From positions 45,483 through 109,482 of the forward strand of contig CALRAM010000001.1 of NCBI GenBank assembly GCA_943353165.1: a stretch of 64,000 nt of DNA. The letters run 5' to 3'. Every line of letters starts with the position of its first letter. The stretch's first letter is position 1. This document shows, piece after piece, positions 1 through 64,000 of this stretch. The position numbers were made by a program, and so were the translations under genes. This DNA comes from an uncultured Candidatus Saccharimonas sp. (GTDB lineage Bacteria > Patescibacteriota > Saccharimonadia > Saccharimonadales > OMJO01). The notes below the pieces were generated by a model. That model did no database searches. It had not been told where the DNA came from and saw only the letters and a program-made list of their open reading frames with translations.

Positions 1-381
1 TATGAAAGATACGGTTTTGTAGGAGGAACAGAGATTGAAGAGGGGCTAATTAAAATGAACAAAATTATAGAAAAACCTGGAAAAGATTTTGCACCGTCTG
101 ATTTGGCAAGTGTTAGTGGTTACTTGTTCACGCCTTTGATTTTTAAATATTTGCATCAGACAAGTAGTAGTCTGGAGACCGGAAAAGAATTTACAATGCA
201 ACCTTCTATACAAAAAATGATGGATGATGGGCATGATATATTTGGTTTAGAAATTAAAAATGGTAAATTTTACGACACGGGAAACAAACTTGAGTATATA
301 AAAACAGTAGTTGATTTTGCATTAAAACACGAAGACATAAAAGATGATTTTTCAGATTATCTCAAATCATTGTTTGACTGA
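1..381 (+). CDS. galU: UTP--glucose-1-phosphate uridylyltransferase (GalU-type), C-terminal part; 5' end outside window
   Basis: Frame 1 is open from nt 1 (YERYGFVGG..IIEKPGKDFAPSDLASVSGYLF..YDTGNKLEYIKTVVDFAL), which resembles the C-terminal half of GalU-type nucleotidyltransferases. TGA stop at 379-381. Confidence 0.7.
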   Translation, partial: YERYGFVGGTEIEEGLIKMNKIIEKPGKDFAPSDLASVSGYLFTPLIFKYLHQTSSSLETGKEFTMQPSIQKMMDDGHDIFGLEIKNGKFYDTGNKLEYIKTVVDFALKHEDIKDDFSDYLKSLFD

Positions 382-404
382 TTATTGGTGTATAATATCA
401 AATA

Positions 405-692
405 ATGAATCAGCCAGAAAAAATATTGGTTATAATGCTATCGATAACATTATTCCTTCTGCTCATACTGTGCATTTTGGTTGCAATTAAAACGCTACAA
501 ATCCTAAAACGGGTTAAAGCTATAACCGAAAAAACTGAAGATTTAGCGAACAAAGCTGAATCTATAGGCAATATAATGCAGAAATCTGCTGCGACAATGG
601 CATTTACAAGAGTAATAACCAATATCACAGAAAATGCTCTTAAGGCTATGTCAATTAAAAATAATTCAAAGAATAGAAGAAATGAAAAATAA
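405..692 (+). CDS. small N-terminally membrane-anchored protein (DUF948-like by architecture)
   Basis: 95-aa ORF with one N-terminal TM helix followed by a helical charged region. It overlaps the start of the YtxH-like gene by 11 nt. DUF948/YtxH gene pairs are common in Gram-positive-type genomes. Confidence 0.5.
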   Translation: MNQPEKILVIMLSITLFLLLILCILVAIKTLQILKRVKAITEKTEDLANKAESIGNIMQKSAATMAFTRVITNITENALKAMSIKNNSKNRRNEK

Positions 693-1086
693 CACAAAAA
701 AATGGGCACTAGGAGGAATATTATTGGCAAGTACTAGTTATCTTGCAGGTGTATTGACTGCACCGAAAAGCGGAAAATCAACTAGAAGCATAATCAAGAT
801 AAAAACATACAACACTAAAATGACTACAGAAAAACAACTAAAAATTTACTACAGCCAATTAAACGAATTAATCGAAAGTGGTTCTGCTCAAATTAATACA
901 ATAAAACTTGCTTCAGATAAAGATTTGAATGATTTACTTTCAAAAGCCGTAATTACAAAAAATTTGGTCAGAAAAGTTCTAAATGATATACACGATAGAG
1001 GCGCAGATAATGAAAACCTACAAAATGCAGGTGCAGAGGCCAAAAAGTCTATACAATATTTGAAAAAGTATATTTCTAGTAAATAG
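682..1086 (+). CDS. YtxH-like general stress protein
   Basis: MKNNTKKWALGGILLASTSYLAGVLTAPKSGKSTR is a typical YtxH N-terminus. I chose the ATG at 682 inside the longer tracked ORF 634-1086. Confidence 0.6.
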   Translation: MKNNTKKWALGGILLASTSYLAGVLTAPKSGKSTRSIIKIKTYNTKMTTEKQLKIYYSQLNELIESGSAQINTIKLASDKDLNDLLSKAVITKNLVRKVLNDIHDRGADNENLQNAGAEAKKSIQYLKKYISSK

Positions 1087-1167
1087 TTTTTGTTGTAATT
1101 ATTAGCGTCGCGATATGCAGGTAACTACTCTACAATAAGAGTTGTTAATATTTGAGGATAATAAGAG

Positions 1168-4100
1168 TTGAAAACAAATAGTTTAAACCCAAGTGACTAT
1201 GTGCATTTGCATAATCATACCCAGTACAGTTTGTTAGATGGCCTAACAAAAGTTCCTGCCTTAATGGATTTTATAAAAGAAAAAGGCATGAAAGCTGTCG
1301 CAATAACTGATCATGGGACTTTATCAGGTCTTATTGAATTTTATAAAGAAGCAAAATCTTCAAGACTAAAGCCTATTTTAGGAATAGAGACATACGTCGC
1401 ACCAAGATTACATACAGATAAAGACCCAGCAAAGGATAAATTAAATAATCACTTGATTATTTTAGCCATGAACCAGCAGGGTTACCGTAATCTCATGAGG
1501 CTAAGCACCATAGCTAACCTAGATGGGTTTTATTACAAACCCAGAATAGACCATAATTTATTAGAAAAATATAATGAGGGTTTAATAGTCCTTAGTGGTT
1601 GTATTGGTGGTGAAGTAGGAGACGCGCTTCGACAAGATCAATATGATGCAGCAAAAAAAACTGCCCAATGGTACAAAAAAGTTTTTGGCGACAGATATTA
1701 TCTAGAGATTCAAGACCATGGGCATAAGCTTCACCCAAAGAGCTGGAAAGAACAAGTTAAAGTTACAGAAAGTACCTTCAGGCTTGCCAAAGAACTTGAA
1801 ATACAAGCAGTTTTAACATGTGACGCTCATTATTTGAAACATGAAGACCAGCAAGCTCATGAGATATTATTGTGTGTTCAGACTGGTTCTTTTTTAACTG
1901 ACGAGAAAAGAATGTCTTTGAAAGATTTTGATTTAAATGTAGTAGATCCAGTCGATCTAATTAAACGATGGGGTAGTTCCAATCCAGAAATAATTACTAA
2001 TTCTTTAGTAATAGCAGAAAGATGTAACGTAAGTTTAGACTTTGGAAAGATATTAATCCCAAAATTTGACTTGCCTAAAAATGAAACAGAAAAAACGTTT
2101 ATGGACAGATTGGTGTATCAAGGATTAACTAACAGATATGCAAATATATCCGAAAAAAAATCTGAAAAGATGTCAATAGAAGAAGCAAAAAAATTATTGC
2201 CAAAAAAAGTTTTGTCTAGAGCATCGTACGAAATGTCAGTTATAGATAAAATGGGATTTAACGGCTATTTTTTGATTATTGCTGACTTTATAAAATGGGG
2301 AAAATCGCAACGCATAGTATTTGGACCTGGACGGGGCTCGGCCGCTGGATCAATAATCGCATATGCGCTAAAGATTACAGAGTTAGACCCTTTAGAATAC
2401 GATTTATTGTTCGAGCGTTTCCTAAATCCTGACCGTATATCTATGCCAGATATTGATATTGATATCCAAGACAACAGAAGAGATGAAGTTATAAAGTATT
2501 GTATACAAAAGTATGGAGAAAATAGGGTCGCCAATATAGTCACATTCGGTCGTATGGCAGCTAGAAATGCCGTCAGAGACGTCGCTAGAGTCTTGCAAGT
2601 ACCTTATGCAGATGCTGATAGGTGGTCAAAAATGATTCCCGCACCAATCCAAGGCAGGCATATACCTTTGAGCAAATCTTTAACTGCCGACAAAGACCTA
2701 AAACAAGTATACGAAAATGACGATCAAGCTAAAATTGTTTTTGATTTGGCAATTCAGATGGAGGGGACTATCAGAAGTCATGGTGTTCACGCAGCTGGAG
2801 TGGTGATTGCGCCAGACGATATAGTTTTGTTCGTACCACTAGAAAAAGCTCAAAAAGGCGTTGTTGCCACTCAGTACCCGATGGGTCCAATAGAGGATTT
2901 AGGTTTGCTAAAGATGGATTTTTTGGGATTATCAAACTTGACTACTATAAACAACGCGCTAAGAATTATCAAAAAAGTCTACAATAAGAGCATAGACATA
3001 AATACAATACCTCTTGACGATTTGAAAACTTACCAATTATTGCAGAGGGGCGACACTACAGGTATATTCCAATTTGAATCTCAAGGTATGAAAAGGTACC
3101 TAAAGGACCTAAAGCCAACTGTTTTTGATGACATTATAGCCATGGGCGCCCTATACAGGCCTGGTCCACTAGGCGCAGGCCTAACGCAGCGTTTTATAGA
3201 CAGAAAAAACGGAAAAGAAAAAATAGAATATGCCCACAAAAGCATGCGTTCGGCTCTCGGTTCTACCTACGGAGTTTTGGTATATCAAGAACAAGTTATG
3301 CGTATAGCCAAAGATATGTGTGGTTTTAGCGGAGGTGATGCTGATACCCTGAGAAAAGCCATAGGAAAGAAAAAAAGAGATGTTATGGCTAAAATGAAAG
3401 AGCAATTCATAACCGGTGCAATAGAAAAATCAAATGTTGATCGTGATTTTGTGGAAAAATTCTGGAAGGACCTTGAGGGGTTCGCCGATTATGCTTTCAA
3501 TAAATCTCACTCTGCTTGCTACGGACTTATTTCTTACCAGACAGCTTATTTAAAAGCGCATTACCCAGCTGCATATATGGCTTCTTTAATGACTAGCGAT
3601 TATGACGATACAGATAGGTTGGCTATAGAAATAACAGAATGCAAAAAAATTGGCATAGACGTTCTAGCGCCAGACATAAATGAGTCTTTTTTAGAATTTG
3701 CCGTTGTTCCAAAAGAAAAACAAATAAGGTTTGGCTTAGCCGCCATAAAAAATGTAGGTGCTGGCGCAGTTGATGAAATACTAAATGTCAGACCAACTGA
3801 AGGTTTCAAGAATTTACAAGACTTTTTTTCTAAAGTTAATAACAGGATTATTAATCGAAAAGTACTGGAGAGTTTAATTAAATCTGGTGCATTTGACAGA
3901 TTTGGCGAACGTAGCTTTCACCTAGCAAATTTAGATATATATATTTCGTATGCCTCTAGAAAACAAAAACAATTTTCTAGTGGTCAAACTGACTTATTTG
4001 GAAATTTGCTAGAGGAAACAACAGATTCATTACCTCAGCTAAAACTAGACTATACTGCGCAACCTATACCACTACGGGAACAATTAATGTGGGAACGTGA

Positions 4101-4800
4101 ACTACTAGGACTGTATCTAAGCCAGCATCCATTAAAGGCATTTGAAGGCGTTTTATCAGAATACACAGTTCCATTGAACACTCTAAGTTCTGAACATGAC
4201 AACAAATCTGTGAGCGTAGGAGGAAGCATTGTAGAAATAAGAGAAATTACTACAAAAAATGGGCAAAAGATGGCTTTTGTAAAAATTGCAGATCAGTTCA
4301 AAGATATTGAATTGGTTTTATTTCCTGGCATATACCAACAAACTACTGGAATATGGGAACGCGATAGAGTAGTTATAGCGAAAGGAAAGATTAACGCAAA
4401 AGATAGGAATGGTCAAAAGGGTGACGAACTAAAAATATTAGTTGAAGATGTCAGAGAGGTTACACACGAGCAAGCCGCTGCATACGAAACTACAGGTAAA
4501 AAAATAAAAACTCCAAAACCTTCTAAACTATCAAAAAAAGTTATTACAGAAAAATCACATTCAGAATCAGAAAAAACTAAGAGACTGTATCTAAAACTTG
4601 AGAACAGTAACGATCAAAAAAAACTTTTAGACCTAAAGATTCTACTAGATAAAAATGTTGGTCAAACGGAAGTTGTTTTGGTTTTAGGAGATAGTGCCAA
4701 TAAGCAAATTATTAGATTACCAGTCCGTGTTGATTCTACGAGGGATACTTTGAATCTATTTGGTGCGACAATCGGAAAAGAAAATGTAATCTTGCAGTAA
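1168..4800 (+). CDS. dnaE: DNA polymerase III alpha subunit
   Basis: 1210 aa with a PHP domain (HLHNHTQYSLLDG), the pol III alpha core (GPGRGSAAGS, PDIDIDI) and an OB-fold region. TTG start preceded by GAGGA. Confidence 0.95.
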   Translation: MKTNSLNPSDYVHLHNHTQYSLLDGLTKVPALMDFIKEKGMKAVAITDHGTLSGLIEFYKEAKSSRLKPILGIETYVAPRLHTDKDPAKDKLNNHLIILAMNQQGYRNLMRLSTIANLDGFYYKPRIDHNLLEKYNEGLIVLSGCIGGEVGDALRQDQYDAAKKTAQWYKKVFGDRYYLEIQDHGHKLHPKSWKEQVKVTESTFRLAKELEIQAVLTCDAHYLKHEDQQAHEILLCVQTGSFLTDEKRMSLKDFDLNVVDPVDLIKRWGSSNPEIITNSLVIAERCNVSLDFGKILIPKFDLPKNETEKTFMDRLVYQGLTNRYANISEKKSEKMSIEEAKKLLPKKVLSRASYEMSVIDKMGFNGYFLIIADFIKWGKSQRIVFGPGRGSAAGSIIAYALKITELDPLEYDLLFERFLNPDRISMPDIDIDIQDNRRDEVIKYCIQKYGENRVANIVTFGRMAARNAVRDVARVLQVPYADADRWSKMIPAPIQGRHIPLSKSLTADKDLKQVYENDDQAKIVFDLAIQMEGTIRSHGVHAAGVVIAPDDIVLFVPLEKAQKGVVATQYPMGPIEDLGLLKMDFLGLSNLTTINNALRIIKKVYNKSIDINTIPLDDLKTYQLLQRGDTTGIFQFESQGMKRYLKDLKPTVFDDIIAMGALYRPGPLGAGLTQRFIDRKNGKEKIEYAHKSMRSALGSTYGVLVYQEQVMRIAKDMCGFSGGDADTLRKAIGKKKRDVMAKMKEQFITGAIEKSNVDRDFVEKFWKDLEGFADYAFNKSHSACYGLISYQTAYLKAHYPAAYMASLMTSDYDDTDRLAIEITECKKIGIDVLAPDINESFLEFAVVPKEKQIRFGLAAIKNVGAGAVDEILNVRPTEGFKNLQDFFSKVNNRIINRKVLESLIKSGAFDRFGERSFHLANLDIYISYASRKQKQFSSGQTDLFGNLLEETTDSLPQLKLDYTAQPIPLREQLMWERELLGLYLSQHPLKAFEGVLSEYTVPLNTLSSEHDNKSVSVGGSIVEIREITTKNGQKMAFVKIADQFKDIELVLFPGIYQQTTGIWERDRVVIAKGKINAKDRNGQKGDELKILVEDVREVTHEQAAAYETTGKKIKTPKPSKLSKKVITEKSHSESEKTKRLYLKLENSNDQKKLLDLKILLDKNVGQTEVVLVLGDSANKQIIRLPVRVDSTRDTLNLFGATIGKENVILQ

Positions 4801-4802
4801 GG

Positions 4803-5687
4803 TTATTTAATTACTCCAGTTGTTGTGCTAAGAATAAAGCCAGCCAGTATTATTAGTAGTAATAATAGGTCAAATAGGGGATGTTTCATTAGAAATTTAC
4901 GACTACTTTTTATACTTAATTTTATGTTCCATGAATGTTTTAGTAATAATAGTAATAACCCTAGCGCTGTTATTATCCCAACAAGAAATGATATCCAAGG
5001 AGTTTTTCCTTTCGTAAGCTCTTGGGCTTTTGTTATATTTTGTTGAGTCGTAGCGATGTAAATGCTATTTTTTGTGCTTGATGATAGCGTAGGTTTAATA
5101 GTTTCTACAGAAGGCTGACCAAAGAAGGCAACTATTATAGTTTGGGGGCCTTTATCCCCAAAATTTGCACTTTTAGCAAATCCAAAACCTACTTCTGTGA
5201 ATACGCTACTTAGTAAAACATCTTTGTGGGTCTGGCTGTTCATCCAGCCGTATATGACGTTTTTACTAGTAGAAAAACCATAAGCTAGGTTTTCGCCAGC
5301 AGTATTATAAAGATATCCGGTTTCTTTTATGAATAACCATGGTTGTTGGCCATCTGGTGTTTCGTGGGACCAGTAATTTCTGGCGACCATATCATTGGCT
5401 TTGTTTTGGGCTGCTGTATTAAGTTTTGCGTTTAGTGTCAGATCTTTTTGACCAACTAGATTGCGTTGCGCATTTGTGGCTTGTAGGAGAGTCGTGTCTT
5501 TAGCATCTATAGTATAAGAAAGAACACTATGTCTTGGAAGTTTGTTGGTGTGTATTCCTCCAAAATATAATCCAAAAACTGATATGAGCAAAATTGGTAT
5601 GTACGGCCAGTAAGCTTTTAGGTATGGCTTTGTATGTTTATGTTTTGGAGATTTTACGTGATGTTTACGTATTATTTTTACAGGCAT
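4803..5687 (-). CDS. CAP/SCP (PR-1-like, YkwD-like) domain protein with N- and C-terminal TM segments
   Basis: CAP-domain signatures (NYWSHETPDGQQPW, GENLAYGF, WMNSQTHKDVLL) plus hydrophobic segments at both termini. Confidence 0.7.
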   Translation of the reverse strand: MPVKIIRKHHVKSPKHKHTKPYLKAYWPYIPILLISVFGLYFGGIHTNKLPRHSVLSYTIDAKDTTLLQATNAQRNLVGQKDLTLNAKLNTAAQNKANDMVARNYWSHETPDGQQPWLFIKETGYLYNTAGENLAYGFSTSKNVIYGWMNSQTHKDVLLSSVFTEVGFGFAKSANFGDKGPQTIIVAFFGQPSVETIKPTLSSSTKNSIYIATTQQNITKAQELTKGKTPWISFLVGIITALGLLLLLLKHSWNIKLSIKSSRKFLMKHPLFDLLLLLIILAGFILSTTTGVIK

Positions 5688-5710
5688 AAGCTTATTTTAT
5701 CACGCTTCTG

Positions 5711-6226
5711 TTAGAAAATTTGTAGATCTTCTTTATAGAACCTGGTGTGATACAGAGCCATAGCTGCCGCCTGGACGACATTGAACGATTCTTTTTTGCC
5801 TAACATTGGTATTTGTATAAAGTATTCTGCTTGATCGAGAATGTCGCTTTGTAGGCCTTCTACTTCGCTACCTAAAATAATAGCTAATTTTTTTGGCGGA
5901 ATAAAATTATTTAAACTGATAGATTTTTTTGTTTGCTCTAGTGCGCAAATTTTGTATTTTTCTAATACTAGCTTTTTTAGGAGGCTATTAATATCTTTGT
6001 GTTCCCATTTAATTGAGTATTCAGCACCCAACGAAGTTTTGTTGATTTGTTTTGATATTTTGCTTATTATATGCGGCAATCGTGTATCCGCAGAGGCTTT
6101 TGGGTAAGGAGTGTAGCCAGTTAAATATACAGTGTCTATTCCCAGACCTTCAGCTGTCCGCAACAAAGAACCTACATTGTGGCAGCTCCTAAGGTTATGA
6201 GCAATTACTACTATATTTCTTTCCAT
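5711..6226 (-). CDS. SpoU/TrmH-family RNA 2'-O-methyltransferase
   Basis: 171 aa with NVGSLLRTAEGLG, LGSEVEGL and IPMLGKKESFNVVQAAAMALY, the SPOUT-class motifs. Confidence 0.8.
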   Translation of the reverse strand: MERNIVVIAHNLRSCHNVGSLLRTAEGLGIDTVYLTGYTPYPKASADTRLPHIISKISKQINKTSLGAEYSIKWEHKDINSLLKKLVLEKYKICALEQTKKSISLNNFIPPKKLAIILGSEVEGLQSDILDQAEYFIQIPMLGKKESFNVVQAAAMALYHTRFYKEDLQIF

Positions 6227-6285
6227 TTATTATATCGTAGCAGAAATTATAAATTTTCCTTGCTTATGGTTATAATAGATACTAT

Positions 6286-7893
6286 ATGTCACAAGATGCA
6301 CGTCAAGATGAAGAAATAGCAACTTTCAGGCGCTCCCGTATACTGGGGCTCCCCTATATAAATACTAGTCAGATAGCTAACAAGACATTGTACAAGGAAG
6401 TCCTAAGCTTAAAAGAGCTCTATGACTTCAAGGTTATACCAATTGTTTACGACCAACACCATATCAGCTTTGGGATTGTAAACACAACTTCACAACAATC
6501 TATAAATAGTTTTCGACAAAGGTTTGAAGACCAACAAATTATATTTAGTTTGATATCAGATACTGGATACCGCGAATACATGAAACTTTATGATCCTCCT
6601 AAGGCTGTTGTATACGAAGATATTTCGCTAAATAGAGCAGGCAACCAAGATCTTCAAAAATCGGTTTCAGCCACCCTAGAACAAGTTAGGGCAGATGACG
6701 TTTTGGCCTATTTGGTACAGCAAGCTCACCAACTTAACTCTTCAGATATTCATCTAGAAAACCAAAAAGAATTTATCCGTATTCGGTTTCGAATTGACGG
6801 AGTTCTTCATCCAATAGCTCAGCTAAGCCGTGATAAATATAGGGTTTTGATTGCTGCAATTGCCAGCGCAGGTAATGTGTCTACATCTTCTGATGATGCG
6901 CAACAAGGGCACATAGCTACTACCGCTAAAATGGCTGACGGCAAAACAGTTGACGTAAATGTAAGGCTAGAGACGGTTCCAACCATCAACGGCATGGACG
7001 TTGTTATGAGATTGTTTAATATGAATCAATCAATGTACACACTAGACCGACTGGGCTTGTCCGTAACAGAAAGAAAAACGATAGACGAGATAATTTCGCG
7101 TCCATCTGGTTTAGTTTTAGTTGTAGGCCCAACTGGTTCAGGCAAAACAACTACCTTGTACTCAATGTTAAATACACTAAACACTGAAGAGAGAAAAATA
7201 ATAACCATTGAAGACCCTGTAGAATATCAATTTGCTGGCATTACTCAGATTTCTGTTACTACTCAGACAAACACCCAAAATAATTTTGCCGATAAGCTTC
7301 GAGCAGTATTAAGGCTAGACCCCGACATTGTCATGATAGGAGAGATTCGTGATAATGATACTGCTAAAACAGCATTACAAGCATCATTGACTGGTCATTT
7401 GGTACTATCAACTTTTCACGCTTCTTCTGCTGCTGCTGCCTTGACTAGAATGATGGATGTAATAGGAGCTAATCCGCTCTTTGTCTCTGCTATACGGCTA
7501 GTAATGGCACAGCGCCTTGTACGTAGGCTCGACGACAAGACAAAACAGCCTTATGATCCCGATGAAGCTACAAAAGCAAAGATAAAAGCTATTATAGATA
7601 CTTTTCCAGAAGGCATAGAAAGACCAGATCTATCGGTACTAAAATTATATAAAGCAGGCAAATCAAACGAAAATCCTTATGGTTTTGCTGGTCAGATAGC
7701 TATAAGAGAACAGTTCCGAATGACAGGCGAGATAAGGCAAATAATGGAACATTCCGACCACGTGCTTTCTTCACAAGATATAGAAGCGGCAGCTGTCAAA
7801 AGTGGAATGATGACGATGATTCAGGACGGGGTTTTAAAGGTGTGTCAAGGTTTGACAACTGTCGAAGAAGTATTCAAAGTCGTTGGCTTGTGA
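6286..7893 (+). CDS. type II/IV secretion / type IV pilus assembly ATPase (GspE/PilB family)
   Basis: 535 aa with Walker A GPTGSGKTT, the Asp box/Walker B region (DPDIVMIGEIRD), a His box (TGHLVLSTFHA) and a T2SSE N-terminal-like domain. Confidence 0.9.
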   Translation: MSQDARQDEEIATFRRSRILGLPYINTSQIANKTLYKEVLSLKELYDFKVIPIVYDQHHISFGIVNTTSQQSINSFRQRFEDQQIIFSLISDTGYREYMKLYDPPKAVVYEDISLNRAGNQDLQKSVSATLEQVRADDVLAYLVQQAHQLNSSDIHLENQKEFIRIRFRIDGVLHPIAQLSRDKYRVLIAAIASAGNVSTSSDDAQQGHIATTAKMADGKTVDVNVRLETVPTINGMDVVMRLFNMNQSMYTLDRLGLSVTERKTIDEIISRPSGLVLVVGPTGSGKTTTLYSMLNTLNTEERKIITIEDPVEYQFAGITQISVTTQTNTQNNFADKLRAVLRLDPDIVMIGEIRDNDTAKTALQASLTGHLVLSTFHASSAAAALTRMMDVIGANPLFVSAIRLVMAQRLVRRLDDKTKQPYDPDEATKAKIKAIIDTFPEGIERPDLSVLKLYKAGKSNENPYGFAGQIAIREQFRMTGEIRQIMEHSDHVLSSQDIEAAAVKSGMMTMIQDGVLKVCQGLTTVEEVFKVVGL

Positions 7894-7895
7894 AA

Positions 7896-9029
7896 CTAAC
7901 GAATAACGTCTGAAATAACATCAACAAGTCTGCTGTCCATCACAGATGGAATTATTTCGTCTGTAGTTGGGTTTTCTATTAGAGAGGCTATTGCTTCGGC
8001 TGCTGCAATTTTGTGAGCATCATTTATCTCGTTAACTTTGTTATCCAATGCTCCACGAAATATTCCAGGAAACGCTAGGGCGTTGTTTATCTGATTAGGA
8101 AAATCACTTCGTCCCGTTGCCATGACCGCTACACCTGCCTTGTTGGCTTCCTCCGGCATGATTTCAGGTATTGGGTTTGCCATGGCAAAAACAATGGGGT
8201 CTTTGGCCATTAATTTTATCAGCCTAGGAGTCAATAATCCGGGCTGAGAAACTCCTATAAAAATATCTGCATTTACCAGCGCATCTTCTAGTGCTCCTGA
8301 TAGGTTGGTTTTGTTTGTGTATTTGTGTAGTTTTTTCTTTTCTGGATGCAGGTTGTCCCTAGATCTACTTATAATTCCGACACTGTCTACAGCAACTATG
8401 TTTGGGTTTGCGTACAGGTGTAGCAGCTTTATTATTGCCGTACCAGCCGCTCCAGCACCAACTACAACTACATGGCAATCCTGTAACTTTCTGCCAGTCA
8501 CCTTCGCTGCATTTATTAATCCAGCCAAAACAACTATTGCCGTGCCGTGTTGATCATCGTGCATCACGGGTATGTCTAGGTCTGCAATTAATCTTTCTTC
8601 AACTTCAAAACAAATGGGTGCAGCTATATCTTCTAGGTTTATACCGCCAAAGCTAGGTGCAATTGCTTTGACTGCCGAAACAATTTCGTCAGCAGTATGA
8701 ACGTTTAGAACAATCGGAACGGCATCTATGCCTGCGAAATGCTTGAATAGCATAGATTTGCCTTCCATTACTGGCAGTGCACCATATGGTCCAATGTTTC
8801 CTAGTCCCAGCACTGCGGAACCGTCGCTGATAACTGCTACATTGTTATTTAGCCATGTGTAATCTCTGGTTTCATCAGGATGCTCGGCCACATAAGTAGA
8901 TACAGCTGCTACTCCAGGAGTGTAATAGATGCTGAGTTTTTCTTTTGTGTCAGGTGTATCTCTTAACGATACAGAAATCTTTCCTTTTAGAAGTTTGTGT
9001 TTTGCTAATGATTTTTCGGCATAATCCAT
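7896..9029 (-). CDS. NAD(P)-dependent malic enzyme (short form, no PTA domain)
   Basis: MDYAEKSLAKHKLLKGKISV.., YTPGVA, VISDGSAVLGLGNIG and GAGAAG match the malic enzyme family. I chose the internal ATG at 9029 because the tracked ORF start (9158) would overlap rplS. Confidence 0.9.
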   Translation of the reverse strand: MDYAEKSLAKHKLLKGKISVSLRDTPDTKEKLSIYYTPGVAAVSTYVAEHPDETRDYTWLNNNVAVISDGSAVLGLGNIGPYGALPVMEGKSMLFKHFAGIDAVPIVLNVHTADEIVSAVKAIAPSFGGINLEDIAAPICFEVEERLIADLDIPVMHDDQHGTAIVVLAGLINAAKVTGRKLQDCHVVVVGAGAAGTAIIKLLHLYANPNIVAVDSVGIISRSRDNLHPEKKKLHKYTNKTNLSGALEDALVNADIFIGVSQPGLLTPRLIKLMAKDPIVFAMANPIPEIMPEEANKAGVAVMATGRSDFPNQINNALAFPGIFRGALDNKVNEINDAHKIAAAEAIASLIENPTTDEIIPSVMDSRLVDVISDVIR

Positions 9030-9084
9030 GTATATATTGTAAACCATTGACCAAATACGCGAAACAGTGTAATATTTACAGGTT

Positions 9085-9600
9085 ATGCAATCTGTTATAC
9101 AAGAAATAGAATCCAGATACAAAAAAACACAAGTCGTAGACGTAAGGTCTGGCGACACTGTAAAAGTACACCAGAAAATTAGAGAAGGAAATAAAGAGCG
9201 TGTTCAGATATTCCAAGGACTAGTTATTCGTACTGACAACAAAGGTAGTCATACTAGTCGTATCACCGTCAGGCGAGTTGCTAACGGTGTAGGTGTAGAA
9301 AAAAGTTTTCTGATGCACAGCCCTTTAGTTTTAAAAGTAGAAGTTACCAAAAGAAGCAAAGTTCGTCGTAATTATCTAAGTTATATGCGTAAGCTTACTG
9401 GCAAATCTGCTCGACTTAGCGGAGTTAGCTTTGATAACGAAGCGGTAAACTCTATTGTTGACGAAAAAGCTGAAAAAGAAGAGCATGATTTGCATGAAAA
9501 AGTTGCAATTCAAGCAGAAGCCAAACTAGCAGCTGAGGCTGACGAAAAAGCCAAAAATGATGCTGCGAATGACGCTGTATTAGCTTCTCGCGAAAAATAA
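9085..9600 (+). CDS. rplS: 50S ribosomal protein L19, with a ~55-aa Ala/Glu/Lys-rich C-terminal extension
   Basis: The sequence IESRYKKTQVVDVRSGDTVKVHQKIREGNKERVQIFQGLVI is L19-like. The protein is 171 aa. Confidence 0.9.
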   Translation: MQSVIQEIESRYKKTQVVDVRSGDTVKVHQKIREGNKERVQIFQGLVIRTDNKGSHTSRITVRRVANGVGVEKSFLMHSPLVLKVEVTKRSKVRRNYLSYMRKLTGKSARLSGVSFDNEAVNSIVDEKAEKEEHDLHEKVAIQAEAKLAAEADEKAKNDAANDAVLASREK

Positions 9601-9601
9601 A

Positions 9602-9958
9602 ATGAACACGGGTATGAACACAACTTCTGCTGGTAATAGAGCAGAAGATAAAGCATGCCAATTTTTATCTAGCAAAGGCTACAAGGTTTTGCAAAGAAAC
9701 TGGAGAACCAAGCTATGCGAGATAGATATTATCGCAACAAAAGACAAAGAAGTTTTTTTTGTCGAGGTTAAATACAGAAATCAATCTGCTCAGGGCAGGG
9801 GTCTGGATTACATTACAACAAAAAAACAAAAACAGATGAAATTTGCTGCACAGTTATGGGTTCACGAATTTAAATGGTTAGAAGATTATAGCCTAGCAGC
9901 TATTGAAATTAGTGGAGAGGAATTAAATGTTACTGCGTTTGAAGAAGTAATACTCTAA
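9602..9958 (+). CDS. yraN: YraN-family (UPF0102) endonuclease-like protein
   Basis: GNRAEDKACQFLSSKGYKVLQRNWRTKLCEIDIIA..VFFVEVKYR shows the typical UPF0102 pattern. The gene follows rplS, as in many bacteria. Confidence 0.75.
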   Translation: MNTGMNTTSAGNRAEDKACQFLSSKGYKVLQRNWRTKLCEIDIIATKDKEVFFVEVKYRNQSAQGRGLDYITTKKQKQMKFAAQLWVHEFKWLEDYSLAAIEISGEELNVTAFEEVIL

Positions 9959-12540
9959 TTAGAAAAGTATTTTTTTATTTGGGTTAAATCACGGCGTTTC
10001 CAGGCAGACTGCCATTGTATGGTTTCAATCCCTTGCTTTATGGCTCTGCCCAAACTTGGATTGTCAATTTTATTAAAAAAAGATTTGAAGGTAGTTAAAA
10101 ACTTTTCGTCACTGTATGCTCTGGCGCAATACATCGGTATTCGATAAAACGATGAATCAGTTCCTAGATTTGTTTCCAACCAATCCCAGTTTTTTGTCAT
10201 CCATTCCCATGTTTGTTTTTTTGCGTGTCGGTTCATGAAACTATATGCCATCCAATACATAGCATCCTGCAACCTAACATTGTCGGAAATTATTTGGGAT
10301 AATGCTTTTTCAATGATTTCGGGCTGTTCAAAAGATGTCAAGGCTGCGGTCAAATTTAAACGTTCTTCGCTGGAATTTGTGGTGTTATGCATTTTCAGTA
10401 ATTTTTCAAAATCTATCATACTACCTTTGCGGGCAACGGTAGAGTATATTATTGCTCTGATATCTGGGTTTATACTATTTATCTCTTTCTTTTTATCTGG
10501 GTCAGATTTTTCTATTTTTATCTCCGCAAATAGTTCCAATGATTTCTTTATAACAGCTGGCTCGTCAGAAATAGCAGCCAAAGCAATAATTATAGGACGA
10601 AGCATGCGATCAAAATGTGTATCTTTTGGATTAATTTCCCACCCAAGTCTTTTTAATTCTTTTGCTATAAGCTTGCAAGTAAATGGTTTCATGAGTTCCC
10701 GTAACTCTTCGTTGTCCATTACCTGACGAATTGAACTCAAATTGGTGGCTATAATCTCCCAAACAGTATAGTCAATTTCCCCGTCGTAATTTTCTAGTAG
10801 TGTTAATGCATCGACCGTTTCATAATAGCCAGCTTTGGAAGCTTCAAAGCTGTCTGCAATAAGGCCCATGCGTTCTACAGAGCTAAGTTTTTTGGCTTTT
10901 ATCAAAGCCCCCAACTTTTTTAAATGTTCTGGATTGTAGACGACCCTGTAAAAGCCTGTACTGTTGCAGTTCAATAACGCAGGGGCTGTATTTCCTAGTG
11001 TAATATTCAAAGTTTTGGATTTCAAGACTGTAGGTGCATCTGTTAGGTTGGACAAGAGCGGTATCTCCCATAAGTTATGTTTTGTGCTTTTTGTATGTTT
11101 AGGATTACTAAAAAATCTTTGCTGGTTTAGCTTTATGGTATCTTTACCTACTTTTGCATTAATAATCGGGTATCCGTTTTCGTTTATCCAGACTGAAATA
11201 AATTCTGACACTGGTTTTTTTGATACTTCTTCTAGGGCGTCCCATAAATCTGTTGTTTCAGTGTTACTATATTCATTTTTCGTAAGATAAAGGTTTAATC
11301 CGTTTTGAAAATCTTTTTTGCCCAGATATTCGTGTAGCATATTTATAATGCTGGCGCCTTTGCTGTAACTTATGATGTCAAAAATAGTTCTGATATCGTT
11401 TGGGTCATCGACTGGAACAATTACTGGGTGTGTATGTTCCAAAGCGTCCGACTTCAAAGCAGCCATTTTTTCATTTGTAACGAACTGAGACCATATATTC
11501 CATTCTGGATGCAAAAAATCAACAGCCAAATATTCTATCCAACTAGCAAATCCTTCGTTAAGCCATAGGTCTGTCCACCATTTCATTGTAACCAGATTTC
11601 CGAACCATTGGTGTGCCAATTCATGACCTATAACCATAGCGATGTATTGTTTTCCATGAATTGATGTATTCAACGAATCAAGTAGTAATCCATGTTCGCG
11701 AAATGTAATTAGCCCCCAGTTTTCCATAGCTCCTGCTGCAAAATCTGGTAGAGCCACTAAGTCGCATTTTGGAAGGGGATAGTTTATTCCAAAATAATCA
11801 TTATAAAATTCTAACAAACTGACTGCGGTTTCTAGAGCGTAGGCACAAAGTTTTGTTTTTTCTGGGACTGAATAGGCTCGCACCACGACACCATTTTTAG
11901 TTTTTGATTCTATAAAATCTAGATCTCCGGTTACAAAAGCAAGTAAATAAGTTGACATATTAGGTGTAGTTTCAAAAACAGAAACCATATCACCATTTAT
12001 TTGCTTAAAAGACTTGGCTGGCATATTTGAAATGGCAATTTCTCCAATCAGGGAATGTAACGTAAGATCAAATGTTGCTTTAGCTTCTGGCTCGTCTATG
12101 CACGGGAACATTTCACGGGCGTGATGACTTTCTAGCTGAGTTGCGAGTATCTTTTTATCTTTTCCGTTACTGATAAAAGAGCTTTGATAAATGCCGTGCA
12201 TTGGCCTGGTTATTTTGCCCTTGAATTCTAGATATATAGTATATCTTCCTGGATATAAAGTGTTGTCTGCATGCAAGCGTACTTCGTCGTATAAATTATG
12301 ATTATTTATACGGACTATGTTTATTTCAGTGTCACCTTTTTTGGTATGTGCAGTTATTTTTGCACTTGTGATTATTAGACCCTTTTGGTGAAATACAATT
12401 TTTTTGGAAGGTTTATTTACCAAACTACCAGCAATAGTTACGTTACCCTTAAAACTTAGTTTTTGTTGGTCAGGGTTAATAGTAAGATTGTAGTTTTTAG
12501 GAATAAAATTGTTATATAAACGTTTTACACCTTTTGACAT
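9955..12540 (-). CDS. pepN: aminopeptidase N (M1 family zinc metallopeptidase)
   Basis: GAMENWG exopeptidase motif and HELAHQWFGN..WLNEGFA zinc-binding motif. I chose the start at MSKGVKRLY (ATG at 12540). Confidence 0.9.
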   Translation of the reverse strand: MSKGVKRLYNNFIPKNYNLTINPDQQKLSFKGNVTIAGSLVNKPSKKIVFHQKGLIITSAKITAHTKKGDTEINIVRINNHNLYDEVRLHADNTLYPGRYTIYLEFKGKITRPMHGIYQSSFISNGKDKKILATQLESHHAREMFPCIDEPEAKATFDLTLHSLIGEIAISNMPAKSFKQINGDMVSVFETTPNMSTYLLAFVTGDLDFIESKTKNGVVVRAYSVPEKTKLCAYALETAVSLLEFYNDYFGINYPLPKCDLVALPDFAAGAMENWGLITFREHGLLLDSLNTSIHGKQYIAMVIGHELAHQWFGNLVTMKWWTDLWLNEGFASWIEYLAVDFLHPEWNIWSQFVTNEKMAALKSDALEHTHPVIVPVDDPNDIRTIFDIISYSKGASIINMLHEYLGKKDFQNGLNLYLTKNEYSNTETTDLWDALEEVSKKPVSEFISVWINENGYPIINAKVGKDTIKLNQQRFFSNPKHTKSTKHNLWEIPLLSNLTDAPTVLKSKTLNITLGNTAPALLNCNSTGFYRVVYNPEHLKKLGALIKAKKLSSVERMGLIADSFEASKAGYYETVDALTLLENYDGEIDYTVWEIIATNLSSIRQVMDNEELRELMKPFTCKLIAKELKRLGWEINPKDTHFDRMLRPIIIALAAISDEPAVIKKSLELFAEIKIEKSDPDKKKEINSINPDIRAIIYSTVARKGSMIDFEKLLKMHNTTNSSEERLNLTAALTSFEQPEIIEKALSQIISDNVRLQDAMYWMAYSFMNRHAKKQTWEWMTKNWDWLETNLGTDSSFYRIPMYCARAYSDEKFLTTFKSFFNKIDNPSLGRAIKQGIETIQWQSAWKRRDLTQIKKYFSN

Positions 12541-12582
12541 ATAGATATATTTTAGCACGGCGTAGGTAGAGCATACTAAATA

Positions 12583-12611
12583 TTGACAATATTAAATTAT
12601 CCAGGTATTAT
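12583..12611 (+). promoter_or_regulatory. candidate sigma70-type promoter of nusA (TTGACA-17 nt-TATTAT)
   Basis: TTGACA at 12583-12588 and TATTAT at 12606-12611, separated by a 17-nt spacer, about 60 nt upstream of the nusA ATG. Confidence 0.4.
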
Positions 12612-12622
12612 GTTGATAGTTC

Positions 12623-12647
12623 ATCCGGCCAAAAGGTCGGATTTTTT
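12623..12647 (+). terminator. intrinsic-terminator-like hairpin in the nusA leader (possible attenuator)
   Basis: ATCCGGCC-AAAA-GGTCGGAT forms 8 bp (one G.U pair) and is followed by a T run. It lies between the candidate promoter and the nusA RBS. Confidence 0.45.
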
Positions 12648-12670
12648 ACTAATAACGAAAGGATAAAAAA

Positions 12671-13840
12671 ATGGACCTAGATATTAAACAATTAGCTATA
12701 GCCGTTAAAACTATAGCTGAAGAAAAAAACCTACCTGAAGCGACTGTTCAACAAATTGTTGAACAAGCATTAGCTGCAGCTTATCGCAGAGATTATGGCG
12801 ACAGAGAACAGGACGTGCGCGTTAATATGAACATAAATAACGGCGATGTTGATGTTTATATCAACAAAGAAGTCGTTGAGAAAATTGGAGATGGTAATTT
12901 TGAGATTAGCCTAGTAGATGCCAGCGTAATGAAAAAGAACGCCAAAATTGGCGACATCATAGAAGTTAAAGAGAAAATAGAAAATTTAGGTAGAGTAGCC
13001 GCTCAGACAGCAAAGCAGGTTATGCTGCAACAACTCAGAGAAGCAGAGCGGGATATAATAATGCTGGAATACGAAGACAAGATTGGAACTGTAGTAAATG
13101 CTATTGTGTCTCGTGTTGAAGGTCGTTTGGTTCGACTAGACCTAGGCAAAGCACAAGGCATAATGCCAATGAGTGAACAGATTAGCAACGAAAGGTATTA
13201 CCCAGGACAAAGACTCAGAGTATTTCTAAAAGATGTAGAACGTGGTTTTAGAGGTCCACAATTGGTTGTGTCACGGGGTAATAAAGAATTTATTGAATGG
13301 CTATTCCGTGGCGAAGTGCCAGAAATGGAAAGCGGAGCAGTAGAAATAAAAGACATAGCCCGCGAAGCAGGAGTTCGTAGCAAAATAGCTGTACATAGTA
13401 CTATACCCGGAGTAGATCCTGTTGGTACTTTTGTGGGCGGTAGAGGAATGCGTGTAAATGCAGTCATGAGTGAAGTTGGCGAACAAGAAAAAATAGATAT
13501 AGTAGTGTGGGCAGAGGATACAGAGCAATACATCATAAATGCGCTCAGCCCGACTAAGGTTACAAAGGTTATATTAGACAAGACAAATCTAAAAGCAAAA
13601 GTAGTAGTTCCAGAAGATCAGCTAAGTATTGCCATAGGAAAAAGCGGACAAAATGTCAGACTTGCTAGTAAACTGGCTGGTTACGATATCGATATTGAGT
13701 CTGATAAACCATCAGAAGAAATCGTCGAAAAATTAATCGATTCCAAGCCAGTGCCAGTACAACCATTGAAGAAAAAAGAACAACTAGAAACTAGTCTATT
13801 AGACGCAATCGAAGAACACGGAACAGAAACAAATAAATAA
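12671..13840 (+). CDS. nusA: transcription termination/antitermination factor NusA
   Basis: 389 aa with an N-terminal domain, S1 domain and KH domains (IAIGKSGQNVRLASKLAGYDIDI). Confidence 0.95.
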   Translation: MDLDIKQLAIAVKTIAEEKNLPEATVQQIVEQALAAAYRRDYGDREQDVRVNMNINNGDVDVYINKEVVEKIGDGNFEISLVDASVMKKNAKIGDIIEVKEKIENLGRVAAQTAKQVMLQQLREAERDIIMLEYEDKIGTVVNAIVSRVEGRLVRLDLGKAQGIMPMSEQISNERYYPGQRLRVFLKDVERGFRGPQLVVSRGNKEFIEWLFRGEVPEMESGAVEIKDIAREAGVRSKIAVHSTIPGVDPVGTFVGGRGMRVNAVMSEVGEQEKIDIVVWAEDTEQYIINALSPTKVTKVILDKTNLKAKVVVPEDQLSIAIGKSGQNVRLASKLAGYDIDIESDKPSEEIVEKLIDSKPVPVQPLKKKEQLETSLLDAIEEHGTETNK

Positions 13841-13881
13841 AAAAGCTAGCAGCAGCTGGCGAACCAGAAAAAATAATCAAA

Positions 13882-13908
13882 CTAGCACTCTTGACCAACG
13901 AGTGCTAG
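13882..13908. promoter_or_regulatory. CIRCE-like perfect inverted repeat (CTAGCACTC-N9-GAGTGCTAG) overlapping the candidate clpC promoter
   Basis: Each arm matches the CIRCE consensus TTAGCACTC-N9-GAGTGCTAA at 8/9 positions. The spacer begins with TTGACC (13891-13896), and TATTAT lies at 13915-13920. Confidence 0.55.
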
Positions 13909-13966
13909 TCTTGTTATTATTTAACTACAATTGAATAACTATATAGGGGATAAAAAATAATAATTT

Positions 13967-16462
13967 ATGTTGCCGAATAACGAAGAATATCAAGAGTTCA
14001 TAAATCATCTTACTGACAATGCACTGTCTAGTTTAAAGCATGCAGGAGCTATCGCTCAAAGTTTCGGCAGTGCTTATGTTGGAACGGAGCATCTATTGCT
14101 AGGTGTTCTGGCTCAGGATTCCAGTATAGGTGCCAAAATTCTAGAGTCCGCAGGAGTAACGCTGGATCGAGCCAGGTTAGCTTTAAACATGACATCTAAA
14201 ACTTTGGTAATAAATCTAGGCACAAAAGGCCTGAGCGAAACTGCAAAGCTTACTCTGCGCATGGCATATGACGTAGCTCAGGATTTTACCCAGGAATACT
14301 GTGGTACAGAGCATATTTTGTACAGTATATTAAATCAAAAAAATGCCAGAGCTACTACTTTGCTGAGAGACATGAATGTTGACATAGACTCGTTGCTATC
14401 GGAACTAGAATCTTTTTTGAACAGACAGCAATACGACGATAATGCAACTTCAGACGAAGTAAAGAAAAGAAATAGAAATAAAATCAGGTCAACCGCACTA
14501 GATTACTTTGGCACAGATTTAACGATGATGGCTAAACAAGGCGAACTAGACCCCGTAGTCGGTCGTGAAGTTCAGATACGAAGACTCATAACTATATTGA
14601 ACCGCAGAACAAAAAATAATCCTGTGTTATTAGGGGAACCTGGCGTAGGAAAAACTGCGATTGTGGAAGGCTTAGCACAAAGAATTGTAGCTGAAGATGT
14701 TCCGGACAGTCTCATCGATAAAAAAATAATAATGTTAGATTTAGCCGGAATGATAGCAGGAACCAAGTACCGTGGTGAATTTGAAGAACGAATGAAGAAA
14801 GTTATGTCTGAGGTAGAGAATAATAACCAAATTATCTTGTTTATCGACGAGCTACATTTGATAGTTGGCGCTGGCGCTGCAGAAGGTGCTATGGATGCGG
14901 GCAGTATTCTGAAACCTGCATTAGCTAGATCCAGAATTCAATTGATAGGCGCCACTACCACAACCGATTATACTAAACACGTTGAAAAAGATTCAGCATT
15001 GGAACGACGTTTTCAACCCATTCAAGTTCCTGAAGCATCAACAGCTGAAACCGTTTCTATACTAAAAGGGCTAAGAAAACATTATGAAAACTTTCATAAT
15101 GTGGTCATAAGTGACGAGGTTATATTAGACACGGTTACTATGGCAGCCAGATATATAAATGACAGATTTATGCCAGACAAGGCCATAGATTTAATGGATG
15201 AGACCGCAGCGCACCTACGAGTAGATAAAGGCAAAACACTTCCAGAAGTTCGCAAGCTCCAAAAAGACCTAAAGCTAATAAATATGAAAATAGAAGCTGC
15301 AGTAGATAACGAAGACTACGAAAAAGCAGCTCTAAAAAAACAAAAAGCTAGCCAGATATCAGAAAAATTGAAACAGTTGAAATCAGATGGAAAAACAGCA
15401 AACAGCATAACAGTTCGTAGCGAGGATGTCGCAGAGGTAGTGGCTAGAATGACAGGTGTCCCAGTTACTAAAGTTATTAGAGCAGAAGCAAAGTACTTGT
15501 TACACCTAGAAAAAACACTGGGCAAATATATTATTGGTCAGCACGAAGCAGTCAGCGCAGTATCAAAAGCTATTAGACGCAATAGAGTTGGCATAAGTAA
15601 TGGAAAGAGACCGATAGGCTCATTTATATTTTTGGGTCCAACTGGAGTAGGGAAGACTGAGTTAGCCAGAGTTTTGGCCAGAGAATTTTTTGGTAACGAA
15701 GATTCACTTGTCAAAATAGATATGAGCGAGTTTGGGGAGCATCATAATATTTCCCGTTTAATTGGTGCACCTGCAGGTTATGTCGGCTATGATGATGGCG
15801 GTCAACTAACAGACAAAATACGGCGACAACCATATAGTCTGGTTCTCTTTGATGAAATTGAAAAGGCCCACCCAGAAGTTTTTAACATACTACTACAAAT
15901 ACTTGAAGACGGGTATCTGACTGATTCAAAAGCTCGAAAAATAGATTTTACAAATACAGTAGTAATTATGACCAGCAATCTTGGAGCCGATAAACTTCAA
16001 AAAGAGGCTTCTCTGGGCTTTAGAGTATCGCTTCCAAGCGAACAAAAGGATTTGAACAATTTGCATCAAAGAAATACTGATAAGGTCCTAGAAGAGTTAA
16101 AGGAAAGTATGCGGCCAGAACTACTAAATCGTATTGATAAAACCATAGTTTTTAGAGCTCTTACCAAAAAAGAAGTATTAAAAATATTGGACTTACAGAT
16201 AGGAGATTTGCGCGGTCGTCTATTAAAACGCGGCATAGGTCTACATTTGAATAGTAACGCCAAAACACATTTACTAAATGAAGGTTACGATGCCCAGAAT
16301 GGCGTTAGGCCAATGAGAAGATTGTTGCAAGAAACAATAGAAGATCAAATAGCCTTCGGATTGCTAGAAGAAACCTACACGACAGGAGATATAATCAGTG
16401 TAAGCGTAAGTGGCAAGACTTTATTATATGAGCGCAAAAATGAATCCAAAGTGCTAAAATAG
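13967..16462 (+). CDS. clpC: ATP-dependent Clp protease ATP-binding subunit ClpC (class I AAA+, two NBDs)
   Basis: Two Clp_N repeats, Walker A motifs GEPGVGKT and GPTGVGKT, a middle coiled-coil region and a ClpB_D2-small C-terminus. Confidence 0.9.
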
Positions 16463-16466
16463 CAGC

Positions 16467-17435
16467 ATGTACACCTATAAAAGAAAGCTAAGTTTTGGGT
16501 TAGCTATGACATTTGTAGCGGTGCTCCCGCTCTTGTTGCTTGTAAAAAAACAGCAAATTATTGACTGGACTCAACTAAGGAATTATAAACCTGATTCAAT
16601 AATCTCTAAGCTAGCAGTAGATACTACTATGAGTAACCTTGGAAGACATTTGTTTTATGTAAATCATCCTACACTTCATGAAAAATCAACATTTGCTGGA
16701 CATTGCAAAATTAGTGAGCTAACAAACATTTTGGGATGTTACGTAAGTGGAGACGGTATCTACCTTTACGATGTCAAGGATCCTCGTTTGTCTGGCATAA
16801 AAGAAGCCACTTCAGCTCACGAAATGTTGCACGTAGCATACGAAAGATTAAGTGCTACAGAAAAAGTTAAAGTCAACAAAATGTTACTAGACGTTTATTC
16901 TAAAGTTACAGATACACGCATAAAAAATACTATTGCAAGCTACAAAAAAGCAGGTGCAGATACTACAAATGAACTGCATTCTATTTTAGGTACTGAAATA
17001 TTGGCTTTGACTCCTGACCTAGAGAACTATTACAAGAAATATTTTACAAATCGCACAGCAGTAGTCAAATATTTTAATCAGTATCAAAATGCCTTTGAAG
17101 AAAGAAAAAACAAAGTCGAGCAATATGATATTTCTCTTGCCAGCATAAAATCCAGAATAGAAAATCTAGAATATGACCTTAAAAATGAAGCTTCTAGCCT
17201 AGAAAACGAACGTTCCAGGATGAATAATTTGATAGCGAACAATCAAGTTTCGGAGTACAACCAAGCAGTACCCATATTTAATCGTAGAATAGAAGCCTAT
17301 AATAATAAAACCAAAGTCGTAAAACAACTAGTAGATGACTATAACGGTATAGTTATTGAACGCAACAACATTGCGACAGAAGAAAATGAACTTATCAAAG
17401 CCATAGATAGCAGTCCTGTAAATATTAAAGTTTAG
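16467..17435 (+). CDS. hypothetical membrane-anchored protein with HExxH motif and C-terminal coiled coil
   Basis: 322 aa with an N-terminal TM helix, AHEMLH (HExxH), a later NELHS motif, and a heptad-like Asn/Glu/Lys-rich C-terminal third. Confidence 0.6.
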   Translation: MYTYKRKLSFGLAMTFVAVLPLLLLVKKQQIIDWTQLRNYKPDSIISKLAVDTTMSNLGRHLFYVNHPTLHEKSTFAGHCKISELTNILGCYVSGDGIYLYDVKDPRLSGIKEATSAHEMLHVAYERLSATEKVKVNKMLLDVYSKVTDTRIKNTIASYKKAGADTTNELHSILGTEILALTPDLENYYKKYFTNRTAVVKYFNQYQNAFEERKNKVEQYDISLASIKSRIENLEYDLKNEASSLENERSRMNNLIANNQVSEYNQAVPIFNRRIEAYNNKTKVVKQLVDDYNGIVIERNNIATEENELIKAIDSSPVNIKV

Positions 17436-17481
17436 CATATTCGCAACACATTCGTTGATGTAATGTAGTATATTGTTAAAT

Positions 17482-18828
17482 ATGGCCAAGAAATCTAGTG
17501 TAGTTTATTTATGTAGTAATTGTGGATCTCAGAGCCCAACATTTAGCGGTAAGTGCTACCATTGCAACGAATGGAACACTATTTCGGAGCATTTAAATAG
17601 TGTGTCTGTGCAATCTAATAAAAAAGGTAGGGTGTTACAGTCACAATCCGTTAAGGCATCGCTAGCAAAAGATCAACCACGTTACATTTCCGGTATTTCT
17701 GAAGTAGATATGGTTCTAGGCGGTGGATTGGTAGCCGGTAGTGTTATTTTGATTGCTGGTCAGCCCGGTATAGGAAAAAGTACTCTTTTGCTACAAACAG
17801 CCTACGATTTATCAAAAAAGTATCCAGTTTTGTATATAAGTGGAGAAGAGTCTGCCCATCAAATTGGCCTGCGTGCAGAAAGGTTGGGTACTTTTAGCAA
17901 AAGTTTGCAGTTAGCTACTAGCACAATAGCAGACGATATAGCAGCTACAATCGCATCAGCTGATTTTAAAATAGTAATAGTTGATTCAATACAAACAATA
18001 GCTTGCAATGATATTTCCAGTGCCGCTGGGAATGTTAGTCAGATAACTAATAGCACCCAATTGTTGTCTGCTGCAGCTAAACAGTCAGGTACAGCCCTTT
18101 TATTGGTTGGTCATGTAACTAAAGAAGGTTCTATTGCTGGCCCAAAGGTTCTAGAGCATGTAGTGGATGTTGTATTGCAATTGGAAGGCGATAGGTACGG
18201 TGGTTTCAAGGTGCTCAGAGCTATAAAAAATAGATATGGTTCAACCAACGAAGCCGGTATTTTTGAAATGACAGACAAAGGTATGCAACCTGTCGATAAT
18301 CCCTCTAAGGCACTATTGTCTGAACGTCAGGTTAGCGATGGTTCTATAGTACTAGCCACATTGGAAGGCACGAGACCATTATTGGTAGAAGTTCAGGCAT
18401 TGGTAAACAAAACCAGCTACGGATACCCAAAAAGAGCTTCTAGTGGTGTCGATTTAAACAGGGTAAACTTATTGGTAGCTATGCTAGAAAGACGAACTAA
18501 ACTGAATCTGTCCGACAAAGACATATACATAAATATTGTCGGTGGCATCAAACTGACTGAACCAGCAGCTGATTTGGCTATCTGTATGGCTATAGCATCT
18601 GCAGCAAAAGGTATGCAACTAAATAGCAACTGCGTTGTTTTTGGAGAAATTGGATTATCAGGAGAAATCCGACATGTATCTCATGTTGACAAGCGTATTG
18701 CCGAGGCTAAAAAATTAGGTTTTGACGGTGCGATAGGCCCCGTTATTAAAGGTGGCAAAACAACAACAAATTATCATTCAGTCAAAGACATTCGTACCGC
18801 TTTAAACTTATTTCTAGAAAAGGACTAG
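17482..18828 (+). CDS. radA: DNA repair protein RadA/Sms
   Basis: Zinc ribbon CSNCGSQS..CYHCNEWNT, Walker A GQPGIGKST, a KNRYG motif and a Lon-like C-terminal domain. I chose the ATG at 17482. Confidence 0.95.
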   Translation: MAKKSSVVYLCSNCGSQSPTFSGKCYHCNEWNTISEHLNSVSVQSNKKGRVLQSQSVKASLAKDQPRYISGISEVDMVLGGGLVAGSVILIAGQPGIGKSTLLLQTAYDLSKKYPVLYISGEESAHQIGLRAERLGTFSKSLQLATSTIADDIAATIASADFKIVIVDSIQTIACNDISSAAGNVSQITNSTQLLSAAAKQSGTALLLVGHVTKEGSIAGPKVLEHVVDVVLQLEGDRYGGFKVLRAIKNRYGSTNEAGIFEMTDKGMQPVDNPSKALLSERQVSDGSIVLATLEGTRPLLVEVQALVNKTSYGYPKRASSGVDLNRVNLLVAMLERRTKLNLSDKDIYINIVGGIKLTEPAADLAICMAIASAAKGMQLNSNCVVFGEIGLSGEIRHVSHVDKRIAEAKKLGFDGAIGPVIKGGKTTTNYHSVKDIRTALNLFLEKD

Positions 18829-18832
18829 TTTG

Positions 18833-21800
18833 TTAGAAGCTGACTATAGGTGACTGGACGCCATTGTCAGCTTTGATATAGGCTTTTTTATTTGATCCAC
18901 TTAAGGCAGATATTGCCCCAGTAGTACCGGTTGAGCAGGTTAGAGGAGTGCTATTCGAAGACTTACATATTTGGTAGGGACTGCCAGAAGTAATGTAATT
19001 CCAGGTAAATTTATAGTTGTTTGGCCCAGGACTAACTGGCGTAACGTCCAGAGTGATAGTATCGTTCGTGAAATTTATGGTAACTGCACTGCTGGAGCTG
19101 TCATACAGAACACTGTCTATTATTTGTGCAGTAACAGACTTGTTACCCGTGCCATTATAGGTAAATGCAATCGGAATGCTTCCAGAGATGTCTGTGTTTG
19201 ACGACTGAACAATTTGTCCATCTATCAAGATGTTGATGGTACCCTTTATGGTTGCGCTAGACAAAGGGTGCGTACCTTGGGTGACTGAAACAGTAATGTT
19301 GCATGTGCTAGAGCAAGTCGGATCATTAGCAGCTATGTTAATTGCTGGTTTTATATCATCACAATGATGTACATCGTCACTAGAACTAGAATCAGTAATG
19401 GCATTGCTGCCTGTGACAAATTGGTCTATAGAAAATATCAGAGCAGATCCGCCGGTTACGGTTTTCTTCGCAAGTTCTGGAGTACAGCTACTCGCTAGTT
19501 TGTTTGAAATTGAATCGATTGACTGATTTGTGCTTATTGCAGTTTTTGGTACATACCATGAAGGGTACAGGTCATTTTCTGGACTAGGTTCAACGCTACC
19601 ATGGTTGATATGGTTCCTGACAACAAAAGCTGGTAGAGTTTTGACACCCACCGGTTTTGTCCAGTTAACCGGTTTTAGGTTTGCATGAGCGTATTCCATC
19701 CAGCCTTTTGCCAGGGGAGTTGTCAAAATTTCCATAGAAGTTCCCAATGTTACAGTTCTGGTATGATTTCCTACCCAGGTAACTACAGCGTATTTAGTAG
19801 ACCAGCTAGCCATCAGCCCATCGTAGCCATCATTTGTTGTCCCAGTTTTTACTGCAAAATTCCATCCGTTTTTTTGGCGGTGAAATTTATAGAAAGAGCC
19901 GGGCAGGTAACTGGCGTTAGGATCACTAGCCATATCGTTAACAATATAGGCTGTATCAGGTCGTAATGGTTGTGTAGCTTTTGGTTTTTTCCATTGAAAA
20001 ATAGTCTTATTACCAGCATCTGTTATTTTTAGAATATAAGTTCTAGGAATCGCTGACCCAAGCCTTGCTAAGGTAGAAAAACCATTGACGTGGTCATCTA
20101 AATGTAAAAATGCACCGTCCCCTATCGCAGAAGCGCCGTAGCATTGCGATTCATCCTCGGCTGTAGAATTATTTATATCAGTACCAGGCTTGTAGCATTT
20201 GTAAGTGTGGGGATTGTTGGGATTGTACATCATCGCGTCTATCGTACTAATTGTTTTATTAATAGAGTCGATTTTGCCGTTGCTTTTGTCATTTGGAAGC
20301 GCTAATAGCATAGCTTTGACTGCAGGGATATTTCTAGAGCCTCCCAAGGCGTATCTAAGCGTGATTGGTCCTGGCTGCAATTTGTCGTAATCAGTCAGAC
20401 ATTTACCGGGGCAAGGATATCCAGGCAGGTTAGTCGCAGAATCGTATAATACCGATCCTGCACCAACGTTTGTGCCATTTTCTATCAATGTAGCGTAGTC
20501 GTATGGTTTTATGCTAGACCCTGGAGGAATAAAAGCACTATGTGCGTAGTTAATATTGCCATAGACTGGATTGTTAAAATCGCTTCCTCCGACTAAGGAT
20601 ACTATTTGACCAGTTTCGACATCTTCTGCTACTAATGCCTGTGAATCTCCTTTATACCTGCTACTGTTTTTCAGGTTTGAAGAAACCAGCTCTTCGGCTT
20701 TTGTTTGAAGAGCCATATCCAGTGTTGTGGTTACTTTCCAGCCACCCTGTCTGACCATTTTAGCTCCAAACTGTATCTCTAGTTCACTTTTGGCTGCAAG
20801 TACAAAGTAGGGCGCCTTAATGCCTGCGTAGTGCGTAGGACGTAACTGAATTTTAGCTACAGTATCAACTTTTTTGGCTTCCTCTGCTTGTTTTTTGGTT
20901 ATCATGTTTTCACCAACCATTTGGTCTAAAATATAGGATTGCCTTCCAACTAGTGAGTCTTTGCGAAAATTATCGCTATATTTAGAGTAAACACCAGGAG
21001 ATTTTGGTATAGCAGCAAGCATTGCAGCCTCGTCTAGTGTCAGGTCTTTCGCTGACTTATTAAAGTAGTTGTTTGCGGCTGCTTGCACACCGTATTCTAT
21101 TCCTCCGTATGGAGCTGCGTTTAAGTAACCTGTCAAAATTTCGTCTTTGTTATAAGATCTTTCGTATTCCACTGACAACACTAGTTCTTTTAGTTTTCTG
21201 GTAATAGTCTGCTCGTTTCCAACGCCTTCAGCCGTTAACCTTACTAATTGTTGTGTTATCGTTGAGCCCCCTTGTTTAGTGCCTCCAATATGCAATACGT
21301 CATTGATACCGGCTCGTAAAATCCCACGAACATCAAATCCGCCGTGGTTAAAAAAGTCTTTATCTTCCACTGCTACAGTAGCCTGCTTCATGTAGTTTGA
21401 TATTTCGCTACCTTTTACAGGGATGCGTTTTACTCCATCAACGTCTTCCCAGAGCAGAGTTTGTCCGGTTTTGTCGTAATATAGTACGCTTCCTCCAATA
21501 TTCGTTCCTGAAATGTCTGTGATATTAGAAAGATCTTTTCGAAAATAAGCGAACAATCCTATAAGTAGAACAAATCCAAAAATTATTCCATACCCAGTGA
21601 TTTTGAGGGTCATTACACCCCCTTCTTTACTGAACCAGTAGTGGTACATTCTCTTTGGGTTCATATGATAAAACAATCGTTTTATTCTGGACTTGGGAAG
21701 TCCAGATAATCTCTTTGCTTTTTGAACGGAAATGACTTCTTTGGTTGCCTTATATTTACTAAACATTGTCTGTTTAAACTTTATAGTTTGGCCTTTTTTT

Positions 21801-21856
21801 GTGACAAAAGAGTTCTTAGACCGCCGTAAGCCTTTTCTTTGAGGTGCTCTCTTCAT
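18833..21856 (-). CDS. class A penicillin-binding protein (transglycosylase + transpeptidase) with long Ser/Thr-rich C-terminal extension
   Basis: GT51 motifs (EDKDFFNHGGFD, GGSTITQQL), transpeptidase motifs (SSIKP, KTGTT) and an N-terminal TM helix after a basic cytoplasmic tail. The protein is 1007 aa. Confidence 0.9.
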   Translation of the reverse strand: MKRAPQRKGLRRSKNSFVTKKGQTIKFKQTMFSKYKATKEVISVQKAKRLSGLPKSRIKRLFYHMNPKRMYHYWFSKEGGVMTLKITGYGIIFGFVLLIGLFAYFRKDLSNITDISGTNIGGSVLYYDKTGQTLLWEDVDGVKRIPVKGSEISNYMKQATVAVEDKDFFNHGGFDVRGILRAGINDVLHIGGTKQGGSTITQQLVRLTAEGVGNEQTITRKLKELVLSVEYERSYNKDEILTGYLNAAPYGGIEYGVQAAANNYFNKSAKDLTLDEAAMLAAIPKSPGVYSKYSDNFRKDSLVGRQSYILDQMVGENMITKKQAEEAKKVDTVAKIQLRPTHYAGIKAPYFVLAAKSELEIQFGAKMVRQGGWKVTTTLDMALQTKAEELVSSNLKNSSRYKGDSQALVAEDVETGQIVSLVGGSDFNNPVYGNINYAHSAFIPPGSSIKPYDYATLIENGTNVGAGSVLYDSATNLPGYPCPGKCLTDYDKLQPGPITLRYALGGSRNIPAVKAMLLALPNDKSNGKIDSINKTISTIDAMMYNPNNPHTYKCYKPGTDINNSTAEDESQCYGASAIGDGAFLHLDDHVNGFSTLARLGSAIPRTYILKITDAGNKTIFQWKKPKATQPLRPDTAYIVNDMASDPNASYLPGSFYKFHRQKNGWNFAVKTGTTNDGYDGLMASWSTKYAVVTWVGNHTRTVTLGTSMEILTTPLAKGWMEYAHANLKPVNWTKPVGVKTLPAFVVRNHINHGSVEPSPENDLYPSWYVPKTAISTNQSIDSISNKLASSCTPELAKKTVTGGSALIFSIDQFVTGSNAITDSSSSDDVHHCDDIKPAINIAANDPTCSSTCNITVSVTQGTHPLSSATIKGTINILIDGQIVQSSNTDISGSIPIAFTYNGTGNKSVTAQIIDSVLYDSSSSAVTINFTNDTITLDVTPVSPGPNNYKFTWNYITSGSPYQICKSSNSTPLTCSTGTTGAISALSGSNKKAYIKADNGVQSPIVSF

Positions 21857-21986
21857 TTTGCTCGTAATCTCCTTGTGCGATAATCCGCACGCTGTTATCT
21901 ATATTATGCTTATTTATTATAGCAAGAAAAACAATGAAAACTCATAATTTTCCGTAGTACTGCATAATGGTCTATAATTATACATT

Positions 21987-23228
21987 ATGGCTAATATGAA
22001 ATTATCAGACGAACTAGTGTGGCGTGGTTTTAATAACCAAACAACTTTTAGCGACATAACAGAGCTAGACAAGAAAAAATACAAACTATATTTTGGAGTT
22101 GATCCCAGTGCAGATTCTATGCAAGCAGGCAACCTAGCTAGCGCAATGATGGTACGCGTATTTATCGCACACGGTCATGAAGCGACTTTGCTAATCGGTG
22201 GCGCTACGGGCTTGATTGGTGATCCTACCGACAAAGCTAAAGAACGAGACCTGCAGGACCCCCAAGTCGTTGCCAGTAACGTCCAAAAAATTGTCAAACA
22301 ATACCACAATTTATACGGTCAAAAAATCAGGATAGTTAACAACCAGGACTGGTTTAAAGGTATTGGATACATAGACTTTTTGCGTGAAGTAGGCGTACAT
22401 TTTAGCCTGACCCCGTTGCTACAAAGAGATTACGTTACATCTCGAATAGGAGCAGACGGCTCTGGTATGAGCTATGCAGAGTTTAGCTACAGTCTTATCC
22501 AGGGTTACGATTTCTATCATTTAAACAAAGTTTACGACATAGATTTACAGGTTTGTGGCTCTGACCAATGGGGCAATAGTATTTCTGGAGTTGATTTGAT
22601 ACGTCGCAAAGCCGGCAAAACAGCCCACATTTACTCTGCTCCCCTGATTATAAACAAAACTAGCGGTGTTAAATTTGGAAAGAGCGAATCGGGTGCTATT
22701 TGGCTAGATGAGCAAAAAACTAGTGTATTCAAATTTTATCAGTTTTGGTTAAATACCGACGATGAATCTGTTGCAGATTATCTAAAAATATTTACAGACA
22801 TATCAATAGATAAATTTACAGAAGTAATGAAAGATTTTGAATCAAACAAATCATCCAGATCGGCGCAAAAGATGTTAGCGATTGAAGTCACTAATATTGT
22901 TCACGGCAAAGACAGGACAAAAACTGTTCAGAAAGTTTGCGATACTCTTTTTGGAGACTCAGATTTCCTGAGTTTAGGCAAAAAAGAGATTGAAATTTTA
23001 AAAGAAGAAATAAACTTTTGCAAAATAAACAACGTAGAATCGTTGCCTGCAGTAATCAATCACTGCGGATTGTCTGTATCAAACTCTGAAGCAGCCCGTT
23101 TCATAGAAGCAGGGTCTATTTCTGTTAATGGCAAAAAAATCTTTCCTTCAGATGAAAACCCTTTTGCCAAAGGGTACAATCTAATCAAAAGAGGCAAAAA
23201 TAATTTTGCAATCATGGAATACAAATAA
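21987..23228 (+). CDS. tyrS: tyrosine--tRNA ligase
   Basis: Class I fold with YFGVDPSADSMQAGNL (HIGH region) and KFGKS (KMSKS-type motif), plus a C-terminal S4-like domain. Confidence 0.95.
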   Translation: MANMKLSDELVWRGFNNQTTFSDITELDKKKYKLYFGVDPSADSMQAGNLASAMMVRVFIAHGHEATLLIGGATGLIGDPTDKAKERDLQDPQVVASNVQKIVKQYHNLYGQKIRIVNNQDWFKGIGYIDFLREVGVHFSLTPLLQRDYVTSRIGADGSGMSYAEFSYSLIQGYDFYHLNKVYDIDLQVCGSDQWGNSISGVDLIRRKAGKTAHIYSAPLIINKTSGVKFGKSESGAIWLDEQKTSVFKFYQFWLNTDDESVADYLKIFTDISIDKFTEVMKDFESNKSSRSAQKMLAIEVTNIVHGKDRTKTVQKVCDTLFGDSDFLSLGKKEIEILKEEINFCKINNVESLPAVINHCGLSVSNSEAARFIEAGSISVNGKKIFPSDENPFAKGYNLIKRGKNNFAIMEYK

Positions 23229-23249
23229 CTGGTATAATCTATTTTAGTA

Positions 23250-24026
23250 ATGACAAAACAAACAGAAACAATTCGTAGAAAAGCAGATTATTATAACGAC
23301 GAGAGTTGGAATTATCTACATTATTGGGATGGACGTGACTACGAACACGCTGCCGAAGAAATAGCCATTACAAAATTAATCAAGGGCAAACATTTCAAAA
23401 ATGCGGTTGATGTTGGTGGAGGCTATGGTAGGCTTTGTATTTTATTAGAACATTTTGCCGATAATGTAACTCTAGCCGAACCTTCACAGCAACAAATAGA
23501 TATAGCCAAAGATTTTTTAAAAGACCACCCCAAAATCAACAGAACACTGATGCAAGCCGGAGATCTCAAGTTTGATGATGGCTCAGTAGATTTATTGACA
23601 ATGGTTCGAGTAATGCACCATTTGCCAGATCCTGCCCCAGAATTCAAAGAAATAAGTAGGGTTTTAGCTGATGACGGCTATCTAGTTCTGGAAGTTGCTA
23701 ATTATTCGCATGCCAGAAATAGAATAAAACATCTGTTAAAACTTCAGAAAATGCCAAAAACACCTGTAGACATCAGATCAAAAGAAACAATCGAAAAGGG
23801 TGAAATAGCGTTCGTAAACCACAATCCTAGTACAGTCATAAAACAACTGGCGCACGCTGGGCTAAAAGTTGAAAAAACTTTGTCTGTATCAAACTTGCGT
23901 AGTCCAGGATTAAAGAAATATGTATCCAAAAAAACTATGTTGGTCATAGAAAAGGCCCTCCAACAACCATTAGCAAAGAGTTATTTTGGTCCAAGTGTTT
24001 TTTTCTTGGTCAAGAAAGCCAAATAG
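23250..24026 (+). CDS. class I SAM-dependent methyltransferase
   Basis: Motif I VDVGGGYGRL, followed by the acidic and post-I motifs of Methyltransf_11/25-type enzymes. Confidence 0.8.
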   Translation: MTKQTETIRRKADYYNDESWNYLHYWDGRDYEHAAEEIAITKLIKGKHFKNAVDVGGGYGRLCILLEHFADNVTLAEPSQQQIDIAKDFLKDHPKINRTLMQAGDLKFDDGSVDLLTMVRVMHHLPDPAPEFKEISRVLADDGYLVLEVANYSHARNRIKHLLKLQKMPKTPVDIRSKETIEKGEIAFVNHNPSTVIKQLAHAGLKVEKTLSVSNLRSPGLKKYVSKKTMLVIEKALQQPLAKSYFGPSVFFLVKKAK

Positions 24027-24263
24027 TTATATATCTTTTTTGAAGGACGGAGATTCTGCAGTACTAGGTTCATCGTCAACTTTGTGCAAAAAAGTTTCAT
24101 ATTCTGTATCAGGCTCAAGTGTTATATCCCCGAATAGATATATGTTTGTATTACGAAGAGTTTTAGACATAAAATCTACAATCCTGTGGTACCTTGATTT
24201 TTCGGCTGGGTTTTCGGGTAAGTTTGGCACTAATTCCATGTTGTCATCATTCCATACTTGCAT
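24027..24263 (-). CDS. hypothetical small acidic protein
   Basis: 78-aa ORF filling the gap between two + strand genes. I recognise no domain and the RBS is weak. A same-size ORF exists on the opposite strand, so the coding status is uncertain. Confidence 0.35.
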   Translation of the reverse strand: MQVWNDDNMELVPNLPENPAEKSRYHRIVDFMSKTLRNTNIYLFGDITLEPDTEYETFLHKVDDEPSTAESPSFKKDI

Positions 24264-24323
24264 ATTTATGTAAATGGCCTTGAATTTTTACTATAAAACA
24301 AAAGCTAATCTATAATAAGCCGT

Positions 24324-26360
24324 ATGAATGCTGATAAAACGATTTCTAGTTTAAAAGGTGTTGGTCCAGAAACCAACAAAAAACTACAAATATTAGGTAT
24401 AGAAAATGTTAGCGATTTGCTACACAACTACCCACGGCGATACGATGATTACTCAGAAATTTCTAGTATAGAAAATATAACTCCCGGCTTAGTAACCCTT
24501 AGAGCTTTAATTAAAAATACTACAGGCAGATACGTAGGCAGGGGTATGCATATAACTGAATCAATAGCAGTCGACAAGACTAGCTCTGTCAGATTGGTGT
24601 GGTTTAACCAGCCATACCGAGAGAAGTCGATACTCCCTGGTGTTGAATACTTTATTTCTGGAGAATTTGCCTTGCGCAACCAACGATTATGCGTACAGAA
24701 CCCAACCATAGAGCGTGCCGATAGCTTCAATCTAAACACAGCTAGGATAGTCCCAATATACAAAGAAACAAAAGGCTTAAAATCTAGCCAGATCAGGAAA
24801 CTAGTTAAACAAAATATTCCAAACATAAAAATACTCCCAGAAACTCTACCAGCCTGGTTGATAAAAAAAGAAAAACTTTTTTCCAGGTCACAAGCTATAT
24901 TGGCCATGCATTTTCCGGAATCGCCAGAACTACTCGAAAAAGCGAAAAAAAGAATAGGTTTCGAAGAAGTTTTCGAGCTTACTCTGGCAGCCCTGATGAA
25001 CAAAAAAGATTTGGCTGGAGAACACGCACTAAATATTTTGTTTGACAAAGATTTGGCCAAAAACTTCGTGGACCACCTACCTTTTAAACTTACAGATTCA
25101 CAAAAGAAAACAGTTTGGCAAGTATATAAGGATATGGAGCGCGAACAGCCCATGAATAGATTGATTGAAGGTGATGTTGGTAGTGGCAAAACTATCGTGG
25201 CAGTCATGGCGGCAGTCATGGCCATAAAACAAGGATTTCAAGTAGCTTTTATGGCACCAACAGAACTACTAGCTCGACAGCACGCTGACACTATTTGTGA
25301 ACTTTTGAAGCCCTTAGGTATGGAGGATAAACTAGGTTTGTTGTTGGGTAGCCTAAAACCTGCGCAGAAAACACAGTTACATGCAGCGATAGGGTCTGGT
25401 AAAATCCAGTTCATTGTTGGTACGCATGCTCTAATTTCTGAAAAAGTTATTATGCACAGTTTAGGCCTGATAATTATTGATGAACAACATCGTTTTGGAG
25501 TTCAGCAAAGAAAAAAATTACAATCAAAAGCGGGATATATGCCGCACGTTATGAGCATGACAGCAACACCAATCCCGCGGAGTTTGGCATTGACACTTTA
25601 CGGAGAAATGGATATTTCCGTCATAGACGCAAAGCCACCCGGAAGGCTACCAATTAAAACTACTATTTGCTCTCCAAATTCTAGGCCTCAGTTGTACGAA
25701 CAAATAGATAAACAGCTAGCAAGTGGTAGGCAAATGTTTGTGGTGTGCCCTCTGATTGTTCAGAGCGATATGTTGTCCGCAGAATCCGTTGAAAATGTAT
25801 TTAGTAATTTAAAGAGTACAGTATTTAAACACCGTCAAATTGGTATTTTGCATGGCAAGATGAAAGCAGAAGAAAAGGAAAATACAATGAAGCTGTTTGT
25901 AAACGGTAAATTAGATATTTTGGTTTCTACGACTGTTGTAGAGGTTGGAGTAAATGTCCCCAACGCTACAGTCATGTTGATAGAAAATGCCGAGAGATTT
26001 GGCTTGGCTCAGATACACCAACTGCGCGGTAGAGTTGGTCGAAGCTCGCACCAAGGCCACTGCTACCTTATGATGGGCGATAGTTCTAGGCCTAGCAGGC
26101 GAATTCGCGCATTAGAAAAAAACAGTGACGGTTTTGCCTTAGCAGAATTAGATTTAGAAATTCGTGGTCCAGGAGCTATCTATGGAACGATGCAACATGG
26201 AGCTTTAGACCTAAGGGTTGCCAAGTTGACAGATATCAAAATGATAGCTTCTGCGCGTAACGCAGCGCAAGAATTCATAGATAGTGGAGAAAGTTTGCTA
26301 CAATACAATCATCTAAGTGGGCGCATATCAATCTTAAGGTCTGTAACAAATTTGAACTAA
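24324..26360 (+). CDS. recG: ATP-dependent DNA helicase RecG
   Basis: 678 aa with a wedge/OB N-terminal domain and SF2 helicase motifs (GDVGSGKT, DEQHRFG, TATPIPR, QLRGRVGR). Confidence 0.95.
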   Translation: MNADKTISSLKGVGPETNKKLQILGIENVSDLLHNYPRRYDDYSEISSIENITPGLVTLRALIKNTTGRYVGRGMHITESIAVDKTSSVRLVWFNQPYREKSILPGVEYFISGEFALRNQRLCVQNPTIERADSFNLNTARIVPIYKETKGLKSSQIRKLVKQNIPNIKILPETLPAWLIKKEKLFSRSQAILAMHFPESPELLEKAKKRIGFEEVFELTLAALMNKKDLAGEHALNILFDKDLAKNFVDHLPFKLTDSQKKTVWQVYKDMEREQPMNRLIEGDVGSGKTIVAVMAAVMAIKQGFQVAFMAPTELLARQHADTICELLKPLGMEDKLGLLLGSLKPAQKTQLHAAIGSGKIQFIVGTHALISEKVIMHSLGLIIIDEQHRFGVQQRKKLQSKAGYMPHVMSMTATPIPRSLALTLYGEMDISVIDAKPPGRLPIKTTICSPNSRPQLYEQIDKQLASGRQMFVVCPLIVQSDMLSAESVENVFSNLKSTVFKHRQIGILHGKMKAEEKENTMKLFVNGKLDILVSTTVVEVGVNVPNATVMLIENAERFGLAQIHQLRGRVGRSSHQGHCYLMMGDSSRPSRRIRALEKNSDGFALAELDLEIRGPGAIYGTMQHGALDLRVAKLTDIKMIASARNAAQEFIDSGESLLQYNHLSGRISILRSVTNLN

Positions 26361-26363
26361 AAT

Positions 26364-27182
26364 ATGTATAGCGGTACAACATTAAATAAAACATCTGGTC
26401 GTATTCTAGGTACACACCAAAAAATAGACAGAGTAGCTCGAAAGCATTTGTCTGTTATTTTAGAAGATAACAACGTTTTTCCTAAAGCAAACGCCATACT
26501 GCATTTTGAAGGCAAAAATGGCCCCGATGGCATCAAACGCAAGAGTCCCGCAAAGGACGAGCTGTGGCACTATTATAGTCCTTTTGACGACGATGATTCG
26601 GCCTTGCTAGATCTGATAAGAAACCATTACGACAAATTAGTCACAGAACTGCGTGCAAATAACGTTGAGCGAGTAGCATTCGAAGCTGCCTGGCTGTCCC
26701 ACGCTTTGGTTGACGGCCTAACGCCTGCGCATCATTACCCATATGAAGAAAAACTTTCCGAACTAAGGGGAGGCGAAGGTATGGAAAGCCGTGATTCTGT
26801 AAAAGATAAACTAATAATGCCAGGCAATACGCGTAGACAAAAGGTCAAAAACAATTGGAAAATGTGGGGACCAAAAGGATTGTTTACTACTCATGGTTTA
26901 TTCGAGATGGGTGTGGCCACAATTATGGCACCACTGGCCATGAAGGATGCAATGCCAACCGAATCTGATATAAATGAGCTTCTAGATATAGGCCTGTTAG
27001 AACGTTTTAAGAGAACAGCCAGAGAAATCGCAGTTTTAGATATGTACCATAATTATTATAAAAAAGGTTGGACACCCAAGTTTGCACACCAGGTTCGTCA
27101 TCAACTGGGCCCTGTAATAGTTAAAACAGTAACATTAGCATGGTATAGCGCCTTGATTGACGCCGGCAAAGTTAACAAATGA
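26364..27182 (+). CDS. hypothetical protein, possibly zinc-dependent phospholipase C / P1-nuclease-like fold
   Basis: 272 aa with no signal peptide. GTHQKIDRVARKHL and SHALVDGLTPAHH (H-x3-D-x5-H) resemble the metal-ligand spacing of the PLC/P1 superfamily. This assignment is from memory of motifs only. Confidence 0.45.
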   Translation: MYSGTTLNKTSGRILGTHQKIDRVARKHLSVILEDNNVFPKANAILHFEGKNGPDGIKRKSPAKDELWHYYSPFDDDDSALLDLIRNHYDKLVTELRANNVERVAFEAAWLSHALVDGLTPAHHYPYEEKLSELRGGEGMESRDSVKDKLIMPGNTRRQKVKNNWKMWGPKGLFTTHGLFEMGVATIMAPLAMKDAMPTESDINELLDIGLLERFKRTAREIAVLDMYHNYYKKGWTPKFAHQVRHQLGPVIVKTVTLAWYSALIDAGKVNK

Positions 27183-27709
27183 GAGTAATTTCAGGATCTT
27201 TGGGTGGCCAAAATTTTGAATCTCCTCATGGCCATAGAACTCATCCCATGAGCGACAAAATACGCGGTGCCATTTTTGGTGTATTAGGAGATATTAGCGG
27301 CTGTAGCGTGTTGGACGCTTTTTCTGGTAGCGGAGCTTTAGCCATAGAAGCCATCAGTAGAGGATCGTCTAGCGCTGTAGCCGTAGAAGTTGATGCTGGC
27401 GCACACGCTATAATAGTCAAAAACATCCAAAAGCTTGGAATAGAAAAAAAAGTTAAAGTTGTTCGGGCATTTGTAAATGCCTGGTCCACTAGGCATCAGG
27501 ACCAGTTATTTGACATTATCTTTGCAGATCCACCATACGACAATATCCCATATCGCGATCTTAAATTTTTAGCCAGACACCTAAAGCCAACCGGCACACT
27601 GGTATTGTCTTGGCCTGGCAAAGCAGATGTATACTATATTCCCGAACTAATTGAAGTTCAGATCAAAAAATACGGCGATGCCCAGCTAATATTTTATAAA
27701 TATGCATAA
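27179..27709 (+). CDS. rsmD: 16S rRNA (guanine966-N2)-methyltransferase RsmD
   Basis: MRVISGSLGGQNFESP.., LDAFSGSGALAIEAISRG and a DPPY motif. The start overlaps the upstream stop (ATGA). Confidence 0.85.
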   Translation: MRVISGSLGGQNFESPHGHRTHPMSDKIRGAIFGVLGDISGCSVLDAFSGSGALAIEAISRGSSSAVAVEVDAGAHAIIVKNIQKLGIEKKVKVVRAFVNAWSTRHQDQLFDIIFADPPYDNIPYRDLKFLARHLKPTGTLVLSWPGKADVYYIPELIEVQIKKYGDAQLIFYKYA

Positions 27710-27790
27710 TCATATTTTACTAATTACGCAAAATTTAGTACAATAACAGAGTGGTATAAGGAAAAAACATATGGATCTGTCGTATGTTAT

Positions 27791-27818
27791 GCGGACGACC
27801 GTGGCTGAAGGTTCATCC
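27791..27818 (+). repeat. tRNA-Leu-derived mini-fragment (5' acceptor/D start fused to a T-arm-like segment)
   Basis: GCGGACGACCGTGG matches the 5' end of the interrupted tRNA at 27851. The following CTGAAGGTTCATCC resembles CGTGAAGGTTCAAGTCC of the intact tRNA. Confidence 0.4.
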
Positions 27819-27890
27819 TATACGCCAAGTACGATACAATTTATAATTACGCGGACGATCGTGGAATTGGTAGACACGCTAGCCTTAGGA

Positions 27891-27998
27891 GTGAAACCCG
27901 CCTGTGGCGGGTTGCAAGGTCGGAAGCCTGGATTGCGCAAGCAACCAAGCTGAGACGGGGTCGCAACCGATTGGACTATGTCCAATAGGATTGTGACA
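27891..27998 (+). repeat. structured element copy A (variant): HP1 CCCGCC-TGT-GGCGGG, HP2 capped by GCAA, HP3 with extra nested hairpin
   Basis: GTGAAA-CCCGCCTGTGGCGGGTTGCAAGG-[AGCCTGGATTGC-GCAA-GCAACCAAGCT]-CGGGGTCGCAA..TTGGACTATGTCCAA..ATTGTGAC. It replaces the 3' anticodon-stem strand of the tRNA-like gene. Confidence 0.6.
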
Positions 27999-28017
27999 GT
28001 GCCGCAAGGCGTGAAGG

Positions 28018-28104
28018 AGAGACCCGCCTGTGGCGGGTCGCAAGGTAGACAACTCTTGCGAACTGGTTTGCAAAGATGTTGCTACGGGGTCGCTGAAAGT
28101 GACC
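28018..28104 (+). repeat. structured element copy B, inserted in place of TTC of the T-loop
   Basis: AGAGA-CCCGCCTGTGGCGGG-TCGCAAGG-[TAGACAACTCTTGCGAACTGGTTTGCAAAGATGTTGCTA]-CGGGGTCGCTGAAAGTGACC, flanked by GAAGG on the 5' side and AAGTCCTTT on the 3' side. Confidence 0.65.
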
Positions 28105-28151
28105 AAGTCCTTTTCAAAAGCCTCTTGAACCTTCATAATATTATACAGTGC

Positions 28152-28236
28152 GCGGATGTGGTGGAATTGGTAGACACGCTAGCCTTAGGAGCTAGTGCCG
28201 CAAGGCGTGAAGGTTCAAGTCCTTTCATCCGCACCA
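28152..28236 (+). tRNA. tRNA-Leu, anticodon TAG (UAG), class II long variable arm, CCA encoded
   Basis: Manual fold. Acceptor GCGGATG/CATCCGC. D stem GTG/CAC with GAATTGGTAGA loop. Anticodon stem CTAGC/GCTAG with loop CTTAGGA. Variable arm TGCCGCAAGGCGT. T arm GAAGG-TTCAAGT-CCTTT. Discriminator A followed by CCA. Confidence 0.9.
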
Positions 28237-28239
28237 ATC

Positions 28240-28270
28240 AAAAAATGCTCTCTTTTGAGAGCTTTTTTTG
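28240..28270 (+). terminator. intrinsic terminator after tRNA-Leu
   Basis: GCTCTC-TTTT-GAGAGC followed by a T run and preceded by an A run. Confidence 0.7.
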
Positions 28271-28297
28271 ATTTGTTCTGGAAGGTCTTGAACCAAA

Positions 28298-28422
28298 CCC
28301 TAAGGCGTGAAGGCGAGAGCCGCCTGTGGCGGGTTGCAGGGAAACCTTTCAGATTATCTACTTGTTGATAGTATGAAAGTTTTGGGGTCGCGGAACGTGA
28401 CCAAGTCCTTTCATCCGCACCA
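28298..28422 (+). repeat. tRNA-Leu 3'-portion-like unit carrying structured element copy C; ends in an exact copy of the tRNA 3' end (AAGTCCTTTCATCCGCACCA)
   Basis: CCCTAAGGCGTGAAGG-CGAGA-GCCGCCTGTGGCGGG-TTGCAGGG-[~42-nt hairpin]-GGGGTCGCGGAACGTGACC-AAGTCCTTTCATCCGCACCA. The element core spans 28314-28402. Confidence 0.65.
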
Positions 28423-28455
28423 AAACAAGTGACCCCGAAAGGGGTCTTTTGTTTT
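28423..28455 (+). terminator. intrinsic terminator after unit C
   Basis: GACCCC-GAAA-GGGGTC followed by TTTTGTTTT. The sequence is unrelated to the terminator at 28240. Confidence 0.7.
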
Positions 28456-28490
28456 GGTGGTCGAAATGCCCAGAACCTTCACCCTAAAAA

Positions 28491-28648
28491 GGCGTGAAGG
28501 GGAGAGCCGCCTGTGGCGGGTTGCAAGGCAACTTTACAGATTTCAAACTTGTTTGAAGTATGTAAATTGAGGGGTCGTGGAACGTGACCGAGCCCCCTGT
28601 CTTTCTGACAAGAAGGCCAGGCAGGACGGACAGGTTTCATTCACACCA
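28491..28648 (+). repeat. tRNA-Leu 3'-portion-like unit carrying structured element copy D plus a further ~45-nt hairpin insertion; degenerate 3' end TTTCATTCACACCA
   Basis: GGCGTGAAGG-GGAGA-GCCGCCTGTGGCGGG-TTGCAAGG-[hairpin]-GGGGTCGTGGAACGTGACC (core 28501-28589), then GAG-CCCCCTGTC..GGACAGG-TTTCATTCACACCA. Confidence 0.6.
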
Positions 28649-28686
28649 ACCATATATTGTATGAACTGACACAAAATAACACCTAT

Positions 28687-28712
28687 AGAGGAACGTCCTC
28701 TTTCTCTTGTTT
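28687..28712 (+). terminator. weak intrinsic-terminator-like hairpin downstream of unit D
   Basis: AGAGGA-ACG-TCCTCT followed by the T-rich tract TTCTCTTGTTT. The T tract follows the stem only on the + strand, so it is not the terminator of the LOG gene on the - strand. Confidence 0.4.
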
Positions 28713-28750
28713 CTGTTCTACACCCAATAGACTTGTAATTGATTTTTTAC

Positions 28751-29329
28751 TCATACAAATTTGTCCGCTAGTTCTTTTGTCTGATAATTCTTAAAATAAT
28801 TTAAGATATCATTCAAATCACTGCCAATAAACACAAAATCACTAAAAGGCACTTTTGAGAAATCTTTCTGTTGCATTTCATCTAGGAATTTTATGAGCGT
28901 ATCGTAAAAACCATCATAGTTAAAAATAGCAATCGGTTTGTCGTATAGTTTATTTACTTTACCACCAACAATTTCTCCAATTTCTTCAAATGTTCCGTAG
29001 CCGCCGGGCAAAATAATAAATGCGTCTGATTCAAAAACTATACGATGTTTGCGGTCGTCCATAGTTTCTTCTAAGTATGTTTTATCAAGTCCATCAAATG
29101 CTACATAGCCTTTGGTAACTGCCATCAAATCTTTTGCCATCACGCCAGTCAAATCATTGCCGCCAGCGTCTTTATAGGCTTTAGCAAGTTCAGACATCAT
29201 CCCATAGTCTGTTCCACCATAAACAATACCCATTTTTTCATTAGCAAGTCGTTCGGCAACTTCTATAGTCAAATCAATATATTCCTGCCCAACTGACAAA
29301 GAAGATGTAAGAGTTATACCCACTTTCAT
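28751..29329 (-). CDS. LOG-family protein (TIGR00730-type Rossmann-fold nucleotide-binding / phosphoribohydrolase)
   Basis: GIVYGGTDYGMM and the PGGYGTFEE motif (LOG family PGGxGTxxE). I chose the ATG at 29329 (MKVGITL..) inside tracked ORF 28751-29356. Confidence 0.85.
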   Translation of the reverse strand: MKVGITLTSSLSVGQEYIDLTIEVAERLANEKMGIVYGGTDYGMMSELAKAYKDAGGNDLTGVMAKDLMAVTKGYVAFDGLDKTYLEETMDDRKHRIVFESDAFIILPGGYGTFEEIGEIVGGKVNKLYDKPIAIFNYDGFYDTLIKFLDEMQQKDFSKVPFSDFVFIGSDLNDILNYFKNYQTKELADKFV

Positions 29330-29421
29330 AAATCTAATTATACAACAATTACCCAAAAATCTTTTCAGCCAAAAACTAAAAACCCTACAGAGCAGTTCAG
29401 CGAGTCGCCCAGAACCCTAAG

Positions 29422-29520
29422 GCGTGAAGGGGGGACCCGCCTGTGGCGGGCCGGACGTAAACAAACTCTTGAAAACTGGTTTTCAAAGATGTTTTTCTGG
29501 GTGAGATGAGAAGGGGGCTC
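29422..29520 (+). repeat. structured element copy E (5' part and HP2 conserved, linker and HP3 degenerate)
   Basis: GGCGTGAAGG-GGGGA-CCCGCCTGTGGCGGG-CCGGACG-[AAACAAACTCTTGAAAACTGGTTTTCAAAGATGTTTTT]-CTGGGTGAG.. HP2 is homologous to that of copy B. The 3' end coordinate is approximate. Confidence 0.5.
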
Positions 29521-29602
29521 ATTGTATAGGGACACAGACAAGATTATTCTACATCATCGATTACTAAAACCTATTTATGATGTATTATAAATAGGAATAA
29601 CT

Positions 29603-30910
29603 ATGGCACTATCTACACAACCATACAAAGGATCTAGGGATTTTTACCCAGAAGACAAGCGTCTCCAAAAACATATATTTGGAGTCATGCGTTCTATCTC
29701 TGAAAAATACGGCTACCAGGAATATGATTCGCCTATTTTAGAACCTACAGAAATATATTCAAACAAAACAAACGAAGAGATTGTAAACGAACAAACATAC
29801 ACATTCGAGGATCGGGGTAATAGAAAAGTTACTATTCGCCCAGAAATGACTCCATCAGTCAGTCGAATGGTTGCAGCCAAAAGGCAAGAGCTTCCATATC
29901 CGTTGCGTTGGTACTCGTTGCCCGTCAACTGGCGATATGAACGCCCTCAACGTGGCAGACTACGTGAATTTTGGCAACTAAACGTTGATTTGTTTGGTAT
30001 CGCAGGCTTAGAGGCAGAAGCAGAAGTCATCCAAGTCGCAGACGATATCATGAAGGCTTTTGGCGCTAAACCAAACATGTACAAAATAAAGATTAACAGC
30101 CGCAATTTGATGGATTACTTTATCAGCGATAGTTTGGGCATGGATAGCGTACAGTCGTCTGTACTAGTTCCGTTAATTGACCGGATGCATAAAATGGATT
30201 TTGCAGAATTTTCTGGGCAAGTAGAAGCGATATTTACACCTTCACAACGCGAAAATTCCGGACCTGATCAGTTATTTGAATTTTTAAAGATAACTAGTAT
30301 CGACGACCTACCCATTTCAATAAAAAACCATCCCTCTGTGATTACGCTAGTCAATTTGATAAAAAGGCTGACAAACGCGGGAATTACAAATGCTGTGTTC
30401 GAACCAACACTAATGCGAGGTTTTAACTACTACACAGATGTAGTATTCGAGGTTTTTGATACCCATCCAGACAATAATCGTTCTATGTTTGGTGGAGGGC
30501 GCTACGATGGCTTGGTAGGCGCCTACGGAGTAGAATCAGTCCCGACAGTCGGATTTGGCATGGGAGATGTGACAATATACAATTTTTTGGAATCACACGG
30601 CCTTACACCAACAGTCAAAACAGAAACGGATGTATGCGCGATTATTATAGGCGATACGCTAGAGCCCGCCCTAAAAATTATTTCTGAGCTAAGAGAAATG
30701 GGACTAAATGTTGCAGTGGCCAGTACCGAACAAAAGATAGACAAACAGATCAAAATAGCTGTCAAAAACGGCATAAAATTTGCAGTATTTTTAGGAGAAA
30801 AAGAGATAAAAAATCAACAAGTACTACTCAAAAATTTAGAAAATAGTACAGAAGAAATCGTCAGTTCACAGAGAGCAGTCAGCATCATCAAAGACTTTCG
30901 TATAAAATGA
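29603..30910 (+). CDS. hisS: histidine--tRNA ligase
   Basis: 435 aa with class II motifs (KGSRDFYPED, WRYERPQRGRLREFWQ, GGGRYDGL) and an anticodon-binding C-terminal domain. Confidence 0.9.
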   Translation: MALSTQPYKGSRDFYPEDKRLQKHIFGVMRSISEKYGYQEYDSPILEPTEIYSNKTNEEIVNEQTYTFEDRGNRKVTIRPEMTPSVSRMVAAKRQELPYPLRWYSLPVNWRYERPQRGRLREFWQLNVDLFGIAGLEAEAEVIQVADDIMKAFGAKPNMYKIKINSRNLMDYFISDSLGMDSVQSSVLVPLIDRMHKMDFAEFSGQVEAIFTPSQRENSGPDQLFEFLKITSIDDLPISIKNHPSVITLVNLIKRLTNAGITNAVFEPTLMRGFNYYTDVVFEVFDTHPDNNRSMFGGGRYDGLVGAYGVESVPTVGFGMGDVTIYNFLESHGLTPTVKTETDVCAIIIGDTLEPALKIISELREMGLNVAVASTEQKIDKQIKIAVKNGIKFAVFLGEKEIKNQQVLLKNLENSTEEIVSSQRAVSIIKDFRIK

Positions 30911-31356
30911 CGGCTAGTAATCATGTCGTAACTGGAGCATTGATTGGAGCTATAGTTCCCGTTCCTGTTGTTGCTATCCCTCTTGCGCTTGCCTCCCATC
31001 TGGTTCTGGACGCATCTCCGCATTTTGGCTCAAAAAATATGACCTTAACTGATACGAAGTTCATGGCCATCTTGGGGACTGATATATTTGTTTCACTTAT
31101 GATTTTATCGGCAGTGTATATAGCTAGACCGACAAATTGGATATTGATGCTAGTGTGTGCGGTGGTATCTGCCAGCCCAGATTTGGTGTGGCTACCTTAT
31201 TGGATAAAAGAACTAAGAGGAAAAAATTTCAAACGCAGTCGTCTAGCGCATTTTCTGGGGTGGATACAATGGGGCGAGAGACCATGGGGCTGGCTAGTAG
31301 AGATAGGCTATTTTGTAGCCATTATATATTTTCTCAGATCTTATCTGATGGTTTAG
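30907..31356 (+). CDS. hypothetical integral membrane protein (possibly YdjM/DUF457-like metal-dependent hydrolase)
   Basis: 149 aa with 3-4 TM helices and SHLVLDASPH near the N-terminus. The start overlaps the hisS stop (ATGA). Confidence 0.55.
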   Translation: MTASNHVVTGALIGAIVPVPVVAIPLALASHLVLDASPHFGSKNMTLTDTKFMAILGTDIFVSLMILSAVYIARPTNWILMLVCAVVSASPDLVWLPYWIKELRGKNFKRSRLAHFLGWIQWGERPWGWLVEIGYFVAIIYFLRSYLMV

Positions 31357-31394
31357 CTAGCTAATTACTGATTTATTTGATAGAATTCAAAACT

Positions 31395-32675
31395 ATGCAA
31401 GTTTCTAAAAAGTCATTAAATTCAAATCAGGTAATTATCTCCATAGCCGCAGACGAATCAGAACTGTCTAAAATAAAAGGCAAGGTCCTGACTAATTTGT
31501 CCAAAAGTATCAAGATTCCTGGTTTCAGAAGCGGTAAAGCTCCATCAAAATTAGTAGAAAAGACGGTAAATCCCGCAACGCTACAGTCAGAATTTTTAGA
31601 CGATGCTATAAATAGTTTGCTCCGGCAGGCTATATCAAAAGAAACTTATAAGGTTATTGGTGACCCAGAAATTTCATTAAAAAAGTTTGTTCCCTTCACC
31701 ACATTAGAATTTGAAGCAATTTTTCCCATTATTGGAGAGATTATTTTACCCAATTATAAATCAATGAAATTTAGCAAGAAAAAGGTAGCTGTTACAGAAA
31801 CAGAAGTCACCGGCGTAATAGACATGCTTCGCAAACGTTTGGCTGAAAAATCAGATGTAACCAGAATAGCCAAAAAAGATGATGAAGTTACTATTGATTT
31901 TAAAGGGACTGACGACAAGGGTAAACTAGTAGCAGGAGCTGAGGCTAAAAACTATCCTCTTATACTAGGTTCAAATGCATTTATTCCAGGCTTTGAAGAT
32001 AATATCTTGGGCATGAAAACTGGAGACGAAAAAAACTTTGATATCAAATTTCCAAAAGATTACAATGTAGCGGCTTTGGCATCAAAATCAGTAAATTTCC
32101 ACATAAAAGTAAATAATGTACAGGAATTATCTTTGCCAATTATAAACGATGATTTTGCTGCAAAAGCTGGCCCATTCAAAACTTTAACCGCGTTAAAAGC
32201 AGACATATTATCTCAATTACAAAACGAAAGGTCGCAGGAAGTTGAACGTAATTATGAATCAGAAATAATACAAACTATTACAAAAAAAGCTAAACTTTCA
32301 GTTCCAGTGTTACTTACAAATAGTACTGTCGAACAGATGATACGAGAACAAAAACAAAATCTAACGTATAAAGGTCAAACTTATAAAGAATTTTTGGAAC
32401 TAGAAGGTATTACAGATGAACAAAACAAAGCTCAGATGATACCAGATGCCGAAATGCGCGTAAAAGCCAGTTTGGTCCTAGCAGAAATTGCAGATATAGA
32501 AGGTATAAAAATCACAGAAAAAGAACTTAACCAACGAATTGATTTGCTAAAAAATCAATACAAAGATGAGTCCATGCAGTCCGAGCTAGACAAGCCAGAA
32601 AGTCGTAGTAACATTGCTAGCCGGATATTGACCGAAAAAACAATCGATTTTATAAAGGAGACTGTGTCGAAATGA
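31395..32675 (+). CDS. tig: trigger factor
   Basis: Ribosome-binding motif GFRSGKAP, FKBP-type PPIase region (GFEDNILGMKTGDEK) and a C-terminal domain. I chose the ATG at 31395; a TTG at 31377 is also possible. Confidence 0.9.
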   Translation: MQVSKKSLNSNQVIISIAADESELSKIKGKVLTNLSKSIKIPGFRSGKAPSKLVEKTVNPATLQSEFLDDAINSLLRQAISKETYKVIGDPEISLKKFVPFTTLEFEAIFPIIGEIILPNYKSMKFSKKKVAVTETEVTGVIDMLRKRLAEKSDVTRIAKKDDEVTIDFKGTDDKGKLVAGAEAKNYPLILGSNAFIPGFEDNILGMKTGDEKNFDIKFPKDYNVAALASKSVNFHIKVNNVQELSLPIINDDFAAKAGPFKTLTALKADILSQLQNERSQEVERNYESEIIQTITKKAKLSVPVLLTNSTVEQMIREQKQNLTYKGQTYKEFLELEGITDEQNKAQMIPDAEMRVKASLVLAEIADIEGIKITEKELNQRIDLLKNQYKDESMQSELDKPESRSNIASRILTEKTIDFIKETVSK

Positions 32676-32893
32676 CAGAAAAAGAGGCAATAGCAGAAAA
32701 AGCTAAGGAACAAGGCAGGTTGATGTTGGGTGGCATAGCATTGGCAGGCACAGTCATGATAGGCTTTGGAGTAGCAGAGCTAGCATTGAACGGCATAGCT
32801 GCAGCCGAGACGGTGTTAGGTTTTAGCTTTGTTCTTCTAGGGTCTACTGCCTTAGCAGCAAATAAGATAAATAGTCGTTCCCTAGAAAAATAA
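32672..32893 (+). CDS. hypothetical small membrane protein
   Basis: 73 aa with two Gly/Ala-rich hydrophobic helices. The start overlaps the tig stop (ATGA). Confidence 0.45.
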   Translation: MTEKEAIAEKAKEQGRLMLGGIALAGTVMIGFGVAELALNGIAAAETVLGFSFVLLGSTALAANKINSRSLEK

Positions 32894-32903
32894 CTGAAAA
32901 TAA

Positions 32904-32930
32904 TTAGCACTCTTGACTAGAGAGCGCCAG
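32904..32930. promoter_or_regulatory. CIRCE-like element (TTAGCACTC-N9-GAGCGCCAG) overlapping the candidate clpP promoter
   Basis: The left arm matches the CIRCE consensus exactly; the right arm matches 6/9. It shares TAGCACTCTTGAC with the clpC upstream site. TTGACT at 32913-32918 and TATCAT at 32937-32942. Confidence 0.35.
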
Positions 32931-32963
32931 ATTATGTATCATGTAGGTTCAAAGGATATAAAT

Positions 32964-33566
32964 ATGCCAAACAGCTCGATGTTGATACCAACAGTCATAG
33001 AAAACGAAGGCCGAAGCGAAAGAGCCTATGATATTTATTCTAGACTTTTAAAAGATCGAATTATTTTTTTGGGAACAGAAGTAAACGAGCACACAGCAAA
33101 TCTAGTTGTGGCTCAACTACTGTTTTTGGATAACCAGAATTCTACAAAAGATATATATTTGTACATAAATAGTCCCGGCGGAAGTGTTTACGATGGTATG
33201 GCTATTTATGACACTATGAATTTCGTTAAATCAGATGTGCAAACGGTTGGCATCGGGCTGCAAGCCAGCATGGGAGCTTTTTTGTTAAGCTCTGGCGCCA
33301 AAGGAAAACGGTCTTTGTTGCCACATAGCAAGGTAATGATTCACCAGCCTTCTAGTGGAACGAGAGGCAAAGTTACTGATATGGAGATAGATCTAAAAGA
33401 ATCTCTAAATGTAAAAAAACTACTAAACGACATTTTAGCAAAAAACACTGGACAAAAATTATCCAAAATAGAGGTAGATGTAGACCGCGATTATTGGATG
33501 ACAGCCCAAGAAGCCAAAAACTACGGTTTGGTTGACACGGTTATATCCAAAGTACCTAAATCATAA
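32964..33566 (+). CDS. clpP: ATP-dependent Clp protease proteolytic subunit
   Basis: [31 protein letters not shown] plus catalytic Ser/His context ([16 protein letters not shown]). I chose the ATG at 32964, preceded by AAAGGA. Confidence 0.95.
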
Positions 33567-33800
33567 AATGCTTGACATTATACGGTTTTTCTATCAGACT
33601 GGTGTATAAGAAGTAGTTTACAAAGGGCAGTGCTTTTATTTGTCAGCAAATAGCACCAAAATCACCTCTAGTAGTAACCTTCGCGCGCAAAATTACAACA
33701 ACTACAAAATCATTTTATAAAATTTAGTTTGGGCACTATGTGAAGTGTTTATGTATGAACATTCACTAACTAACAAACAGATAAGGGGATCCCGTTGCTT

Positions 33801-36800
33801 ATGGCGAAGACCGCTAAAACTTCAACACCCGTGCAATCAAAACGCACGTATTTTACTGACAATGATGAAATTTTGGATTTACCAGATTTGGTGGATCATC
33901 AGAATCGTTCATTTAAATGGTTCGTAGAAGAAGGCCTAGGAGAACTGCTAGCAGAGATTAGCCCCATAGAAGATTATACGGGCACTAAATTATCACTAAG
34001 TTTTAAAGATTATCATTTCGAACTACCTAAAATATCAGAAACAAAAGCCAGAGATGACAACATCTCCTACGATGCTCCACTAAAAGCTGTAGTTGAACTA
34101 ACAAACAAAGTTACCGGCGAAGTTAAAGAGCAAGAAATTTATTTAGGTGATTATCCTTGGATGACAGACGAAAAGGGTACATTTATCATAAACGGGGCTG
34201 AACGAGTAGTTGTATCGCAACTAATACGTTCTGCAGGAGTCTTTTTTACTGCCGATAGTCACGGTACAAAAAATTTATATGGCGCCAAAGTTATACCCGG
34301 ACGTGGGGCTTGGCTAGAGTTTGAAACTTCAGCTGCCGGTGCACTGTTCGTAAAGATAGACCGAAAAAGAAAACTTGCCGTAACTACATTGCTTCGTGCC
34401 CTGGGTGTTACCGATGCGCAAATGAAAGATGCTTTCAAGCATGTTGACTTGGGCAAGCTAAATTATATAGACGCAACACTTGGAAAAGATACATCTAGAG
34501 GTGTCAATGAATCCTTGATTGAAGTTTATCGACGCCTAAGGCCAGGTGACCAAGCTACCGTTGAAAACGCTCGTGAGTTACTAGTCAATATGTTTTATGA
34601 CTTTAAAAGGTTTGATTTTAGCCGAGTTGGTCGTTACAAAATAAACAAGAGACTAGATATGGACATACCAAACACTGTAGAAAACCGCATAATGCGACTG
34701 GAAGATCTAGTTGCCATAATCGCAGAAGTAATTCGATTAAATAATACTCAGGAACCAGCTGACGATATAGATAGCTTGGCAAACCGTAGAGTCAAATTGG
34801 TTGGAGAATTAATACAGCGACAATTTAGAATTGGTCTGTTGCGTATGGAAAGAAACACAAAAGACCGCATGAGTATGTGCGAAATAGAAACAGTTACTCC
34901 TGCACAATTAATAAATGCGCGACCTATCGTAGCTGCAGTCCGCGAGTTTTTTGCAAGCTCCCAGTTGTCTCAGTTCATGGACCAGATCAACCCACTCAGC
35001 GAGCTAGCTCACAAAAGACGATTAAGTTCTATGGGACCAGGCGGCTTGTCCAGAGAACGAGCAGGCTTTGAAGTGCGTGATGCTCATGCTACACACTACG
35101 GACGCATATGTGCTGTAGAAACCCCAGAAGGAGCAAACATTGGTTTGGTTCTAAACTTGGCTAGTTATGCCCGCATAAATGACTACGGCTTTATAGAAAC
35201 ACCTTACCGCAAAGTCATCAATGCTGTTACAGCCAAAAATAGCGTTGGCCACATAGCCAGTGTTAATCTTGAAAACGAAAAAGGCAAAACAATAGTAAAA
35301 GCAGGCCAAAAAATTACAGCCGACCAAGCTAAAAAATTAGCAGAAACAAAAACCAGAATAACCTGGCCCGTAAAAGCTGTAGTTACCAGAGATATAGTCT
35401 ATCTAAACGCAGCTGATGAGGTTTCTGCGATTATTGCAAATGCTAGCGAAGAATTTGACACTAACGGACACTTCATAAACCAGCGTATATCAGCCCGAAT
35501 AAACCTAAAGGCCGGAGAAGTCGACGCAAACGATATTACTCATATGGACTCCAGCAGAAAACAAATTATTGGCTCTAGTGCTGCACTTATTCCTTTTATT
35601 GAAAAGAATTATGTTTACCGTTCACTCATGGGTAGCAACCAGCAAAGACAGGCAGTGCCGTTGATACAGCCTAGCTCGCCAATTGTAGGTACTGGCATGG
35701 AAGCTAACGCTGCCAGAAACACAGGCCAGCTAATAGTCGCTGCTCAAAATGGCGAAGTCGTCAAAGCTTCTGCCGACGAAGTATCAGTAAAATACAAAGA
35801 CGGTATAGTCAAATATAGCCCATTGCACTACAAACGCAGCAACGAAGGAACCAGCATAAACCAAAAAGTTGTAGTCAGTAGCGGAGACATGGTTAAAGCA
35901 GGCGACTCTCTGATTGAGGGTATGTCAATATCTGACGGCGAATTAGCCCTAGGCAAAGACCTGACAGTCGCATTTATGCCTTGGAACGGATACAACTTTG
36001 AAGATGCCATAATCATATCTAGGAAACTTGTAGAAGATGACAGATTGACTAGCGTTCATATCGTAGATTTTATGGTAGAAGTTAGAGAGACAAAATTAGG
36101 ACCTGAAATCATCACACAGGATATACCAAATGTTTCAGAAGAAGCCCTTCGTCATCTTGACGAAAACGGTATCGTTCGAGTTGGAGCAGAAGTTCATCCA
36201 GGCGATATATTGGTAGGCAAAATTACACCAAAGGGAGAACAAGAACTAAGTTCAGAAGAACGACTGCTACGGGCAATATTTGGCGAAAAAGCCAAAGAAG
36301 TTCGTGATACTTCCCAGAGAATGAGTAACGGCAAGCACGGAAAAGTTGTAGGGGTGAAACTATTTACCAGAGCCAACGGAAACGAGTTAAAAGCCGGCGT
36401 ACTAATGCAAATTCAAGTTTTTGTAGCTCAAATGCGCAAAATTTCTGTTGGTGACAAACTGGGTGGTCGGCATGGCAACAAGGGTGTTATAGCTCGAGTT
36501 CTGCCAGTTGAAGACATGCCTTTTATGGCTGACGGAACACCGGTAGAAATTGTATTGAACCCACTTGGGGTTCCTAGCAGAATGAACATTGGACAATTAT
36601 TTGAAACTCACCTGGGTATGGCTGCCAAAGCCCTTGGCATAAAGGTTGCTAGCCCGGCATTCAACGGTGTAGGTATAGATAAAATTAAATCACTACTAAA
36701 AGAGGCTGGGCTACCAGAGGATGGTAAACAACAACTTTACGATGGACGAACTGGTGAAGCTTTTACAGAAAGAACAACTGTCGGCAGTATGTATATGATC

Positions 36801-37352
36801 AAGTTGAACCATATGATAGCGGACAAAATACACGCTCGTTCTACAGGTCCTTACACAATGGTTACACAACAACCTTTGGGTGGCAAGGCACACAATGGCG
36901 GTCAACGATTTGGAGAGATGGAAGTTTGGGCGCTAGAAGCTTACGGAGCCAGTAATACATTACAGGAAATGCTGACAATAAAATCAGATGATGTATATGG
37001 TCGTAGCAAAGCTTACGAATCTATCATAAAACAAACAGAAATTGTTGGTCCAAAAATACCTGAAAGCTTTAATGTTCTAGTAAAAGAATTGCAAGGATTA
37101 GGATTAAAAGTTGATCTGATAAAATCTGACTCTGTAATAGATGCAGAAGCAATTTTAGCCCAAAACATAAAGAACGAAGCAGCCGGCCAGTCAGAAATAG
37201 ATGTTCCTGCACCGTTAAGTTCAGATGTTGATGTAACGGAAGACGCCGTAGCAGATGAATTTGTAATATTAGGTTTAGACGATGATATAACTTCTAGCGC
37301 AGTTAAGGACGAAGTATTAACTGTCACAGAAACAGAAAGCAAGGAGATTTAA
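33801..37352 (+). CDS. rpoB: DNA-directed RNA polymerase subunit beta
   Basis: About 1183 aa with conserved blocks (RLRPGD, GPGGLSRERAGFEVRD, NMQRQAVP-like SNQQRQAVP, GDKLGGRHGNKGV). I chose the ATG at 33801 after AAGGGGA. Confidence 0.97.
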   Translation: MAKTAKTSTPVQSKRTYFTDNDEILDLPDLVDHQNRSFKWFVEEGLGELLAEISPIEDYTGTKLSLSFKDYHFELPKISETKARDDNISYDAPLKAVVELTNKVTGEVKEQEIYLGDYPWMTDEKGTFIINGAERVVVSQLIRSAGVFFTADSHGTKNLYGAKVIPGRGAWLEFETSAAGALFVKIDRKRKLAVTTLLRALGVTDAQMKDAFKHVDLGKLNYIDATLGKDTSRGVNESLIEVYRRLRPGDQATVENARELLVNMFYDFKRFDFSRVGRYKINKRLDMDIPNTVENRIMRLEDLVAIIAEVIRLNNTQEPADDIDSLANRRVKLVGELIQRQFRIGLLRMERNTKDRMSMCEIETVTPAQLINARPIVAAVREFFASSQLSQFMDQINPLSELAHKRRLSSMGPGGLSRERAGFEVRDAHATHYGRICAVETPEGANIGLVLNLASYARINDYGFIETPYRKVINAVTAKNSVGHIASVNLENEKGKTIVKAGQKITADQAKKLAETKTRITWPVKAVVTRDIVYLNAADEVSAIIANASEEFDTNGHFINQRISARINLKAGEVDANDITHMDSSRKQIIGSSAALIPFIEKNYVYRSLMGSNQQRQAVPLIQPSSPIVGTGMEANAARNTGQLIVAAQNGEVVKASADEVSVKYKDGIVKYSPLHYKRSNEGTSINQKVVVSSGDMVKAGDSLIEGMSISDGELALGKDLTVAFMPWNGYNFEDAIIISRKLVEDDRLTSVHIVDFMVEVRETKLGPEIITQDIPNVSEEALRHLDENGIVRVGAEVHPGDILVGKITPKGEQELSSEERLLRAIFGEKAKEVRDTSQRMSNGKHGKVVGVKLFTRANGNELKAGVLMQIQVFVAQMRKISVGDKLGGRHGNKGVIARVLPVEDMPFMADGTPVEIVLNPLGVPSRMNIGQLFETHLGMAAKALGIKVASPAFNGVGIDKIKSLLKEAGLPEDGKQQLYDGRTGEAFTERTTVGSMYMIKLNHMIADKIHARSTGPYTMVTQQPLGGKAHNGGQRFGEMEVWALEAYGASNTLQEMLTIKSDDVYGRSKAYESIIKQTEIVGPKIPESFNVLVKELQGLGLKVDLIKSDSVIDAEAILAQNIKNEAAGQSEIDVPAPLSSDVDVTEDAVADEFVILGLDDDITSSAVKDEVLTVTETESKEI

Positions 37353-37353
37353 T

Positions 37354-40300
37354 ATGAAAAGGTTTACACCCAGTAGTGCAGATATTGCTAATTTTGATGC
37401 CGTTAGACTGGCCGTCGCTAGCCCAGAAGATATACTAGACTGGAGCTATGGAGAAGTAACAAAGCCAGAAACTATAAACTACCGAACCCAAAAACCTGAA
37501 AGAGATGGACTCTTTTGTGAGCGTATTTTTGGACCAGTAAAAGACATTAACCCACACGATACAAAGTTTAAAGGCGTACGTTCCAGAGAGGCAGCCGTAG
37601 ACAAAAACGGAGAAGTCGTTACGAAGAGTATCGTCAGGAGAGAACGAATGGGGCATATTAGTTTGGCCGCACCCGTTGCACATATCTGGTTTTTGCATGG
37701 TACACCATCAGCGGTTGGCCTTTTACTAGGTATGACTGTCAAAAACTTGGAACACGTTGCCTATTTTGCTAGCTATATTATCAAATCAGTAAATTCAGAA
37801 AAGCGTGATGCTTTGTTTTCTGACAAAGAAGCAGAATTTGCTGCTGCCAAAGAAGCGATAAAACTACGATTTGAAAAAGAAGCAGCTACAGAAGGTGCTA
37901 ACATAAAAGCTTTGGCAGAAATGCAAACCAAAGAAATAGATTCAGTAACAAAAGAATTCGAAGCAATAAAGCTACAATTTGACGGTTTAGTAAAGCTAAG
38001 TTTAATAAGCGAATTAGACTATCGTTCTCTACCCGATAAAATTCGGTCCTTGATTACTGTTGGAATGGGCGGTTCTGCAATCAAAGAACTTCTAGATGAA
38101 ATAGATTTACATAAAATCATCGATCAGCTGAGTAAAGAATCAGAAGAATCCAAAGGTCAGAAAAAAAAGAAGCTGATGAAAAGACTCAGATTGTTAGAAA
38201 GTATGGACAGAGCCAACATAAAGCCAAACAGCATGTGTTTGACAGTGCTTCCTGTAATACCTCCAGACCTTCGACCTATGGTTCAGCTGACTGGTGGACG
38301 TTTTGCCACTAGCGATCTAAACGATTTGTATAGACGAGTCATAAACAGAAACAACAGACTGAAAAAACTAATGGCTCTAAATGCTCCAGAAGTTATCAAG
38401 CGCAACGAGCAGCGTATGCTCCAAGAAGCAGTAGATGCTTTGATAGATAATAATAGCGCTCGTTCGGGTCGAGCTGTTGCCGCTACAGGCCAACGCCGTC
38501 GACTAAAAAGTTTGAGTGATATGTTAAAGGGTAAACAAGGTCGTTTCCGACAGAACTTGCTGGGTAAAAGAGTTGATTATTCTGGACGGTCAGTTATAGT
38601 TGCAGGACCCGAACTAAAAATTTCACAATGTGGTCTACCCAAGATGATGGCTCTAGAACTATTTAAACCATTTGTTATAGGCCATTTGATAGTAAACGAA
38701 TTGGCCCATAATATTCGTAGTGCAACTAGAATGATAGAAACCAGTGAAACAGAAGTTTGGGATGCTTTGGATGAAGTCATTAAAGGTAAATATGTTTTGC
38801 TTAACCGTGCACCATCTCTACACAGGTTGAGTATCCAGGCATTTCAACCAGTTTTGATTGAAGGCAAGGCTATTCAGTTACATCCGTTGGTGTGCAAAGG
38901 ATTCAATGCCGATTTTGATGGTGACCAGATGGCAGTACATTTACCCCTTTCAGATGCAGCCCAGACAGAAGCAAGAGAAATCATGGCAAGCAACCGCAAC
39001 ATTCTAAAACCTGCCGATGGATCTCCGATACTCCACATCGAACAAGATATTGTATTGGGCTGTTACTTTTTGACTTACGACAGACCTGGAGTCAGTCAGA
39101 CTGTAAAACCTTTCATTAGCTTACAGGAAGCTTTGATGGCTTATGAAGAAGGCACATTACAACTTCAGAGCAAGATTCGAGCACCATTTCGTGGAGAAAT
39201 ACATACAACTACATTGGGAAGACTTCTTTTCAACGAAATTTTTCCAGAAGATTTTCCTTTTCTAGATTTTGCTATGACAAAAAAACGACTTGGCGAGGCG
39301 ATGGCACTGGCATACTCATTGTACGGCCAGGACAAAACAGCAGAAATAGCCGATGATCTAAAAGACATTGGGTTTGAGTATGCAACTCGTTCTGGATTGT
39401 CTATGGGTATGACAGACTTTAACGAACTAAAAGGTTTGGATGTACTGCTAGAAGCTGGCGAAAAACGAGCAGCGGATATTAGCGTCCAATACGATCAAGG
39501 TTTTATTACTGACGAAGAGAGATATCGTTTGACAGTCGAAACTTGGAAAGATATAGATGCTACCGTGCAGGCTCAACTTGTAGAACAGTTTGATTCTGAA
39601 GATACTGCTATGTCAACTGCTGTTAATTCTGGTGCTCGTGGAAACATTGGTCAGGTAAAAACAGCTGTAGGTATGTTTGGTATTACTACTGACGCTTCTG
39701 GCAAAGCTATTGAGCTTCCTATTCGTTCAAACTATATGAAAGGGTTTACCCCACTTGAATATTTTACCGCCACACGTGGAGCTCGAAAAGGTATGATTGA
39801 CACAGCCCTAAAAACAGCTGATTCAGGCTACCTTACTCGTCGTTTGGTAGATGTGAGCCAAGACGTGTTTACCCTAGCAGAAGACTGCGAAGATCCTGGT
39901 TTTGCAATCTACCGCAGTGACTCAGCAGAAATTGGTGTTTCATATGCAGCTAGATTAGCGGGACGATATATCGCAGAAGCTATAAAAGGTGTAGTAAAAA
40001 AAGGCGAGCTAATAACAAAGAATATAGCAGAAACTATAGATGCCGATCCAACCAAGGACGGCGTAAAGATCATGAGCGTACTTAGTTGTAGTAGCGTAAA
40101 AGGTGTTGGCAGGAAATCATATGGATTAGATCCAGCAACTGGAAATCTTGTAGCAGCTCATCATCCAGCAGGTGTTATAGCTGCTCAAAGTATCGGCGAA
40201 CCTGGTACACAATTGACTCTACGAACTTTCCACTCTGGTGGTGTATCTGGCGAAGATATTACCACAGGTCTTCCTCGTGTAGAAGAACTGTTTGAAGTTC

Positions 40301-41166
40301 GTACACCAAAAGGTCAGGCTTTCATGTCAGAAATAGCTGGAACTATTTCAACATGGGAAGAAGGCGAAACAACTATAGTTCAAATAGCTGCAGACGAAAA
40401 TGAAAAAGTATTGTTTGTTCTAGGTGGTCGTAAGGCTCATATAGCAAATGGCAGTGATGTTGCTATAGGAGATGTTCTAGCTTCTAACGAAGAAGGAGCA
40501 GATCCTCAAATCGCACCGATTGCTGGCAAAGCTCATGTAACCAAAAAACAAATCAGTATTAGCCCAACCAGCAAGAGCGCCGCAAGGTACGAAATTCCTA
40601 GCTTTAAACAAGTTGTCGTAAAAGACGGAGACAAAGTTGTACCTGGTCAGAGATTGACTAACGGTTCTATGAACTTGCATGAACTCATGAGGCACCAAGG
40701 AGTTGAAGCAACGCAAAGGTACATAATGAACGATATCTTGCGTATATTTGCATCTCAAGGTCAAAATATCGCAGACAAACATTTGGAAATTATCGTCAGA
40801 CAAATGTTTAGTCGTGTTCAGGTAGAAGAAGCAGGTGACAGTGATTTCGTAACTGGCGACATTGTCAGCAAGATGGCTGTCGTTGAAGTAAACGAGAAAC
40901 TTTCATCTAAGAAAAAACAACCGGCAAAAGTTACACAACTTTTGCTTGGTATTACAAAAGCCAGCCTATCTACGGATTCATTCCTTAGTGCAGCCAGCTT
41001 CCAGGACACTACCCGAGTTTTGATTGCTGCTGCCACTAGTGGAAAAGTAGATCACCTCTTTGGCCTAAAAGAAAACGTTATTTTAGGACGACGTATTCCT
41101 GTGGGAACCGGCTATCGAAGCACTGAAGAGTTAGATGCAGAATTATCAGTTGCTGCTGAGCAATAA
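37354..41166 (+). CDS. rpoC: DNA-directed RNA polymerase subunit beta'
   Basis: 1270 aa with the NADFDGD catalytic motif plus bridge helix and trigger loop regions. Confidence 0.97.
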   Translation: MKRFTPSSADIANFDAVRLAVASPEDILDWSYGEVTKPETINYRTQKPERDGLFCERIFGPVKDINPHDTKFKGVRSREAAVDKNGEVVTKSIVRRERMGHISLAAPVAHIWFLHGTPSAVGLLLGMTVKNLEHVAYFASYIIKSVNSEKRDALFSDKEAEFAAAKEAIKLRFEKEAATEGANIKALAEMQTKEIDSVTKEFEAIKLQFDGLVKLSLISELDYRSLPDKIRSLITVGMGGSAIKELLDEIDLHKIIDQLSKESEESKGQKKKKLMKRLRLLESMDRANIKPNSMCLTVLPVIPPDLRPMVQLTGGRFATSDLNDLYRRVINRNNRLKKLMALNAPEVIKRNEQRMLQEAVDALIDNNSARSGRAVAATGQRRRLKSLSDMLKGKQGRFRQNLLGKRVDYSGRSVIVAGPELKISQCGLPKMMALELFKPFVIGHLIVNELAHNIRSATRMIETSETEVWDALDEVIKGKYVLLNRAPSLHRLSIQAFQPVLIEGKAIQLHPLVCKGFNADFDGDQMAVHLPLSDAAQTEAREIMASNRNILKPADGSPILHIEQDIVLGCYFLTYDRPGVSQTVKPFISLQEALMAYEEGTLQLQSKIRAPFRGEIHTTTLGRLLFNEIFPEDFPFLDFAMTKKRLGEAMALAYSLYGQDKTAEIADDLKDIGFEYATRSGLSMGMTDFNELKGLDVLLEAGEKRAADISVQYDQGFITDEERYRLTVETWKDIDATVQAQLVEQFDSEDTAMSTAVNSGARGNIGQVKTAVGMFGITTDASGKAIELPIRSNYMKGFTPLEYFTATRGARKGMIDTALKTADSGYLTRRLVDVSQDVFTLAEDCEDPGFAIYRSDSAEIGVSYAARLAGRYIAEAIKGVVKKGELITKNIAETIDADPTKDGVKIMSVLSCSSVKGVGRKSYGLDPATGNLVAAHHPAGVIAAQSIGEPGTQLTLRTFHSGGVSGEDITTGLPRVEELFEVRTPKGQAFMSEIAGTISTWEEGETTIVQIAADENEKVLFVLGGRKAHIANGSDVAIGDVLASNEEGADPQIAPIAGKAHVTKKQISISPTSKSAARYEIPSFKQVVVKDGDKVVPGQRLTNGSMNLHELMRHQGVEATQRYIMNDILRIFASQGQNIADKHLEIIVRQMFSRVQVEEAGDSDFVTGDIVSKMAVVEVNEKLSSKKKQPAKVTQLLLGITKASLSTDSFLSAASFQDTTRVLIAAATSGKVDHLFGLKENVILGRRIPVGTGYRSTEELDAELSVAAEQ

Positions 41167-41256
41167 TTCTGTTAGAATAGGTATATCAATCATAAGTAAT
41201 CTGAGCCGCATGTAGGCATTCATGTGCAGCAGTAGGTTACAAATCAAGGAGAATAA

Positions 41257-41670
41257 ATGCCAACAATCAATCAGTTAGTGCGTAAACCGAGAGTCAAGGT
41301 GACTGTAAAGAGCAAATCACCAGCTCTACAACGCGTCGTAAACAACCTAAAGACAAAACATTACGAAAAAGCTTCGCCATTCAAACGTGGTGTTTGTGTA
41401 AAAGTAACTACCAAAACACCAAAAAAACCTAACTCTGCCTTGCGTAAAGTAGCCAGGGTCCGACTAACTAACGGATACGAAGTCTGGGCCTACATAGGCG
41501 GCGAAGGACACAACCTACAGGAACATGCTGTAGTAACTATTCGTGGCGGTAGAGTAAAAGACCTTCCAGGTGTAAGATATCATGTTGTTCGTGGTAGTTT
41601 GGATCTTCAAGGTGTTGCAAACCGAAAACGTGGTCGTAGCAAATACGGCTCAAAGAAAGAGAGCAAATAA
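41257..41670 (+). CDS. rpsL: 30S ribosomal protein S12
   Basis: [28 protein letters not shown]. Confidence 0.97.
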
Positions 41671-41671
41671 A

Positions 41672-42151
41672 ATGCCCCGCAAAAAGACAGCATCACTTAT
41701 CCGAGTTATTCCGCCGGACCGTATTTACGACAGTGTCATGGTCCAACGACTCATAAATAGAGTTATGTTAAACGGCAAAAAACAAATCGCCGAACGATTA
41801 GTTTATGGTGGCATGCAAAAAGCTGCAACAAAACTCAAAGTAGACAATCCTTTGGATGTATTTGACCAAGCAATAAAAAACATCCAGCCTCACGTTGAAA
41901 CTAGGTCACGAAGAGTCGGTGGCGCAAACTACCAAATACCTTTTGAAGTAAAAGGGCAGAGGCAAACACATTTAACTATGATGTGGCTAGTCGCAGCGGC
42001 ACGTTCCAAAAAAGGCATGAGCATGGAAGACCGTATTGCTCTAGAACTTACAGATGCCTATAACCAAACAGGTACTGCTGTTAAAAAACGTGAAGACACT
42101 CATAAAATGGCAGACGCTAACCGAGCTTTTGCGCATTTTGCTAGATTCTAA
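41672..42151 (+). CDS. rpsG: 30S ribosomal protein S7
   Basis: MPRKKTASLIRVIPPDRIY..VETRSRRVGGANYQIP. ATG at 41672, inside the longer tracked ORF. Confidence 0.95.
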   Translation: MPRKKTASLIRVIPPDRIYDSVMVQRLINRVMLNGKKQIAERLVYGGMQKAATKLKVDNPLDVFDQAIKNIQPHVETRSRRVGGANYQIPFEVKGQRQTHLTMMWLVAAARSKKGMSMEDRIALELTDAYNQTGTAVKKREDTHKMADANRAFAHFARF

Positions 42152-42187
42152 AATAACACATTCTAATCACTCAAACCAAAGGAAAAT

Positions 42188-44275
42188 ATGGCCACAAAAA
42201 AATATACAATCGAACAAATACGTAATATAGGCATTATTGCTCATATTGACGCCGGTAAAACTACTACTACGGAAGCTATACTTTATAGAACAGGCCTAAA
42301 GCATAAAATTGGAGCTGTTCACGAGGGAGAAACAACAACTGACTGGATGGCACAAGAAAGAGAACGTGGGATCACCATTGTGTCAGCTGCGGTTACTTGC
42401 TACTGGAGAGATCACCAGATAAATATCATTGATACGCCAGGTCACATTGATTTTACAGTAGAAGTTGAACGATCGTTGCGTGTTTTGGACGGCGCAGTAG
42501 TTGTTTTTGACGGCAAGATGGGCGTAGAGAGCCAGTCAGAGACTGTATGGCGTCAAGCAGACAAATACGCAGTTCCTAGGATCTGTTTTATTAACAAGAT
42601 AAACCAAACAGGTGGAGATTTTTACAAGTCTCTAGACAGTATTCATGCTCGCCTAACAAAGCGTGCTTTTCCTATTCATTTACCGATAGGTTTTGAGCAG
42701 GAAATTAACGGTATCGTTGATTTAGTAGAAATGAAAGCCTATACATATAAAGATTTTACAGATAAGGTTCTGGTAGAGTCAGAGATTCCTGCCGATATGA
42801 TGGATCAAGTCAACAAGGCTCGTAGCTTGTTAGTAGAAAATGCCGTCGCAGAAGACGAAAAGATGCTAGAAAAGTATTTTGAAGTTGGAGAGGAAGGTTT
42901 GAGTAGCGAAGAGATTAAACAAGCTATTCGCTCCGCTATTTTGTCTGGTAACTTTTTTGCAGTAACAGGCGGGGACGGTAGAGGCGTAATAGTAGAAAAA
43001 ATACTAGATTTGGTTGTAGACCTATTACCTAGTCCAGTAAACAGAGGCAATACTTGGGGTACTCAACCCAAAACAGGCGACAAAATAGAAAGAAAACCAG
43101 ATACAGCAGAGCCTCTTTCTGCCTTAGCTTTCAAGATTGCTACTGATCCTTTCGTCGGTAAACTGGCATATTTCCGTGTATATTCTGGAAAGATATCTGC
43201 CGGCAGCTATATTCTAAATAGCTCAACAGGTACAAAAGAACGCGTTGGTCGGATTGTTCGTATGCAAGCCGACAAAAGAGAAGATGTAGAAGTAGTTGAA
43301 GCAGGAGATATTGCAGCTATAGTAGGCCTAAAAGGCACAACAACTGGACACACGCTTTGCGATTCTAGTCACCCTATTGTTTTAGAGAGTATCACTTTCC
43401 CTGAACCACCAGTATCTATTGCTATAGAACCAAAAACCAAAGCCGATCAAGAAAAAATGAGTTTGGCACTGCAACGTCTAGCCGAAGAAGATCCAACATT
43501 TAGAATTAGAGTAGACGAAGAAACTGGGCAAACTATTATTTCTGGAATGGGCGAACTTCATTTAGAAATCATTGTAGATCGTATGAAAAGAGAGTTCACC
43601 GTAGAGGCTAACATTGGTCAACCTCAAGTTGCTTATCGGGAAACAATCCGCAAAAATGATGTTGAAGTTCAGGGCAAGTTTATTCGTCAGAGTGGTGGTC
43701 GTGGTCAGTATGGCGACGTTTGGCTACGACTTAGTCAGAACGAAGCTGGAAAAGGTTTTGAGTTCATAAACTCTATAAAAGGTGGAGTAATTCCAGGAGA
43801 ATACATCAAACCAGTTCAGGAAGGAATCAAAGAAGCGATGTCCAACGGGGTTTTAGCAGGCTATCCAGTTGTTGACATTAAAGCCGAGCTATACTTTGGT
43901 AGCTACCACGATGTAGACTCTAGTGAAATGGCATTTAAAATAGCCGGCTCTATGGCCCTCCAGGAAGGTGTCAAAAAAGCTAGCCCTGTATTACTCGAAC
44001 CTGTTATGAAAGTTGTTGTTGTTACTCCAGAAGCGTTTATGGGTGATGTCATAGGTGACCTAAATAGCAAGCGTGGTCGCATTGAAAGCATGGACGATTT
44101 GGCAAACGGTATAAAGCAGATAACATCATTCGTTCCACTGGGAGAAATGTTTGGCTACACTACAAACTTGCGTAGTTCTACCCAAGGTAGAGCCAGCAGT
44201 AGTATGGAACTTGACCATTACGCAGACGTACCAAATCACGTCGCCGAAGCTATCATTGCTAAAAATGCCAAATAG
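42188..44275 (+). CDS. fusA: elongation factor G
   Basis: AHIDAGKTTTTE and DTPGHIDF GTPase motifs; 695 aa. Confidence 0.97.
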   Translation: MATKKYTIEQIRNIGIIAHIDAGKTTTTEAILYRTGLKHKIGAVHEGETTTDWMAQERERGITIVSAAVTCYWRDHQINIIDTPGHIDFTVEVERSLRVLDGAVVVFDGKMGVESQSETVWRQADKYAVPRICFINKINQTGGDFYKSLDSIHARLTKRAFPIHLPIGFEQEINGIVDLVEMKAYTYKDFTDKVLVESEIPADMMDQVNKARSLLVENAVAEDEKMLEKYFEVGEEGLSSEEIKQAIRSAILSGNFFAVTGGDGRGVIVEKILDLVVDLLPSPVNRGNTWGTQPKTGDKIERKPDTAEPLSALAFKIATDPFVGKLAYFRVYSGKISAGSYILNSSTGTKERVGRIVRMQADKREDVEVVEAGDIAAIVGLKGTTTGHTLCDSSHPIVLESITFPEPPVSIAIEPKTKADQEKMSLALQRLAEEDPTFRIRVDEETGQTIISGMGELHLEIIVDRMKREFTVEANIGQPQVAYRETIRKNDVEVQGKFIRQSGGRGQYGDVWLRLSQNEAGKGFEFINSIKGGVIPGEYIKPVQEGIKEAMSNGVLAGYPVVDIKAELYFGSYHDVDSSEMAFKIAGSMALQEGVKKASPVLLEPVMKVVVVTPEAFMGDVIGDLNSKRGRIESMDDLANGIKQITSFVPLGEMFGYTTNLRSSTQGRASSSMELDHYADVPNHVAEAIIAKNAK

Positions 44276-44409
44276 GTCTTTACAAAACGCTAATAATTAG
44301 TTAAACTACCCTAGTAACTCGCAAGAGAACTATGTTTTTTGTTAATTTAAAAAACTGACCTGCGATAACAATAACAAAACAAGTTAAATAACACGAGGAG
44401 AAATAATTT

Positions 44410-45591
44410 ATGGCAAACTTTGACCGTACAAAACCACACATTAACGTAGGCACAATGGGTCACGTCGACCACGGAAAAACTACTCTAACAGCTGCTATCA
44501 CTGCAGTACTAGCAAAAAAACTTCCTAGCGATGTAAACAAAGCCGTCAAATATGACGAAATTGACAACGCACCAGAAGAAAAAGCTCGTGGTATAACCAT
44601 TGCAACTTCTCACCAGGAATACGAAAGCGAAAAAAGGCACTATGCTCACGTTGATATGCCAGGACACGCTGACTACGTAAAGAACATGATTACGGGTGCC
44701 GCCCAAATTGACGGCGCTATTTTAGTTGTTGCAGCCAACGATGGTCCGTTGCCACAAACTAGAGAACACGTTTTGCTAGCAAAACAAGTAGGTGTTCCAA
44801 GTATTTTGGTTTTCATGAACAAAATGGATCTAGCCGACCCAGAACTAATAGAATTAGTAGAGATGGATATCCGTGAACTTCTAGCCAAAAATGGTTACGA
44901 CGAAAACGCACCTATCATCAAAGGATCAGCTACAAAAGCACTCGAAGGCTCTGCAGCTGACGAAGATGCAATTATGGAATTAGTAAAAGCTCTAGATGAC
45001 TTTATTCCTGAACCAAAAAGAGAACTAGACAAGCCTTTTTTGATGCCAATAGAAGACGTTTTTTCTATCAAAGGTCGTGGCACAGTAGCTACAGGCCGTA
45101 TTGAACAAGGTATCGTAAAAGTTGGCGAAGAAATAGAAATTATCGGTATCCGAGATACACGAAAATCTGTTGTAACTGGTGTAGAAATGTTTAAAAAGAA
45201 CCTAGATCAAGGACAAGCTGGCGATAACGTCGGTATCTTGCTCCGAGGAATAGAACGCGATGACATAGAACGCGGACAGGTTCTTTGCAAGCCAGGAACT
45301 ATTACTCCACACACAGAATTTGACGCAGAAGTCTATATCCTAAACAAAGAAGAAGGGGGCCGACACACACCTTTCTTCAAGGGTTACAAGCCTCAATTTT
45401 ACTTTCGTACAACAGATGTTACCGGAGAAGTTGAACTTCCTGCTGACAAAGAAATGGTTATGCCTGGGGACACTATAACTTTCAAAGTTAAGTTATTGGC
45501 TCCTATTGCTATGGAGCAAGGTCTTCGTTTTGCTATCCGTGAAGGTGGTAGAACTGTCGGCGCTGGTGTAGTAACCAAAATAAACAAATAA
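44410..45591 (+). CDS. tuf: elongation factor Tu
   Basis: [27 protein letters not shown]. Confidence 0.98.
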
Positions 45592-45611
45592 AACCTAAAC
45601 GATAGGTTAAG

Positions 45612-45638
45612 AAAAAGGGGTCTTTAGGCCCCTTTTTT
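45612..45638 (+). terminator. intrinsic terminator after tuf
   Basis: GGGGTC-TTTA-GGCCCC flanked by an A run and a T run. Confidence 0.75.
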
Positions 45639-45866
45639 AGTCCCAAAAGCTGAAATATATTTTGGTGCTTTTAAAATACTATAAAATGTTGTAGAATTAG
45701 TTAGTAAATTAATCGTAATGACTAAAAGTCGCTGATTCTAGTTAAAGCAAAACTGCTCAGAGATGTTACATTACACCTACAGATAAGTTTATTAAAATAG
45801 TGTTATTTGCTACAGCTAACAACACTTTTAATAAACTTGGAATATGATTCTTGAAAGGAGTCAACC

Positions 45867-46286
45867 ATGGCAGAAGCCAAAAAAACCACGAAACAAAAAG
45901 TAGAAAGTAAGGATACTTCTTCTGATATTGATATAAAAAAACCAAAAACAGAATCAACTATAAAAAAATCAGAACCAATAACCAAACAACGTATTCGTAT
46001 TAGGTTAAAAGCCTATGATCATAAAGTCATAGATCAAGCTGCAAAACAGATACTAGATACAGCTCTTCGTACAGGAGCAACTATCTCTGGGCCTATACCA
46101 CTACCCACCAAAAAGACAGTATTTACAGTAGTCAAAAGTCCACATGTGTACAAAAAAAGCCGTGAACAGTTCGAGATGCGAATCCACAAAAGGCTGATAG
46201 ATATTAGCGATCCTACTCCAAAAACTATTGATTCACTTATGAATCTTAGCCTGCCTGCCGGTTGCGACGCCGAAATCAAGATGTAA
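45867..46286 (+). CDS. rpsJ: 30S ribosomal protein S10 with ~35-aa Lys-rich N-terminal extension
   Basis: The core [43 protein letters not shown] is S10. The protein is 139 aa. Confidence 0.93.
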
Positions 46287-46411
46287 ATTTGATTTCAAGG
46301 AGCAGTCTATCCGCCAACTGGCGGAACGCTAAAATCAAAATGTATCACTACAGTTTTCTACTCATCAGATAATTATCATAAATGTAGGTTTTTTAGTGTA
46401 CAATTGTGCTT

Positions 46412-46693
46412 ATGACAAAGTCCAATAAAACAAAGAGAAAAACTAATGAACCCGATAGCGCCTATTTACTGAAGTTAGTTATATTTTTAATTATTGGTGC
46501 TCAGTGGGTAAGGTTTGTTAATCCTTCCGTTACCGTAGAAATACCTATTCCGATAGGACTGATTGTTGGACTATTTATTGCAATGCATGATCATTTTAGA
46601 ATAGACAGAAAAATTGAGTACGCTGTACTATTGGTCGCCATGTTGTTAGGTTTTTGGAGCCAGTCTGGTATTTACTTGACGGTTCTTAAATGA
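46412..46693 (+). CDS. hypothetical small integral membrane protein inserted between rpsJ and rplC
   Basis: About 93 aa with a basic N-terminus followed by three hydrophobic helices. No clear RBS. A GTG at 46406 is an alternative start. Confidence 0.45.
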   Translation: MTKSNKTKRKTNEPDSAYLLKLVIFLIIGAQWVRFVNPSVTVEIPIPIGLIVGLFIAMHDHFRIDRKIEYAVLLVAMLLGFWSQSGIYLTVLK

Positions 46694-46711
46694 AGTAGAA
46701 TACACAACATA

Positions 46712-46741
46712 TTGACAAGTGTTACTCTAAAATGGTACTCT
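46712..46741 (+). promoter_or_regulatory. candidate promoter for rplC and downstream genes (TTGACA-18 nt-TACTCT with upstream TG)
   Basis: TTGACA at 46712-46717 and TGgTACTCT at 46733-46741. Confidence 0.3.
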
Positions 46742-46875
46742 GTTATAGATATAAATAGTTTACGTACTTGGTGTTTTGTCAAGTCTCCTGTTTAACAGGT
46801 TAGAAACTGACAAACATCAAGAATTTTTTATGTATGTTTCGATGCATATAACGTCAATAATTTAAAAAGGATTTG

Positions 46876-47490
46876 ATGAAAACACTTATCACCAGAAAGC
46901 TAGGCATGACTAGCACCATCTCTAAAGACGGTGTTGTTCAGGCTGTAACATTACTTTCTGCTGATCCAAACACCATCACCTACCTAAAGACAACCGATAC
47001 TGATGGCTATACTGCAGTACAGATAGGCACAGAGATTGCTAAAAATATGGGCAAAGCACTAGCTGGACACTTTAAAAAATCAAAAGTTCAACCAAAAATT
47101 ACCCGAGAGATTCGCGTCAACCAAATCACAGAGGAAATGATCGTCGGCCAGAAAATTTCGGCCGACGTTTTCGTTGTCGGGGATATTGTGCACGTAACAT
47201 CCACAAGCAAGGGCAAAGGATTTGCCGGCACTATAAAGAGACATAATTTTCATAGACAACGAAAAACGCATGGTGGCAAAGGTAACACCCGAAAACCAGG
47301 TTCTATTGGTTCTATGTATCCTCAGCATATTTTCAAGGGAAAGAAAATGTCAGGTCATATGGGCGCGGAACGCGTTACCGTCAGAAACCTTTCAATTGCA
47401 CTTGTAGATATGGAACTAGGCGTTATAGGCGTAACAGGTGCAGTGCCTGGCCCACGAAAAGGCATAGTTCTAGTTGCGGGAGCTAAATAA
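46876..47490 (+). CDS. rplC: 50S ribosomal protein L3
   Basis: MKTLITRKLGMTS..GKGFAGTIKRHNF. Confidence 0.95.
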   Translation: MKTLITRKLGMTSTISKDGVVQAVTLLSADPNTITYLKTTDTDGYTAVQIGTEIAKNMGKALAGHFKKSKVQPKITREIRVNQITEEMIVGQKISADVFVVGDIVHVTSTSKGKGFAGTIKRHNFHRQRKTHGGKGNTRKPGSIGSMYPQHIFKGKKMSGHMGAERVTVRNLSIALVDMELGVIGVTGAVPGPRKGIVLVAGAK

Positions 47491-47491
47491 C

Positions 47492-48172
47492 ATGGCTTCA
47501 ACTGCTACTTTTACCAAAACAGGCACAAAGGCTACAGTTGCTGTCAAATTAGACGCTTCAGTTTTTGGCGTTTCTCCGGAAAATCACGAATTAGTAAAGT
47601 CAGCTTACGTTGCATATCTGGCAAACGGCAGAGGCAACCTGGCTGTTACCAAAACTAGGGGTTTAATTAGAGGCGGAGGCAAAAAACCGTGGAAACAAAA
47701 AGGCACAGGTCGTGCTCGTTTTGGTTCTAGCCGTAACCCTATTTGGCGCGGCGGAGGAATAGTTTTTGGCCCAACAGGAAACGAGAACTATACTCACAAG
47801 CTAAACGTAACAGCAAAGCGTCGTGCGATATGTCAAGCTCTCTCATTAGCTGCCGATTCTTCTAAAATTATCATCATAGAATCCTTGTCCTTTAAAGACG
47901 GCAAAACATCAGGCGCAGCTAGCTTACTCAAAAAAATCGGAGCATTTAAAAACATCCTCATAATTACAGATGACAAATCAGATGAAATCGTACGAGCTAC
48001 CAATAACCTGCAAAAGGTAAAGCTAGTTCAAGCCAAATATGTAAATGTTTACGATGTAATGAACGCGGACAGTATCGTTATTACACCTCCAGCTTTGAGC
48101 GCCATAAGCGATTGGCTGATATCACCTTCAGTCCCTAAACCGGCAAAATTAGCCAAAAAAGGCAATAAATAA
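47492..48172 (+). CDS. rplD: 50S ribosomal protein L4
   Basis: KPWKQKGTGRARFGSSRNPIWRGGG. ATG at 47492, inside the longer tracked ORF. Confidence 0.95.
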   Translation: MASTATFTKTGTKATVAVKLDASVFGVSPENHELVKSAYVAYLANGRGNLAVTKTRGLIRGGGKKPWKQKGTGRARFGSSRNPIWRGGGIVFGPTGNENYTHKLNVTAKRRAICQALSLAADSSKIIIIESLSFKDGKTSGAASLLKKIGAFKNILIITDDKSDEIVRATNNLQKVKLVQAKYVNVYDVMNADSIVITPPALSAISDWLISPSVPKPAKLAKKGNK

Positions 48173-48624
48173 TGAGTCCCGTCAAAGATTTAACTAAAAA
48201 ACCTGTTACAAAAACAGACATACACAGTATTGTTGCTTTTTCAGCTATTGCACCATCAAACAAATCTATGACCCTACGACCACGCGTTAGCGAAAAAGCC
48301 TATGGAATCAGCCAAAAGCTAAATACATACGTTTTCAATGTTCCAGTAGGAGCAAACAAAATTTCTGTTTCCAAGGCCGTCGCCGAACAATTCGGTGTTA
48401 CTGTTGAAGCCGTAAATATATTGAACTCAAAAGGCAAATCCGTTCGTAGCGTACGACGTGGTGGAAAAGCTTCAAATGGGCGCAGAGCCAACACCAAAAA
48501 AGCCTATGTAACAATCGCAACTGGCGATATCATACCTATTTTTGCTGCAGAAGAAGCCGCCGAAGCAAAAGAAGCCAAAAAAGCTGAAAAAGCTGCTAAA
48601 AAATCAGCAAAGGAAAATAAATAA
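48172..48624 (+). CDS. rplW: 50S ribosomal protein L23 with N- and C-terminal extensions
   Basis: The core LRPRVSEKAYGISQKLNTYVFNVPVGANKISVSKAVAEQFGV is L23. The protein is 150 aa with an Ala/Glu/Lys-rich tail. Confidence 0.9.
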   Translation: MSPVKDLTKKPVTKTDIHSIVAFSAIAPSNKSMTLRPRVSEKAYGISQKLNTYVFNVPVGANKISVSKAVAEQFGVTVEAVNILNSKGKSVRSVRRGGKASNGRRANTKKAYVTIATGDIIPIFAAEEAAEAKEAKKAEKAAKKSAKENK

Positions 48625-49460
48625 TGGCTATTAGAGCATTAAACCCTACCACACCTGGTCAGCGTGGAATGACTACTCAGGACTTTGATGGCATAACAGC
48701 AAAGCGACCACTAAAATCTTTGATAGTAATCAAAAAGAAAAATAGCGGTCGCAACAACCAAGGTCGTATTACTACTAGGCATCGTGGCGGTGGCGTACGT
48801 AAGTTTTATCGTATAATAAATTTTAATCTAATGTCAGGTTTGACTGCAACGGTGGAAGCCATAGAGTACGACCCAAACCGCAGCGCCAGAATCGCTCGTA
48901 TTTTGGACAATACTGGTAAGTATCACTATATCTTAGCAGCTAACGGTATGGGCGTCGGTACAGTTGTCAGTTCCGGCGACGAAGTCAGTATAGAAACTGG
49001 CAATCGTTTGGCCCTAAAAGATATTCCAGTTGGTAGTGTAATCCACGCCATAGAATTACAGCCTGGCCGTGGCGCTCAAATGGTACGCTCTGCAGGAGCT
49101 AGCGCTCAATTAATGGCAAAGGAAAATGAATACGCCCAAGTCCGATTACCTAGCGGCGAAGTTCGACTAGTTCATGTTCAGTGCACTGCTAGCATTGGTG
49201 TTATCGGAAACGAGCAGCACCAAAATATAAAGATCGGCAAAGCTGGTCGCAATCGCCACCGCGGTATTCGACCCGGAGTACGAGGTGTTGTCATGAACGC
49301 TACTGATCACCCACATGGTGGTGGTGATGGTGGTCGACATGGTATGGGTAAAGACCCACGAACACCTTGGGGCCAGAAGACTCTAGGATTCAAGACTCGT
49401 CGTCGCAAAATAAGTAATAAGTTTATCGTAAAGGGCCGACATGCGGCAAAAAGGAAATAA
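48624..49460 (+). CDS. rplB: 50S ribosomal protein L2
   Basis: GRNNQGRITTRHRGGG..HPHGGGDGG. Confidence 0.97.
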   Translation: MAIRALNPTTPGQRGMTTQDFDGITAKRPLKSLIVIKKKNSGRNNQGRITTRHRGGGVRKFYRIINFNLMSGLTATVEAIEYDPNRSARIARILDNTGKYHYILAANGMGVGTVVSSGDEVSIETGNRLALKDIPVGSVIHAIELQPGRGAQMVRSAGASAQLMAKENEYAQVRLPSGEVRLVHVQCTASIGVIGNEQHQNIKIGKAGRNRHRGIRPGVRGVVMNATDHPHGGGDGGRHGMGKDPRTPWGQKTLGFKTRRRKISNKFIVKGRHAAKRK

Positions 49461-49463
49461 AGT

Positions 49464-49739
49464 ATGAGTAGATCGCTTAAAAAAGGACCTTTTATAGACC
49501 CCAAATTAGCCAAAAAAATAGCGGCTCTAGGGTCTGACGATCGCACCATCATAAAAACTTGGGCTCGTAGCTGTACTATTACTCCTGATTTTGTAGGACG
49601 CACAATTGCCGTTCATAATGGCAAGGTTCATGTTCCAGTATTTGTTTCCGAAAATATGGTTGGCCACAAGCTTGGCGAGTTTTCTCCTACACGCAAATTC
49701 CGTAGCCATGGTGGCAAATTAGCGAAAGGCGGCAAATAA
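49464..49739 (+). CDS. rpsS: 30S ribosomal protein S19
   Basis: [29 protein letters not shown]. Confidence 0.97.
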
Positions 49740-50134
49740 TGCCTGTTCAGTCAATATCTAAAGGCGTACGTATGAGCTCTCGGAAAGTCGGCGTTGTTGC
49801 TTCTCTGGTTCGCGGCCATAGCGTTGCTGATGCTCTAGTTATTTTGTCGCATACACCTAGACGGTCTGCCGAACCTGTCAAAAAAGCTATTGAAAGTGCC
49901 CGCGCAAATGCAGAGCACAATCATAACTACAAGCCTGACACTTTGCAGATTACCCTCATCAGCGTCACCAATGGACCCAGCCTGAAAAGGTCTCGTCCAG
50001 CTTCTCATGGGCGGGCATTACCTTTCCAGAGACGTAGTTCACATATACGCGTTATTGTCGACGGAGAACAGAGAGTCGCCAAAAAACCAGCCCCAAAAAC
50101 TGAAACTAATTCTGTGTCAAAGGAGACAAAATAA
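49739..50134 (+). CDS. rplV: 50S ribosomal protein L22
   Basis: Operon position plus RMSSRKVGVVASLVRG..ILSHTPRRSAEPVKKAIESA. Confidence 0.93.
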   Translation: MPVQSISKGVRMSSRKVGVVASLVRGHSVADALVILSHTPRRSAEPVKKAIESARANAEHNHNYKPDTLQITLISVTNGPSLKRSRPASHGRALPFQRRSSHIRVIVDGEQRVAKKPAPKTETNSVSKETK

Positions 50135-50766
50135 TGGGACAAAAAGTTAACCCAATTAGCATGCGTCTTCAGCTGAACAAGCAATGGAGTAGTAAATGGT
50201 TCGCTAACAAGAGAGACTACACCAAATTTTTAACCCAAGATTTGGCAGTCAGACGACTCATAGACGTAAAGCTAGGATCCAGAGCAGCTATTAATCGCGT
50301 TGAAATAGAAAGAGCCCCAAACTTGGTCTCAGTAACTATTAGCACAGCAAAAGCTGGTGTTGTTATTGGACGAGGAGGCACTGGTGTTCAGGAACTAAAG
50401 ACAGCTATAGAAAAAATATACGGTACACAGACTCGACTAAACATTGAAGAAATCAAAAAACCAGAACTATATGCCAAACTTGTAGCGGAAAATATAGCAC
50501 ACCAAATAGAGCGGCGTATTGCTTTTCGTAGAGCCGTCAAACACTCAGCAGCTGCCACGATGAGATTGGGAGCAAAAGGCATCAGAATCGAGCTTTCTGG
50601 GCGACTTGGTGGAGCAGATATGTCACGCATAGAAAAAGAAGTTCAAGGCAGTGTCCCACTACATACCATCAGAGCTGATATTGATTTCCACAAAACTACT
50701 GCACAGTATCCTGGCAGCGGTTTGATTGGTGTAAAAGTATGGATATATAAGGGAGAGACGGTCTAA
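50134..50766 (+). CDS. rpsC: 30S ribosomal protein S3
   Basis: [14 protein letters not shown] domain GVVIGRGG. Confidence 0.97.
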
Positions 50767-50767
50767 A

Positions 50768-51181
50768 ATGTTAATGCCAAAGCGCTCAAAGTACCGAAAG
50801 GTACGTAAAGGAAAGATTCGTGGAGTTGCCAGCTCTGGTAATTTTATTGCTTTCGGTCAATACGCCCTACAGTCGTTGGAAGGTGAACGTATTACTGGTC
50901 GCCAAATCGAATCAGCCCGTCAGGCAATGACACGCTATATAAAGCGTGGCGGAAAAATCTGGATTCGTATATTTCCACACATTCCTGTAACCCGAAAACC
51001 TCAAGATGTCAAAATGGGTAGCGGCAAAGGTAACCCCGAGTTCTTCGTGGCAAAGGTAAAACCTGGCACTATCTTGTTTGAAATGCAAGGCGTTACAGAA
51101 GAAATTGCCCGCGAGGCAATGCGGCTTGCTAGTCACAAACTACCAGTAAAAACCAAGTTTTTGGTAAAGGACGAGGTATAG
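50768..51181 (+). CDS. rplP: 50S ribosomal protein L16
   Basis: [15 protein letters not shown].. Confidence 0.97.
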
Positions 51182-51183
51182 TC

Positions 51184-51384
51184 ATGAAAGTTGTAGAAAT
51201 ACGCAAGCTAACTACCAGAGATTTGGCCCAGGAAAGCACAAAGCTAAGAGATGAAATAGCAGATTTACGACGCAGATTGCATATGGGAGAAACCCAAAAT
51301 GTCCGATCATTACGAAGCAAACGAAAAGATTTAGCACGGATGCTAACTGTACTAAGCGAACAACTCACAAAGGAGAACATCTAA
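51184..51384 (+). CDS. rpmC: 50S ribosomal protein L29
   Basis: 66 aa at the expected operon position, with the L29-like pattern EIRKLTTRDL..L..E. Confidence 0.9.
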   Translation: MKVVEIRKLTTRDLAQESTKLRDEIADLRRRLHMGETQNVRSLRSKRKDLARMLTVLSEQLTKENI

Positions 51385-51713
51385 TGGCTAAAACTATTAC
51401 CGGTATTGTTTCATCAGACAAAGCCAACAAAACTATCGTAGTTACTGTTCAGGCTCACAAAACACATCCCATTTACAAAAAGAAATATACTTTTTCTAGA
51501 AAATTTATGGCGCATGACGAGAACAATGATGCCAAAGAAGGCGACAAAGTTGTTATATCAGAATGCAAACCTATTAGCGCTCGTAAACGATACACATTAG
51601 ACTCTGTTATCGAAAAGGCTACCATAAAGCATGTTGAACCAGAAATCGTACCAGACACAACAACCAAGACAGAATCTGTACCAAAAGATTCATCTACAGA
51701 AGGAAAAAAATAA
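51384..51713 (+). CDS. rpsQ: 30S ribosomal protein S17 with C-terminal extension
   Basis: [27 protein letters not shown]; 109 aa. Confidence 0.93.
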
Positions 51714-52081
51714 TGATACAACAAGAAACCAGACTAGGCGTTTGCGATAACAGCGGTGCAAAAGAAATTCTATGCATTCGTGTATTAGGTGGTACCCGAC
51801 GTCGATACGCCAGAGTAGGTGATACCATAACTGCTACCGTCAAACAAGCCAGTCCTACTGGTGGCGTAAAGAGAAAATCAGTAGTACGTGCCGTTATAGT
51901 TCGAACCAAAGATACTATTCGCCGAAAAGATGGTTCAACTATCAAGTTTGACGATAATGCAGCAGTTATAATTGGCGATGATAAATTACCAAAGGCTACC
52001 AGAATTTTTGGACCTGTTCCGCGTGAACTTCGCGAACAAGGTTATGCAAAGATTATCAGCCTTGCACCGGAGGTTCTATAA
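51713..52081 (+). CDS. rplN: 50S ribosomal protein L14
   Basis: [18 protein letters not shown]. Confidence 0.97.
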
Positions 52082-52413
52082 TGGAAAAACAAGTTTACAA
52101 GATTCGTATCAAAAAAGACGATACCGTAGTCGTGCGTGCTGGAAAGTACAAAGGCAAAACGGGCAAAGTTATTGCTGTTCACCCTACCCTAAACAAAGTT
52201 ACTGTTGAAGGCATAAATATTGTCAAAAAACACACGAAACCTAACAAAAAATACCCCCAAGGAGCCATAGTAGAATTGACCAAACCTATCTGGGTATCAA
52301 AAGTTGGCATTTACGATTCAGCCAACAAAAAACCCTCACGTATTAGCTATATGATCAACAAAGATGGATCAAAATCACGCGTGCTAAAAACCACCGGCAA
52401 GGAAATAAAATAA
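52081..52413 (+). CDS. rplX: 50S ribosomal protein L24
   Basis: KOW motif IKKDDTVVVRAGKYKGKTGKV. Confidence 0.95.
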   Translation: MEKQVYKIRIKKDDTVVVRAGKYKGKTGKVIAVHPTLNKVTVEGINIVKKHTKPNKKYPQGAIVELTKPIWVSKVGIYDSANKKPSRISYMINKDGSKSRVLKTTGKEIK

Positions 52414-53030
52414 TGGCTACAAAGACTATGACTACACCAAATTTAAACGCTAGATTAAAAGTTTTGTATGTTAAGCAGTACGCCCCTGAACTCCAAAAAG
52501 AATTGGGTTTAACTAATGCGCACCAGGTTCCTCGACTAGAAAAAATAGTCATAAACATTGGGCTAGGGCGCGCAAAAGACGACAAAAAAGTATTAGAAGT
52601 TGCCGCTAACACACTGAGAAAAATTACAGGCCAGCAACCAATTGACACATTTGCTAAAAAATCTATAGCAGGTTTCAAGCTTAGAGAAGGTAACAAAATT
52701 GGCCTAAAGGTTACTCTCCGTGGCAATAAAATGTACGAATTTATGGATCGTTTCATCAACGTTGTTGTTCCTAGACTTCGTGATTTTCATGGAGTTAGTA
52801 ACAAATCTTTTGATAAAATGGGAAATTTTAGCATCGGCATAAACGACCAAAGTGTATTTCCAGAACTTACGTTCGAAGAAACAACAACTGTGCACGGGAT
52901 GCAAGCTATTTTTGTTATCAATTGTTCGCAAATGGAACACGGCAAATCTTTGCTCCAGAAATTTGGCATGCCCTTCGAGAAAATTCCTGAAATCAAAGAT
53001 CAAGTTACAGTCACAAAGGAGACTAAATAA
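52413..53030 (+). CDS. rplE: 50S ribosomal protein L5
   Basis: [14 protein letters not shown]..; 205 aa. Confidence 0.95.
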
Positions 53031-53299
53031 TGGCCAAAAAATCCAGTATCGCTAGAGACCTAAAAAGGAAAAGAATGATCCTAAAATATGCAGCTAAACG
53101 CAAAGAGCTCAAATCTGTTGGGGATTTGGAAGGTTTGCATAGATTACCCAGAAACTCTTCTCCGACTAGATTAAAGAACAGGTGCACCGAAACAGGCCGC
53201 CCACGTGGTTATATGCGTCAGTTTGGCCTAAGTCGTATTTCGTTTAGAGAACACGCAAGCAAGGGCGAAATACCTGGCATAACAAAGTCCAGCTGGTAA
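53030..53299 (+). CDS. rpsN: 30S ribosomal protein S14 (long, Cys-less form)
   Basis: [39 protein letters not shown]; 89 aa, no CxxC pairs. Confidence 0.95.
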
Positions 53300-53316
53300 A
53301 GAAAGGAATTATTTAT

Positions 53317-53718
53317 ATGTCTACACTATCAACAGACCCAATAGCAGATATGCTAACTAGAATTCGTAACGCAATAGCAGTGCGAAAGTATGAAGTAGTA
53401 TTGCCGCATTCAAATGTAAAAGAATCTGTCGCAAAACTTCTAAAAGAGACCCGTTTTATTGACGACGTTAAAGTTGGAAAAGCAACCATCGGAAAAGAAT
53501 TAACAATAGTCATAAATAGAGAAAACACCAACGCCAGGATTACTGAAATCGTTCGTATTAGCAAGCCAGGACGACGTAGTTACGTCAGCTCAGATACCAT
53601 TCCTACCATAAAGCGTGGCAGAGGCATTGTTATTGTCTCTACTAGCAAAGGCATGATGACTGGGTCGCAGGCGAAAAAGAGCGGTATCGGTGGTGAATTA
53701 ATTTGTAAGGTATATTAA
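53317..53718 (+). CDS. rpsH: 30S ribosomal protein S8
   Basis: DPIADMLTRIRNA. Confidence 0.97.
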   Translation: MSTLSTDPIADMLTRIRNAIAVRKYEVVLPHSNVKESVAKLLKETRFIDDVKVGKATIGKELTIVINRENTNARITEIVRISKPGRRSYVSSDTIPTIKRGRGIVIVSTSKGMMTGSQAKKSGIGGELICKVY

Positions 53719-53727
53719 GGAGAAATT

Positions 53728-54267
53728 ATGAGTCGTATAGGAAAACTGCCGATTGCTATCCCCAGCGGCGTGACAATCACTGTCGATTCTGACAACATTA
53801 CTGTTGTAGGATCCAAAGGAACACTTAGCCAGTTTACTATGGAAGGTATTAACTTGTCCGTAGATAACGAGCAGGCAACTGTAACCAGAGTAAATGACGA
53901 ACCAAAAATTCGTGGGAAACACGGTCTAATGAGATCATTAGTTAACAATATGGTCATCGGTGTCAGCCAAGGCTTCACCAAACAACTAGAAGTAAACGGA
54001 GTTGGATATCGCGTTGCTGTAGTTGGTAACAGTCTAAAAATGAGCTTGGGCTTTTCCCATGAAGTAAATTTTGCACTACCTGAAGGTATAACAGCCAAAG
54101 TTGAACAGAATGTCATAACCATTTCTGGCATCAATAAGCAACAGGTAGGCCAAGTGGCTGCAGAAATACGTGCACTGAAAAAACCAGAACCCTACAAAGG
54201 CAAAGGTATCAAATACGTAGGTGAACGAATCATACGCAAAAGCGGTAAATCAGGTAAGGACAAATAA
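53728..54267 (+). CDS. rplF: 50S ribosomal protein L6
   Basis: MSRIGKLPIAIPSGV. Confidence 0.97.
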   Translation: MSRIGKLPIAIPSGVTITVDSDNITVVGSKGTLSQFTMEGINLSVDNEQATVTRVNDEPKIRGKHGLMRSLVNNMVIGVSQGFTKQLEVNGVGYRVAVVGNSLKMSLGFSHEVNFALPEGITAKVEQNVITISGINKQQVGQVAAEIRALKKPEPYKGKGIKYVGERIIRKSGKSGKDK

Positions 54268-54269
54268 TT

Positions 54270-54626
54270 ATGAATAGACTATTTTTAAAAACTCAGAATT
54301 TGGCTCGCAGAAAAAACCGCGTTCGCTCAAAAGTTATAGGCACAACATTGCGTCCTAGACTGAGTGTCCGTATCAGCAATCTACATGTTGTAGCACAGAT
54401 AATTGATGATTCCGTAGGTAAAACTTTAGTCCACATTACTACAGTCGGTAACAAAACCATCAAAGGCAATATGACAGAAAAAGCTGCATGGGTCGGTACA
54501 GAAATTGGCAAAAAAGCAAAAGCCAAGAAATTAACAAAAGTTGTATTTGACCGTAATGGCAAACTATTTCACGGACGTGTAAAAGCTTTAGCCGACGCAG
54601 CGCGTCAGGAAGGATTGGAGTTCTAA
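54270..54626 (+). CDS. rplR: 50S ribosomal protein L18
   Basis: RPRLSVRISNLHVVAQIIDD..FDRNGKLFHGRVKALADAARQEGLEF. Confidence 0.95.
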   Translation: MNRLFLKTQNLARRKNRVRSKVIGTTLRPRLSVRISNLHVVAQIIDDSVGKTLVHITTVGNKTIKGNMTEKAAWVGTEIGKKAKAKKLTKVVFDRNGKLFHGRVKALADAARQEGLEF

Positions 54627-54627
54627 T

Positions 54628-55179
54628 ATGGCAATGGATAACAGACAATCACGCCCACCACGTGAACAAGAAGTAAAAGAATTTGATGAGCGCGTAGTTC
54701 ATATTGACCGAGTTGCCAGAGTAGTAAAAGGCGGACGAAGATTTCGTTTTCGTGCTCTAGTTGTCGTTGGTGACCACAAAGGCAAAGTTGGTATAGGTAT
54801 AGCTAAAGGTGCTGACGTAACAGCAGCCATAAACAAAGCTGTTGATGTAGCAAAAAAGAACTTTGTAAAAGTTAGTATTTATAAAGGTACTATTCCGCAC
54901 GAAGCAGAAGTTAAAATCAGTGGAGCCAGAATATTACTAAAACCTGCTAGTCCAGGAACAGGACTGATTGCAGGCGGTACAGTTCGCATTGTTCTGGAAG
55001 TTGCTGGCATCAGCAATATACTTTCTAAATCTCTGGGATCTAGCAACAAGATAAATGTAGCATATGCTACTGTGGCTGCACTTCAGACCATTGAACCTTC
55101 TAGCAAATGGGTAACACGACAGTCAGAAAATAACGAAAAGAAAAAAGAATCTATAAAGATCAAGGCAGAGGCGAAATAA
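54628..55179 (+). CDS. rpsE: 30S ribosomal protein S5
   Basis: VVHIDRVARVVKGGRRFRFRALVVVGD. Confidence 0.97.
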   Translation: MAMDNRQSRPPREQEVKEFDERVVHIDRVARVVKGGRRFRFRALVVVGDHKGKVGIGIAKGADVTAAINKAVDVAKKNFVKVSIYKGTIPHEAEVKISGARILLKPASPGTGLIAGGTVRIVLEVAGISNILSKSLGSSNKINVAYATVAALQTIEPSSKWVTRQSENNEKKKESIKIKAEAK

Positions 55180-55180
55180 T

Positions 55181-55636
55181 ATGAAATTTAACGAACTCAA
55201 AGTAACACCGACTCGTCGAACACATCGTGTTGGTCGTGGTATTGCAGCAGGACAAGGCAAAACAGCTGGACGTGGAACAAAAGGCCAAAAATCTCGTACC
55301 GGCTCATCAGCTCGTCCTGGATTTGAAGGTGGACAAAATCCGCTCATGCAGAGATTGCCAAAGCTACCCGGTTTCAAATCCATACGTCCAAAAGCAGAAG
55401 TAGTCTACACGGGCAACCTAGACAAAATTGCGCCAACAATTACCAACGCAACTCTGTTCGCCGCCGGACTAGTAACTTCACCATACACCAGAGCAAAACT
55501 TGTAGTTAAAGGCGAAGTGTCCAAAAAAGTAAATATTCAATTGCAAGCAGCCAGCGTATCAGCAACCGAAATGGTAAAAAAAGCTGGTGGATCCGTAGAA
55601 ATAGTTCCTCAAATCAAGCGAACACCAAAAGCATAA
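55181..55636 (+). CDS. rplO: 50S ribosomal protein L15
   Basis: RVGRGIAAGQGKTAGRGTKGQKSR. It begins 2 nt after the rpsE stop, with no rpmD between. Confidence 0.95.
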   Translation: MKFNELKVTPTRRTHRVGRGIAAGQGKTAGRGTKGQKSRTGSSARPGFEGGQNPLMQRLPKLPGFKSIRPKAEVVYTGNLDKIAPTITNATLFAAGLVTSPYTRAKLVVKGEVSKKVNIQLQAASVSATEMVKKAGGSVEIVPQIKRTPKA

Positions 55637-55721
55637 TCACCAAAGACCAAATTTAATAGTAATATTAACACCAAAAGCTACCTTACTAGCCACTATTCAA
55701 GTATAATTAAGTCTATACATT

Positions 55722-57221
55722 ATGAGTTGGAAAGTAATATGGCAAGCCCTAAAAAACAAAGACATGCGAAAGCGTATTTTGGCTGTATTGGGCATGCTTT
55801 TAATATTTCGTTTACTTGCCCATATACCTATACCTGTCGGCGATCCGGCTACCCTCAAACAGATTTTACAAAATCTTTTTGAGGCCACAAAGGGCACGCA
55901 ATTACTTAGTTTTATAGATGTTTTATCTGGTGGAGCATTAGCAAATTTTTCTATTATGCTGGTTGGACTTGGGCCATATATAAATGCATCTATTATCATG
56001 CAGCTCATGACCAAAGCCATCCCAAAGCTTGAGGTTTTGAGCAACGAAGGCGAATTTGGACGCAAAAAAATAAACCAGTACACTCGTATGCTAACTCTGC
56101 CACTTGCCATCATACAGTCCATAGGCGCTATCTATTTAGTCAGACAAACCGCATCTAGAGTTAGCGGTATTGGCGATATTACAGCCAACGCTAGTTTGAT
56201 GCAGTGGGTTCTAATGGTTGCAGCCCTGACGGGTGGATCCATGCTATTGATGTGGTTGGGAGAATTGATAACAGAAGAAAGCGTAGGAAACGGAATCTCG
56301 CTGATTATAACTGTAGGCATTGTCAGTAGATTGCCACAAACTATTGCTCAAACTGCCATTTCTATTTCTTCTAACACCCAGAAAATGTCTTTATTTGGCA
56401 AAACTATGCCAATTAGCTTTCGTGCGCTGTGGTTAGGTACTCTTTTGATATTCATAACAGCATTGATTACGGTTTTGGTAGTAAAACTTAACGAAGCCTC
56501 CCGAAAGATAACCATACACTACGCTAAAAGAGTACAAGGCAACAGGACCTATGGCGGCGTCACGACTGTGTTACCAGTCAAACTAATAACGGCTGGCGTT
56601 GTGCCTATAATTTTTGCAGTTGCCTTTTTGAGTGTTCCTAGTTTTGCTGGGCAACTAATGAGCAGTTCACAGAGTCTGCGTTTACAGCATATTGGTACAA
56701 ATTTGGTTAGCTGGTTTCAAAACCCCAGCGCACAAACTTTTTCACAAGGCGGATTTACGCCCTACATTTACCCATTAATCTATTTTTTGCTAGTTTTTGT
56801 GTTTACGTTCTTTTATACCAGTATTACCTTCAATTCAAAGGAAATTGCAGAAAATCTTCAAAAGCAGGGTGGATTTATAGAAAATATTCGTTCAGGTTTG
56901 CAGACAGAAAAATACTTGTCAAAAGTGGTAAACAGATTGACTTTGTTCGGGGCTATTAGTTTGGGAGTACTAGCCCTACTGCCAATAATTGGACAGATAT
57001 TTCTAAAGTCAAATATAGCCATAGGAGGCACCAGTATCTTGATTTTGGTATCAGTTTCTCTAGAAACTCTTAGATCAATTGAATCTAGAGCCCTGATGGT
57101 TACCTATGACCAATATGCAGAGTCAGACTTTTTTTATGATAGCTCAGAACCCGCCCAAGCAGCTACTGGTGGTCGCCGTTTGCGCATAGTTTCACGGTTA
57201 CGTAAAACAAAGAAGAAATAG
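55722..57221 (+). CDS. secY: preprotein translocase subunit SecY
   Basis: 499 aa with 10 TM segments and GLGPYINASIIMQL. Confidence 0.95.
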   Translation: MSWKVIWQALKNKDMRKRILAVLGMLLIFRLLAHIPIPVGDPATLKQILQNLFEATKGTQLLSFIDVLSGGALANFSIMLVGLGPYINASIIMQLMTKAIPKLEVLSNEGEFGRKKINQYTRMLTLPLAIIQSIGAIYLVRQTASRVSGIGDITANASLMQWVLMVAALTGGSMLLMWLGELITEESVGNGISLIITVGIVSRLPQTIAQTAISISSNTQKMSLFGKTMPISFRALWLGTLLIFITALITVLVVKLNEASRKITIHYAKRVQGNRTYGGVTTVLPVKLITAGVVPIIFAVAFLSVPSFAGQLMSSSQSLRLQHIGTNLVSWFQNPSAQTFSQGGFTPYIYPLIYFLLVFVFTFFYTSITFNSKEIAENLQKQGGFIENIRSGLQTEKYLSKVVNRLTLFGAISLGVLALLPIIGQIFLKSNIAIGGTSILILVSVSLETLRSIESRALMVTYDQYAESDFFYDSSEPAQAATGGRRLRIVSRLRKTKKK

Positions 57222-57233
57222 TACAGAAAACAC

Positions 57234-57263
57234 TTTACAAAACAGATGTATAGGTGTTATACT
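57234..57263 (+). promoter_or_regulatory. candidate internal promoter upstream of infA (TTTACA-18 nt-TGtTATACT)
   Basis: TTTACA at 57234-57239 and TATACT at 57258-57263, preceded by TGt. Confidence 0.35.
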
Positions 57264-57280
57264 GCATTGACGTTATATTT

Positions 57281-57499
57281 ATGACAAAGAACAAGGAAGT
57301 AATCGAACTAACTGGAACTATAGTCGAGGCATTGCCTGGAACACAGTTCAGAGTAGAGCTCGAAAACGGTCATAAAATTATAGCTCATGTCGCCGGAAAG
57401 ATGCGGAAACACTACATCCGCCTAGTTCCTGGAGACGGCGTTACGGTCGAGTTGACCCCTTACGATCTTACGAAGGGCAGAATCACCTATCGCCAGTAA
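57281..57499 (+). CDS. infA: translation initiation factor IF-1
   Basis: [39 protein letters not shown] at 57281, inside the tracked ORF. Confidence 0.95.
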
Positions 57500-57587
57500 T
57501 TAACATTAATGTAGCAGTGTGTCGTATTGTTCGGGGTAACCCTTACGACGATCCGCCTGAATACCGCCTGAAAGGACTTCAAACGGG

Positions 57588-57704
57588 ATGAAAGTGCGTG
57601 CAAGTGTAAAAAAGATTAGCCCAGACGACAAGATTGTTCGTCGTAAAGGCCGTATTTATGTTATCAACAAGCTAAAACCAAAGCACAAGCAGAGGCAAGG
57701 TTAA
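57588..57704 (+). CDS. rpmJ: 50S ribosomal protein L36 (Cys-less form); below the ORF-track length cutoff
   Basis: Manual translation gives [38 protein letters not shown]. The stop lies 1 nt before the rpsM ATG. Confidence 0.9.
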
Positions 57705-57705
57705 G

Positions 57706-58092
57706 ATGGCTCGTATTTCTGGTGTCACAATTCCTGACGGCAAGCAAGTTCATGTTGCCCTGACTTATGTTTATGGTATTGGTCCAAAATCTAGCGTGGA
57801 TATTATTACCGCCGCAAAGATTGATCCTACTATACGAGTTAAAAACCTTACAGATGACGAAATCTCTCGTATTCAGGACGCCATAAACAAAGATTTTGTA
57901 GTAGAAGGCGAACTCCAACGAACTGTTGCCGGCAACATAAAACGCCTAAAAGACATAAACAGCTATCGTGGTTCTAGACACAAAGCCAGTTTGCCAACAC
58001 GCGGTCAGCGTACACGTACAAACGCTCGTACAAAGCGCGGCAAAAAACTTACTGTTGGTGGCACTGCAAAGAAAGCAGCTAGCAAAACTTAA
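57706..58092 (+). CDS. rpsM: 30S ribosomal protein S13
   Basis: MARISGVTIP..YRGSRHKASLPTRGQRTRTNART. Confidence 0.97.
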   Translation: MARISGVTIPDGKQVHVALTYVYGIGPKSSVDIITAAKIDPTIRVKNLTDDEISRIQDAINKDFVVEGELQRTVAGNIKRLKDINSYRGSRHKASLPTRGQRTRTNARTKRGKKLTVGGTAKKAASKT

Positions 58093-58103
58093 TTAGGACT
58101 ATT

Positions 58104-58568
58104 ATGACTGATACAATAACCCCAACTACTACAGAAATCCCAACAGAAGAAAAAGTCACAACGACTCCTACGGCTGAAGTTAAAACTGCTGCTCCTAAAA
58201 AACGAAAAGTAAAACGATCAGTACCGTCGGCACAAGTTCACATCTTTGCTACCTTCAACAACACCATAGTTACCTTTTCAGACCTATCTGGAGGCGCATT
58301 GACAGCTTCTAGCGCCGGAGCCTGTGGTTTTCATGGATCAAAAAAAGGCACTGCCTACGCTGCACAGGTGGCTATGGAAAAAGCAGGACAGCTAGCAAAA
58401 CAACAGTATGGAGTTTCCAAAGTTGTTGTGTATGTCAAAGGCGTCGGGCTTGGCAGAGAATCAGCAATCCGCGGACTACAAGGTTTAGACATTAGTGTAG
58501 ATTCTATAAAAGACGTAACAGGCGTTCCACACGGTGGCGTCAGACCACCAAAGGCACGGAGGATTTAA
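58104..58568 (+). CDS. rpsK: 30S ribosomal protein S11 with ~30-aa Thr/Pro-rich N-terminal extension
   Basis: The core VHIFATFNNTIVTFSD..GSKKGTAYAAQ is S11. The protein is 154 aa. Confidence 0.95.
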   Translation: MTDTITPTTTEIPTEEKVTTTPTAEVKTAAPKKRKVKRSVPSAQVHIFATFNNTIVTFSDLSGGALTASSAGACGFHGSKKGTAYAAQVAMEKAGQLAKQQYGVSKVVVYVKGVGLGRESAIRGLQGLDISVDSIKDVTGVPHGGVRPPKARRI

Positions 58569-58572
58569 TAAT

Positions 58573-59190
58573 ATGGCACGCGATACACAATCAATTGTAA
58601 AAATGAGCCGAAGAGAAGGCTATGCATTGCACCCTAAAGCTCACAAAGCTATGGCTCGTCGTTCGACTATACCTGGCAATCATGGAGGTCGAAACCAACG
58701 CAACAAGGCCAGCCAATATTCCCTCCAACTACGCGAAAAGCAAAAGGTTAAGAGGTTATACGGACTTTTAGAGCGACAGTTTGCCAATCTGATGACAGAA
58801 GCTTCCCGCAAAAAAGGCCAATCTGGGGAACTATTGCTTCAATTCTTAGAACAGAGAGCCGACAACGCAGTATACAGAGCGGGTCTGGCCTCCAGTCGTC
58901 GAGCATCACGTCAGCTAGTTACTCATGGACATTTCAACCTAAACGGCCGTCGCGTCGACATACCTTCTATTCGGCTAGTTGCCGGCGATGTTCTGGTTCT
59001 TAGGGACCGTAGTAAAACAAATCAGTATTTCAAAAGCATTGACGATGTTAGCCCAGCTCCGGCAGAAGTGCCTAGTTGGATAAAAGTTAACCGCAAGAAA
59101 TTTGAAATAACTATCACCGGTTTACCAACTCGAACAGAGGCGGAACCAGATATTAACGAACAACTAATCGTGGAATATTATTCACGTTAA
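58573..59190 (+). CDS. rpsD: 30S ribosomal protein S4
   Basis: MARDTQSIVKMSRREG..S4 domain RADNAVYRAGLASSRRASRQLVTHGH. ATG at 58573. Confidence 0.95.
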   Translation: MARDTQSIVKMSRREGYALHPKAHKAMARRSTIPGNHGGRNQRNKASQYSLQLREKQKVKRLYGLLERQFANLMTEASRKKGQSGELLLQFLEQRADNAVYRAGLASSRRASRQLVTHGHFNLNGRRVDIPSIRLVAGDVLVLRDRSKTNQYFKSIDDVSPAPAEVPSWIKVNRKKFEITITGLPTRTEAEPDINEQLIVEYYSR

Positions 59191-59210
59191 AAAGAGAGGT
59201 TACAATTATT

Positions 59211-60149
59211 ATGTCAAAAACTATTAACACACCAGGACTCGTCAGCACAGACGATCACAGCCCTACAAGCGCTACGTTTGTCATCGAACCATTGCACACC
59301 GGTTACGGTATGACTTTGGGAAACAGTTTGCGCCGTGTTCTGTTATCTAGTATTTCAGGAGCCGCTGTTACTGCATTTAAAATAGAAGGCGCTACTCATG
59401 AGTTTACCACTGTAAACGGCATCAAAGAAGACGTCGTAGAAATAATGCTTAACCTAAAAAGTATTTGTTTTCGTATATTTGGAGAAGCAGATTCTCATAC
59501 CCTCAGGATTGTAAAAAAGGGCAAAGGAAAAGTTACTGCCAAAGACATCCAAACTACAGCCGATGTAGAAATCGTTAACCCAGATTTTGTCATAGCAAAC
59601 ATAGAAGACGACAAAGTTTCATTTATTATAGACATTGTAGTAGAGACAGGTCGTGGATACAGAACTATAGAAGAAGTTACCGCCAACAAAGCTAGCGATA
59701 TGATAGCAGTTGACGCAATATTTACTCCAGTACTAAGAGTTCGCTACAAAGTAGAAAACACTCGTGTTGGACGAGTAACTGATCTAGACAAGTTGATGCT
59801 GACTGTCGACACTGACGGCTCTATAACACCCAGAGATGCCTTTGAGGAAGCCGCAGCAATACTAGTAAACCAATACACTGCCCTGGCAGGACAGACTCGA
59901 GTAGAAGTTGCACTACCGTTGACAGCGTCATCCGTTGCTAACGATATAGAAGACGAAAATTCAGAGCTACTGACTAGCATAGAAGACCTAAACCTGACTG
60001 CCCGAACATCTAACGCACTAGTAAACAACGATATCCATACCCTAAAAGATTTATTTGGCCTGAGCGAATCCGAGCTAAAAGAACTAAAAGGTTTTGGTAG
60101 CAAAGCGCTAGATGAAGTTAAAGAGAAGATGGCAGAGCTGGAGCTATAA
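59211..60149 (+). CDS. rpoA: DNA-directed RNA polymerase subunit alpha
   Basis: The N-terminal domain (PLHTGYGMTLGNSLRRVLLSSI) and C-terminal domain (LNLTARTSNALVNNDIHTLKDL) match RpoA. Confidence 0.97.
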   Translation: MSKTINTPGLVSTDDHSPTSATFVIEPLHTGYGMTLGNSLRRVLLSSISGAAVTAFKIEGATHEFTTVNGIKEDVVEIMLNLKSICFRIFGEADSHTLRIVKKGKGKVTAKDIQTTADVEIVNPDFVIANIEDDKVSFIIDIVVETGRGYRTIEEVTANKASDMIAVDAIFTPVLRVRYKVENTRVGRVTDLDKLMLTVDTDGSITPRDAFEEAAAILVNQYTALAGQTRVEVALPLTASSVANDIEDENSELLTSIEDLNLTARTSNALVNNDIHTLKDLFGLSESELKELKGFGSKALDEVKEKMAELEL

Positions 60150-60152
60150 AAT

Positions 60153-60626
60153 ATGCATCGTCACGGATACAAAGGTAGAAAATTTCACAGAGAACGCGAC
60201 CAACGCGAAGCGTTGATGGCAGGTCTGGCTGACTCGCTCGTAAAATACGAGTCTATAGAAACTACCCTCATGAAAGCCAAGGAAATAGTACCCTTTTTTG
60301 AAAAGCTAATTACCAAGGCCAAAAAAGGCGATTTGCACAGCAGACGTCAAGTAATCAGCAGCTTACAAACAATCGAAAGTGCACACAAACTTGTTGATGA
60401 AATAGCTCCTAAATTAGCCGGTAGAAATAGTGGACATTTGCGGATAGTTCGTACATCGTTGCGTCGAGGAGACAATACCCAGCTGGCTCGCGTCAGTTTT
60501 GTTGATGATATTTCAGAAAATGCAGAGAAAACTACGCCTAAAATTCCTAAAACCGTAACACCAAAAACAATTTCACCAAAGAAACCCAAGACCACAGCCA
60601 AAGTAGCAAAGAAAGAGACTAAATAA
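60153..60626 (+). CDS. rplQ: 50S ribosomal protein L17 with Lys/Thr/Pro-rich C-terminal extension
   Basis: MHRHGYKGRKFHRERDQR..LRIVR; 157 aa. Confidence 0.95.
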   Translation: MHRHGYKGRKFHRERDQREALMAGLADSLVKYESIETTLMKAKEIVPFFEKLITKAKKGDLHSRRQVISSLQTIESAHKLVDEIAPKLAGRNSGHLRIVRTSLRRGDNTQLARVSFVDDISENAEKTTPKIPKTVTPKTISPKKPKTTAKVAKKETK

Positions 60627-61066
60627 TGAAAACTTATAGCGCAAAAGCTACTGATGTAATCCGTAAATGGTACGTTGTAGACGCCAGCGAAGTTCCACTA
60701 GGACGCTTGGCAACTCAGGTAGCAACCCTTTTGACAGGCAAAGGAAAACCTATGTTTACGCACCACACCGATTGTGGAGATTTTGTCGTAGTCATAAATG
60801 CAGAAAACCTAGTAGTCACAGGCGACAAAATAAACAAAAAAATGTACTACCACCACAGCCATTATCCAGGTGGGCTAAAAGAAGCAAAACTAAGTGAAGT
60901 CATGGCAAAAGACCCCACAAAGCCTATTATCAAGGCTATTCGTGGGATGCTACCAGTAAACAAACTCAGAGACGGCAGACTTCTGCGATTAAAAGTTTAC
61001 GCAGGTATGGATCACAAACATTCAGCACAGACTCCAACAAAATATGATTTAAAGGCAGGGAAATAA
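60626..61066 (+). CDS. rplM: 50S ribosomal protein L13
   Basis: KWYVVDASEVPLGRLATQVATLLTGKGKP. Confidence 0.97.
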   Translation: MKTYSAKATDVIRKWYVVDASEVPLGRLATQVATLLTGKGKPMFTHHTDCGDFVVVINAENLVVTGDKINKKMYYHHSHYPGGLKEAKLSEVMAKDPTKPIIKAIRGMLPVNKLRDGRLLRLKVYAGMDHKHSAQTPTKYDLKAGK

Positions 61067-61067
61067 C

Positions 61068-61469
61068 ATGGCAAATCTAAAACACTACTTTTATGCATTG
61101 GGTCGACGCAAAAGCGCGACAGCACGAGTTCGTGTTCTGCCAGGCAAAGGCACTATAACTATCAACGGTATGATTGCCGGTGACTATTTTGCAAACAGCA
61201 AAGCCATGCTACACGAAATAAACAAACCTTTTGTACTGCTAGATATGCAGGGCAAATACGATGTTACTGTGGTTGTCAGCGGTGGTGGACACGCCGGTCA
61301 AGTAGATGCCATCCGACTAGGTATAGCAAAAGCTCTGACAGTTATGGACGAAGACCTAAAGAGCACTCTTCGACGAGCAGATTTATTGGGCAGAGATCCC
61401 CGCGAAAAAGAAAGAAAGAAATTTGGACTCAAAGGAGCCCGAAAACAACGTCAGTTTACAAAACGTTAA
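61068..61469 (+). CDS. rpsI: 30S ribosomal protein S9
   Basis: GRRKSATARVRV..GGGHAGQVDAIRLGIAKAL..KFGLKGARKQRQFTKR. Confidence 0.97.
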   Translation: MANLKHYFYALGRRKSATARVRVLPGKGTITINGMIAGDYFANSKAMLHEINKPFVLLDMQGKYDVTVVVSGGGHAGQVDAIRLGIAKALTVMDEDLKSTLRRADLLGRDPREKERKKFGLKGARKQRQFTKR

Positions 61470-61487
61470 TTTCTATTACTTTTATAC

Positions 61488-61523
61488 AAAAATCCTGTCA
61501 TATTTTGTCAGGATTTTTGTTTA
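61488..61523 (+). terminator. intrinsic terminator after rpsI
   Basis: AAAAATCCTG..CAGGATTTTT forms a 10-bp stem followed by TGTTT. Confidence 0.65.
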
Positions 61524-61542
61524 TCAGTTATAATATAAGTAT

Positions 61543-62574
61543 ATGAACAAAGAAACAATACTGACAGGAATACGTTCCAACGATACGCCACATTTGGGTA
61601 ATTATTTGGGTGCTATACAGCCAATGATCCAATCTGCTATCAAATATTCAAAAACTCACTGCATAAATATGTTTGTTCCAGATTTACACTCGTTTACTAC
61701 ACCTACGGAGTACGACTCTTTGTTTGACAGAACCCTGCAAAACATAAAGTTATATGTTGCGTGTGGGCTACCCATTGAACACGAAAATGTAAATATTTAC
61801 AGACAAAGCTACGTTCCTGCGCATAGCGAAATGGCCTGGATACTTGGCTGTTTTACTGGATTTGGTGAAGCCAATCGAATGGTAGAATTTAAAGACAAGA
61901 GTTCCCAATTGGGCGATGACAGAGTCAGTGTCGGACTATTCAATTATCCCATTTTGATGGCATCAGACATACTGCTCTACGATGCAAAGTGGATTCCTGT
62001 CGGCGAAGATCAGCGCCAGCATTTAGAGCTAACTAGAACACTTGCTCAACGTCTAAATAACCAATTTGGCGAAATATTTACTGTTCCAAATGACACCAAA
62101 TCTCAACAAAAGTTCATAGACAGAGATTCCAGCCTTCGAATCATGTCATTAAAACACCCAGACAAAAAAATGAGCAAATCCATAAATGATCCTGCGGGCA
62201 CTATACTGCTAAACGACATTCCCAGCGATGCAGCCAAAAAAGTTATGGCAGCCACAACTGATTCTGTGGGAGTTATAAACCTAGACTGGGAAAATCAACC
62301 CGGCATCTCAAATCTACTCTGTATATCTGCACTTTTATCAGAAAAACCTATAGAAGAAGTAGCCAAAGCTATGACCGGCAAAACAAATTACGGCGAACTA
62401 AAATCTATTGTCGCCGGGCAAGTCGAAGAATTTCTAACAAATTTACAGACAAAAATGAAAAATTTGGATGATTCTAAAATACTAGGTCATTTGGAAGCAG
62501 GAGAAAAATCTATGAATATAATTGCTAACAAAAAACTTCTACAAATCCAAAAAGCTATTGGCTTGCGAAAATAA
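61543..62574 (+). CDS. trpS: tryptophan--tRNA ligase
   Basis: TPHLGNYLG (HIGH region) and KMSKS. Confidence 0.95.
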   Translation: MNKETILTGIRSNDTPHLGNYLGAIQPMIQSAIKYSKTHCINMFVPDLHSFTTPTEYDSLFDRTLQNIKLYVACGLPIEHENVNIYRQSYVPAHSEMAWILGCFTGFGEANRMVEFKDKSSQLGDDRVSVGLFNYPILMASDILLYDAKWIPVGEDQRQHLELTRTLAQRLNNQFGEIFTVPNDTKSQQKFIDRDSSLRIMSLKHPDKKMSKSINDPAGTILLNDIPSDAAKKVMAATTDSVGVINLDWENQPGISNLLCISALLSEKPIEEVAKAMTGKTNYGELKSIVAGQVEEFLTNLQTKMKNLDDSKILGHLEAGEKSMNIIANKKLLQIQKAIGLRK

Positions 62575-63464
62575 TGATTGAATTTTTAGCGCTAGAGACA
62601 GATTCTGGCACCAGACTAGATGTCTTTCTGGCAAATAAACTATCTGACTACAGTCGTTCTGTCATAAAAAAACTATGCGATAGTGGCGATGTGTTGGTAA
62701 ACAAAGAACTCCAAAAAACTAAATACAAAGTTCGCAATGGGGACCACATAACAGTCATGATAGACCTAAAATCTTTGCAGGAAATACCAGATATTTCGCT
62801 AGATATTATTTTTGAGGACGCAGACTGTCTAGTCATTAACAAACCAGCGGGTGTTTTGACTCATAGCAAAGGCGCATTTAACCCAGAAGGTACTGTAGCC
62901 ACATTCATCCACTCCAAAACAGAGCGTATGGGAGGCGACAGGAGCGGTATTGTTCACAGATTGGATAGGGCAACCTCAGGCGTCATCATATGTGCCAAAA
63001 ACCCAGAAACACTTGCCTGGTTCCAAAAACAGTTCAGCCAGAGAAAAGTCAAAAAAACTTATTACGCAGTCGTCCTAGGACACATGAATCCACAGGAAGC
63101 TGTCATAGATATTCCCATAGAACGTCATCCCAGAAATCCCAAAACATTCCGAGCCAGTCCTTCGGGCAAAACAGCTCAAACGCACTACAAGGTAGTGGGT
63201 ACATCGGCTGATTATCAGCTTTTGGAACTAAAGCCAACCACAGGTCGAACTCACCAGTTACGTGTCCACCTAAAGTACCTAAAACACCCTATATTGGGCG
63301 ACACAATTTATGGCGGACAAAGTGCAGACAGAATGTACTTGCACGCTAGCGAACTAGAGCTAACATTGCCAAACAAACAGAGGAAAACTTTTCATGTTGA
63401 CGTTCCAGAAAGTTTTCAGGCTATAATTGACAACAATGGAACTCCTACTTCACCCGCAAACTAG
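62574..63464 (+). CDS. RluA-family pseudouridine synthase (RluD-like, with N-terminal S4 domain)
   Basis: The HRLDRATSGVII catalytic Asp motif and TGRTHQLRVH are present. Confidence 0.9.
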   Translation: MIEFLALETDSGTRLDVFLANKLSDYSRSVIKKLCDSGDVLVNKELQKTKYKVRNGDHITVMIDLKSLQEIPDISLDIIFEDADCLVINKPAGVLTHSKGAFNPEGTVATFIHSKTERMGGDRSGIVHRLDRATSGVIICAKNPETLAWFQKQFSQRKVKKTYYAVVLGHMNPQEAVIDIPIERHPRNPKTFRASPSGKTAQTHYKVVGTSADYQLLELKPTTGRTHQLRVHLKYLKHPILGDTIYGGQSADRMYLHASELELTLPNKQRKTFHVDVPESFQAIIDNNGTPTSPAN

Positions 63465-64000
63465 ATCGTCATACACCAGAGCTCTAGGTGGTAATGGGCA
63501 GGCATGGTTAGTTCTAGGACCACTAAATAGCGGAAAGAGAACCGTCGGGCTATCATTTATATCTGATTTGCTGGGTAGTGACGTCGACCAAATCCAAGAT
63601 AACCCATATTTTATGCATATAGTAGATGTTAAGGATACCATCGGCATAGAAGAGATCAGAAACATACATACTTTCTTGCAGCTCAAAACAGTCGGATTAT
63701 CAAAAACCTTTAACAGAGCTATATTGATAGAAAACATACATTTTATGACCATACCAGCCCAAAACGCACTACTGAAAACGCTAGAAGAGCCACCATTTGG
63801 CACAGCTATTGTGCTGACAGGCATCCGATCAAACAACATATTGGCTACTATCTATTCCAGGACCAAACATATAAATATTTTCAACCCAAACCACAAAGAT
63901 TCTGCAGAATATTTTGACAAAACTTTCGACGAGGATTTTGATAAAACCTACAATATTTCCGGTGGTTCAGTAGGTTTGATGGCGGATTTAATAAATCAAG
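63436..64000 (+). CDS. holB: DNA polymerase III delta' subunit, N-terminal part (runs off the window)
   Basis: Manual translation gives MELLLHPQTRSSYTRALGGNGQAWLVLGPLNSGKRT..AQNALLKTLEEPP..TIYSRT. It is missing from the ORF track because no stop falls inside the window. It overlaps the pseudouridine synthase 3' end. Confidence 0.8.
   Translation, partial: MELLLHPQTRSSYTRALGGNGQAWLVLGPLNSGKRTVGLSFISDLLGSDVDQIQDNPYFMHIVDVKDTIGIEEIRNIHTFLQLKTVGLSKTFNRAILIENIHFMTIPAQNALLKTLEEPPFGTAIVLTGIRSNNILATIYSRTKHINIFNPNHKDSAEYFDKTFDEDFDKTYNISGGSVGLMADLINQ

Follow-up and report, generated by a model that had tools for sequence, protein, structure and literature searches.

A CIRCE-type operator embedded in the predicted clpC promoter of Saccharibacteria, a probable target of HrcA

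The inverted repeat in front of the clpC gene of this Saccharibacterium is very probably an operator for the repressor HrcA (a CIRCE element) that is built into the sigma-70-type promoter of a predicted clpC-orf322-radA transcription unit. From the distribution of the operator sequence, HrcA appears to govern both the chaperones (hrcA-grpE-dnaK-dnaJ) and the Clp protease in Saccharibacteria. Binding of HrcA to the repeat, repression by occlusion of the promoter and control by heat or GroEL are what we infer from the comparisons presented here.

Control of groESL and dnaK by HrcA, through the repeat TTAGCACTC-N9-GAGTGCTAA, is the textbook case of CIRCE regulation (PMC3842655). According to Mogk et al. 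1997, as cited in PMC7737663, GroEL keeps HrcA active in Bacillus. The HrcA regulon of Mollicutes comprises the dnaK operon together with clpB and lon (PMC5138195; PMC7737663), and the CIRCE of Mycoplasma pneumoniae lon lies directly after tig (PMC7737663). For clpP of Streptococcus salivarius, dual control by CtsR and HrcA is attributed to Chastanet and Msadek 2003, as cited in PMC3842655. Saccharibacteria and other Patescibacteria have tiny genomes with very few regulators, and the control of their gene expression is almost unexplored. A literature search for links between HrcA and Saccharibacteria or Patescibacteria returned nothing relevant, and we know of no description of CIRCE at clpC.

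In this study, we examine the repeat and its surroundings in the window, that is, the whole 64-kb stretch of DNA analysed, and in related genomes. Feature coordinates are collected in Table 1.

Table 1. Coordinates of the features discussed, in the window unless a locus prefix is given
Feature	Position	Strand	Description
nusA	12671..13840	+	upstream neighbour, ends 41 nt before the repeat; Pfam NusA_N, S1, KH_5
CIRCE-type operator at clpC	13881..13909	.	perfect 10+9+10 inverted repeat; 36.6 bits; orthologous site in 79/79 testable relatives
Left arm, clpC operator	13882-13890		CTAGCACTC
Spacer, clpC operator	13891-13899		TTGACCAAC
Right arm, clpC operator	13900-13908		GAGTGCTAG
-35 hexamer TTGACC	13891..13896	+	inside the CIRCE spacer, its first six bases
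Extended -10 TGtTATTAT	13912..13920	+	hexamer 13915-13920; begins 3 nt past the right arm
clpC-type Hsp100 unfoldase gene	13967..16462	+	831 aa; Pfam Clp_N, AAA, AAA_lid_9, AAA_2, ClpB_D2-small; predicted regulated gene
orf322, conserved membrane-anchored HExxH protein	16467..17435	+	begins 4 nt past the clpC stop; homologue in 78/80 relatives
radA/sms	17473..18828	+	TIGR00416, 515 bits
CIRCE-like operator at clpP	32904..32930	.	TTAGCACTC-TTGACTAGA-GAGCGCCAG; 3 mismatches; 34.2 bits
clpP promoter-like element	32913..32942	+	TTGACT-18-TATCAT, -35 within the CIRCE spacer
clpP	32964..33566	+	200 aa from ATG 32964; Pfam CLP_protease; NF001368, 307 bits; relatives 193-203 aa
Short hrcA, example	L205:1459-2169		
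Short hrcA, example	L137:5141-5854	-	
Short hrcA, example	L215:10001-10714		

Inspection of the sequence bears out the perfect 10+9+10 repeat, ACTAGCACTC-TTGACCAAC-GAGTGCTAGT, that a previous sequence-only reading of this DNA had reported. The coordinates given there, 13882-13908, hold for the 9+9+9 core, CTAGCACTC-N9-GAGTGCTAG, whereas the full repeat spans 13881-13909. That reading had also counted a match to CIRCE at 8 of 9 positions in each arm, and the core indeed departs from TTAGCACTC-N9-GAGTGCTAA by two mismatches, at its first and last base only. The promoter that it proposed, TTGACC followed after 18 nt by TATTAT, is likewise present and has a TG in front of the second hexamer, which gives TTGACC-18-TGnTATTAT; the repeat is 58 nt upstream of clpC. 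Two CIRCE matches with no more than 3 mismatches occur in the entire window, and the number is still two when up to 5 are allowed; 100 dinucleotide-preserving shuffles of the window yielded none at the 3-mismatch threshold. A weight matrix trained only on the clpC sites of relatives, with the window left out, separated the same two positions (the clpC site and a site at clpP, scores in Table 1) from the next best position in the window, which scored -7.9 bits, and a matrix restricted to the arms gave 30.3 and 25.2 as compared to a maximum of 17.2 in 50 shuffles. Rfam contained no family for the repeat, the sole match being a chance-level one to MicC (21.8 bits where the gathering score is 90; E = 0.59). 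These sequence data support the identification of the element as a bona fide CIRCE overlapping the predicted clpC promoter.

The key test of this identification was conservation in relatives, because the 80 loci compared, one genome per species, had been picked by ClpC homology alone (72-77% identical). Nearly all of them are titled Candidatus Saccharibacteria or Saccharimonadales. One locus was left out since it has merely 20 nt of sequence upstream of clpC. A CIRCE with at most 3 mismatches is found just upstream of clpC in all 79 testable relatives, and 44 of these sites are perfect. Fourteen of the 18 arm positions (2, 4-9, 19-24 and 26) are identical throughout, the only variable ones being 1, 3, 25 and 27. 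When aligned on the element, the sites give the consensus AA-TTAGCACTC-TTGAC.tga-GAGTGCTAA-tTg.TaTAaT, and the intergenic DNA around them is conserved only at the AA before the left arm and at the promoter elements. The geometry of the promoter is kept as well: 78 of the 79 relatives have a -35-like TTGAC or TTGCA in the spacer and 76 have TAnnnT after the right arm (50 in the extended form TGnTAnnnT), with the two hexamers 16-18 nt apart in 74 of those 76. No further CIRCE was found within 10 kb on either side of clpC in the relatives' loci. On this comparative evidence the clpC site is functional and not due to chance, because every testable relative carries it there with most arm positions invariant and with the promoter geometry preserved. 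The invariance of the sequence and its fusion to the promoter are as expected if selection acts on a site of protein binding combined with a promoter, and not as expected for selection on an RNA hairpin.

Two other features of the relatives' upstream regions were observed. The outermost operator positions co-vary among the clpC operators L007-L086, C at position 1 being accompanied by G at position 27 in 7 of the 8 cases (p = 9e-6 by Fisher's test, with kinship ignored). The window operator belongs to this CTAG...CTAG class, which may reflect a lineage-specific shift in the half-site preference of HrcA. Separately, a hairpin AGCGR...YCGCT lies 20-70 nt past the -10 in the predicted clpC 5' UTR of 14 of the 79 relatives (L014, L016, L017, L022, L029, L030 and 8 others); it is absent from the window.

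The gene behind this operator encodes a protein with two Clp_N repeats, two AAA+ modules, a short middle domain and ClpB_D2-small. Walker A motifs are located at 223 and 557, and an LGF tripeptide occupies residues 683-685, where ClpP-docking loops lie. We classify the protein as ClpC-type rather than ClpB-type because of this domain layout and the LGF tripeptide; no equivalog cut-off was reached in NCBIfam. An identical ClpC is present on metagenome contigs as long as 510 kb and in MAG GCA_965070995.1. The order nusA, clpC, orf322, radA is shared by 64 of 80 loci, and nusA is upstream of clpC in 66 of the 80 relatives. Co-transcription of orf322 with clpC is probable, and radA is probably the last gene of the unit. 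The remainder of the window holds housekeeping genes: dnaE, ribosomal-protein clusters, rpoBC, tig and aminoacyl-tRNA synthetases.

The product of orf322 had no match in either Pfam or NCBIfam. It combines a transmembrane helix at the N-terminus with HEMLH (HExxH) at residue 118 and a C-terminal half that resembles a coiled coil. The protein might be a metallopeptidase of the membrane, or a partner of ClpC under the clpC operator. Homologues, with a median identity of 42%, come after clpC in 78 of 80 Saccharibacterial species, and the gene is deleted in one strain with an identical ClpC (L003). Additional observations concern the loci themselves. A Saccharibacteria-type ClpC (73-76%) in the same synteny occurs in L015, L031, L037, L039, L049, L060, L062 and L076, from MAGs labelled Chlamydiae, Nevskiaceae, Burkholderiaceae, Limnocylindria, Verrucomicrobiia or Dormiibacterota; these contigs are probably mis-binned. 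A heliorhodopsin gene (PF18761; L091:13519-14301) is located on the same scaffold, about 3.5 kb past the right end of the window. The sample names that go with the window (MEHR18-2_SAMN0833109x) may, from their form, point to environmental water metagenomes.

The second match in the window follows tig, 33 nt before the clpP start codon and 19 kb from clpC. Relatives of this locus were picked by ClpP homology (79-85% identical) with the motif disregarded, and three gave DNA. All three are Saccharibacterial tig-clpP-rpoB loci with a perfect CIRCE 17-23 nt before the clpP start codon, and one of them, L233, carries TTAGCACTC-TTGACTAGA-GAGTGCTAA, i.e. the spacer of the window site in the same place. 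Twelve further clpP loci with the motif are among the metagenome matches listed, which were selected by the motif itself. At position 22, which is invariant in the clpC sites of all 79 relatives, the window clpP site carries C in place of T, so that it may be weaker.

Public gene calls extend ClpP to 217 aa from a TTG inside the CIRCE spacer (P0239, P0240; window 32913-33566). This database start is probably wrong; ATG 32964 fits better with the length of the protein in relatives (193-203 aa) and with the AGGA upstream of it. In a sister lineage (L197, L204, L207 and L116), in which ClpC is about 48-56% and ClpP about 65% identical, the order is clpC, orf322-like, clpP, radA, and the operator is placed before clpP, within the cluster.

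The reach of the motif beyond the Clp genes was examined by an exact-pattern scan of metagenome contigs for TAGCACTCTTGACNNNNGAGTGC, which returned at least 121 sites in at least 120 loci; these are motif-selected and are not confined to Saccharibacteria. Among the matches listed, the first gene downstream encodes HrcA in 34 cases, DnaK in 24, ClpP in 12 and ClpC in 11, followed by an FmdB-type zinc-ribbon protein (5), Hsp20 (4), GroEL/ES (4), ClpB (2) and DnaJ (1); 14 are other genes and the rest are incomplete. In related contigs the motif is found before hrcA, dnaK, dnaJ, groES/EL, hsp20 and clpB. A scan of viral contigs gave 2 matches, both irrelevant. The FmdB-type zinc-ribbon ORFs (about 100-116 aa, beginning MPTYEYxCxxC) directly follow a perfect CIRCE in L099, L102, L115, L142 and L177, and their product may belong to the HrcA regulon of these lineages without having been recognised as such.

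HrcA itself is widespread in the group. Judged by NCBI names, homologues are abundant in Saccharibacteria/Saccharimonadales, and the largest HrcA cluster among the matches listed (17 sequences) is Saccharibacterial; its database relatives carry PF01628, the JGI name 'heat-inducible transcriptional repressor' and the NCBI names Candidatus Saccharibacteria or Saccharimonadales. The metagenome proteins are homologous to B. subtilis HrcA (phmmer E 1e-20 to 1e-37), the query itself scoring 241 bits against Pfam HrcA. The Saccharibacterial protein matches PF01628 and reaches 189 bits against TIGR00331, just below the cut-off of 197. HrcA of these loci is short, 226-250 aa (about 237 aa in Saccharibacteria), and its alignment with the B. 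subtilis protein covers residues 1 to about 120 and about 228 to 335, an internal segment of roughly 100 residues being absent. This segment probably corresponds to the inserted dimerising domain of the Thermotoga maritima structure 1STZ. Lacking these residues, the short HrcA may differ from the model in its oligomerisation and in its control by GroEL. In Saccharibacterial loci the genes are arranged as ftsH-murJ-lepA-gmk-[CIRCE]-hrcA-grpE-dnaK(-dnaJ), with a perfect or near-perfect CIRCE before hrcA. In split operons every unit carries a CIRCE of its own, dnaK often a tandem pair and dnaJ a separate site. The tandem sites before dnaK are 46-48 nt apart, the second without the TTGAC spacer (L137, 4133 and 4179 on the pattern strand; L225/L226, 7864 and 7912; L152, 4098 and 4146).

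With the B. subtilis query, phmmer found no hrcA in 84 kb of this organism, which take in the window and the 10 kb beyond either end of it, nor any match in the clpC loci of the 80 relatives, and the HrcA homologues P0001, P0120, P0022, P0016 and P0237 all come from samples other than that of the window. We infer that this genome nevertheless has hrcA, because the gene is ubiquitous in the lineage, the perfect clpC palindrome has been maintained and the operator is strictly conserved across 79 species. The palindrome might instead serve a regulator other than HrcA, hrcA having been lost and its site taken over, which would agree with the lack of hrcA in these 84 kb, with the off-consensus outer positions (CTAG...CTAG) of the window sites and with the deviation at position 22 of the clpP site. 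We consider this improbable. The hrcA genes of Saccharibacteria are themselves preceded by the same element, the outer-position variants of the window sites are also found among relatives, and a perfect 10-bp palindrome argues for continued selection. To our knowledge, HrcA is the only protein that binds CIRCE.

A second alternative, that the hairpin is primarily the intrinsic terminator of nusA or an RNA-stability element and resembles CIRCE only incidentally, is very improbable. As RNA, 13872-13925 does form a stable structure (-17.8 kcal/mol; z = -6.5), the repeat is flanked by A-rich sequence on its 5' side and by T-rich sequence on its 3' side, and the end of nusA is close by. However, the loop is 9 nt long, the tail, CUUGUUAUUAUUU, is mixed, a scan for consensus terminators found none at clpC, and the T-rich tail is at the same time the conserved -10. 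A structural hairpin should preserve pairing and not sequence, which is the opposite of the fixed arm positions seen in the 79 species, and the same sequence stands before hrcA, dnaK and clpP in unrelated contexts. A purely structural terminator was rejected on this invariance, seen in place of covariation, and on the recurrence of the sequence in other gene contexts. In a secondary role, the CIRCE hairpin might, according to the folding model, help to terminate transcripts that read through from nusA.

A chance palindrome or non-functional relic can be dismissed as vanishingly improbable, given the empty shuffles on which it was rejected, the orthologous conservation and the second site at the functionally linked clpP. 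Control by CtsR was also rejected, as the clp promoters have no heptad repeats and no ctsR lies upstream of clpC. The CtsR box (A/G)GTCAAA-NAN-(A/G)GTCAAA, with up to 3 mismatches, was not found near clpC or clpP; 5 weak matches occur in the window, all inside unrelated regions.

Operation of the clpC element as an HrcA operator would be as follows. An HrcA dimer would bind the two half-sites and cover the -35 hexamer as well as the entire -35/-10 spacer, the latter being filled by the right half-site, with the extended -10 beginning just beyond it. Because the half-sites cover these regions, binding of HrcA and of RNA polymerase would be mutually exclusive, and bound repressor would keep the polymerase off the clpC promoter. 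Inactivation of HrcA would then raise clpC transcription. By analogy with Bacillus, derepression could occur when unfolded proteins draw GroEL away. The same operator and promoter design is carried by clpP. Derepression would lift the Clp unfoldase and peptidase together with DnaK. The left arm would not be transcribed from the clpC promoter, so that clpC mRNA would lack the CIRCE hairpin.

Comparison with characterised systems reveals both parallels and departures. The inverted repeat is that of the classic HrcA/CIRCE system, and hrcA of Saccharibacteria likewise resides in a dnaK operon with its own CIRCE. In contrast to that system, the targets here include clpC and clpP, and the operator forms part of the promoter, its spacer carrying the -35; in B. 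subtilis, CIRCE is placed downstream of the transcription start and ahead of the start codon. The Saccharibacterial repressor is also about 100 aa shorter than that of B. subtilis. Mollicutes resemble this lineage in having reduced genomes, few regulators and HrcA/CIRCE at genes for AAA+ proteases and disaggregases, and the order tig-[CIRCE]-clpP closely parallels tig-CIRCE-lon of M. pneumoniae. Their targets are Lon and ClpB, whereas those found here are ClpC and ClpP in an unrelated phylum, the Patescibacteria. As in S. salivarius, a CIRCE precedes clpP, but in that species HrcA acts with CtsR, whereas here a CtsR box is lacking and HrcA would act alone. With the CtsR regulon of Firmicutes (ctsR-mcsA-mcsB-clpC, clpP and clpE) the system shares the targets clpC and clpP and the linkage of clpC to radA, which are joined in an operon in B. 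subtilis. It differs from that regulon in having no ctsR, mcsA or mcsB upstream, no tandem GGTCAAA heptads and an inverted instead of a direct repeat.

The sequence-only reading had noted this absence of ctsR-mcsA-mcsB before clpC, correctly, since the upstream gene is nusA, and had suggested a re-wired heat-shock regulon. The inclusion of Clp genes in the regulon stands, with sites at clpC in 79 of 79 relatives and at clpP in 3 of 3. Yet the regulon is re-wired only relative to the Bacillus textbook: the host is a Saccharibacterium (Patescibacteria/CPR) and not a Firmicute, and the missing genes are therefore no departure from expectation.

The extension of HrcA/CIRCE control to clpC and clpP is logical and apparently undescribed. 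For heat-shock biology it is an incremental advance and unsurprising in principle. For Saccharibacteria it provides a defined regulon that can be put to the test and a promoter layout that is conserved (-35 TTGAC, extended -10 TGnTATAAT), which is of use in the annotation of CPR genomes and in the design of regulated or inducible promoters for newly tractable Saccharibacteria. The findings suggest that one repressor switches protease and chaperones together, in parallel with an independent evolution in Mollicutes. A wider reading, to which we give slightly less than an even chance, is that the entire proteostasis network in Saccharibacteria, and probably in the wider Patescibacteria, is under one master regulator, a truncated HrcA without the inserted domain of about 100 residues, with the operator fused to the promoter and the -35 serving as the CIRCE spacer. 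This network would consist of the chaperones and ClpC/ClpP, plus radA, orf322 and the FmdB-type zinc-ribbon protein. If this were true, the last three would be newly tied to HrcA, and in these minimal epibionts Clp-mediated proteolysis would be directly linked to the availability of chaperones.

Follow-up and report, generated by a model that had tools for sequence, protein, structure and literature searches.

The interval from 27851 to 28113 of the window (the whole 64-kb stretch of DNA analysed here) is the promoter-proximal 5' portion of a tRNA-Leu gene that carries two insertions, copies A and B of a folded repeat here called element E, and it cannot mature to a tRNA. On our best reading the functional gene is the intact tRNA-Leu(TAG) at 28152-28236 and the pseudo-tRNA is a non-functional remnant, which is probably still transcribed, as a leader. 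One of the descriptions offered in an earlier note on this DNA, a dead paralog colonised by the element, is supported by the loss of 2 nt at each insertion site, by the missing acceptor 3' strand and by the intact gene, with the same anticodon, 38 nt downstream; we accordingly describe 27851-28113 as a dead partial copy of its neighbour, twice invaded by E. The element itself is a family of folded repeats of about 86 bases that is apparently undescribed and apparently restricted to Saccharibacteria.

The interrupted tRNA-Leu copy seen in the earlier note is real: two blocks match the intact gene at 100% identity (27861-27891 to 28161-28191, 31 nt; 27998-28017, the variable arm and T-stem 5' strand, to 28194-28213, 20 nt), and two inserts break the copy. 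The 5' part (27851-27891) comprises the acceptor 5' strand, the D arm, the anticodon stem 5' strand, the loop CTTAGGA and G39; its first 10-14 nt are divergent, reading GCGGACGATCGTGG against GCGGATGTGGTGG in the intact gene, with the substitutions in the acceptor and at positions 8-9 that the note had listed and one additional base that it had overlooked. Copy A (27892-27997, 106 nt; covariance model R1, described below, 48.2 bits, E value 2.6e-10) is inserted after CTTAGGAG; it does lie in the 3' strand of the anticodon stem, as claimed, but replaces only CT in the middle of that strand and leaves AG. It has the H2 subtype CCGGAAGC...GCTGAG and, in the predicted fold, an additional hairpin in the loop of H3. 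Copy B (28018-28103, 86 nt; 99.3 bits, E value 8e-24) lies in the T-loop between GAAGG and CAAGTCCTTT, where it replaces T54-T55; the earlier claim that TTC is replaced holds if the base after GTGAC is assigned to the element, and otherwise the replacement is TT only. The pseudo-gene ends with CAAGTCCTTT, the 3' part of the T-loop and the T-stem 3' strand (28104-28113), after which the sequence is unrelated to tRNA-Leu: downstream of CCTTT it reads TCAAAAGCC, where the intact gene has CATCCGCACCA.

CGTCCGC, the acceptor complement that the note could not find nearby, is absent from the + strand of the entire window. ARAGORN and the Rfam tRNA model (RF00005), a tRNA-finder check of the kind the note had proposed, call one tRNA in the 64 kb, the tRNA-Leu(TAG) at 28152-28236 (60.5 bits with the Rfam model), and do not call the pseudo-gene; 27851-28113 lacks both the paired 7-bp acceptor stem and the detectability of a canonical tRNA gene. 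The sequence from 27710 to 29602 is identical, with zero mismatches, across four independent metagenome assemblies, indicating that the locus is not an assembly artefact.

Removing both insertions rebuilds no cloverleaf, as the note had also concluded, and there is no acceptor 3' strand, so the interval is not a spliceable gene. It is very improbable that 27851-28113 is a true multi-intron tRNA gene whose inserts are removed and whose RNA is completed to a second functional tRNA-Leu. The sense orientation of the inserts and their positions in or beside loops would suit such a gene, and Patescibacteria are known to carry unusual tRNA introns (PMC13011429), but precise excision would leave a 5-nt T-loop and a broken anticodon stem, no acceptor 3' strand lies nearby, the acceptor and positions 8-9 are mutated, and Rfam gives no group I or group II signal even at E<=10. 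Nor do the other hosts of E favour it, since the element-bearing tRNA-like copies that were checked are all truncated or broken except for one recent insertion (locus L104); two host nucleotides are missing at every independent site examined, and excision therefore cannot restore a tRNA.

Organization of the tRNA-Leu locus

The window belongs to a Saccharibacteria-type chromosome of about 40% GC, with rpoB/rpoC and a ribosomal protein operon downstream of the locus; its + strand, on which all features described here lie, has positive GC skew and carries the majority of the genes. Upstream of the pseudo-tRNA, 27791-27829 holds an older, internally deleted tRNA-Leu remnant in which GCGGACGACCGTGG is fused to CTGAAGGTTCATCC...ACGCCAAG; it is orthologous to an element-bearing pseudo-tRNA upstream of the tRNA-Leu of a sister strain (L127). 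The TATAAT box reported in the earlier note is present, but at 27842-27847, 3 nt before the 5' G of the pseudo-tRNA, rather than at 27843-27848, and the same TTTATAATTAC stands ahead of the intact L127 tRNA-Leu. The intact gene has a promoter-like site of its own (TTTTCA, 17 nt, CATAAT; 28111-28139), largely inside the spacer that separates it from the pseudo-gene, and its own intrinsic terminator (28233-28276, inverted repeat I1). The spacer (28114-28151) also contains 12 nt that are antisense to the T-arm (CTTGAACCTTCA, 28124-28135); in the predicted fold GUGAAGG pairs with CCUUCAU across copy B, so that this piece would play the role of a leader for copy B. Spacers of like design occur in L136 and L017.

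Beyond what the earlier note recorded, the window holds three more copies of E (28314-28401, 28501-28588 and 29431-29512, here copies C, D and E), inside 3' tRNA-Leu fragments; each is preceded by the T-stem 5' strand (GGCGTGAAGG) and followed by variably decayed tRNA-Leu 3' sequence. Unit C opens with a leader (28280-28313) formed by an antisense T-arm (GGAAGGTCTTGAACC; 12 of 14 antisense matches, a value reached by 0 of 200 shuffles) and a sense copy of the variable arm and T-stem 5' strand (CTAAGGCGTGAAGG); copy C (86.6 bits with model R1) then occupies the T-loop of a 3' tRNA-Leu fragment, CAAGTCCTTTCATCCGCACCA, which has its own terminator (28402-28459), is identical over 22 nt to 28216-28237 and can be aligned to the intact L127 gene over its 3' end and terminator. 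Unit D (28463-28648, inverted repeat I3) consists of an antisense leader, the T-stem 5' strand, copy D (84.7 bits) and a decayed 3' fragment that contains an extra hairpin insert and terminates in TTTCATTCACACCA. Unit E (29410-29530) has the leader CAGAACCCTAAGGCGTGAAGG followed by copy E (42.3 bits), whose 3' part, by comparison with a nested copy in L121, is replaced from about 29499 by the degenerate start of another copy (GGG, then TGAGATGAG...CTCATTG).

A family of folded repeats

The 14-nt core CCGCCTGTGGCGGG occurs five times in the window, always on the + strand and between 27898 and 29450, against 0.08 occurrences expected, so its recurrence is not due to chance. The five copies of E that contain it (A to E) all lie on the + strand within 1.7 kb of the window's only tRNA gene. 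An alignment of 17 copies yielded three hairpins, H1, H2 and H3, with conserved purine linkers, and served to build covariance model R1, which at E<1e-4 detects 55 copies spread over 35 loci of Saccharibacteria/Patescibacteria and, in the window, just the five known copies. Among 33 aligned copies 97.5% of the cells form standard pairs and 22 of the 26 pairs have changed on both sides; none of 500 shuffles does as well, and shifted registers drop to 30-53% paired. A G·U pair in H3 is retained in 30 of 31 sequences; on the opposite strand it would be an A·C mismatch, indicating that the strand that folds is the tRNA-sense strand, as RNA or as single-stranded DNA.

Pattern scanning of 185,579 species genomes found true homologues only in metagenome-assembled genomes of Saccharibacteria/Patescibacteria (the first pattern was GC-rich, and some 90 of its 100 matches were chance occurrences in high-GC genomes, separated by GC content and sequence inspection), and a scan of metagenomes added 27 loci. 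Viral contigs, scanned twice, with an exact and with a degenerate H1 pattern, contained no E. No Rfam 15 family matches the element, whether 2.1 kb of the locus or copy B alone is searched at E<=10; the best Rfam score on E is 16.5 bits against a threshold of 35 bits, and at the gathering threshold the tRNA model alone matches the whole window. The literature searched holds no description of E, the nearest subjects being the group I introns of Patescibacteria and general work on tRNA fragments; with no match in Rfam 15 either, the family is apparently undescribed. E contains no ORF. All-against-all BLAST of 279 ORFs and Pfam searches of 22 ORFs from related loci revealed no recombinase, transposase, reverse transcriptase or integrase beside the arrays, and the recurring neighbours in the ORF comparison are syntenic housekeeping genes only, with no conserved neighbour gene of E.

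Association with tRNA genes and insertion signature

In Saccharibacteria, E was found only within or beside tRNA-like sequences. Where a locus includes a tRNA gene, all copies of E are close to one and share its strand. The tRNAs concerned are those for Leu, Lys, Arg, Pro, His, Val, Ser, Gln and Gly, and the sites occupied are the T-loop, the anticodon loop, the D/anticodon junction, the variable arm, the D arm and the H2/H3 junction of other E copies. Two layouts recur. In the upstream layout a 5' tRNA portion with one or two copies of E, in the T-loop, anticodon loop, D/anticodon junction or variable arm, ends before the acceptor 3' strand and is followed by a short spacer and the intact gene; examples besides the window are L074, L099 and L136 (Leu), L017, L106 and L115 (Pro), L020 and L084 (Ser) and L103 (Val). 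In the downstream layout the intact gene is followed by at least one unit composed, in order, of an antisense T-arm leader, a sense T-stem 5' strand, E, the remainder of the T-arm, an acceptor 3' strand plus CCA, and the unit's own terminator.

Comparison with intact neighbours at nine or more different host sites reveals a constant signature: a run of G precedes E and 2 host nt are missing. T-loops lose TT, anticodon loops AG, GT or GC, and one D arm AG; CG is gone from the D/anticodon junction and from the variable arm, CT from the site of copy A in the window, and GT from H3 of other copies. Among 45 non-redundant copies the 5' flank ends in GG in 39 and the element starts with T in 38; the first base downstream is C in 28 of 36. 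Nesting at the same CGGG/GT/CGC site is seen in L103, L106, L107 and L121, in at least four independent combinations. Insertion destroys a tRNA, and consistent with this the copies examined occupy partial, redundant tRNA copies next to an intact gene. The sole exception is the recent insertion in L104, where the host is a full-length tRNA-Ser(CGA).

Comparison of related strains

That E is mobile is indicated above all by loci L104 and L122, which are 98-99% identical and differ by one 88-nt copy of E, which in L104 replaces exactly TT54-55 of the tRNA-Ser(CGA) and changes nothing else; the gene is intact in L122. Only 4 of its 88 positions distinguish this copy from one nested in another E of L106. 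The uninterrupted orthologous loci that the earlier note had suggested looking for exist: the RsmD-tRNA-Leu loci L137 and L138 are free of E, and in L136, which resembles the window in its design and its spacer, there is one E, in a pseudo-copy of the same design as that of the window.

The sister strain represented by L127 and L130, whose flanking genes match those of the window at 98% identity, has a single tRNA-Leu in place of everything from the 5' pseudo-part through the 3' fragment after copy C. The 5' part of the L127 tRNA-Leu aligns with 27801-27891 and its 3' part and terminator with 28402-28521 (the fragment itself being 28402-28422), so that, taken together, the 5' part of the pseudo-tRNA and the fragment that follows copy C act like opposite ends of a single gene copy. 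Either the window allele arose by an insertion of about 510 bp into the L127 type, or the L127 allele arose from the window type by two deletions between tRNA-derived repeats.

L074 and L099 have E at the same position in diverged genomes, with the full structure kept through compensatory changes in H2. Window copy E and a variant in L114 are decayed.

Fragment units, antisense leaders and cargo

A significant antisense T-arm leader is present in 14 of 18 downstream units by a window test that tolerates mismatches, used in place of an exact-match test that proved insensitive (6.2 nt observed against 5.2 nt in shuffles). In predicted folds the leader base-pairs with the sequences on either side of E, and E comes to lie inside a multi-helix junction, which suggests selection on a larger folded unit. 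One reading of this architecture is that E is a structured RNA module useful to the host, held in tRNA-derived scaffolds and co-transcribed with tRNA genes, with the pseudo-tRNA as scaffold or leader; its possible roles would include a protein- or ligand-binding domain and a processing or regulatory element. We consider this unlikely. Strong purifying selection on structure and on the sequences of H1, H3 and the junctions, a fold kept at the same position in diverged genomes, and downstream units with their own terminators and with antisense leaders around E are all what it would predict, and very small genomes rarely retain junk; retention of structure, antisense leaders and the small size of the host genomes together keep a functional RNA under consideration. 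However, orthologous loci do without the element (L137, L138), its copy number and position vary between strains, nested copies disrupt H3 of the copies that host them, copies decay (window copy E and the L114 variant), and there is neither a conserved neighbour gene nor an Rfam family.

The units can also be taken as the products of recombination. L122 has a 101-nt unit, bordered by a 21-nt repeat, that L104 lacks; a unit of L122 lacks E, and in L115 and L118 other inserts occupy the same T-loop slot, so that the architecture of fragment units and E are separable. Some arrays carry genes between units: L031 has a CBASS-like islet, and a LOG/SLOG gene stands in the window where L127 and L130 have an ORF of the CBU_0592 family. 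Such cargo keeps alive the idea that E and the folded T-arm form a single-stranded recombination site, comparable to integron attC or the folded attP of the CTX phage, for cassettes or islets at tRNA T-loops; the arrays, and the pseudo-tRNA with them, would then be cassette junctions produced by a recombinase encoded elsewhere. We judge this unlikely. It would account for tandem units split by tRNA-derived direct repeats, each with a different terminator, for the 101-nt unit found in one strain and not in the other, for the cargo between units and for folding specific to the sense strand; tRNA fragments are, moreover, a known by-product of integrative elements (PMC9897764). No integrase adjoins any array, however; the element is not needed for the unit architecture, given units without E or with other inserts; E also stands alone in anticodon loops, D arms and other E copies, without a cassette boundary; and the viral contigs scanned lack it.

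The likeness to att-type tRNA fragments of integrative elements, at least as Williams 2002 is cited in PMC9897764, extends to partial copies beside an intact gene, to a directly repeated 3' tRNA segment (22 identical nt in the window), and to arrays of displaced 3' ends with their own terminators and variable cargo at a hotspot. The units described here differ in measuring 100-190 nt, in being mostly free of cargo, in including 5' fragments as well and in having no integrase that could be found, and the structured 86-nt loop insert and antisense T-arm leader are foreign to classical att sites. Judged as att islands, the arrays have repeats of tRNA segments and some cargo, no integrase was found in them, and most units are empty.

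Integron attC sites are single imperfect hairpins with R and L boxes and extrahelical bases, found beside the IntI integrase and attI. E shares with attC, and with the folded attP of the CTX phage, a structure more conserved than its sequence, folding of one strand, arrays in the same orientation and the possibility of a recombinase acting from elsewhere; it differs in having three hairpins and in occurring alone in cassette-free loops, and neither an integron integrase nor a Xer-type site was identified.

Relation to introns and transposable elements

The tRNA introns of Thermoproteales are short related inserts at many non-canonical positions, several per gene, that are removed at bulge-helix-bulge motifs to give functional tRNAs. 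Like these transposing archaeal introns, copies of E are related inserts in varied tRNAs and positions, in the sense orientation and sometimes several per gene; unlike them, they occur in a bacterial host and in truncated pseudo-genes, with 2 nt missing and with no bulge-helix-bulge seen at the junctions, where, on inspection, H1 begins a single nucleotide past the 5' junction and H3 extends right up to the 3' junction, leaving no room for the 3-4-3 motif. The self-splicing group I introns of Patescibacteria, which lie in the anticodon loop of functional tRNA genes and are missed by annotation tools (PMC13011429), have the phylum in common with E, and both are inserts in tRNA genes that annotation misses; E differs in its 86-nt length, its lack of a group I signal and its location in dead copies.

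Miniature elements derived from IS200/IS605 and REP repeats are short, ORF-less and strand-specific, have hairpins at both ends and make no target duplication. They resemble E in hairpins, strand bias and lack of duplication, in nested and clustered copies, and in the plausibility of a lagging-strand template. The hairpins of E, by contrast, abut its very ends, its target is only a run of G rather than a fixed sequence of 4-5 nt, it costs the host two nucleotides, and its internal H2 is also under structural selection; no Y1/HUH transposase was found near any copy among the ORFs searched beside the arrays.

Several further candidates were rejected. A tRNA containing a group I or II intron is at odds with the lack of any Rfam intron family at E<=10, and its joined exons would lack T54-T55 and C40-T41; a split tRNA that combined the 5' pseudo-gene with the 3' units would have a duplicated T-arm and would also be missing T54-T55. 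E is not a MITE: its ends (TGAGA...GTGAC) are not inverted repeats, and comparing the empty with the filled site reveals that TT is replaced and nothing is duplicated. A kink-turn at the junctions was dismissed, GUGACC being fully paired in H3, as were hammerhead, twister, hatchet and HDV-like ribozymes, which give no Rfam signal here and do not fit the architecture of E. A GG crossover of the IS607-type serine recombinases would need the GG that is lacking at the right junction, and the likeness of one H2 subtype to the hix site of Hin-type recombinases is off by 2 in spacing and concerns a hairpin that varies freely.

Proposed mode of spread

We think it probable that E, whose sense strand folds, is a non-autonomous insertion element that settles in redundant tRNA fragments, and that the pseudo-tRNA is a non-functional remnant. 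E would enter tRNA-like sequences at exposed junctions flanked by G, without exception in the sense orientation and with two host nucleotides replaced per insertion, and would survive only where the tRNA copy is dispensable. The family with its covarying structure, its tie to tRNA genes in one orientation, the 2-nt replacement, the nesting, the difference in occupancy between strains and the element-free orthologues are all observed; the route of movement is inferred. Movement may proceed through the single-stranded sense strand, either as lagging-strand template DNA at the replication fork or as a transcript, a form in which a tRNA-like cloverleaf would offer its loops; joining could be the work of an enzyme encoded elsewhere or of template switching, and later spread among T-arms and E copies might occur by recombination through the conserved flanks. 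Against this explanation stand the lack of an identified enzyme or autonomous partner and termini that are neither inverted repeats nor accompanied by a target duplication; to our knowledge, replacement of 2 nt matches no known transposition chemistry. The structure retained in L074 and L099 is unlike that of a decaying selfish copy, barring overwriting by gene conversion from active copies; the leaders of the 14 of 18 downstream units, pairing with both flanks of E, suggest selection on a larger folded unit; and many T-loop copies could stem from homologous recombination and not from transposition.

The combination of sense orientation, loop targeting, self-nesting, 2-nt replacement and covarying hairpins fits no standard class, whether MITEs, IS200/IS605 derivatives, introns or att sites, and may point to an unrecognised way in which DNA or RNA moves or is copied at tRNA genes. 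E can be filed among the small structured repeats and insertion elements, with a real chance that its mechanism is new. A stronger proposal, which we regard as unlikely, is that E is a new kind of mobile nucleic acid, whose folded sense strand, in RNA or single-stranded DNA form, recognises G-flanked loops of tRNA sequences folded as cloverleaves and becomes joined into them while a dinucleotide is displaced. If so, its chemistry would differ both from that of target-duplicating transposases and from group I and II reverse splicing, and the antisense leaders and replacement tRNA copies would let E disrupt a tRNA gene while a working one persists. Cultivable Saccharibacteria exist, which makes the idea of an unrecognised mechanism directly testable.

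For genome evolution, the family implies that the ultra-small genomes of these symbionts tolerate a proliferating, tRNA-directed repeat, and that the tRNA loci in these genomes form dynamic arrays in which fragments are combined with replacement copies and with small islets of cargo, among them the CBASS-like defence islet. For annotation, loci with E break assemblies, hide or mimic tRNA genes and draw spurious ORF calls.

Variable genes at tRNA loci

The tRNA-Leu locus is a hotspot for variable cargo, since the window and its sister strain carry different genes there. Between units D and E, two of the downstream units in which the folded element is combined with tRNA-Leu fragments, the window encodes on the minus strand (28751-29356) a LOG/SLOG-family protein (Pfam Lysine_decarbox, LDcluster4), whereas both loci of the sister strain (L127 and L130) possess a CBU_0592-family ORF in its place, as well as an additional DUF2268 gene that separates RsmD from the tRNA locus.

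Another comparison locus, from a Saccharibacteria MAG (L031:200-3640), contains a 3.4-kb islet that is flanked on both sides by element-bearing tRNA-fragment units (two in all) and is a CBASS-like defence set: it encodes a DUF3892 protein, a nucleotidyltransferase of the SMODS type that also carries an AGS_C sensor domain, and a SLATT_4 effector with two transmembrane segments.

Other inserts and element-free units

The T-loop slot that the element takes up elsewhere is occupied, in a downstream unit at two tRNA-Pro loci (L115:2100-2320 and L118:2095-2320), by a structured insert of approximately 190 nt, different from the element, in the order antisense leader, T-stem 5' strand, insert and TAGTCCTGTCACCCC..CCA. 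Immediately past CCA the two strains part into different cargo genes, encoding a HAD hydrolase in one and an unknown protein in the other. Of two near-identical strains, one (L122, about 1777-1880, reverse strand) possesses a 101-nt element-free unit that the other (L104) lacks. In this unit a tRNA-Arg 3' fragment, whose T-loop is intact, is combined with a terminator, a short antisense T-arm segment and a small hairpin; the 21-nt direct repeat CAAATCCTACCCTCGTACACC bounds the unit.

Additional hairpins are inserted within tRNA fragments. The 3' fragment of unit D (window 28597-28634) contains an inverted repeat, CCTGTC...GACAGG, between what is left of the T-stem and of the acceptor (TTTCATTCACACCA); the corresponding L127 unit is without it. 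A pseudo-tRNA-Val upstream of the intact tRNA-Val contains a GC-rich hairpin unrelated to the element, CCTGCC..GGGCAGG, in its D-loop region (L103:2040-2080, minus strand), and its T-loop also holds a nested pair of elements.

Within the element itself, one subtype of hairpin H2, CTCTTGAAAACTGGTTTTCAAAGATG, seen at window 28050-28076 and in many other copies, forms an almost perfect AT-rich palindrome. It resembles the half-sites that make up the crossover sites of Hin-type invertases. Its central spacing is 2 nt different from theirs, and copies of the element differ freely in H2; the likeness is probably coincidental.

Annotation and assembly

In L128 and L132, public gene callers predict ORFs of 60 and 97 amino acids on the plus strand (window 27771-27953 and 27978-28271, respectively) that span the dead tRNA-Leu copy and its element copies, and are very likely spurious. 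Short-read assemblies are fragmented at tRNA loci by copies of the element; the contig ends of two assemblies of the same strain (L133 and L134) fall exactly within the repeat cluster, at window positions 28238 and 27888.

Follow-up and report, generated by a model that had tools for sequence, protein, structure and literature searches.

A ~87-nt non-coding three-hairpin mobile element at tRNA genes of Saccharibacteria

The GC-rich repeats surrounding the tRNA-Leu gene of the analyzed sequence (a 64-kb stretch of Saccharibacteria DNA, hereafter the window) are copies of a ~87-nt non-coding, three-hairpin mobile element of Saccharibacteria, which is absent from Rfam and from the searched literature. 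The label X is used here for this element. With a probability of roughly 0.6, we consider X to be a non-autonomous element that is moved by an enzyme acting in trans and whose associated units and cassettes are anchored at tRNA sequences. Its copies take the place of exactly 2 nt at RGG|NN|Y, in one orientation.

Results

Copies of X in the window and in related genomes

Five matches to CCGCCTGTGGCGGG were found in the window, all on the + strand (27898, 28024, 28320, 28507 and 29437), where shuffled sequences would be expected to give 0.08, and the motif of hairpin 3 (HP3), GGGGTCGYKGAAMGTGACC, occurs at 28086, 28384 and 28571 with 0 expected. A covariation model built from relatives recovers exactly the five copies A–E (44, 114.5, 92, 88.6 and 50 bits, respectively) and no other copy in the 64 kb. 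The five-copy GC-rich family around tRNA-Leu described in the first-pass annotation of this DNA, made from the sequence alone, is therefore real. That annotation had also proposed a covariance-model search of related genomes, which was run. Together with pattern scans, it yielded 69 copies in 49 Saccharibacteria/Patescibacteria loci drawn from independent assemblies (ENA, NCBI and JGI), with T-loops among several types of target; L-numbers denote the contigs or loci of relatives compared with the window. Of the model matches, 54 have an intact tRNA gene no more than 400 nt away; 53 of these share the orientation of that gene, 23 of them upstream and 30 downstream. Copies in opposite orientation lie 1–2 kb apart in L041 and L035, each matching the orientation of its own tRNA. 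Replication-strand bias was rejected as a reading because oppositely oriented copies occur only 0.4–1.2 kb apart. The proposal that the element targets tRNA-Leu holds for tRNA but not for leucine, since its sites span about 16 isoacceptors and also include the hairpin 3 of X itself and a loop resembling a terminator. X has no ORF, and no longer version with an ORF inside hairpin 2 (HP2) was found in the 49 pattern-scan loci.

In the window, only tRNA passes the Rfam gathering threshold, and a search of 27600–29700 at E<=10 returned chance-level matches only, below 24 bits; the first-pass annotation had likewise not recognized the repeat as any family it could name. Related loci likewise gave nothing but tRNA in Rfam. 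Scans of viral contigs for X produced chance GC-rich matches or one match that failed the model, and a BLAST comparison of unit 3 (described below) with phage and plasmid records gave no match. No description of X was found in the searched literature. A paper on group I introns in Patescibacteria tRNAs treats anticodon-loop group I introns, not X. The hammerhead (CUGANGA), group II (5' GUGYG/3' AY, domain V) and group I (omega-G) signatures were compared by eye and rejected.

Organization of the tRNA-Leu locus

All five window copies lie in dead tRNA-Leu fragments, A and B upstream of the live gene and C, D and E downstream; the features below are on the + strand unless stated otherwise. The locus opens with unit 0 (27789..27848), the deleted remnant of an older upstream unit, which keeps the 5' 14 nt of tRNA-Leu, what is left of a T-arm, and a TATAAT spacer. 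The remnant is shared with L057, and L005 carries the undeleted unit (4148–4358) with an A-type X ahead of the T stem. Next comes the 5' part of a decayed tRNA-Leu(TAG) (27849..27891), which begins with the acceptor 5' strand and stops one base into the 3' strand of the anticodon stem; this stretch directly repeats 28152–28192 (exact over 31 nt), and no acceptor 3' strand follows downstream. Copy A (27892..27997) occupies the anticodon stem of this decayed copy, after CCTTAGGAG, with CT replaced. It belongs to the subfamily with HP2 CCGGAAGC..CTGAG, which is also present in L005 (4203–4299), L055 and L039, and it has an extended HP3. The decayed copy continues with its variable arm and T-stem 5' strand (AGTGCCGCAAGGCGTGAAGG, 27998..28017), 20/20 identical to 28194–28213 of the live gene, and copy B (28018..28103) sits in its T-loop with TT (54–55) replaced. 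The rest of the T-loop, the T-stem 3' strand, an antisense T-arm and an AT-rich spacer (28104..28151) precede the live gene; the antisense copy of the uninterrupted T-arm, CTTGAACCTTCA, lies at 28124–28135 as a 12/12 inverted repeat, and the same layout recurs in L042, L019, L018, L029 and L050.

The intact tRNA-Leu(TAG) (28152..28236), detected by ARAGORN and scoring 60.5 bits against the Rfam tRNA model, is the only tRNA gene of the window. Its bidirectional terminator hairpin (28233..28276), an inverted repeat, opens the 186-bp unit 3. The left part of this unit (28279..28313) is an inverted repeat composed of an antisense T-arm piece TGGAAGGTCTTGAACC, a loop, and the sense variable arm with T-stem 5' strand CTAAGGCGTGAAGG; in the fold of 28279–28413, it pairs with 28402–28413 as the outer closing helix. 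Copy C (28314..28401), in place of which L057 carries another X subfamily, is followed by a direct repeat of the tRNA 3' end (CAAGTCCTTTCATCCGCACCAA; 22 bp, identical to 28216–28237) with its own terminator hairpin (28402..28459). Unit 4 comprises a left part (28463..28500), again an inverted repeat, with antisense T-arm piece GAAATGCCCAGAACCTTCAC, loop and sense GGCGTGAAGG, then copy D (28501..28588), which carries the HP3 motif, and a diverged tRNA-Leu 3' end (GAGCC..TTTCATTCACACCA, 28589..28650) interrupted by a further hairpin, CCCTGTC..GACAGG. This tail recurs in L057, where it ends with undiverged CATCCGCACCA. Between copies D and E, a cargo gene on the - strand (28751..29356) encodes a LOG/SLOG-family protein (Lysine_decarbox, LDcluster4), for which an exact-sequence look-up gave no match. 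The distal unit begins with the antisense-piece remnant CCCAGAACC and sense CTAAGGCGTGAAGG (29408..29430) and ends in copy E (approximately 29431..29507), in which HP1 and HP2 are intact, while HP3 and the tRNA 3' end are degenerate, in agreement with the 3' decay already noted for this copy. Complete copies with an E-class HP2 are found in L005 (4522–4608) and L057 (585–671).

Fold and covariation

The order of parts in X is one base, HP1, AAGG, a long and variable HP2, GGG and HP3. The first base is usually T (T 32, G 5, C 4, A 1; n=42), and its variation would fit untemplated addition, as in reverse-transcription-based insertion. HP1 reads GARA-S-CCGCC-NGT-GGCGG-G-TYGC with one conserved A·G, and HP3 reads GGTCGCN-RRA-N'GTGAC with a conserved G·U and a closing pair that uses the first target base. 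Across 42 sequences, 94.4% of the cells in the proposed pairs are paired, compared with 71.3% in shuffles, and 264 cells show double changes, compared with 74; none of 500 shuffles reached the observed values. Compensatory changes affect 26 of the 30 pairs, and slid controls gave 31–49% pairing. The structure-preserving substitutions noted in the window are thereby upheld on 42 sequences, and the paired HP2 changes between copies are real. HP1 had been called invariant, which is true within the window only; elsewhere it covaries, with the variants AATGCC/GGCATT, TGAGCC/GGCTCA, CAATTC/GAATTG and ACTGCC/GGCAGT. Copy A had been described as lacking the 5' GGNGAGA, a point that we correct, as its 5' GARA motif is present in the form TGAAA.

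Within the pairs of X, G·T/T·G combinations far outnumber A·C/C·A (74 vs 10), which identifies the tRNA-sense strand as the folding strand; the + strand also folds better than the - strand, by 6.5 kcal/mol for copy B and 9.5 kcal/mol for copy C. RNAfold predicts the three hairpins in copies A, B and C (z -5.4, -4.8 and -2.7), a less clean fold for copy D, and a z of 0.08 for copy E.

Insertion sites

The 2-nt replacement was observed in all 21 junctions that could be aligned to an adjacent intact tRNA. In 20 of them, 3 nt are missing and the last base of X equals the third, and the remaining one (L024) fits after re-anchoring. Upstream of the junction, G occupies position -1 in 42/42 cases and position -2 in 39/42, and R occupies -3 in 42/42; downstream, Y occupies +1 in 39/41. 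In tRNA sequence, the sites lie in T-loops, anticodon arms and the variable loop and at position 26/27; hairpin 3 of another X and a terminator-like loop are hit as well. In the T-loop, copies B and C read GAAGG-[X]-CAAGTCCTTT against GAAGG-TT-CAAGTCCTTT. The original claim that they replace the TTC of the T-loop was thus right about the site and one base too long, since alignment with the intact gene shows that only TT (54–55) is lost and that the C is target-derived. Target-site duplication was absent at the X junctions examined, including nested copies and a filled/empty pair, and the ends of X, TGARA.. and ..GTGAC, are not terminal inverted repeats. RGG|NN|Y is too short to provide tRNA specificity, and hence some further determinant is missing from the rule.

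Evidence for mobility

Copies of X at unrelated tRNAs are 90–97% identical, and copy B shares 90% identity with one found in the tRNA-Ser context of another genome. Five nested insertions were found at GGG|GT|CGC of HP3, without duplication. L035 and L059 are 98.8% identical over 1.8 kb, and the tRNA-Ser(CGA) gene of L035 contains an 88-nt X instead of TT, the site being otherwise unchanged relative to L059; this recent insertion consists of a bare X, with no cassette, repeat or antisense piece. The near-identical copies at unrelated tRNAs, together with this filled/empty pair, indicate that X is active, non-autonomous and mobile. The first-pass annotation had left the choice between a functional structured RNA and a small non-autonomous mobile element; the second is borne out by the filled/empty pair, whereas X as a functional intron is not supported.

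No integrase, transposase or reverse transcriptase family is among the 25 commonest Pfam families of 150 neighboring ORFs. The 10 window ORFs scanned (1–19 kb and 26364–27182) are housekeeping or have no assignment, with no recombinase among them, and thus no recurrent linked recombinase emerged from the Pfam scan of the neighboring and window ORFs.

Fragment units and cassettes

A promoter-like spacer or a terminator of its own accompanies every fragment unit, and T-loop units additionally carry an antisense copy of the uninterrupted T-arm. Simple transposition gives no explanation for this antisense piece. Fragment units and bounded cassettes vary in presence between strains: unit 3, with copy C, is missing entirely from L005, and a ~303-bp unit with copies A and B is missing from L057. 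The cassette between the D and E flanks is LOG/SLOG in the window and an unrelated small gene (PF26604, CBU_0592) in L005; cargo at other loci is RelB/YafQ, SMODS and AGS_C with SLATT_4, DUF2268, or nothing. Direct repeats of a tRNA segment flank the inserted DNA, amounting to 22 bp at 28216/28402 around the 186-bp unit, 59 bp in L026, 21 bp in L030 and 64 bp in L042. X copies and tRNA pieces delimit small, swappable cassettes of accessory and defense genes.

None of 52 tRNA genes had a partial, uninterrupted tRNA copy nearby, and this absence of insert-free extra T-arm copies weakens the view that X merely colonizes pre-existing fragments. It suggests that the making of a unit and the presence of an insert are linked. 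In L053 and L040, units with the same layout carry inserts unrelated to X at that T-loop position, which makes the layout independent of X.

Three further readings of the units were tried and rejected. Simple tandem duplication of the tRNA gene is contradicted by the two promoter spacers, which are unrelated in sequence (L050 and the window). The antisense pieces do not qualify as -35 promoter boxes, since their spacing to the -10 box is 11–14 nt. A retroviral-type primer-binding site fails because the TGG is part of the terminator stem and the acceptor portion mismatches the local tRNA.

Discussion

Proposed mechanism and alternatives

We hypothesize that an enzyme encoded elsewhere recognizes X as a folded single strand. 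At tRNA loci under heavy transcription, its target would probably be the non-template (sense) strand of the DNA or, less probably, the tRNA transcript itself. Since an insertion would kill the tRNA, X would persist only where the interrupted sequence is a dispensable gene or a partial tRNA copy next to a live one. Units come and go as blocks between direct repeats of tRNA sequence, and the conserved tRNA and X sequences probably act as recombination anchors for cassette exchange in naturally competent hosts. A broader proposal, which we put forward only tentatively, is that this is a new mobile system in which a folded nucleic acid is put into exposed loops of tRNAs or their genes by a host or unlinked enzyme, exactly two nucleotides being excised and the antisense T-arm serving as a splint or guide across the site of insertion, and which would seed integron-like arrays of defense and accessory genes next to the tRNA genes of ultra-small bacteria with natural competence.

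A route through RNA is possible but rather unlikely. X would then be inserted into single-stranded regions of the tRNA transcript, or serve as template for target-primed reverse transcription at a nick in a tRNA gene, with the cDNA entering the genome; the premise is that X RNA is abundant in tRNA leader transcripts. Such a route would account for an orientation that is always tRNA-sense, whatever the direction of neighboring tRNAs, for sites that correspond to loops and hinges of the cloverleaf (54–55, 38–39, 26–27, variable loop), and for the antisense T-arm copies, which never carry X at the loci examined. The conserved G·U, the sense-strand-specific fold, and the precise 3' junction paired with a variable first base point in the same direction, as do the direct repeats, which stop at mature tRNA ends, and the 2-nt loss, which fits the pattern of target-primed reverse transcription. 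The site-specific retrotransposon R2 makes a fixed small target deletion. However, no reverse transcriptase is linked to X, the sole Pfam match so named being RVT_3 in 2 of 150 neighboring ORFs, and the majority of copies (type II units) follow strong terminators and have no promoter. The nested target, moreover, sits within a stem, and the copies include neither a 5'-truncated series nor an A-rich tail.

X could instead be immobile, serving as the structured core of an attachment site that folds as a single strand, in the manner of integron attC or the CTX phage attP hairpin, and at which a tyrosine recombinase acting in trans integrates cassettes at tRNA genes. The bare X in tRNA-Ser(CGA), the five nested copies and the likewise bare anticodon and D-arm insertions make this improbable, although the architecture of the T-loop units speaks for it. 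They run from antisense T-arm to acceptor by way of a loop, the sense strand of the T-stem, X, the T-loop and the 3' strand of the T-stem, and their fold reproduces the target as a duplex from which X bulges opposite AA; this order mirrors the attC boxes R''-L''-loop-L'-R' (PMC5027507). Tandem arrays, direct repeats of tRNA ends, per-unit terminators, accessory cargo, the absence of an integrase in cis and a structure better conserved than the sequence would also be expected of an attachment site. Against it, no integron-type integrase is evident among the 25 commonest families of the 150 neighboring ORFs, and RYYYAAC/GTTRRRY boxes were not seen when the copies were read by eye.

Selection at tRNA loci for X as a functional cis-acting RNA, be it an intron, a self-cleaving ribozyme or a regulatory leader, is very improbable. 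Strong covariation and invariant junction nucleotides are what such an RNA would show, and upstream copies would share a transcript with the tRNA, but downstream copies sit between terminators, and Rfam gives no match even at E<=10. Removing X could not restore the two replaced bases, the acceptor strand is missing in all interrupted tRNAs but one, and incomplete copies adjoin an intact gene wherever the contig extends; together, these observations argue against a functional intron. In the sole complete interrupted gene, tRNA-Ser(CGA) of L035, removal of X would still leave T54–U55 missing. Strains also differ in the presence of X without other change, and unrelated genes carry nearly identical copies. 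Decaying recombination scars or chance GC-rich repeats, as copy E and unit 0 might suggest by their plain decay, are refuted by the five matches against 0.08 expected and by 69 structure-conserving copies in independent assemblies.

Significance

Saccharibacteria and other CPR bacteria have tiny genomes in which tRNA genes are usually single-copy, so that an active element aimed at tRNA loops is unexpected. As a mobile element, X must influence which tRNA genes have decoy fragments alongside. A 2-nt replacement in which the next target base completes a hairpin is unmatched among the transposon, intron and att-site classes compared. Cassettes that differ between near-identical strains (toxin–antitoxin, CBASS-like SMODS/SLATT and SLOG) are bounded by X and tRNA pieces, and X may thus explain exchange of defense genes without linked integrases. 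X disrupts assemblies at tRNA loci and yields spurious ORF calls, and CPR annotation would gain from a model of the element. The enzyme behind X, if found, could serve as a compact site-specific insertion tool.

Comparison with known systems

Palindrome-associated elements derived from IS200/IS605, including REP/BIME, are mobilized by HUH Y1 transposases. Like X, they are small, non-autonomous and strand-specific hairpins of single-stranded DNA, without target duplication or terminal inverted repeats and with nesting possible. They insert 3' of a fixed tetra- or pentanucleotide genome-wide, use guide sequences ~20 nt inside their ends, and cause no deletion. In contrast, the hairpins of X lie directly at the junctions, its insertion replaces 2 nt, and its targets resemble tRNA; with HP1 1 nt from the 5' junction and HP3 closing on the first target base, there is no room for guides of the IS200/IS605 type. 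The REP-type GTAG motif was not noticed in X, and Y1 HUH transposase is not among the 25 commonest families of the 150 neighboring ORFs, which come from contig fragments. Rickettsia palindromic elements and Neisseria Correia elements resemble X as structured selfish repeats of ~100–150 nt in small genomes, sometimes intragenic, but neither group is tRNA-specific or follows a 2-nt replacement rule; the ends of Correia elements are inverted, with a duplication of TA. X as a MITE of a DDE transposon was rejected on the lack of terminal inverted repeats and on the filled/empty pair, which shows loss of 2 nt and no duplication.

The non-canonical tRNA introns of archaea (Thermoproteales; PMC4090602, PMC4033280) are likewise short sequences that resemble one another and occupy D-arm, anticodon, variable and T-arm positions in many different tRNA genes, some of which carry several. 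They are spliced at a bulge-helix-bulge and a working tRNA is restored, whereas X lacks such a motif, removes two bases and resides in a bacterial host, where all interrupted copies but one are incomplete and lie beside a live gene. Tycheposons (10.1101/2020.12.28.424599) share with the X loci accessory and defense islands at tRNA genes, flanking partial tRNA repeats, and tandem stacking with newer units nearest the gene. They differ in having their own tyrosine recombinase and contiguous att repeats; at X loci, no integrase is linked, units may be below 200 bp, and each partial T-arm copy is split by a structured insert.

Integron attC sites and CALIN arrays offer a further parallel, being 60–140-nt non-coding, orientation-specific sites defined by the fold of one strand (PMC5027507). 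There, too, the site closes each promoterless cassette in a tandem array and the recombinase is not encoded by the cassette; the cargo of the X islands (LOG/SLOG, RelB/YafQ, SMODS/SLATT, DUF2268 or nothing) likewise includes no tyrosine or serine recombinase gene. The T-loop units of X show an attC-like order of inverted boxes, but only the flanking tRNA-derived inverted pieces resemble this order, and the attC consensus boxes were not seen in X itself in an alignment read by eye. Whereas attC is one imperfect palindrome and integron arrays start at attI beside intI, X consists of three separate hairpins and has its arrays anchored at tRNA genes; X can also insert on its own or within another X, and two target bases are lost.

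Organization of the tRNA-Leu locus

The tRNA-Leu locus is flanked by an RsmD-like methyltransferase gene (27179-27709) and by hisS (29603-30910), whose protein cluster is named Candidatus Saccharibacteria. The scanned window ORFs (1-19 kb and 26364-27182) were housekeeping or unassigned; two conserved ones, 26364-27182 (272 aa) and 16467-17435 (322 aa), had no Pfam match. A pattern scan for the 14-mer CCGCCTGTGGCGGG returned five matches in the 64-kb window against 0.08 expected, all on the + strand (27898, 28024, 28320, 28507 and 29437), and the 3' motif GGGGTCGYKGAAMGTGACC returned three against 0 expected. Repeat finding recovered all five copies (A-E) reported in the first-pass annotation. 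The element, here called X, is ~87 nt long and non-coding, with three hairpins (HP1-HP3).

The anatomy of the array was obtained by reading its sequence against the live tRNA gene. At the upstream end, a short remnant (27789-27848) is followed by a decayed tRNA-Leu copy, which begins at 27849, lacks the acceptor 3' strand and hosts two X copies: A (27892-27997) replaces CT in the anticodon stem, and B (28018-28103) replaces TT in the T-loop. Ahead of the intact tRNA-Leu(TAG) (28152-28236; to 28276 with its bidirectional terminator) lie the uninterrupted T-arm as an antisense copy (28124-28135) and then an AT-rich spacer. Copies C (28314-28401) and D (28501-28588) occupy the first and second downstream units, i.e., partial tRNA copies split by X. 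The first half of each comprises an antisense T-arm piece, a short loop, the sense T-stem 5' strand and X; the second comprises the remaining T-loop, the T-stem 3' strand, the acceptor 3' strand with CCA, and a terminator. Past the copy D unit lie a LOG/SLOG gene (28751-29356, - strand) and a distal unit with the 3'-degenerate copy E (about 29431-29507).

A symmetric A-tract/T-tract terminator hairpin includes the tRNA CCA end in its stem (window 28233-28276 and 28418-28459; contigs L026, L030 and L040), and each downstream unit has a different one. After copy D, the tRNA-Leu 3' end (28589-28650) is split between the T-loop remnant and TTTCATTCACACCA by an extra GC-rich hairpin, CCCTGTC..GGCCAGGCAGGAC..GACAGG; the same insert, but with an undiverged CATCCGCACCA end, occurs at about 1560-1650 of the related contig L057 and may represent a second small insert family. 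In the spacers ahead of the live tRNA in type I units (window 27820-27835; L018, L028, L031, L050 and L063), a short (C)GTAC motif is repeatedly found 15-30 nt upstream of a -10-like box; it could belong to the unit or serve as a promoter element in these bacteria. ORFs of 83 and 97 aa span X copies and the tRNA (27885-28136, - strand; 27978-28271, + strand), and public assemblies in some cases call genes across X (60, 97 and 53 aa in L002 and L009); such ORFs are almost certainly spurious products of GC-rich repeats.

Conserved fold of X

RNAalifold returned three hairpins with compensatory changes at 24 of 29 pairs. Across 42 model-aligned sequences, 94.4% of cells were paired versus 71.3% in shuffles, and changes on both sides of a helix occupied 264 cells versus 74, which bears out the structure-preserving substitutions noticed earlier among the window copies. 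None of 500 shuffles matched the observed pairing and covariation values, and sliding the partners reduced pairing to 31-49%. The 10-bp helix of HP1 contains an invariant A·G, and its GARA is linked to TYGC through a G-C/A-U/G-U switch. HP3 follows GGTCGCN-RRA-N'GTGAC; all four Watson-Crick combinations occur at its innermost pair, and a G·U is retained in 39/40 sequences. Within the helices, G·T/T·G exceeds A·C/C·A by 74 to 10, and the + strands of copies B and C fold better than their complements by 6.5 and 9.5 kcal/mol, which makes the tRNA-sense strand the one that folds, as RNA or single-stranded DNA.

Distribution of X

A genome scan with GRRASCCGCCTGTGGCGGGYYGSA identified 14 loci, 12 titled as Saccharibacteria or Saccharimonadales MAGs, one as a Patescibacteria MAG and one as Doudnabacteria, the last yet identical to a Saccharibacteria contig; a metagenome scan added 35 further loci. 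The covariation model (R1), built from 31 distinct simple copies (alignment A1), gave 69 good matches in 49 sources, often at contig ends, as expected for a repeat that breaks assemblies. X is co-oriented with an intact tRNA gene in 53 of the 54 matches lying <=400 nt from one: 23 upstream, at 17-209 nt, and 30 downstream, typically at 62-83 nt or further out in arrays. The sole exception proved to lie within a tRNA-Ser gene on the minus strand, whose orientation it shares. The neighbouring genes encode tRNAs for Leu (three anticodons), Pro, Lys, Arg and Val (two each), Ser, Gln, Ala and His, so the association with tRNA suggested in the first-pass annotation stands, while its restriction to Leu does not. 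In the distal X of a SMODS/SLATT cassette (contig L021, 3635-3795), the HP1 3' strand is swapped for a different 60-nt GC-rich hairpin (TGCATGCCACCACGCGATGCC..GGCACTTCTC).

Insertion sites and mobility

Junctions were defined by aligning the flanks of each X to the adjacent intact tRNA. In all alignable cases (21/21), X replaces exactly 2 nt (TT, GT, AT, AG or CG). Where a third base seems lost, it is invariably identical to the final base of the model match; this base is therefore target-derived, and it pairs with HP3's first G. The preceding bases are G at -1 (42/42), G at -2 (39/42) and a purine at -3 (42/42), and the following base is C or T in 39/41. The T-loop site (54-55) recorded for window copies B and C is used elsewhere too, together with anticodon arm 38-39, positions 26-27 and, in contig L005, the variable loop preceding the T stem. 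X also nests in the 5' strand of another X's HP3 (GGG/GT/CGC; L025, L034, L038, L039 and L058), with no duplication of the host X, and occupies the loop of a terminator-like hairpin (AGAGGG/GG/TGGGCAC; L048, L049 and L061). The antisense T-arm pieces, perfect targets on the other strand, were never found hit. Copies in the terminator-like hairpin (L048 650-1150 and L061 1600-2150, both - strand; L049) form a subfamily with a different 3' part; the 17-nt hairpin loop, AGAGGGGGTGGGCACCG, is conserved between contigs, an intact version of the hairpin lies about 20-90 nt downstream, and the hairpin has no Rfam match.

Contigs L035 and L059 are 98.8% identical across 1.8 kb. Their tRNA-Ser(CGA) gene is intact in L059; in L035, between the same flanks, an 88-nt X replaces the T-loop TT, and the site is otherwise unchanged, with neither a repeat nor an antisense piece. 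This difference by a bare X, the decisive case, shows that X by itself is a mobile unit and moved recently, in line with the small non-autonomous mobile element proposed in the first-pass annotation; of the alternative given there, a functional structured RNA, the form of a functional tRNA intron was rejected on its defining test. ARAGORN detected no second tRNA-Ser on the L035 contig; tRNA-Ser(CGA) is probably dispensable, as UCG can be read by tRNA-Ser(UGA), which L059 carries. A second indel, 105 bp extra in L059 (1756-1860; a terminator plus further sequence), is located just past the X unit that follows tRNA-Arg(GCG). Copies at unrelated tRNA genes are almost identical: 97% identity for Arg(CCT) and His, 95% for Lys(TTT) and Arg(GCG), 93% for an upstream Leu T-loop and a downstream Arg copy, and 90% for window copy B and an X at tRNA-Ser in another genome.

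Units and cargo

Loci closely related to the window differ from it by entire units. L005 lacks the 186-bp copy C unit (unit 3), bounded in the window by a 22-bp repeat at 28216/28402, and retains in full the unit that survives in the window as a deleted remnant (27789-27848); in L057 the ~303-bp unit holding copies A and B is missing, and the unit-3 position is taken by a different X subfamily. In upstream units, direct repeats begin at position +1 of the tRNA; those of downstream units end at CCA or, sometimes, extend through the terminator. Repeats closer to the tRNA gene are less diverged. As cargo between X copies, the window carries LOG/SLOG; in L005 the same flanks enclose an unrelated small gene (PF26604 CBU_0592); L030 has RelB/YafQ, and L021 has SMODS+AGS_C with SLATT_4. 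On the other side of the L005 array, the methyltransferase gene is separated from the upstream unit by a DUF2268 gene. The 25 most-hit Pfam families among 150 ORFs neighbouring X include no integrase, transposase or RT.

Only T-loop units contain the antisense T-arm piece, which lies at -31 to -39 or +88 to +103 from X. Because this piece complements the uninterrupted target, X would be bulged out opposite AA in a single strand. The same layout with unrelated ~70-76-nt inserts was seen after tRNA-Asp (L053 1150-1300) and tRNA-Pro (L040 1640-1840), in the order antisense T-arm, loop, sense T-stem strand, insert, remaining tRNA 3' end. No uninterrupted extra sense T-arm copy was found near any of 52 tRNAs; each partial T-arm copy carries both an insert and an antisense splint.

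Proposed mechanism

Taken together, X is a structure-defined, sense-strand-specific, orientation-locked, non-coding element that inserts by 2-nt replacement. Its target is probably sense-oriented and exposed in single-stranded form, which would make it the non-template DNA strand at highly transcribed tRNA loci, and the actor would be a structure-specific enzyme not linked to X. Insertion would kill the tRNA, so that surviving copies would be those that hit dispensable genes or partial tRNA copies next to a live gene. Alternatively, X could enter the transcript itself, with reverse transcription afterwards; the variable first base of X, the small deletion of fixed size and the location of sites in cloverleaf loops all suit this route. 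We prefer the DNA strand because nested and bare insertions resemble simple DNA events and most copies are located behind terminators. The units could also be read as a folded attachment site of attC or CTX type, which is the best analogy for them, but leaves the bare insertions unaccounted for. Replication-strand bias is excluded, since X follows its own tRNA even where opposed neighbours lie within 0.4-1.2 kb (L041 and L035).

Relation to known elements

The Rfam search reported only tRNA-Leu(TAG) in the window, in agreement with the first-pass failure to recognise a known family, and a permissive scan of 27600-29700 gave chance-level matches only. Defining tests rejected X as a member of any Rfam family, a MITE (X has neither terminal inverted repeats nor target duplication), an IS200/IS605-type element, a REP or an integron attC site, and its units as an integrase-bearing island. 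No description of X was found in the literature searched. We place it among the small non-autonomous structured mobile repeats, as a new form; its mechanism could well be categorically new, though this is less likely than not. In its behavior X most resembles a structure-recognised, strand-specific non-autonomous element, and its units act like integron cassettes or tRNA-anchored islands.

Follow-up and report, generated by a model that had tools for sequence, protein, structure and literature searches.

What are the short, tRNA-like units that follow the tRNA-Leu gene of an uncultured Candidatus Saccharimonas sp.? Few mobile elements are known from Saccharibacteria and other Patescibacteria, whose genomes are tiny. 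In the 64-kb stretch of DNA analysed here (hereafter the window), two units, termed C and D, lie downstream of this gene and each is followed by its own terminator-like hairpin. An earlier note on this DNA had proposed that both are, or were, independent transcription units producing tRNA-like RNAs devoid of a 5' half, and had offered displaced att-site remnants as an alternative.

Results

Anatomy of the tRNA-Leu locus

The analysis confirmed, at their coordinates, all the sequence features that the earlier note had listed. The region contains one intact tRNA, at 28152-28236, which is also the only call made there by ARAGORN and Rfam. The following features surround it, E being the insert described below and anti-T an inverted copy of the T-arm:

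27791..27826, + strand: fragment A, an internally deleted tRNA-Leu remnant (read directly; repeat families D12 and D20)
27851..28122, + strand: pseudo-tRNA-Leu B (read directly; repeat families D4 and D6)
28152..28236, + strand: intact tRNA-Leu(UAG), CCA encoded (ARAGORN; Rfam RF00005, 60.5 bits)
28298..28422, + strand: unit C, a partial tRNA-Leu copy (alignment to the tRNA, flank mapping)
28486..28648, + strand: unit D, an older and more degenerate partial tRNA-Leu copy (repeat families D2 and D5; flank mapping)
28596..28634, + strand: F, a second small hairpin insert of unit D, CCTGTC...GGACGGACAGG (also in L017)
28751..29356, - strand: LOG/SLOG-family gene, between unit D and unit 5 (Pfam PF03641, PF18306)
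29407..29522, + strand: unit 5, with the anti-T remnant GCCCAGAACC, then CCCTAAGGCGTGAAGG, then a degenerate E copy (cmsearch, 49.3 bits)

Upstream of the gene, fragment A joins the 5' acceptor and D-stem to a piece of T-arm, and aligns with the 3' end of the upstream pseudo-copy in strain L026. Pseudo-tRNA-Leu B, preceded by a TATAAT box (27843-27848), has kept an intact 5' part with 31 nt identical to the gene; it contains two E copies, its acceptor 3' strand is gone, and removing E in silico still does not yield a tRNA.

Downstream, neither unit C nor unit D holds a complete cloverleaf (both acceptor strands, D arm and anticodon arm), and ARAGORN and Rfam were negative for both. Unit C consists, in this order, of the 3' half of the variable arm, the 5' T-stem strand, an E copy, the remaining T-arm, the acceptor 3' strand and CCA. 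Its end is indeed the tRNA 3' end, as had been noticed before: the window has exactly two occurrences of CAAGTCCTTTCATCCGCACCA, one inside the tRNA (28216-28236) and one closing unit C (28402-28422), with 0 expected from shuffled sequences. The exact direct repeat spans 21-22 nt (28216-28237 and 28402-28423, family D8), and a similar one is found in about 15 other loci. Unit D likewise ends, as reported, in the degenerate TTTCATTCACACCA (repeat family D5); it contains E and also the insert F, located between its T-stem and acceptor remnants. In unit 5 the tRNA 3' part is gone. Over 107 nt, units C and D are 82% identical, at a spacing of 187 nt (family D2), and the copy closest to the tRNA gene is the best preserved.

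The start shared by the units had been compared with an anticodon loop. This does not hold, since CCCTAAGGCGTGAAGG aligns, with 2 mismatches, to the variable arm and 5' T-stem strand CCGCAAGGCGTGAAGG of the tRNA. More generally, the first reading overlooked that only the ends of units C and D are tRNA-derived, with roughly 12-16 nt on the 5' side and roughly 21 nt on the 3' side; between them lies an 88-90 nt E placed exactly at the position of T54-T55. This mobile, structured T-loop insert, the dominant feature of the units, had gone unrecognised. Swapping E for TT in silico gained no tRNA call in the window. Our best reading is that both units are redundant, incomplete duplicates of the 3' portion of the neighbouring tRNA-Leu(UAG) gene, starting in its variable arm and ending with CCA, and not genes for 5'-less tRNAs.

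A family of structured elements in Patescibacteria

E is an ORF-less sequence of 88 nt (88-90 nt in units C and D) that forms three hairpins, A, B and C. Five copies occur at the locus, two in the upstream pseudo-tRNA, one each in units C and D and a fifth past the LOG-family gene, all of them embedded in tRNA-Leu-derived sequence:

27891..27997, + strand: E1, replacing C40-T41 of the anticodon stem, hairpin C extended (cmsearch, 43.3 bits, E-value 3e-9)
28017..28104, + strand: E2, replacing T54-T55 of pseudo-tRNA B (cmsearch, 99.9 bits; flank mapping)
28313..28402, + strand: E3, replacing T54-T55 (cmsearch, 77 bits)
28500..28589, + strand: E4, replacing T54-T55 (cmsearch, 74.5 bits)
29430..29522, + strand: E5, degenerate, without hairpin C (cmsearch, 49.3 bits)

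The window contains 4 matches to a 22-nt core motif of E, where 0 would be expected. Beyond the window, a 20-nt motif was present in 23 contigs from genomes and 35 from metagenomes, most of them assigned by name to Saccharibacteria or Patescibacteria, and a cmsearch with a covariance model (cut-off, E-value < 1e-6) retrieved 65 copies from contigs of Saccharibacteria and related Patescibacteria. When a tRNA is present in the locus, E lies on the same strand as the nearest one in 58 of 59 copies and within 300 nt of it in 49 of 59. The neighbouring tRNAs are specific for Leu, Lys, Arg, His, Val, Pro, Gln, Ser and Ala.

The fold is well supported by covariation. The seed alignment of 17 copies shows compensatory changes in 24 of 34 pairs; in the 65-copy alignment, 93.6% of the cells are paired, double changes affect 29 of the 34 pairs, and the covariation score reaches 0.552, shuffles scoring 0.161 and slid partners no more than 0.11. 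Because G-U cells (174) far outnumber A-C cells (20), the fold is strand-specific. Some G-U pairs are conserved and some unpaired nucleotides invariant, and hairpins A and C, near the two ends of E, follow a common pattern, CGCC-loop-GGYG.

No Rfam (15) family matched E in the region at E-values up to 10, and permissive thresholds applied to 15 related loci returned tRNA only, as in the window. Three E patterns gave 0 matches in viral contigs, and the units had no blastn match in the phage and plasmid collections. Our literature searches yielded nothing on E; all they returned concerned group I tRNA introns of Patescibacteria, fragments of tRNA genes, or tycheposons. Hammerhead, twister, pistol, hatchet and HDV ribozymes and group II domain V were also considered and rejected for want of an Rfam match and because neither the AGC triad nor the core motifs show conservation; for hairpin A a kink-turn was rejected, as the loop geometry does not fit.

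Insertion sites of E

In 27 of the 29 copies that could be mapped, exactly two tRNA nucleotides are missing between a flanking G and C, and in 17 mappable copies these are TT. An empty and a filled site can be compared directly in contigs L035 and L057, which are 98-99% identical: the full tRNA-Ser(CGA) gene, uninterrupted in L057, carries 88 nt instead of TT in L035 and is otherwise unchanged. Together with a unit devoid of E (see below), this pair contradicts the idea that E insertion is mechanistically tied to local duplication. Besides the T-loop, E occupies D, anticodon and variable arms as well as hairpin C of other E copies, and nested copies exist (e.g. L010, 500-658). With E2, the copy inside a tRNA-Ser pseudo-copy of L021 shares 90% identity and one in a tRNA-Pro D arm 84%; both are nearer to E2 than E3 or E4 is.

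The hosts are almost exclusively dispensable tRNA copies, nearly all truncated: replacing E by TT in silico brought back an ARAGORN call in two cases only, the tRNA-Ser of L035 and a tRNA-Pro copy of L003. No transposase, integrase or reverse transcriptase was found in the 64-kb window, nor beside the arrays of L005, L022, L026, L039, L040 and L062. To our knowledge, no transposition chemistry swaps exactly two target nucleotides.

Terminators and inverted T-arm copies

The sequences between the units contain the following elements:

28124..28135, + strand: anti-T CTTGAACCTTCA, its AA facing T54-T55 (I14, 12/12 complementary to 28208-28219)
28233..28276, + strand: terminator 1, stem 28247-28262 in a palindrome with 20-nt arms (inverted repeat I1)
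28279..28294, + strand: anti-T, inverted copy of GGTTCAAGTCCTTTCA (I9, 88% complementary)
28418..28459, + strand: terminator 2, stem 28431-28446 (inverted repeat I2; directly after the tRNA in L026)
28463..28482, + strand: anti-T, inverted copy of GTGAAGGTTCAAGTCCTTTC (I3, 80% complementary)
28687..28712, + strand: terminator-like hairpin 3, weak (terminator search)

The three unrelated terminators described previously are present, each a hairpin with a T tract (28247-28262, 28431-28446 and 28687-28701). Terminator-like sites number 7 in the region against 1.4 expected, their function in termination being predicted from sequence. The three unrelated ones are most readily understood as terminators of the tRNA gene that were displaced or imported. 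No promoter-like site was found between terminator 1 and unit C or between terminator 2 and unit D. This, the interruption and decay of the copies, and the absence of the block formed by terminator 1 and unit C from a near-identical strain all speak against independent transcription units. The layout of the anti-T at 28279..28294 recurs in at least 15 other loci.

Strain variation and cargo

L026 and L064 encode an identical RsmD protein and have flanks 97-99% identical to the window. In both, a 186-nt block (about 28237-28422: terminator 1, anti-T and unit C) is missing, the tRNA directly precedes what is terminator 2 in the window, and the cargo genes differ. The LOG/SLOG gene is such strain-variable cargo, another gene taking its place in L026. 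Blockwise presence or absence in related strains, which had been suggested as a check, is therefore observed for this 186-nt block, and it is bounded by repeats of the tRNA 3' end. Similarly, a unit of 84 nt without E, lying between 20-nt repeats, is present in L057 and absent from L035; units with inserts unrelated to E are also found.

The arrays share a common geometry. In about 20 of 22 loci the E copy of the first downstream unit begins 70-91 nt past the tRNA, and in these first units the 20-21 nt following E are identical to the tRNA 3' end. Whole units fold well, with z-scores near -6, and in unit 3 of L022 the anti-T and the flank are altered together. Cargo found between units elsewhere includes a RelB/YafQ pair (L022) and a CBASS-like SMODS and SLATT pair (L005).

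These observations bear on the proposal of att-site remnants. Speaking for it are the direct repeats of the tRNA 3' segment, located downstream of the full gene and co-oriented with it, the repeat-bounded segment that varies blockwise between related genomes, and the accessory genes between units. On the other hand, no integrase lies in the window or beside the other arrays examined, a bounded element is absent, the repeats enclose no mobility genes (0 genes in the case of units C and D, or one LOG gene), and the shared start of the units lies in the variable arm and not at an anticodon-loop crossover.

Discussion

How did such a locus arise? We propose, with slightly better than even confidence, that strain-variable partial tRNA copies at a recombination hot spot have been colonised by a new non-autonomous structured element, E. 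The proposal starts from what is directly observed, namely how the locus is built, the E family with its fold, the sites with and without E, and the indel of a whole block. Partial tRNA-Leu copies would have accreted serially beside the gene, each retaining or importing its own, different terminator; an accretion model for partial tRNAs beside tRNA genes is available (bioRxiv 10.1101/2020.12.28.424599). E would replace two nucleotides at G-NN-C in tRNA-derived DNA, mostly in the T-loop, and may be mobilised in trans by an enzyme encoded elsewhere. Its near confinement to dispensable tRNA copies would be explained if insertions in essential genes are, as we presume, lethal, and a fold specific to the tRNA-sense strand suggests a single-stranded RNA or sense-strand DNA intermediate.

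Several points speak against this proposal. No transposase, integrase or reverse transcriptase was found in the window or near the arrays examined, and no two-nucleotide replacement chemistry is known to us. Random accretion followed by colonisation does not predict the uniform geometry of first units, nor an anti-T before each unit that pairs with both E flanks, and the strong terminators kept after the units do not favour it either. Moreover, the pairing of hairpin B is held by compensatory changes, even between the old copies E3 and E4, which could reflect a host-level RNA function rather than selfish spread, and the 186-nt strain difference may stem from a deletion between 22-nt repeats and not from an insertion.

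Some of these points would find an explanation in a tRNA-anchored, integron-like system, an alternative that is possible but that we hold to be unlikely. Each unit would be a mobile cassette composed of a terminator or cargo, anti-T, a loop, the 5' T-stem strand, E and the tRNA 3' end; its recombination site would be a folded single-stranded end with anti-T paired to both E flanks, and a recombinase encoded elsewhere would add cassettes beside the tRNA, using the 3' end of the gene as docking site. The regular first units with a tRNA 3' end 20-21 nt long past E, the accessory genes that separate one unit from the next (LOG in the window, RelB/YafQ in L022, CBASS-like in L005), the indels bounded by tRNA 3'-end repeats, the terminator that differs from unit to unit, the strand-specific fold with z-scores near -6 for whole units and the joint change of anti-T and flank in L022 unit 3 all agree with it. 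It is weakened by E standing alone, without unit or anti-T, in a full tRNA-Ser gene, by E in D, anticodon and variable arms and in other E copies, and by units that lack E or carry unrelated inserts. A recombinase is absent near every array examined, and a unit without cargo measures about 190 nt, too little for a double-stranded circle. One could also imagine, with somewhat less probability still, that E is a new ORF-less mobile structured RNA, or that E and anti-T together form the folded recombination site of such an integron-like cassette system; as a mobile RNA, E could enter tRNA or tDNA loops by two-nucleotide exchange, either acting as a small ribozyme or with the help of a host enzyme that recognises it.

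The idea of a functional RNA can be revised so that E becomes a host RNA domain carried on tRNA-derived scaffolds. It would be expressed from tRNA promoters or by read-through, processed or stabilised through the tRNA-like ends and the anti-T helix, and would act on the cognate tRNA or bind a protein. Very strong covariation, conserved G-U pairs and invariant unpaired nucleotides argue for it, as do the co-orientation with the tRNA (58 of 59), tRNA-type -10 boxes ahead of upstream copies, the terminators after units, and the E copies at G37/C40 of a tRNA-Leu pseudo-copy in L018, L023 and L060, whose hairpin B sequences differ while the fold is kept. We nevertheless find it decidedly improbable, because copies decay (E5 without hairpin C, unit D degenerate, E1 at 43 bits), are nested, vary in presence between near-identical strains and have destroyed, by one insertion, a full tRNA-Ser gene; five copies of different subtypes sit at one locus, and no promoter-like site precedes C or D.

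Two further explanations carry very little weight. A local tandem duplication of the tRNA-Leu 3' region followed by decay, the internal sequence not being mobile, would account for the identity (82% over 107 nt) and 187-nt spacing of C and D. It is already contradicted by the occurrence of the same 88-nt element at 65 places, beside nine kinds of tRNA and in many genomes, by the empty and filled pair, by the unrelated terminators and by an E2 closer to copies of other genomes than to its neighbours E3 and E4; we regard it as highly improbable. Scarcely any probability can be granted either to E being a tRNA intron that is spliced to give working tRNAs. E does lie within tRNA-shaped sequence, once in a full-length tRNA-Ser gene, and group I introns of tRNAs are abundant in Patescibacteria (PMC13011429). 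However, nearly all hosts are truncated, E has just 88 nt, neither Intron_gpI nor another Rfam family matches, and exact excision cannot restore a tRNA because the universal T54 and T55 are missing. Inspection of the alignment shows that both E boundaries are GGUGA-like and non-complementary, so that no bulge-helix-bulge, with its two 3-nt bulges on either side of a 4-bp helix, is possible; an archaeal-type intron of this kind was accordingly rejected, its excision leaving the T-loop 2 nt short. Also discarded were a split or trans-spliced tRNA made from B and C, which both carry antisense pieces of the same polarity, and a retroviral-type primer-binding site, the acceptor complement being scrambled.

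The locus varies between near-identical strains and bears defence-type cargo despite a reduced genome. If an integron-like system were confirmed, it would provide a shuttle for defence and toxin-antitoxin genes among reduced Saccharibacteria genomes. The mechanism by which E moves could expose a new insertion chemistry or a new enzyme guided by RNA or single-stranded DNA, and could account for the build-up of accessory genes beside tRNA genes in Saccharibacteria and other Patescibacteria. In practice, the E covariance model picks out pseudo-copies of tRNAs, together with one disrupted tRNA gene, which are overlooked or left without explanation by standard annotation. We know of no described transposon, intron or RNA family that fits an 88-nt T-loop element with a two-nucleotide replacement and a strand-specific fold.

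Comparison with known systems

A parallel can be drawn with the tycheposon islands of Prochlorococcus (bioRxiv 10.1101/2020.12.28.424599), which belong to the general class of tRNA-targeting integrative elements and in which direct repeats of the 3' part of a full tRNA gene, separated by cargo, likewise lie downstream of that gene. As in islands of this accretion type, the newest and most variable material adjoins the tRNA, close strains differ, and the cargo relates to defence or toxin-antitoxin functions. The present arrays differ by having no integrase or element body and units down to about 190 nt without cargo, by an anti-T before each partial tRNA and an E splitting each, and by mirror-image arrays that also occur 5' of the gene. 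The group I tRNA introns of Patescibacteria, from the same phylum, are also ORF-less structured RNAs in tRNA genes that standard finders miss. In contrast to them, E has 88 nt, lies mainly in the T-loop, removes two tRNA nucleotides and has no group I core or Rfam match; as nearly all its copies sit in truncated tRNA copies, it does not qualify as a splicing-competent intron of functional genes.

Integron cassettes also form arrays of short, often promoterless units, some of them empty, with a strand-specific folded site of conserved structure at their end (attC) and the newest cassette next to the docking site; the GTTC of the T-loop resembles the start of the integron core GTTRRRY. Here, anti-T and T-arm form an imperfect palindrome with GAAC/GTTC that does not match the full R''/R' boxes (RYYYAAC / GTTRRRY). 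The docking site would be a tRNA gene, IntI is lacking and no tyrosine recombinase occurs in the window. E is a side branch and not the apex of the hairpin, and it moves independently of the units.

PATEs of the IS200/IS605 type and REP/BIME sequences, which are non-autonomous, hairpin-ended elements of single-strand transposons, are, like E, small, ORF-less, multi-copy and nesting, their enzyme being presumed to lie elsewhere, and they share strand-specific hairpins near both ends and a fixed orientation (58 of 59 E copies with a tRNA). IS200/IS605-type elements insert 3' of a fixed target of 4-5 nt, which they leave unaltered, whereas E replaces 2 nt at G-NN-C and has a long covarying central hairpin; no Y1 (HUH) transposase is encoded in the 64-kb window. 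Rickettsia palindromic elements and bacterial MITEs are also short, selfish, structured and lineage-restricted, and are tolerated inside genes or remnants. E differs in having neither terminal inverted repeats nor a target-site duplication: its ends, (G)TGAGA... and ...GTGAC(C), are not inverted repeats and the empty and filled pair shows a loss of TT without duplication, so that a MITE was rejected. It folds into three separate hairpins and strongly prefers a tRNA-derived target.

Results

Partial tRNA-Leu copies around an intact gene

The only tRNA gene across all 64 kb, tRNA-Leu(UAG), is also the sole intact one in the rsmD-HisRS intergenic space. It is accompanied by partial copies of itself (A and B on the 5' side; units C, D and 5 on the 3' side), and E, an element of 88-90 nt with three hairpins, splits such copies.

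Features of the rsmD-HisRS intergenic space and its borders (window positions)
27179-27709: RsmD-type methyltransferase gene, one border
27791-27826: fragment A, tRNA-Leu remnant with an internal deletion
27851-28122: pseudo-tRNA-Leu B, upstream; 5' two-thirds of the gene kept, acceptor 3' strand lost
27891-27997: E1, within B
28017-28104: E2, within B
28124-28135, 28279-28294, 28463-28482: inverted copies of the tRNA T-arm (anti-T), from an inverted-repeat search
28134-28139: -10 box CATAAT serving the intact tRNA-Leu gene
28152-28236: tRNA-Leu(UAG), intact
28298-28422: unit C, containing E3
28486-28648: unit D, containing E4
28751-29356, minus strand: LOG/SLOG-family gene, between unit D and E5
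29407-29522: unit 5
29407-29416: anti-T remnant by unit 5
29430-29522: E5, degenerate, with the same CCCTAAGGCGTGAAGG flank, directly upstream of the HisRS gene
29603-30910: histidyl-tRNA synthetase (HisRS) gene, other border

As the earlier note had stated, the 21-nt sequence CAAGTCCTTTCATCCGCACCA ends both the tRNA and unit C, unit D ends in a degenerate form of it, and tRNA, C and D are each followed by a hairpin and a T tract, at three sites of unrelated sequence. The 21-nt sequence has exactly two occurrences (shuffles expect 0). The common start of C and D (CCCTAAGGCGTGAAGG) had been likened to anticodon-loop sequence. It is instead the variable arm plus the 5' T-stem strand, where the tRNA reads CCGCAAGGCGTGAAGG.

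Preservation declines away from the gene (tRNA > C > D > unit 5), in line with the accretion model published for partial tRNAs adjoining tRNA genes (bioRxiv 10.1101/2020.12.28.424599). Since E5 lies beyond the minus-strand LOG gene, the array spans a protein-coding gene. Besides E4, unit D contains another small hairpin insert (28596-28634), CCTGTC...GGACGGACAGG; a different Saccharimonadales genome has it too, in a pseudo-copy of tRNA-Pro (L017 278-303). The upstream side is a mirror of the downstream one, with remnant A, then pseudo-tRNA B (27791-28122). B has its own TATAAT box along with its two E copies, and the 5' acceptor strand reads GCGGACGA.CGTGG in A and B versus GCGGATGTGGTGG in the intact gene.

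E replaces two tRNA nucleotides

In the tRNA, GTGAAGG and CAAGTCC are separated by TT (T54, T55), and the units have 88-90 nt there instead. A covariance model found five E copies in the window, where the 22-nt core motif has four occurrences (0 expected). We mapped insertion sites by placing the 10 nt on either side of E on the intact tRNA nearby. Of the 29 mappable copies, 27 lack exactly two tRNA nucleotides, with a G and a C flanking the gap. The missing pair was the TT of the T-loop in 17 copies, AG beside the anticodon loop at L018, L023 and L060, and CG or AG of the D arm at L003 and L004. By inspection, it was CT of the anticodon stem for E1 and CG of the variable arm for the upstream copy of L026, a variant strain. 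Inspection also revealed an E nested in another E at L010 500-658, the inner copy replacing GT in the 5' strand of the outer hairpin C. A full E match abutted by a partial one was observed at L038 5766-5926, L039 8892-9048, L040 14671-14828 and L056 96-254; judged by match positions, this looks like the same nesting, and hairpin C may be a recurrent self-target.

An empty and a filled site were found in the related loci L057 and L035, 98-99% identical over the locus. The tRNA-Ser(CGA) of L057 is intact and called by ARAGORN; L035 has a full-length tRNA-Ser(CGA) in which 88 nt replace TT, otherwise unchanged. By wobble rules, tRNA-Ser(CGA) is likely dispensable where tRNA-Ser(UGA) exists. When E was replaced by TT in silico, a tRNA call was regained only at this tRNA-Ser and at one L003 tRNA-Pro copy, so E is almost confined to truncated, dispensable tRNA copies. 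E2 shares 90% identity with the E of a tRNA-Ser pseudo-copy from another genome, and 84% with an E lodged in the D arm of a pseudo-copy of tRNA-Pro; both are nearer to it than E3 and E4 of its own locus.

Fold and distribution of E

The consensus fold comprises hairpins A (outer helix GUGA/UYGC, internal loop GAG/G, then CCGCC-UGU-GGCGG), B (long, variable in sequence) and C (GGUCGCC-GAA-GGUGACC), with linkers AAG between A and B and GG between B and C. Compensatory changes occur at 24 of 34 pairs in the seed alignment. When all 65 copies are aligned, 93.6% of cells are paired, with double changes at 29 of the 34 pairs. The covariation score reaches 0.552; shuffles score 0.161 and slid partners no more than 0.11. 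Fitting of this alignment to the model works in its favour, but the difference is large. Altogether, support for the three-hairpin fold is very strong. As G-U cells far outnumber A-C cells (174 versus 20), the fold is that of the tRNA-sense strand, whether in RNA or in single-stranded DNA of the same sense. Old E copies retain it.

No match of E to Rfam was obtained, even at E-value <= 10. An exact 20-nt pattern matched 35 metagenome contigs and 23 genome contigs; about 17 of the latter hold up as real, and nearly all of these carry the name Saccharibacteria, Saccharimonadales or Patescibacteria. No match was found in viral contigs, phage records or plasmid records. A covariance model built from 17 copies retrieved 65 copies at E-value < 1e-6 from 43 sources. 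Where a tRNA was present in the locus (59 copies), E had the strand of the nearest tRNA in 58 cases and lay within 300 nt of it in 49, upstream of the gene in 22 and downstream in 27. The neighbouring tRNAs are of the Leu, Lys, Arg, His, Val, Pro, Gln, Ser and Ala kinds. For one copy (L015 5440-6100, score 88.8 bits) there is no tRNA within 8 kb; the sequence around it resembles pieces of other E copies (GGGGTCGC immediately upstream).

Inverted T-arms

Every T-loop E copy in the window has an uninterrupted T-arm inverted nearby, with AA opposite T54-T55. These anti-T copies are able to pair with both E flanks, and in unit 3 of L022, a tRNA-Lys locus, anti-T and flank co-vary. The distance from tRNA to first E is uniform (70-91 nt). 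The DNA 3' of each terminator is the tRNA 3' region inverted, its T-arm part retained and its acceptor part scrambled.

This post-terminator DNA inverts the preceding T-arm, CCA and terminator, giving palindromes of 35-45 nt (28233-28294, 28418-28482); others of this type occur in L016, L022, L040 and L049. The entire promoter region 5' of tRNA-Arg(CCG) occurs in repeats at L022 2250-2460, with an inverted D arm (CTCTATCCAATTGAGC) and an 18-nt 5' tRNA fragment before each repeat, a 5'-side counterpart of the anti-T arrangement.

Blockwise gain and loss

Among contigs encoding the exact RsmD protein, many are identical to the window; one variant strain, L026 (matching L064), has flanks 97-99% identical and a tRNA-Leu sequence that is the same by eye. 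In L026 the tRNA runs directly into the window's terminator 2 (that of unit C), followed by anti-T and a D-like unit. The difference is therefore a 186-nt block (terminator 1, anti-T and unit C), bounded by a 22-nt direct repeat. L057 has, relative to L035, an extra 84-nt unit lacking E, bounded by 20-nt repeats. The earlier note had proposed comparing relatives for units that come and go as blocks, and they do.

The upstream pseudo-copy of L026 differs from the window's. Fragment A and its promoter match the 3' end of this older pseudo-copy, which shows a mirror-image history on the 5' side, where the block is 300 nt, bounded by a 31-nt repeat. Gene content also turns over among genomes otherwise 97-99% identical (L026 3372-5152 versus window 27710-29356): in L026 a CBU_0592-like gene stands where the window has LOG, and a DUF2268 gene separates rsmD from the tRNA. 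Downstream of tRNA-Lys at L022 there are three units, and a RelB/YafQ pair lies between the second and the third. At L005 92-3779 a CBASS-like defence module (DUF3892, SMODS/AGS_C and SLATT_4 proteins) is encoded in 3.4 kb with an E-bearing unit on either side; the E of the second unit has an extra insertion in its hairpin A loop.

The T-loop of similar units is filled by unrelated small inserts in L057, L052 and L023. These E-less look-alikes (L057 ~806-1120, downstream of tRNA-Ser GCT; L052 1111-1300; L023 5215-5365) are laid out as terminator, anti-T, 5' T-stem strand, insert and tRNA 3' end, and one insert family, starting TCGTGTAGCGA, is common to L023 and L052.

Discussion

Two separable processes operate at this locus, unit formation and E insertion, as units form without E (the 84-nt unit of L057) and E inserts without a unit (tRNA-Ser of L035). 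We propose that C and D are redundant partial copies, produced when blocks recombined at the 3' end of the tRNA, and that their differing terminators are the gene's own, displaced or imported. E, in this reading, is a non-autonomous structured insertion element that colonised these copies. The earlier idea that C and D are promoter-driven genes for tRNAs lacking a 5' half found no support, a promoter-like site being absent before either. The window's gene content is pure housekeeping (DnaE, NusA, RecG, RpoB/C, EF-G, ribosomal proteins). No transposase, integrase or reverse transcriptase was found in the 64-kb window or beside the other arrays examined, so any enzyme must act in trans.

One would also wonder whether the folded unit could be the recombination site of an integron-like cassette system, or whether E could have a host RNA function. 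We keep both alive beside the insertion element on account of the exact 2-nt replacement, the anti-T pairing, the uniform 70-91 nt distance and the fold retained in old copies. Whole units fold far above shuffles (z-scores near -6), but this cannot discriminate between mobile element, cassette and host RNA.

Partial-tRNA arrays beside tRNA genes are already known. An ORF-less, T-loop-targeted element of 88 nt with three hairpins is absent from Rfam 15, and a full-text literature search found no description of one. E is restricted to Saccharibacteria and relatives. By kind it would be a small non-autonomous mobile element, with a modest chance that its mechanism of insertion is new.
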